Assembly (NCBI GenBank): GCA_034408725.1
Contig: JAWXCN010000100.1
Location: 1-12,318 of the forward strand
Direction of reading: 5' to 3'
Length of the DNA stretch: 12,318 nucleotides
Origin: Candidatus Hydrogenedentota bacterium
Lineage (GTDB): Bacteria; Hydrogenedentota; Hydrogenedentia; Hydrogenedentales; SLHB01
Part shown: piece after piece, positions 1-12,318 of the stretch
How the letters are laid out: each line of letters opens with the position of its first letter
Position numbering within the stretch: position 1 is the stretch's first letter
Position numbers and translations under genes: made by a program
Notes under the pieces: model-generated
What the model was told of the DNA's origin: nothing
The model's input: the letters and a program-made list of their open reading frames with translations, nothing else
Database searches by the model: none

Positions 1-20
1 CATTTCGAGTACCCCGAAGT

Positions 21-113
21 GAAAGCGGCGCTGACACGCCGCAGTCCAAGGCGCTCAGCGCGGCCTAGTCTCCGCGCGGAGCGCCTTGGAGTGCGGCGGT
101 AGTTGGCGCTTTC
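21..113. repeat. REP-like inverted doublet forming a long imperfect hairpin (REPIN/BIME-like)
   Basis: 37-56 CGCCGCAGTCCAAGGCGCTC pairs with 79-98 GAGCGCCTTGGAGTGCGGCG (1 mismatch). Inner stem 58-63/72-77, outer stem 21-27 GAAAGCG/107-113 CGCTTTC. TTGGAGTGCGGCG...CGCTTT resembles, from memory, dispersed extragenic palindromes of GC-rich bacteria. Confidence 0.7.
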
Positions 114-173
114 AATTTCCTGGGCAAATTCGCATCGCAATTGACCGTGATCGCCCCAGTATGCATGGGCCCA

Positions 174-203
174 TTGAATTAAGAAGTCGGCCTGTGCTAC
201 AAA
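174..203 (+). promoter_or_regulatory. Possible sigma70-type promoter for the leader-hisI-trpEG transcript
   Basis: TTGAAT (174-179), 18-nt spacer, TGcTACAAA (extended -10-like, 195-203). Imperfect match, but positioned just upstream of the leader RBS. Confidence 0.3.
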
Positions 204-246
204 TACTGCACTAACGCGGCAATCTAACCGCACCGGAGGAAATGTG

Positions 247-300
247 ATGCCAGCCCATTCGACTTCTCCCCGTCGATGGCGTCACCATATCCACGCCTAG
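247..300 (+). CDS. Putative His/Trp leader (attenuator) peptide MPAHSTSPRRWRHHIHA (17 aa; 18 aa if started at GTG 244)
   Basis: Strong SD GGAGGA at 235-240, 6 nt before ATG 247; TAG at 298-300. Trp codon at 277-279 and His codons at 256-258, 283-288 (tandem) and 292-294. Lies directly upstream of hisI-trpE-trpG and is too short for the ORF track. Confidence 0.7.
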   Translation: MPAHSTSPRRWRHHIHA

Positions 301-387
301 TTTCCTCCTATTCTTTCTGGTAGTCCCGAAACGGTTATTGTGTTTACACGCCTCCGAGCCGGCTGTAAAACAAGAGGATGGATTGTC

Positions 388-777
388 ATGCGCTCCGATG
401 ACCCAAAACCCCAAATGATTGCAGACATCCTGAAGCTGGATGCAAACGGTCTCGTCGCAGCCGTAATACAGCACCACGCAACCGGCCAGGTGCTCATGGT
501 GGGATATATGAACCGGGAAGCGCTCGATATTACGCTGCGTGAGCAGCGCGCATGTTTTTGGTCACGCTCACGGCAGAAATTGTGGCGAAAGGGTGAAAGC
601 TCCGGCAACTTCCTGAACGTGGTCGAAGTCCGCACCGATTGTGATAATGACGCGCTACTGTTGCGGTGCGACCCCGTCGGCCCCACGTGCCATACGAACG
701 AAACCAGTTGCTTTTACCGTGTCGTGAAACCCGATGGCGCCGTCGCTCTCAATGGCGATGGCGTTGCCACCGGATAA
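388..777 (+). CDS. hisI: Phosphoribosyl-AMP cyclohydrolase
   Basis: Motifs GQVLMVGYMN, FWSRSRQKLWRKGESSG, DCDNDALL and CHTNETSCF. SD GAGGA at 374-378 favours ATG 388 (alternative ATG 415). No fused HisE domain. Confidence 0.96.
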   Translation: MRSDDPKPQMIADILKLDANGLVAAVIQHHATGQVLMVGYMNREALDITLREQRACFWSRSRQKLWRKGESSGNFLNVVEVRTDCDNDALLLRCDPVGPTCHTNETSCFYRVVKPDGAVALNGDGVATG

Positions 778-809
778 AAACATGCGGCTTGCCGCGCGAG
801 GATATACAA

Positions 810-2285
810 ATGATTCACCCCACACGCGAGGAATTCCGGCGCGTTGCTACCCCACGCTCGCTGGTACCGGTCCATCGCGACATCGTCGCCGATTTGGAAA
901 CACCGGTGTCCGCGTACATGAAAATTGCCACGGATCATAAATTCTCGTTTCTCCTAGAAAGCGTCGAAAAGGCCGATACTATCGGCCGATATTCTTTTCT
1001 AAGCGCAAACCCTTCCATCGTCTTTCAATCCAAAGGCAACCAAGTCACCATTACCCGCAACGGCGAGCCCTCAACGTTTGAAAGTCTCGACCCGCTCACC
1101 GAATTAAAGACACTCATGGCCCAGTATCGGCCCGTGCAAATCGACCGCGTTCCCGGGTTCCACGGCGGTGCAGTCGGGTACATGTCTTACGATCAGGTCC
1201 GCTTTTTCGAAAAGCTACCCGATGAGAATCCCGACACGCTCGGACTTCCCGATCTCTATTTCATGATCACCGACACTATCCTGATCTTCGACCACGTCAA
1301 CAATCTGCTTAAGATCGTGTCAAACGCGCATGTCGAGAAAAATGCCGACGGCGCATACGACGCGGCGGTCCAGAAGATCGACGCCATCTCCGCTCTGCTT
1401 AAGCGCCAACTTTACGTTCCCACCACCACCTCGGCGCACGCGGACGCCACCACGAAATCGAGTTTCTCGAACGAAGGCTTTTGCGACGCTGTTCGCAAAG
1501 CGAAGGAATACATCTCCGCGGGTGATATATTTCAGGTAGTGCTCTCGCAGAGGTTCGAGCGCAAGGTGAATGCTTCGCCCATCAACCTCTATCGCGCGTT
1601 GCGCTGCATCAACCCGTCCCCCTACATGCTTCTCCTTCAGTTTCCCGACATGGCGCTCGTTGGTTCGAGCCCGGAAGTCATGACGCAGGTGCGCAATGGC
1701 CGCTGCATGGTGCGGCCCATCGCGGGAACCCGTCCCCGCGGCGCGACGCCCGAACATGACCTCGCCCTCGAAACGGAACTCCTCGCGGACGAAAAAGAAA
1801 TCGCGGAGCACGTCATGCTCCTCGACCTCGGACGCAACGATGTTGGCCGCATCTGCAAGCCAGGCACCGTCGCGCCAACCAAACGCATGAGCATCGAGCG
1901 TTACTCGCACGTCATGCACATCGTCAGCCAGGTTGAAGGCGACATGCTCGACGAAGCCGACGCATACGACGCTTTGCGCGCGACCTTCCCAATGGGCACC
2001 GTCAGCGGCGCGCCCAAAATTCGCGCCATGCAAATCATCGATGAACTCGAACCACTCCGGCGCGGGCCTTACTCTGGGGGTGCGGGCTACATCAGCTTCA
2101 ACGGCGAGATGGACACCTGCATAATCATCCGTACCATGATCCTCAAAGATGGCGTCGCGTACGTCCAGGCTGGCGCAGGCATAGTTTACGATAGCGTGCC
2201 GGAACGTGAATTCGAGGAAACCGTAAACAAGGCGAAAGCACTCTTCCGCGCCGTTGAATTTGCCGAAAAAGGACTCGAACTATGA
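810..2285 (+). CDS. trpE: Anthranilate synthase component I
   Basis: Motifs [14 protein letters not shown] and NPSPYM (Trp feedback-site motifs), [61 protein letters not shown] 798-802 before ATG 810. Confidence 0.93.
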
Positions 2286-2848
2286 TCGTCCTCATTGATA
2301 ATTACGACTCGTTCACCTACAACCTCGTCCAGTATTTCGGCGAAGTGGAACCGGACGTGCGCGTCTTTCGCAACGACGCGATCACCGTCGATGCCATACG
2401 TGATCTAAAACCGGACCGCATCGTCATCAGCCCGGGGCCGTGTACGCCGAACGAGGCAGGCATTTCAATCGAAACCATCAGGGCGCTCGGCAATTCGTTT
2501 CCCATTCTCGGTGTGTGCCTCGGGCATCAGAGCATCGGCGCGGCATACGGAGGCGAAATTGTCCGCGCGGACCGCATCATGCACGGAAAGATCAGCAGCA
2601 TCAGCCACACCGGCAACCCGCTCTTTGCGAATGTGCCGTCGCCGTTCAACGCGACGCGCTATCACTCGCTGATCATCCGGCGCGAGACCTGTCCTGATTG
2701 TCTCGAAATCATCGCGGAAACGACCGATCAAGGCGAAATCATGGCCGTTGCGCACAAGGATCACCCCGTGTGGGGTGTGCAGTTCCATCCCGAAAGTATC
2801 CTCACGGAATCCGGAAAACAGATCGTCAAAAACTTCATGGTCGCCTGA
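2282..2848 (+). CDS. trpG: Anthranilate synthase component II / TrpG-PabA glutamine amidotransferase
   Basis: Motifs [42 protein letters not shown] overlap with the trpE stop. Confidence 0.94.
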
Positions 2849-2955
2849 TCGCCAACACGGCGCGCAATCGCGATCAGACTGCAGACACTTCGCGCCCGAT
2901 TGCTCGCAGCCCGGCTCGAATGCGCTAAGCCGCTGTGTTTTCTTGGCTTATGGTT

Positions 2956-2984
2956 TTGACTTCCCGCCAACAGTGTGCTAAAGT
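2956..2984 (+). promoter_or_regulatory. Sigma70-type promoter
   Basis: TTGACT (2956-2961), 17-nt spacer, TAAAGT (2979-2984), with extended -10 TG at 2976-2977. Upstream of the 3032 ORF. Confidence 0.6.
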
Positions 2985-3031
2985 CAAGAGATTCTCTTGG
3001 GGAATCCCAATCAACAGGGAGGCGGAGCCTC

Positions 3032-3604
3032 ATGGCCCCGAACAAAAAACAGCTAAAGTTAATCGAATTATTGGACCGTAGCATCCAACTGACCCGCGAG
3101 TTCATGAACGACTGGCTGCTCTTTAATCAGATTCTGAGCGCCTATCCAAGCCCCGGTGTCAACAAGGCCCAGTTGGAAAACCAGTTCCTGAAGATCAAAA
3201 GCAAATTGGCCCGCGGCCATCAGGTGCTGCGGGAAAGTCTGGGCGCCGACTACAAGTTTGACTCGAACACGATGAATATCGTGTCCGGCGCAACGAACCT
3301 GGAGTCGATCTACTCGCAATCCGAAGTCGCCATCAAAAAACTGCAAAATGAATGGCATCGGGCGTTCATAGCGATTAACGAAACGCTCGGCGGGCTCGAG
3401 GACAAAAAAGTCCGCGCCGAAGGCGGCGAAAATGTTGTCGTCGGCAACATGGTCATCACCCAAAAGGCCGGCATGTCAAAAGGCACCAAACAGGGGTTAA
3501 TCTTCCTGCTTGTCGTGGGCGTGCTTGGCGGTCTCGGATACGTCTTCAAAGTACACGAGTTATATTTGAGACTTCTTGGTGGCGCGACGCCGCCAGCGCC
3601 GTAG
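3032..3604 (+). CDS. Hypothetical helical protein with C-terminal transmembrane anchor (190 aa)
   Basis: SD-like GGGAGGCGGAG before ATG 3032. Amphipathic helical pattern; hydrophobic segment GLIFLLVVGVLGGLGYVF preceded by lysines. Confidence 0.8.
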   Translation: MAPNKKQLKLIELLDRSIQLTREFMNDWLLFNQILSAYPSPGVNKAQLENQFLKIKSKLARGHQVLRESLGADYKFDSNTMNIVSGATNLESIYSQSEVAIKKLQNEWHRAFIAINETLGGLEDKKVRAEGGENVVVGNMVITQKAGMSKGTKQGLIFLLVVGVLGGLGYVFKVHELYLRLLGGATPPAP

Positions 3605-3669
3605 CAACAGTTGGCGGGGGTAGCTCGGATTCACCGGAAGAATGCGAGGAGGAGAAGGGGGAAGTCGTT

Positions 3670-4017
3670 TTGACCAAACGAGAACTTGTCATTGAAGTGG
3701 CCGAACGCCTGGGTTATACGCAAAACGAAGTTTCAGTGGTTGTACAAGGCACATTGGACGCCATCGTTGCGTGCCTGGCCGAAGGCCAACGCCTCGAGAT
3801 TCGAAACTTCGGCGTCTTCGAAGTAAAATCGCGCGACGCCCGCATGGGCCGCAATCCGCGCACCGGCGATGAAGTCCCTATTAAAGAAAAAAAAGTTGCC
3901 ACGTTCAAGCCCGGGAAAGCGCTGAAAGAATATGTGCAGGACCCTGCCCAGCTCCCGCCACCATCGTTCAGCGATACGGAACTGGTCGCGGAGGTTACAT
4001 CGAGCGCATCCCATTAA
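3670..4017 (+). CDS. Integration host factor / HU family DNA-binding protein (IHF-beta-like) with ~25-aa C-terminal tail
   Basis: Motifs MTKRELV, LEIRNFGVF, GRNPRTG, FKPGKALKE. TTG start after a purine-rich SD region. Confidence 0.93.
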   Translation: MTKRELVIEVAERLGYTQNEVSVVVQGTLDAIVACLAEGQRLEIRNFGVFEVKSRDARMGRNPRTGDEVPIKEKKVATFKPGKALKEYVQDPAQLPPPSFSDTELVAEVTSSASH

Positions 4018-4044
4018 TCCGTGTAATACTTTGTTTTCTATTCA

Positions 4045-4081
4045 ACCGAGGACGGCCAACGCGCCGCCCTCGGTCTTTTAT
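4045..4081 (+). terminator. Intrinsic terminator after the IHF/HU gene
   Basis: Stem ACCGAGG-a-CGGC / GCCG-c-CCTCGGT (4045-4074), 6-nt loop, followed by CTTTTAT. Confidence 0.7.
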
Positions 4082-4093
4082 GAATCGCGCCGG

Positions 4094-4123
4094 TTGCAAC
4101 ACTTCCATCCGGCCTTGTACGAT
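4094..4123 (+). promoter_or_regulatory. Possible sigma70-type promoter for tatC
   Basis: TTGCAA (4094-4099), 18-nt spacer, TACGAT (4118-4123), located between the terminator and tatC. Confidence 0.4.
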
Positions 4124-4203
4124 CCCCGTGCTGCGGCGTAGCTTGATAGAGACGGCTTTCCGGCGCTTCGCGCGGGAGTCGCCCAAAGGCGGTAACAATC
4201 ACG

Positions 4204-4947
4204 ATGGCGACGATGGGCCTACTTAACGGCGACGATAAGCGCATGACGTTTACCGAGCACCTCGGCGAATTGCGCATCCGCCTGATTCGGGTCGTTGTCG
4301 TCCTTGCCCTCGCTTTCATTCTGTGCTTCTACTTTTCAGAAGCCCTCTTCAAACTTATACAGCGCCCCCTCATTGGAAAAGATATTCCGTGGACCACGCT
4401 GCGCCCAATGGAGTCGTTCCTCGTCTACATGAAGCTCGCCGGCTTCGGCGCGGTCGCGATTTGTTTTCCCCATATCGTATTTGAACTCTGTTCCTTCATA
4501 TTCCCTGGGCTCAAAACCAATGAGAAACGCGCCGCAATGGTCCTCCTCGCCGGATGCGCGGCGCTCGCCATCGTCGGCGTCGGCACAAGCTACTTCTTGG
4601 TCGCCCCCCAGCTTATCAACCTCATGATGGACTGGACGCCCGATACCGTCACGCAGCAGCTTCAAATGTCCGATACTGTCAGTTTCGTGTTGATGCTGTT
4701 ACTCGCCTTTGCAATAGCCTTCCAATTCCCGATGGTGGTCCTGATCCTCGTGTTTTTGGGCGTCGTCACACCAGACGCCCTCAAGCAGTACCGGAGCATC
4801 GCGATTGTCCTTCTCGCAATAGCCGCCGCGGTGCTCACACCCACCGTGGACCCGTTCAGTTTCCTTATCATGTGGGTGCCCCTCGTGCTGATGTATGAGG
4901 CCTGCATCTGGATCGCGAAACTGATGGTGCGGAAACGCAAGGAGTAG
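4204..4947 (+). CDS. tatC: Twin-arginine translocase subunit TatC
   Basis: Motifs MTFTEHLGELRIRL, FIFPGLKTNEKR, AFQFP, AAVLTPTVDPFS, LMYEACI; about 6 TM segments. Exact start uncertain (4204, 4213 or 4243). Confidence 0.96.
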   Translation: MATMGLLNGDDKRMTFTEHLGELRIRLIRVVVVLALAFILCFYFSEALFKLIQRPLIGKDIPWTTLRPMESFLVYMKLAGFGAVAICFPHIVFELCSFIFPGLKTNEKRAAMVLLAGCAALAIVGVGTSYFLVAPQLINLMMDWTPDTVTQQLQMSDTVSFVLMLLLAFAIAFQFPMVVLILVFLGVVTPDALKQYRSIAIVLLAIAAAVLTPTVDPFSFLIMWVPLVLMYEACIWIAKLMVRKRKE

Positions 4948-4966
4948 GCGCACAGCCGCAACCAAC

Positions 4967-5503
4967 ATGTTGAACATCGGATTACCAGAGATGGTCGTTA
5001 TCGCGGGCATAGCCCTCATGGTCCTCGGCCCCGAAAAATTCCCCGGCCATGCCAAGATTTTTCTGCGAATGCTGCGCGACGTGCGTGATCATTGGGACGA
5101 CGCCAAACGCGAAATTACCAAGGAACTCAATCCAGTCAAAAAGGAACTCCGCGATCTCCAGCGCTTCAAACCGGAAGAGTTCCTCGACAAAATGACCGGA
5201 GATGTGAATAAAGAAATTACCGCCAGTCCCGCCAATGACAACCCTTATGGCCCCGGCTATCCCTACGCCGATGTCATTGAAGACACAGCGAAACCCGCAA
5301 GTGATGCGGCGCCAAAGCCCGCCGGAGATACTGTCGAATTCGATTCGTCACCGAAGGAACCGTCACCCGGCCGTTCGGAAGACTCCACCTGGGATAGAAA
5401 AGAACAGGATGTAGTTACCGATGGTGGGCCATTGACGGAAGAACAGGAATACCGTTCCGCGCAAAAAGATGACGATCCCCATCCAAAAGACGGTTCGGAT
5501 TGA
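4967..5503 (+). CDS. tatB: TatA/TatB family translocase subunit, TatB-like with long acidic disordered tail
   Basis: MLNIGLPEMVVIAGIALMVLGPEKFP (TM helix plus GP hinge), then an amphipathic helix; adjacent to tatC. Confidence 0.85.
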   Translation: MLNIGLPEMVVIAGIALMVLGPEKFPGHAKIFLRMLRDVRDHWDDAKREITKELNPVKKELRDLQRFKPEEFLDKMTGDVNKEITASPANDNPYGPGYPYADVIEDTAKPASDAAPKPAGDTVEFDSSPKEPSPGRSEDSTWDRKEQDVVTDGGPLTEEQEYRSAQKDDDPHPKDGSD

Positions 5504-5507
5504 TCGA

Positions 5508-6290
5508 ATGACGCGCCAGGAATTCAAGCAAGTCTGCAAACAACGCCGCATGTCCTGGGGCGTGGTCCTGCTCGAACACGTGACGCCCATGATGGCGCGC
5601 ACCTTCGCGCGCGCGGGTTACGACTGGCTGTGGATCGACAACGAGCACGCCCATCAATCCTATGAAACCATCTACGAAACCGCCCGCGCCGCGGAAGACG
5701 TCGGTATCATTCCCCTCGTGCGTGTTACCTCGAATGACTACTCACGTATTGCCCAAGCGCTAGATATGGCCATCGGCGGCGTGATCGTCCCGCGCGTCGA
5801 GACGCCGGAGGAAGTGCGTCATATCGTCGACTGCGCCAAGTATCCCCCAGCCGGCAAACGCGGATTCGGCATGCGCGCTGCGCTGTTTGGCCAACATAAA
5901 ATGAACATGCAGGACCGCGTCACCGACCAAAATGACCGCCGGTTCCTCGTCATCCAATTGGAAAGTCCAAAAGCCGTGGACAATATCGAGAGAATGATCG
6001 AAGTCGCCCAAGGACAGTTAGACGCCATCTTCTATGGACCCGCCGATTTCCAAATGAAAATCGGTTGTCCCGACACTCCAGATCATCCCGACGTCATCGC
6101 CGCCGCAAAACGCATCACGAACGTATCCGCGAAACACAATCTGTCCAACGGCGTGCCCGCGACATCCATCGAAACAGCCCGGCATTGGCGCGATCTCGGC
6201 TTCAATCTCATAACCTACAAGAGCGACGACCAATTCCTCGCCGACGGCGCCTACGAAGGACGCAACGCATTGCGCGCGCTGGAACCGTAA
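5508..6290 (+). CDS. HpcH/HpaI family class II pyruvate aldolase (substrate unknown)
   Basis: Motifs GYDWLWIDNEH, LVRV, ALDM..GGVIVPRVET, KYPPAGKRG, IQLES, GPAD. ATG 5508 follows the tatB stop (alternative overlapping start 5469). Confidence 0.9.
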   Translation: MTRQEFKQVCKQRRMSWGVVLLEHVTPMMARTFARAGYDWLWIDNEHAHQSYETIYETARAAEDVGIIPLVRVTSNDYSRIAQALDMAIGGVIVPRVETPEEVRHIVDCAKYPPAGKRGFGMRAALFGQHKMNMQDRVTDQNDRRFLVIQLESPKAVDNIERMIEVAQGQLDAIFYGPADFQMKIGCPDTPDHPDVIAAAKRITNVSAKHNLSNGVPATSIETARHWRDLGFNLITYKSDDQFLADGAYEGRNALRALEP

Positions 6291-6331
6291 CGCGCTTCCA
6301 TTGCCGGGACGTTCCGGCGATACTCTCGTCC

Positions 6332-9300
6332 ATGTTCTTCCACGCGCGAATAAACCAACAGGCAATCCTCCCTCTTATTCTCGCCGCCGCATGGTGCATC
6401 CCGCCAATGGCCGTCAACGCGCAAACAGTCCTCGTCGAAACCGCCACGCTCACAGCGTCCCGCGAATCAGTCCGCGTATATCTCCAACAACTCCGGCTCG
6501 ACGACCCAACTCTTGAACTCCTCCCGGTCCAGATGCCCGGCGATTCACCCGCAGGCCCCATCTTCCTCGCGCCAGACAGTTCGACCGCCATCACTGCAAC
6601 AAGGATACATCGGTATGGCAATACCGCGGACATCCTGGCCGGGATTTCTCTCGCCACGCCCCGCATCCCAGATAGGTACGCACAATCAATTGGGTTGCTG
6701 AATCAGAATCTCGCGGGACTGGTCAATGGAAACGCACAAGAATCTCCGCGCGCCGTCGTGGTCGGAACATTAGACAGCGGCCCTCTTGCTGGACATGGCC
6801 GCATCGACGCGTGGCCGTACCAGTCGAATCCATCACTGTCATTTCATGATTCGCCCGCCACGTGGTTGCTCCCCGGAGCTCCGTTCGCCGCGCTCACGCA
6901 TCCTACCGCGAATTGGGCCGCTGTGTTGTGCATGACGCCCGCGGGCACAACCGTCCTCCACGTCAGGGACATGCTGCGCGGACGCATCCTTCAGGAACGC
7001 ATGCCCATCGCCGGCCCGCGCGAACAACTCGAGCCCGCGGCGCTCGCGCTTCGCGCAGACAGCGGCATTTTGCTTGCAGTGCTCAATTACACCAGCACGG
7101 AAGGCGCTGGCGGTGAAGGACGCTGCCATGCGGTTGCAATTGATGCCCGCTCCTTTACCCGCCGCGGAGATGTCGTCGAACTGCCAGGCCTTTTCACACA
7201 GGACTGCCAGATAGAGCAAGCCGCGAACGACGCATGGTGGATTTCTACACGCACCCCCGGCGCCGGGTTCGCATTCGTTACGCGCCTTGTCGCGAATGGG
7301 GAAACATTCGAACAAGGAAACCAGTATTCCTTCACGAGTGTCACCCATAACGTCCGCATCGCCTCTTCGGGTACGAATCTCGCAGTCAGTGTCGACCGCA
7401 GGCTGGCGATTTGGCCAAACGGCGTGCCCGGTAGCATCTCGGTCTCGTACGCCACGCCGATTTCTGCCATCGATTGGGCCGGAGACCTGGTCATCGCCTC
7501 GGAAGCAAATCGCATCCACGGCGTCAGGGCCAGTGACGGCGACGAAGTGGCGATGTGCGCTGTGCAATCGGGCCACGTAGTCGCCCTGCGCGCGCTTCCT
7601 CCAAATATAACGTTGCCCGTAGAAACCGACGGCGATCGCATCGCCGACTCCGTCGATCCCGAACCCGGCCAAGTTTCGCCGCACCTCGATCTGCCCTCCC
7701 GGATTACGTTGCGCGCGGAAGCCGCGGGCCGCGAGGTGCGCGCCATCCGCATTGATGCCGAGCACGCCGGCAACGCTGTCTGGACTGTCGATGTAGACCC
7801 CCAACACGCCCCGTGGTTGCGCGTGTTCCCCAGGCACGGAACCGTGCCCGGCTGGTTTCTCGCGGGCATCGATCCCTCACAACTGTTTGAAAATAACGGC
7901 GCAACCGCGACAATCGCGGTGTCACTCTCCGGCACTACGCCTAAAATGCCCGCGGCCAACTCCCCACGTCGCATCACCGTGGATATCCGCCCGCGTAGCG
8001 CGGACGCCAAAAAAATACTGTGGCTACTGGGCGCGAATGTCTCACCCAACGAACAAGACCAAGAGACCGGAAACGGACCAGAAAATGCAGTAGAGCCAGG
8101 GAACCCAGACTTCGCGGCGCTCGCGCGTGTCCTCGCCGGACCTCCCTTTTACTTCTCCCACGTCTACCCCAATGGCCGAGCACCCGAAGTGCTCGTTCCC
8201 TACGGCGCAGTCGTCGTCGATACCGGCGCCATTGACCGCGGAATCGTAAACAGGCAAGCCCTCCTGGATTACGTCGCGGATGGCGGCGGGCTGCTACTCG
8301 TCGCCGGAATGTCCACTGCCGCCGCTCCGGTATCGCAACGCTGGCTCTCACCTTTGGGAATTGTGCTGGACGGTGAAGGCTTGACCGCCGACAAAACGAA
8401 AGTTGTCGCGCAACACAAATTAACCCAAAATTGGCCCGCTACCGATATGTCAGACGCTGCTCGCATTCAAGTCGGGGCTGGCTTGACCGTCTTGGCGCAA
8501 ACGGGGGATGTTCCCGTGTTTGCCATACGGCCATTCGGTCGAGGGCGCCTCGCCGTCCTCGCCGCTCCGAATCCCCTCTTCCTAAATCCGCCCAGTCTCA
8601 ATCGCGCCTTCACGCTCGACCTCTTCGAGTGGCTCTCACGCGCAATTCTTGAATCCGCTGACCTCGACGACGACGGACTGCCAGACTCCCTCGAAGACCG
8701 CAACGGCAACGGCATTGTCGACCCCGGCGAAACAAGCCAGCTAATTCCCGACTCGGACGGCGACGGCCTTCCAGACGGCGCCGAAGACCAGAATGCTGAT
8801 GGCATCGCCGATGAAAATGAAACCAGTCCAATCCATCCCGATTCCGATGGAGATGGCAACTGGGACGGCGCGGACTACGACCCCCTGCCCCCCGCCGGCG
8901 CTCCAACCGCCGCCGCGTTCTTGCCAAACACGGGACCAGCCGAAGGCGGAACGCGGGTCATAATCGATGGCCGCAATCTGACCGCCGATACCGCCATCTG
9001 GTTCGGCGCACACCCCGCGCGCATCGTGCGTCTAACGAATACGACAAGCCTGTTGGTCGAGTCTCCCCCTGCTGATGAGCCCGAAGGCGGGCCGGTGGAC
9101 GTTCGGATTGAAGGCGCAGGCGCGCAAAGCACCATTCTCACGGGCGCATTTACCTATACCCCCCGAAGCTCGGTGATGCTATCCATTACCGCAGTCGCCG
9201 CGTCGAGGACGCAATACGAAGCACTCGTAACACTCCGCCTTGATGCGCCTCCCGGCGTGCGGATCGGGCGCATCGCCGCGCGGCTGGATTCAGAACCACC

Positions 9301-9595
9301 CATGCAAATGGAATGGTCCAACCTCCGCCCTACGCCCGATGCCACCCTCGCGGGCCGCCGCGTTGTTCAGGACGGTCCCGTCGAATCCGGCATCGCATTC
9401 ACTATTACTGCACCCACCCGCGCGCCGGACGCCAAAGACCTAATCACCGTTAGTGGCCGGAGCCGGTTCCCGCTGACCGCCGGGCCGTCTGTCTCGTTGA
9501 CTCTCAACGACATAACCGTAACCGCCCCAAATGGCGCGCCTCTCGACGTGGAAATTGCCCCCATCCCATTCCAATGGCCCTCACGCACTCCGTAA
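6332..9595 (+). CDS. Large secreted/surface multidomain protein (beta-rich N-terminus, BACON-like Ig domain, GATase-like domain, Asp-rich Ca-binding repeats, IPT/TIG domain, C-terminal beta-sandwich)
   Basis: Signal-peptide-like N-terminus (ILPLILAAAWCIPPMAVNA-Q). DxDxDG repeats at ~8660-8887. IPT motif PNTGPAEGGTRVIIDGRNL...FTY at ~8920-9160. ALLDYVADGGGLLL...FGRGRLAVL segment. Start placed at the first ATG after the aldolase stop. Confidence 0.8.
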   Translation: MFFHARINQQAILPLILAAAWCIPPMAVNAQTVLVETATLTASRESVRVYLQQLRLDDPTLELLPVQMPGDSPAGPIFLAPDSSTAITATRIHRYGNTADILAGISLATPRIPDRYAQSIGLLNQNLAGLVNGNAQESPRAVVVGTLDSGPLAGHGRIDAWPYQSNPSLSFHDSPATWLLPGAPFAALTHPTANWAAVLCMTPAGTTVLHVRDMLRGRILQERMPIAGPREQLEPAALALRADSGILLAVLNYTSTEGAGGEGRCHAVAIDARSFTRRGDVVELPGLFTQDCQIEQAANDAWWISTRTPGAGFAFVTRLVANGETFEQGNQYSFTSVTHNVRIASSGTNLAVSVDRRLAIWPNGVPGSISVSYATPISAIDWAGDLVIASEANRIHGVRASDGDEVAMCAVQSGHVVALRALPPNITLPVETDGDRIADSVDPEPGQVSPHLDLPSRITLRAEAAGREVRAIRIDAEHAGNAVWTVDVDPQHAPWLRVFPRHGTVPGWFLAGIDPSQLFENNGATATIAVSLSGTTPKMPAANSPRRITVDIRPRSADAKKILWLLGANVSPNEQDQETGNGPENAVEPGNPDFAALARVLAGPPFYFSHVYPNGRAPEVLVPYGAVVVDTGAIDRGIVNRQALLDYVADGGGLLLVAGMSTAAAPVSQRWLSPLGIVLDGEGLTADKTKVVAQHKLTQNWPATDMSDAARIQVGAGLTVLAQTGDVPVFAIRPFGRGRLAVLAAPNPLFLNPPSLNRAFTLDLFEWLSRAILESADLDDDGLPDSLEDRNGNGIVDPGETSQLIPDSDGDGLPDGAEDQNADGIADENETSPIHPDSDGDGNWDGADYDPLPPAGAPTAAAFLPNTGPAEGGTRVIIDGRNLTADTAIWFGAHPARIVRLTNTTSLLVESPPADEPEGGPVDVRIEGAGAQSTILTGAFTYTPRSSVMLSITAVAASRTQYEALVTLRLDAPPGVRIGRIAARLDSEPPMQMEWSNLRPTPDATLAGRRVVQDGPVESGIAFTITAPTRAPDAKDLITVSGRSRFPLTAGPSVSLTLNDITVTAPNGAPLDVEIAPIPFQWPSRTP

Positions 9596-9671
9596 ACTCA
9601 AAATACTGCGTGGAAGCACTTCCCGGTTAATTTTGTTTACAATAGATGCAGACGAATCGGGAGTGTTCCAA

Positions 9672-10466
9672 ATGCCGTCATGGTTTTCCAAAGTTTTCAA
9701 AGATAAGAATAACGCTGCAACCGGGACCCGCCCACCTTTGGGCGGCATAGACGTGAGCGAAGACCCGGAACCGGAAACCAAGCCTGTTCCGGAAAAACGG
9801 CGTCTGCTCGTAAACGCCCCCGTGTTGGAAGACGCCGTCGAAACGGCCGCGTGGAGCGCGGATGTCCGCATCAAGGCGCGCGTCGAAAAAGACAACAGCG
9901 CCTGCGTACTTATGGTCGACCGGCCGATCCTTGAGGGCCATTCCGCGTGGTTTCCGTCAAAGTTAAAAGCCGGAACGTCATCGCTTGCTCAAACTTTGTT
10001 TGAAATTGATGGCGTCGAAACGGCCCTGATTCACGGCTTCACCGTAACGCTAACGCGCAGGCCAACAATGCACGGCGATTGGAAGCAGCTCGCGCAGGAA
10101 GCCGGTAACGCTATTCGCGCGCACCTGATCGAAGGCTTGCCTGTCGTCACCCCAGAATTCCTGGATGGATTGCCGGCGGAGGACGCGATCCTGACAACGT
10201 TGAAGCGCGTGCTGGACACGGAGATCAACCCCAGTATCGCAGCCCATTCCGGCGAAATCGCGCTGGACCGCGTCGAAGGCAATACCGTCTACATACAGAT
10301 GATGGGCGGGTGCCAGGGATGCGCGGCGTCGGACGTGACCTTGCGCCAAGGTGTCCACGACGCATTCCGTAGCGCCGTTCCGCAAATCGGCGCTATCCTC
10401 GACAACACTGATCATAGCGCCGGTAAAAGTCCGTTCTATAAAGAACTGCCGGTGGGGATGAGTTGA
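9672..10466 (+). CDS. Nfu/NifU-family Fe-S cluster carrier (Nfu_N domain plus NifU C-terminal domain)
   Basis: LAQTLFEIDGV...VTLTR...W (Nfu N-terminal domain) and INPSIAAHSGEI...VYIQMMGGCQGC (NifU_C with CxxC). SD GGGAG before ATG 9672. Confidence 0.9.
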   Translation: MPSWFSKVFKDKNNAATGTRPPLGGIDVSEDPEPETKPVPEKRRLLVNAPVLEDAVETAAWSADVRIKARVEKDNSACVLMVDRPILEGHSAWFPSKLKAGTSSLAQTLFEIDGVETALIHGFTVTLTRRPTMHGDWKQLAQEAGNAIRAHLIEGLPVVTPEFLDGLPAEDAILTTLKRVLDTEINPSIAAHSGEIALDRVEGNTVYIQMMGGCQGCAASDVTLRQGVHDAFRSAVPQIGAILDNTDHSAGKSPFYKELPVGMS

Positions 10467-10467
10467 T

Positions 10468-10812
10468 ATGCCAAAGCTGAATACTTTCGACGTGGTCATT
10501 AAAACTGGCGCAAACGGCCCCGCCGCGCTGCCCAAATGGGCGATCAACGGTTTCGTTGTCGAGTTTGAGCAATCGAAAGGCGGCAACGGCCCCGGTGAAA
10601 CATTTGAAGGAACCGCGAATCCGGGAAGCTTTCCCCATTCGCTGCTCATTCGCGGCCCGGAGTCCGGACAATGGGATATCGAGGAAACCAAAGTGACCTA
10701 TTATCCCAATGGTGAATCACCCTATACCGTGCGGCTCGGAGCCGCCCGGCTTGATGAAGAGTCCGATCTGAACATTTGGCACGAGCGGCCACAGGCCGTC
10801 TTCGACGTATGA
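10468..10812 (+). CDS. Hypothetical beta-rich protein (114 aa), possibly PLAT/LH2-like
   Basis: Starts 1 nt after the nfu stop, with codon style like its neighbours. FDVVIKTG...SLLIRGPESGQWDIEETKVTY pattern. Confidence 0.8.
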   Translation: MPKLNTFDVVIKTGANGPAALPKWAINGFVVEFEQSKGGNGPGETFEGTANPGSFPHSLLIRGPESGQWDIEETKVTYYPNGESPYTVRLGAARLDEESDLNIWHERPQAVFDV

Positions 10813-10823
10813 GGTAAACTATC

Positions 10824-11171
10824 ATGAGCGTTGAACTCGCGAAAAAAGAATGTGTACCGTGCAAAGGTGGCGTCGAGAAACTCACCGTCGCGCAAATTAA
10901 ACCCTTGCTCAATGAACTTGGAAATGGCTGGGATGCCGTGGACAATCATCACCTCGAAAAAACATACAAGTTCAAGGATTTTGTCCAGGCCCTTGCATTC
11001 ACCAACACCGTCGGCGAAATTGCCGAGGAACAAAACCATCATCCGGATATCCTGACGACCTACGGTAAAACCAGCGTCACCATCTGGACACATACTATCG
11101 ACGGGCTGACCGAAAGCGATTTCGTGTTCGCCGCAAAAGTCGAGGAGGCCCATAAATCACATGCCATGTAG
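10824..11171 (+). CDS. phhB: Pterin-4-alpha-carbinolamine dehydratase (4a-hydroxytetrahydrobiopterin dehydratase)
   Basis: Motifs LEKTYKFKDF, AEEQNHHPDI, WTHTIDGLTESDFVFAAK; N-terminal CVPC; SD GAGGT before ATG. Confidence 0.93.
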   Translation: MSVELAKKECVPCKGGVEKLTVAQIKPLLNELGNGWDAVDNHHLEKTYKFKDFVQALAFTNTVGEIAEEQNHHPDILTTYGKTSVTIWTHTIDGLTESDFVFAAKVEEAHKSHAM

Positions 11172-11607
11172 CGATGTAACCGAAATCATTCATGTCGAAA
11201 TCGACAGCGAAGATAATCTGCAGGACTACTACTTCTCGAAACGCACCTGCGGACAAGGAGTAGGTTCTGGCAATCTGCTCATCGAGAACCTCAAAGGCTG
11301 GAGCACGGACCGAATCCTTGCTACGGACTCCGACGAATTCGTGTCCCTGTTTCCCGTCGAAGACCCGCTCGAAGAGTTTCTCGGCCTGAAACATTTCTTC
11401 GCGATTCAAGCCGTGCTCGAAGTGCTCACCGGAAAAGAACCCGGCGGCAAAAACGACCCCTGCGCCGCCGCCGAAATCTCCTACGGTGACGACAAACTCA
11501 TCATCGACGGACAAATCGCCGTAGACCTCGTCACCGAAAAGATCAAGTCCTGCGGAAGCTGTAAAGGCTGCGGCAAACCGAAAAAGCCGAAGATCGTTTT
11601 CAACTGA
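11161..11607 (+). CDS. Cys-rich hypothetical protein, putative divergent IscU/NifU_N-like fold with C-terminal CxxCxxC
   Basis: Overlaps the dehydratase gene end by 11 nt, with SD GAGGAGG upstream. Cys at residues 3, 30, 101, 131, 134, 137. Residues 3-89 align by eye with the IscU core. The ORF is secure; the family call is an inference. Confidence 0.8.
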   Translation: MPCSDVTEIIHVEIDSEDNLQDYYFSKRTCGQGVGSGNLLIENLKGWSTDRILATDSDEFVSLFPVEDPLEEFLGLKHFFAIQAVLEVLTGKEPGGKNDPCAAAEISYGDDKLIIDGQIAVDLVTEKIKSCGSCKGCGKPKKPKIVFN

Positions 11608-11619
11608 TGTAGCGCGAAG

Positions 11620-11689
11620 TTCCGGGTATCGGGTTCCGGGTATCGGGTTCCGGGTATCGGGGTTCGGGGTCCGGGTTCCGGGTTCCGGG
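11620..11689. repeat. Tandem heptamer array, 10 units of consensus (T/G)(T/A)(C/T)CGGG
   Basis: (TTCCGGG TATCGGG)x3, then GTTCGGG GTCCGGG TTCCGGG TTCCGGG. Confidence 0.95.
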
Positions 11690-11738
11690 GTCTCGTACAT
11701 CGTGCTCGTATAATCGTAACTGGCGCTATATCTCCCCT

Positions 11739-11786
11739 CGTTCCAAAATTTCCATTTTGGAACGCGCTCTTAAAAAGCTCTGCTTT
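11739..11786. repeat. REP-like palindrome plus small second hairpin
   Basis: Perfect 11-bp stem CGTTCCAAAAT (11739-11749) / ATTTTGGAACG (11754-11764), followed by AAAGC-TCT-GCTTT. Confidence 0.6.
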
Positions 11787-11824
11787 GCGAGCCAACGCGA
11801 CGGCTTAATCTATTACGGTGGATT

Positions 11825-11895
11825 GGAGACCTGCGGTCGTCCCGTGTGGCGCGGTCGGGAGACCGGCCACAACGGCACAGAGACCAGCCACAACG
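11825..11895. repeat. REP-like hairpins with partial direct duplication
   Basis: GACC-TGC-GGTC (11828-11838); TGTGGC-g-CGGTC-ggga-GACCG-GCCACA (11845-11871); direct repeat GAGACCRGCCACAACG at 11859-11874 and 11880-11895. Confidence 0.65.
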
Positions 11896-11935
11896 ACGAT
11901 AGCAACATCCCCGACGACGAAAACGCTACTTGAAT

Positions 11936-11963
11936 TCCTTCGTGTCCTTCGTGTCGTCGTGGT
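11936..11963. repeat. Short 9-mer tandem repeat (TCCTTCGTG x2 plus a degenerate third unit)
   Basis: TCCTTCGTG TCCTTCGTG TCGTCGTGGT, immediately downstream of the minus-strand gene stop. Confidence 0.55.
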
Positions 11964-11976
11964 GAAAAATTCTTAG

Positions 11977-12225
11977 TTATGGATCATCCCCCGCATCCTC
12001 AGAGTCATCGCCTTCCTCTACTAACTCACCAAACCGCTTCTCCGCATCGGCCATCCGCTTCACGCCCGCCTGCCGCTGACGCAGCTCCCTCGAAATGTTC
12101 CGTTTGCCCTCGCGATACGCCAACCGCACCCGCGCCAGCCGCGCGCCGTCCTCATCCGGTGACAACGCCCGCGAACGTTCATACAAACCAAACGCGCGCT
12201 CCGCGTTTTCCTCGCTCGCCTCGGC
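11977..12225 (-). CDS. C-terminal fragment of a helical (possibly TPR-like) protein; 5' part absent
   Basis: Frame reads ...AEASEENAERAFGLYERSRALSPDEDGARLARVRLAYREGKRNISRELRQ...EEGDDSEDAGDDP-stop. It stays open to the window end, but 12226-12318 is an inverted copy of its own sequence. Confidence 0.6.
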   Translation of the reverse strand, partial: AEASEENAERAFGLYERSRALSPDEDGARLARVRLAYREGKRNISRELRQRQAGVKRMADAEKRFGELVEEGDDSEDAGDDP

Positions 12226-12318
12226 GACGGCGCGCGGCTGGCGCGGGTGCGGTTGGCGTATCGCGAGGGCAAACGGAACATTTCGAGGGAGCTGCGTCAG
12301 CGGCAGGCGGGCGTGAAG
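12058..12318. repeat. Perfect 93-bp inverted repeat (12058-12150 / 12226-12318) with 75-bp spacer, reaching the window end
   Basis: The reverse complement of 12226-12318 is identical to 12058-12150; the ORF track shows the same peptide start on both strands. Confidence 0.95.

Follow-up and report, generated by a model that had tools for sequence, protein, structure and literature searches.

A candidate tryptophan-sensing leader peptide upstream of hisI-trpE-trpG in Candidatus Hydrogenedentota

Introduction

To our knowledge, leader-peptide attenuation has been described almost only in the Proteobacteria, the Actinobacteria, and a few Firmicutes. In the enterobacterial hisL leader the His codons form a long tandem run, and the regulatory codons of thrL (Thr and Ile) and of ilvL and ivbL (branched-chain amino acids) are likewise gathered in dense runs. 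In the pyrBI and pyrE leaders of E. coli, low UTP pauses RNA polymerase, and the closely following ribosome leads to read-through. E. coli TnaC, whose target operon is catabolic, senses free Trp through conserved residues, stalls the ribosome at its stop codon, and acts on that operon by way of Rho.

Here we describe a short ORF upstream of the hisI, trpE, and trpG genes of a Candidatus Hydrogenedentota bacterium, which is most likely a new, lineage-specific Trp leader in Hydrogenedentota. In the portions of the literature covered by our search, we found no leader that combines His with Trp and no trp leader of Hydrogenedentota.

Results

Identification of a leader ORF upstream of hisI

The window analyzed here is a 12,318-nucleotide stretch of DNA from this bacterium. 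Eight sequencing runs were listed as containing this DNA, none of them an RNA run. It contains a short ORF with its own Shine-Dalgarno (SD) sequence, followed by three biosynthetic genes.

235 to 240, + strand: Shine-Dalgarno sequence of the leader ORF, GGAGGA, read from the sequence
247 to 300, + strand: leader ORF of 17 codons plus TAG, peptide MPAHSTSPRRWRHHIHA, read from the sequence
256 to 258, + strand: His codon 4 (CAT); the corresponding position in relatives, Trp-7, is His in 20 of 69 leaders
274 to 282, + strand: core CGA-UGG-CGU, with the Trp codon (277-279) between two Arg codons, from alignments of relatives
283 to 294, + strand: His codons 13, 14, and 16 (CAC CAT ATC CAC), matched to counts at Trp+2, Trp+3, and Trp+5 in relatives
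388 to 777, + strand: hisI, monofunctional phosphoribosyl-AMP cyclohydrolase (PRA-CH PF01502, E 8e-34; NF000768, 152 bits against a cut-off of 126)
810 to 2285, + strand: trpE, anthranilate synthase component I (TIGR00564, 590 bits against a cut-off of 517.7)
2282 to 2848, + strand: trpG, glutamine amidotransferase component II, TrpG/PabA-type (TIGR00566), overlapping trpE by 4 nt

The original prediction had placed an SD GGAGGA at 235-240, an ATG at 247, and a 17-codon ORF ending with TAG at 300, with a gap of 87 nt between the leader stop and the ATG of the next gene at 388, and all of this is confirmed exactly on the sequence. The gene order proposed for the region behind the leader, hisI-trpE-trpG, is borne out by equivalog-level profile matches. 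The ORF runs from the ATG at 247-249 to the TAG at 298-300 through the codons ATG CCA GCC CAT TCG ACT TCT CCC CGT CGA TGG CGT CAC CAT ATC CAC GCC TAG, in which codons 4, 13, 14, and 16 encode His and codon 11 encodes Trp. Translation might also begin at an in-frame GTG at 244; the SD spacing is better for the ATG at 247.

The genes around the leader were compared across the phylum. With the query used, hisI gave one match per genome, and trpE is the next gene after hisI in 30 of 30 loci. In 47 of 84 loci, the leader closely follows the end of a hisF-like gene and so separates hisI from hisF. At three loci (L111, L112, and L114) and in family f11, hisI is absent from the operon and the leader directly precedes trpE.

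Conservation and probable translation of the leader

We scored a leader as present when a short ORF containing CGA-UGG, with its end within 10 codons, was found no more than 330 nt upstream of hisI. Such an ORF is present in 79 of 84 distinct Candidatus Hydrogenedentota loci, compared with 6 of 84 reverse complements of the upstream stretches and 3 of 84 stretches inside trpE to which the same rule was applied. The 84 loci are those that remain of 110 when identical upstream stretches are removed, with one further locus (L060) left out because it has only 88 nt of upstream sequence. The leader mini-ORF is not a chance ORF. Searched with a covariance model of its canonical form, 60 of 135 genomes of the phylum have a single match each, and the source genome contains one credible copy of the leader. 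A second leader-like ORF in that genome (C54) lies antisense to an apparent coding sequence with no gene downstream and was set aside as a chance occurrence.

The leaders have the properties of translated sequences. The ATG lies exactly 30 nt before UGG, an ATG-UGG distance of 10 codons, in 51 of 79 leaders; in these 51 relatives, GGAG or GAGG begins 11-12 nt before the ATG in 44 and is found within positions -18 to -4 in 47. Between Trp-30 and Trp, all 79 leaders have an open frame 0, compared with 62 and 70 for the other two frames. The stop codon is TGA in 39, TAG in 23, and TAA in 17 leaders and is located at a conserved distance, 7 codons in 54 of 79. UGG is itself the last sense codon in 7 of the 79, and only two codons follow it in 6 more. 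The heptamer CGATGGC is invariant in both alignments of relatives (A1, 49 sequences; A2, 38 sequences). Conservation of the peptide is limited to Arg-Trp-Arg: the residues before Arg-Trp vary, and the C-terminus lies 0 to 7 codons past Trp. The original prediction of a genuine, conserved, and translatable ORF of the ribosome-stalling attenuator kind is thus upheld by its occurrence in 79 of 84 loci, its SD, its open frame, and the covariance-model matches. It had also proposed a check for an SD and a short ORF that retain Trp and His codons in related genomes. The SD, the ORF, and the UGG codon are kept in the relatives' upstream regions, but no His position is invariant.

The Trp codon as the probable sensor

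Every leader recognized contains UGG, CGA-UGG being part of the recognition rule. The number of Trp codons per leader is one in 59, two in 6, and three in 4 of 69 leaders. Where further Trp codons occur they take the forms WW, WRW, and WWWRW, and some relatives, together with family f11, have two to four Trp codons. Trp accounts for 7.4% of leader codons, compared with 1.5% in the genome. We consider it highly probable that the candidate leader is a Trp-sensing leader peptide. This reverses the original ranking, in which Trp sensing had been held less certain than His sensing: UGG is constant, there are relatives with two to four Trp codons, and the leader stays with trpE when hisI is gone. 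Weighing against this explanation is the single Trp codon of most leaders, compared with two or three in the trp attenuators described in PMC1262725.

The Trp codon is always preceded by the rare Arg codon CGA, which makes up 9.6% of the Arg codons in the source genome. This genome is apparently without tRNA-Arg(UCG), so CGA would be read by I-A wobble. CGA is a slow codon in bacteria too. Its slowness is the subject of two yeast studies (PMC6301793, PMC7379694). The CGA beside UGG may be an inbuilt brake, thanks to which one Trp codon would suffice as a sensor.

Predicted fold of the leader RNA

We folded the leader RNA of the window and of its relatives. The predicted elements of the window are as follows.

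235 to 243, + strand: 5' strand of outer helix P0 (SD), pairing with 300-308
244 to 252, + strand: 5' strand of helix P1, GUG AUG CCA (start codon and flanks), pairing with 277-285 in the minimum-free-energy fold
259 to 276, + strand: inner hairpin UCGAC ... GUCGA, 259-263 with 272-276, seen in the folds of the window only
277 to 285, + strand: 3' strand of helix P1, UGG CGU CAC, from the minimum-free-energy fold, with the same support as the 5' strand

The leader hairpin is predicted to pair its own start codon, and in most folds the SD as well, with CGA-UGG-CGU and the pyrimidines at the end of the ORF. In the window, the hairpin spanning 235-308 has a folding energy of -30.5 kcal/mol (z -5.65), and 0 of 200 shuffled sequences are as stable. 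Across relatives, 74-75% of cells are paired in P1, a level reached by 0 of 500 shuffles, and registers slid from this one give at most 59%. The mean pair probability of P1 is 0.45-0.74 in 38 leaders; when 14 leaders were folded singly, P1 was part of the minimum-free-energy fold in 13, and 10 had z below -2. Of 71 folds, 69 show an enclosing helix that starts from the SD/start region.

The support for P0 across relatives is weak and depends on register. The complementarity of the SD to the post-stop sequence is hardly stronger for a locus's own partner (-12.4 kcal/mol) than for the partners of other loci (-11.7 kcal/mol), with 111 of 5000 permutations as low. In a fixed register, the SD/post-stop helix is 60.9% paired compared with 60.4% in shuffles. 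RNAalifold returned zero consensus pairs for the 49-sequence alignment. The Trp segment could also form small alternative hairpins with the end of the ORF, with which 76-82% of cells are compatible. Classical three-hairpin schemes were built from these and rejected, as no arrangement terminates only at plentiful Trp. We detected one conserved helix, that of the start codon with the Trp segment, and no separate terminator/antiterminator pair.

Possible termination signals downstream of the leader

The leader stop codon runs into a pyrimidine-rich stretch.

300 to 318, + strand: pyrimidine tract, consisting of the anti-SD UUUCCUCC (301-308) and then UAUUCUUUCU (309-318), read from the sequence

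In the window, UAUUCUUUCU is found directly 3' of the hairpin at 235-308. In the 79 loci, positions +1 to +40 after the stop are 68-74% pyrimidine, with 26-41% C and 15-17% G, and the composition shifts from C-rich to U-rich, like the 3' side of a terminator. A U-rich tract lies within 50 nt of the stop in 51 of the 79 loci. A helix adjoins the U tract in 31, arising from the SD region in 18, from inside the ORF in 7, and locally in 6; the SD-region class averages 9.0 after shuffling of the upstream 28 nt, compared with the 18 observed. The 10 nt past the enclosing helix contain a mean of 4.03 T, compared with 3.55 in control windows. A simple scan of the + strand from 230 to 390 returned no terminator. 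Six terminator-like sites were listed on the + strand of the window, all of them inside genes; the gaps behind trpG and the HU gene contain none. Since the + strand sites fall inside genes only, canonical terminators may be uncommon here.

Discussion

A model for attenuation by ribosome occupancy

It is fairly probable, in our judgment, that the leader is a lineage-specific, ribosome-mediated attenuator of hisI-trpE-trpG in which the single UGG at codon 11 is the sensor, taking the sensing and a read-out by occupancy and termination together. In this model, a ribosome waiting at UGG for scarce Trp-tRNA would sit in the hairpin and hold it open, and polymerase would continue into hisI. With ample Trp-tRNA, the ribosome would finish and depart, the hairpin would close and shut the leader's ribosome-binding site, and the closed hairpin would stop transcription at the U-rich pyrimidine tract (301-318). 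The deciding factor would be the presence of a ribosome on the leader rather than its exact position, and a separate antiterminator would be unnecessary. In short-tailed leaders, stalled and terminating ribosomes are nearly co-located, and a signal of presence or absence therefore fits better than position-dependent hairpin switching.

The read-out by occupancy and intrinsic termination, taken as a claim of its own, is put forward tentatively. Because the stop codon adjoins the 3' strand of the hairpin, a terminating ribosome would cover that strand as well. This presents a kinetic problem, as for termination at plentiful Trp the polymerase would then have to wait at the tract for the ribosome to leave.

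Alternative read-outs and sensors

With the Trp sensor kept, the read-out might instead rely on Rho, which would terminate transcription at the C-rich, G-poor tract that follows the leader. Such a tract is general in the 79 loci and a U tract with an adjoining helix is not; the genome has a Rho gene, and the lack of + strand terminator-like sites in the gaps after trpG and the HU gene points the same way. Mycobacterial cys leaders without terminators and with polypyrimidine motifs are a proposed precedent (PMC1262725). We nevertheless consider Rho somewhat unlikely, as we found no structural switch that would let a ribosome stalled at UGG hide the tract. After normal termination the tract is just as exposed, and the Rho model therefore leaves the direction of regulation unexplained. 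Translational attenuation, in which the stalled ribosome refolds the RNA and uncovers the hisI ribosome-binding site, could draw on the complementarity of the pyrimidine tract to any SD, that of hisI included. In 74 loci, however, the predicted accessibility of the hisI ribosome-binding site is the same in all three states, 0.432 for free RNA, 0.424 with a ribosome at UGG, and 0.419 with one at the stop; 27 loci show a positive difference and 19 a negative one. The spacing between the leader stop and hisI is also variable, 54 to 267 nt among the leaders listed, and we regard this mechanism as very unlikely.

The element might also contain no sensor ORF; it could be a structured RNA with an incidental open frame, its ligand being a protein, a tRNA, or a small molecule, or it might encode a nascent peptide that, like TnaC, responds to free Trp. 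The nucleotide-level invariance of CGAUGGC, which exceeds the needs of the peptide, and the fixed ATG-UGG distance of 10 codons would be expected of such an element. Against it, translation is indicated by the SD spacing, by the frame that is open in 79 of 79 leaders, by the alternation of three stop codons, and by the other codons, which vary freely. The operon is biosynthetic, the opposite of the logic of tna, and the residues before Arg-Trp are not conserved, which makes a sequence-specific arrest peptide unlikely. We hold these possibilities together to be highly improbable. An Rfam cmscan of positions 1-1000 with E values up to 10 gave two unrelated weak matches and no relevant family; T-box, Trp_leader (RF00513), and His_leader were all absent from the matches. 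TRAP-type control was considered and rejected, the TRAP gene (PF02081) not being found in the genome, which is 92% complete.

His codons and possible dual sensing

Both Trp and His codons are enriched in the leader, and hisI and trpEG are located downstream, which in composition is that of a multivalent leader. Judged from sequence, dual sensing of His and Trp, as put forward in the original prediction, is plausible: the His codons may be regulatory too, with starvation for Trp or for His each opening the attenuator. With the sole hisI gene behind the leader, opening by His starvation would be needed on this reading. In-frame CAY makes up 13.9% of codons (157/1126), compared with 2.0% (21/1057) and 2.6% (27/1057) in the other two frames and with 2.4% His in the long ORFs of the genome, and one or more His codons occur in 65 of 69 leaders. 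Upstream of Trp, where P1 imposes no frame, 74 of 630 codons are CAY compared with 43.8 expected from position-specific base composition, while Gln, which has the same first two bases as His, is found 21 times compared with 25.2 expected. The single hisI match of each genome lies behind the leader, which splits it from the hisF-like gene in the 47 loci noted above. Leaders directly before trpE have less His, 8.0% (20/251) compared with 14.3% (168/1176) in those with hisI, and a reading of their peptides, with no computed count, suggests that His after Trp is rare in them. If occupancy is what is read out, a slow codon of any kind within the hairpin would serve.

Some of these His codons may, however, be accounted for by base pairing. 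By position, His is found at Trp+2 in 31 of 65, at Trp+3 in 14 of 59, and at Trp+5 in 33 of 53 leaders, and the hot spots at Trp+2 and Trp+5 account for 64 of the 157 His codons. Trp+2 pairs with the triplet before the ATG and Trp+5 with the AUGG of the core, and CAU and CAC are mere complements of AUG and GUG. Trp+2 covaries with its partner, being His in 15 of 17 leaders when the pre-ATG triplet is NTG and in 9 of 32 otherwise. There is no invariant His position, and the longest His run is 3 (in L023), or 2 in the window. The 8.0% His of leaders without hisI downstream is still about three times background, and the contrast between leaders with and without hisI comes from essentially one clade (family f11 and three loci), with four f11 loci missed by the rule. 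On balance, we regard dual sensing as possible, the evidence inclining somewhat against it.

A broader proposal is that one leader couples the His and Trp pathways in a "metabolic interlock," with the ribosome-binding site paired to the sensor codons, a ribosome held at UGG or at the flanking His codons keeping the operon on, and CGA as a brake. Taken as a whole, this proposal is unlikely. If true, it would give a molecular form to the old His/Trp interlock through an unusually simple device.

Significance and comparison with known systems

The leader adds a well-supported family in an uncultured phylum, one that is recognizable by sequence alone and usable for the annotation of RNAs and small ORFs. 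It departs from the textbook design in four respects: one sensor codon, a fixed rare codon adjoining it, pairing of the sensor with the start codon of the leader itself, and a closing helix that lies directly against the stop codon. With a histidine gene under a tryptophan-type leader, His/Trp cross-pathway control becomes a question that can be approached experimentally with reporters and toeprints.

Enterobacterial trpL (RF00513) and the Corynebacterium and Streptomyces trp attenuators (PMC1262725) resemble this leader in having a short translated ORF with Trp codons before the anthranilate synthase genes, Trp codons in a segment that pairs, here by prediction, with other leader segments, and a pyrimidine- and U-rich stretch before the first gene. 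Unlike trpL, the leader described here does not match the Rfam model RF00513, has mostly one UGG rather than two or three, pairs its Trp segment with its own start codon, and has its stop adjoining the 3' strand of the hairpin. It also differs from trpL in that no separate terminator/antiterminator pair was found and in that the first gene under its putative control is hisI. PMC1262725 also describes candidate cys leaders of Mycobacterium that resemble it in having a conserved leader ORF with regulatory codons near the stop and no clear terminator, with polypyrimidine motifs proposed there as Rho sites; those leaders concern another amino acid and another phylum, and pairing of the start codon with the sensor codon is not reported in the passages that describe them.

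This leader resembles TnaC in its one critical Trp codon, located at about position 11-12, and in the pyrimidine-rich tract that directly follows the stop, although its peptide is conserved only in Arg-Trp-Arg and its operon is biosynthetic. The overlap of the leader ORF with the terminator hairpin, such that a ribosome on the RNA would block the hairpin as proposed here, is shared with pyrBI and pyrE; the signal proposed here is instead a ribosome held at a Trp codon. Unlike hisL, its longest run of His codons is 2 in the window and 3 in L023, and it has no match to the Rfam His_leader. Its His codons are scattered, unlike the codons of thrL and ilvL, with two of them at base-paired positions, and their regulatory role is putative. 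As in thrL, ilvL, and ivbL, codons for at least two amino acids are combined in a single leader, ahead of the genes for making those amino acids.

The leader ORF and its operon

The window lies at the start of its contig, in a source genome that is 92% complete. The original prediction located a Shine-Dalgarno (SD) sequence, a start codon, a stop codon and an 87-nt gap to hisI upstream of a hisI-trpE-trpG operon. Those coordinates proved exact to the base, and the identities of the downstream genes were confirmed by Pfam and equivalog profile matches that exceed cut-off for hisI and trpE, and by TIGR00566 for trpG.

235-240, + strand: SD sequence GGAGGA, by sequence reading
ATG 247 to TAG 298-300, + strand: leader ORF of 17 codons, MPAHSTSPRRWRHHIHA, by sequence reading; 87 nt from its stop to the next start (388)
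388-777, + strand: hisI (PF01502; equivalog NF000768, 152 bits, cut-off 126)
810-2285, + strand: trpE (equivalog TIGR00564, 590 bits, cut-off 517.7)
2282-2848, + strand: trpG (TIGR00566), overlapping trpE by 4 bases

Window positions 1-1000 matched none of the Rfam families at E values up to 10. By eye, a candidate promoter for the leader transcript is seen, with TTGAAT at 174-179 separated by 18 nt from TACAAA at 198-203; it is absent from the consensus-scan list.

Conservation and translation signals

In 30 of 30 loci sampled from relatives at the genus, family and order level, trpE follows hisI. These were pooled with 80 loci from a genome collection, and 84 distinct loci remained once identical upstream stretches had been removed; L060, with only 88 nt of upstream sequence, was left out as well. 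Within 330 nt 5' of hisI, CGA-UGG in a reading frame ending within 10 codons was found in 79 of the 84 loci, compared with 6/84 reverse complements and 3/84 stretches within trpE under the same rule. An ATG is located exactly 30 nt 5' of UGG in 51 of these 79 leaders, and 47 of those 51 carry GGAG or GAGG at -18 to -4 of the ATG, mostly beginning 11-12 nt upstream. From the ATG position to UGG, frame 0 is open in all 79 leaders and the remaining frames in 62 and 70. The stop codons are varied (TGA 39, TAG 23, TAA 17) and fall seven codons from UGG in 54/79 leaders, while the remaining codons vary freely among relatives. A covariance model of the canonical form was run on 135 genomes of the phylum, 60 of which each gave exactly one match. 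Taken together, the conservation, SD sequence, open frame, stops and single match per genome argue that the leader family is real, translated and single-copy.

A pattern search of the source genome returned 15 matches, the window leader among these. One other leader-like match is antisense to an apparent coding sequence and was rejected; the Arg-Trp-Arg-His core is absent from the remaining 13 of the 15. Two loci of relatives, L026 and L095, lack a CGA-UGG leader and instead have a long inverted repeat across the hisF-hisI spacer, which ends in CUG UGG and a stop codon immediately 5' of hisI and may be a replaced or different control element.

The Trp codon and the adjacent CGA codon

UGG is the constant codon of the leader family. 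The number of Trp codons is one in 59 of the 69 distinct leaders, two in six and three in four; leaders overlooked by the first search rule include tandem WW and two CGA-UGG units, and WRW, WWRR and WWWRW forms occur in f11, a family of relatives in which the leader directly precedes trpE. In 23 loci (L111, L112, L114 and f11), hisI was found neither between leader and trpE nor elsewhere in the locus. A CGA-UGG leader lies directly before trpE in 16 of these and a UGG-CGA variant in six; one has too little upstream sequence for a leader call. Since the leader is retained directly before trpE in loci without hisI, it belongs to trpE. The original prediction held His sensing to be more certain than Trp sensing; the constancy of UGG and this retention reverse that order. 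The L111 locus has 343 nt from leader to trpE with no hisI match, and this stretch could be a decayed hisI.

The Arg codon 5' of UGG is CGA in 79/79 leaders, a circular count because the search rule demanded CGA. Under a looser rule accepting any Arg codon beside UGG, CGA was found in every accepted pick except L067, which may be a GCG-UGG variant, and L086, which has a CGA-UGG leader after all. Six f11 loci place CGA after UGG. CGA accounts for 9.6% of Arg codons in the source genome and is base-paired in only about half of canonical leaders. The tRNA-Arg anticodons in the source assembly (92% complete) are ACG, CCG, CCT and TCT, and none with UCG was found there, so CGA would be read via inosine-adenosine wobble. 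Such decoding of CGA is slow in E. coli. In yeast, CGA decoding is described as inhibitory (PMC6301793, PMC7379694). An intrinsic slow step next to the lone sensor codon, supplied by CGA, is an attractive possibility.

Predicted structure of the leader RNA

Segment 229-318 folds with a predicted energy of -30.5 kcal/mol (z -5.65), and none of 200 shuffles was as stable. The predicted fold contains three helices.

235-243 with 300-308, + strand: outer helix P0, involving the SD sequence
244-252 with 277-285, + strand: helix P1, start codon and flanks with UGG CGU CAC
259-263 with 272-276, + strand: inner hairpin

By fold prediction and alignment, P1 is the conserved structural element. In alignments of canonical-geometry leaders only (49, then 38, of 69), a selection that favours the common register, 74% and 74.5% of P1 cells are paired, compared with at most 59% in slid registers. 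None of 500 shuffles matched the observed percentage paired, both-side changes or covariation score (three of five measures). P1 has a mean pair probability of 0.45-0.74. When 14 leaders were folded one at a time, the minimum-free-energy structure contained P1 in 13, 10 of which had z below -2. RNAalifold predicted zero consensus pairs on the whole alignment. In 69 of 71 folds an enclosing helix joins the SD/start region with a pyrimidine segment located at the ORF end or beyond it; its register varies, and it finds no support in a fixed register. SD/post-stop pairing is only marginally stronger with a locus's own partner (-12.4 kcal/mol) than with partners from other loci (-11.7 kcal/mol), and 111 of 5000 permutations were as low.

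His codons and dual sensing

Of 1126 leader codons, 157 (13.9%) are in-frame CAY, compared with 21/1057 and 27/1057 in the remaining frames; in the source genome, His accounts for 2.4% of long-ORF codons. Counted from the Trp codon, His peaks at Trp+2 (31/65 leaders), Trp+5 (33/53), Trp+3 (14/59) and Trp-7 (20/69). Of the proposal that one leader carries both His and Trp control codons, the constant Trp and the enrichment of His stand, but two His hot spots coincide with base pairing: Trp+2 and Trp+5 are both paired in the conserved predicted fold, and CAU and CAC are the complements of AUG and GUG. The triplet just before the ATG is the partner of the Trp+2 codon and covaries with it, as GUG-CAC in 15 leaders, GCG-CGC in three and GGU-ACC in one. 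Trp+2 is His in 15/17 leaders with an NTG triplet versus 9/32 without, and a mean of 1.94 of 3 positions pair versus 1.52 when shuffled (0/5000 shuffles equalled the observed value). For Trp+5 there are two alternative small hairpins, in which it faces AUG or GGCG of the invariant core; 76% and 82% of cells are paired, compared with at most 61% in slid registers, and the 5' side is invariant and so gives no covariation. On the 5' side of Trp, where the reading frame is not dictated by helix P1, CAY still accounts for 74 of 630 codons versus 43.8 expected from position-specific composition.

His constitutes 14.3% of codons in leaders before hisI (168/1176, 77 leaders) versus 8.0% in leaders directly before trpE (20/251, 16 distinct leaders), a contrast that rests essentially on a single clade and on a rule that missed four f11 loci. 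hisI gives one match per genome with the query used. In 47/84 loci the same strand carries a hisF-like gene (PF00977) whose end falls no more than 700 nt 5' of hisI, with the leader in the spacer between; examples of the order hisF, leader, hisI, trpE, trpG are L017, L021, L024-L026 and L028. In f11 the order is hisF, leader, trpE, with hisI absent. In three f11 loci (L130, L132, L138) the final hisF-like codons overlap the sole in-frame leader ATG, suggesting that the leader is translationally coupled to hisF there. If an attenuator lying between hisF and hisI responded to Trp alone, histidine synthesis would depend on tryptophan status, and this provides a physiological argument for working His codons. 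We regard dual His and Trp sensing as plausible, though somewhat short of probable.

Read-out of the leader

Positions +1 to +40 after the stop are 68-74% pyrimidines, C-rich and then U-rich, as would be expected for a terminator's 3' strand and the tail behind it, and the window hairpin is directly followed by UAUUCUUUCU. A U-rich tract lies within 50 nt of the stop in only 51/79 loci, and 31 loci have a helix adjoining the tract, which comes from the SD region in 18, lies within the ORF in 7 and is local in 6; shuffling the upstream sequence gave a mean of 9.0 for the SD-region class. The ten bases past the enclosing helix contain a mean of 4.03 T versus 3.55 in control windows. A simple + strand scan found no terminator in 230-390, and none in the intergenic stretches that follow trpG and the HU gene; canonical terminators may be uncommon in the source organism.

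UGG is the last sense codon in 7/79 leaders, and in six more only two codons follow it. Stalled and terminating ribosomes would cover nearly the same RNA there, so the presence or absence of a ribosome would count, and we favour an occupancy model over classical position-dependent switching. A ribosome waiting at UGG would keep the hairpin open and the polymerase would read on; after normal termination the hairpin would close, shut the leader's ribosome-binding site and stop transcription. The weak point of the occupancy model is kinetic: the hairpin's 3' strand adjoins the stop codon, so that the polymerase must wait at the tract for the ribosome to leave. Rho-dependent termination on the C-rich, G-poor post-leader tract is a live alternative, given the Rho gene in the genome, but we found no route by which stalling of the ribosome at UGG would conceal the tract. 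Translational control of hisI by the leader is not supported by predicted accessibility of the hisI ribosome-binding site; across 74 loci this is 0.432 for free RNA, 0.424 when UGG is occupied by a ribosome and 0.419 when the stop codon is.

Other features of the window

A long imperfect palindrome at 15-120, with an RNA folding energy of about -75 kcal/mol, recurs as a dispersed repeat in the source genome, with 186 short-blastn hit lines on many contigs, often at contig ends. It probably explains the contig break here, and it gave a spurious microRNA match in Rfam. A predicted hairpin at 337-378 lies directly 5' of the hisI SD sequence; the matching stretch in same-genus loci L002, L003, L004 and L006 has a second SD-like GGGAG, placed by eye in a hairpin loop. 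ORFs 2975-3604 (209 aa), 10468-10812 (114 aa) and 11161-11607 (148 aa) matched no Pfam family, and the first matched no NCBIfam model either. The sole recognised domain of ORF 6065-9595 (1176 aa) is one IPT/TIG near the C-terminus.

Comparison with known leaders

A title-level literature search found neither a His-plus-Trp leader nor trp regulation in Hydrogenedentota. The trp attenuators described from Actinobacteria combine GC-rich terminators with two or three UGG codons, and leaders that have polypyrimidine motifs but lack terminators are on record upstream of mycobacterial cys operons (PMC1262725). We propose that the window leader works in the same manner as the classical trp leader, although it has neither an Rfam match nor a demonstrable terminator/antiterminator pair. 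Its family differs from the classical trp leader in usually having one sensor codon, in the fixed CGA beside that codon, in the predicted pairing of the sensor with its own start codon, and in its location before hisI.
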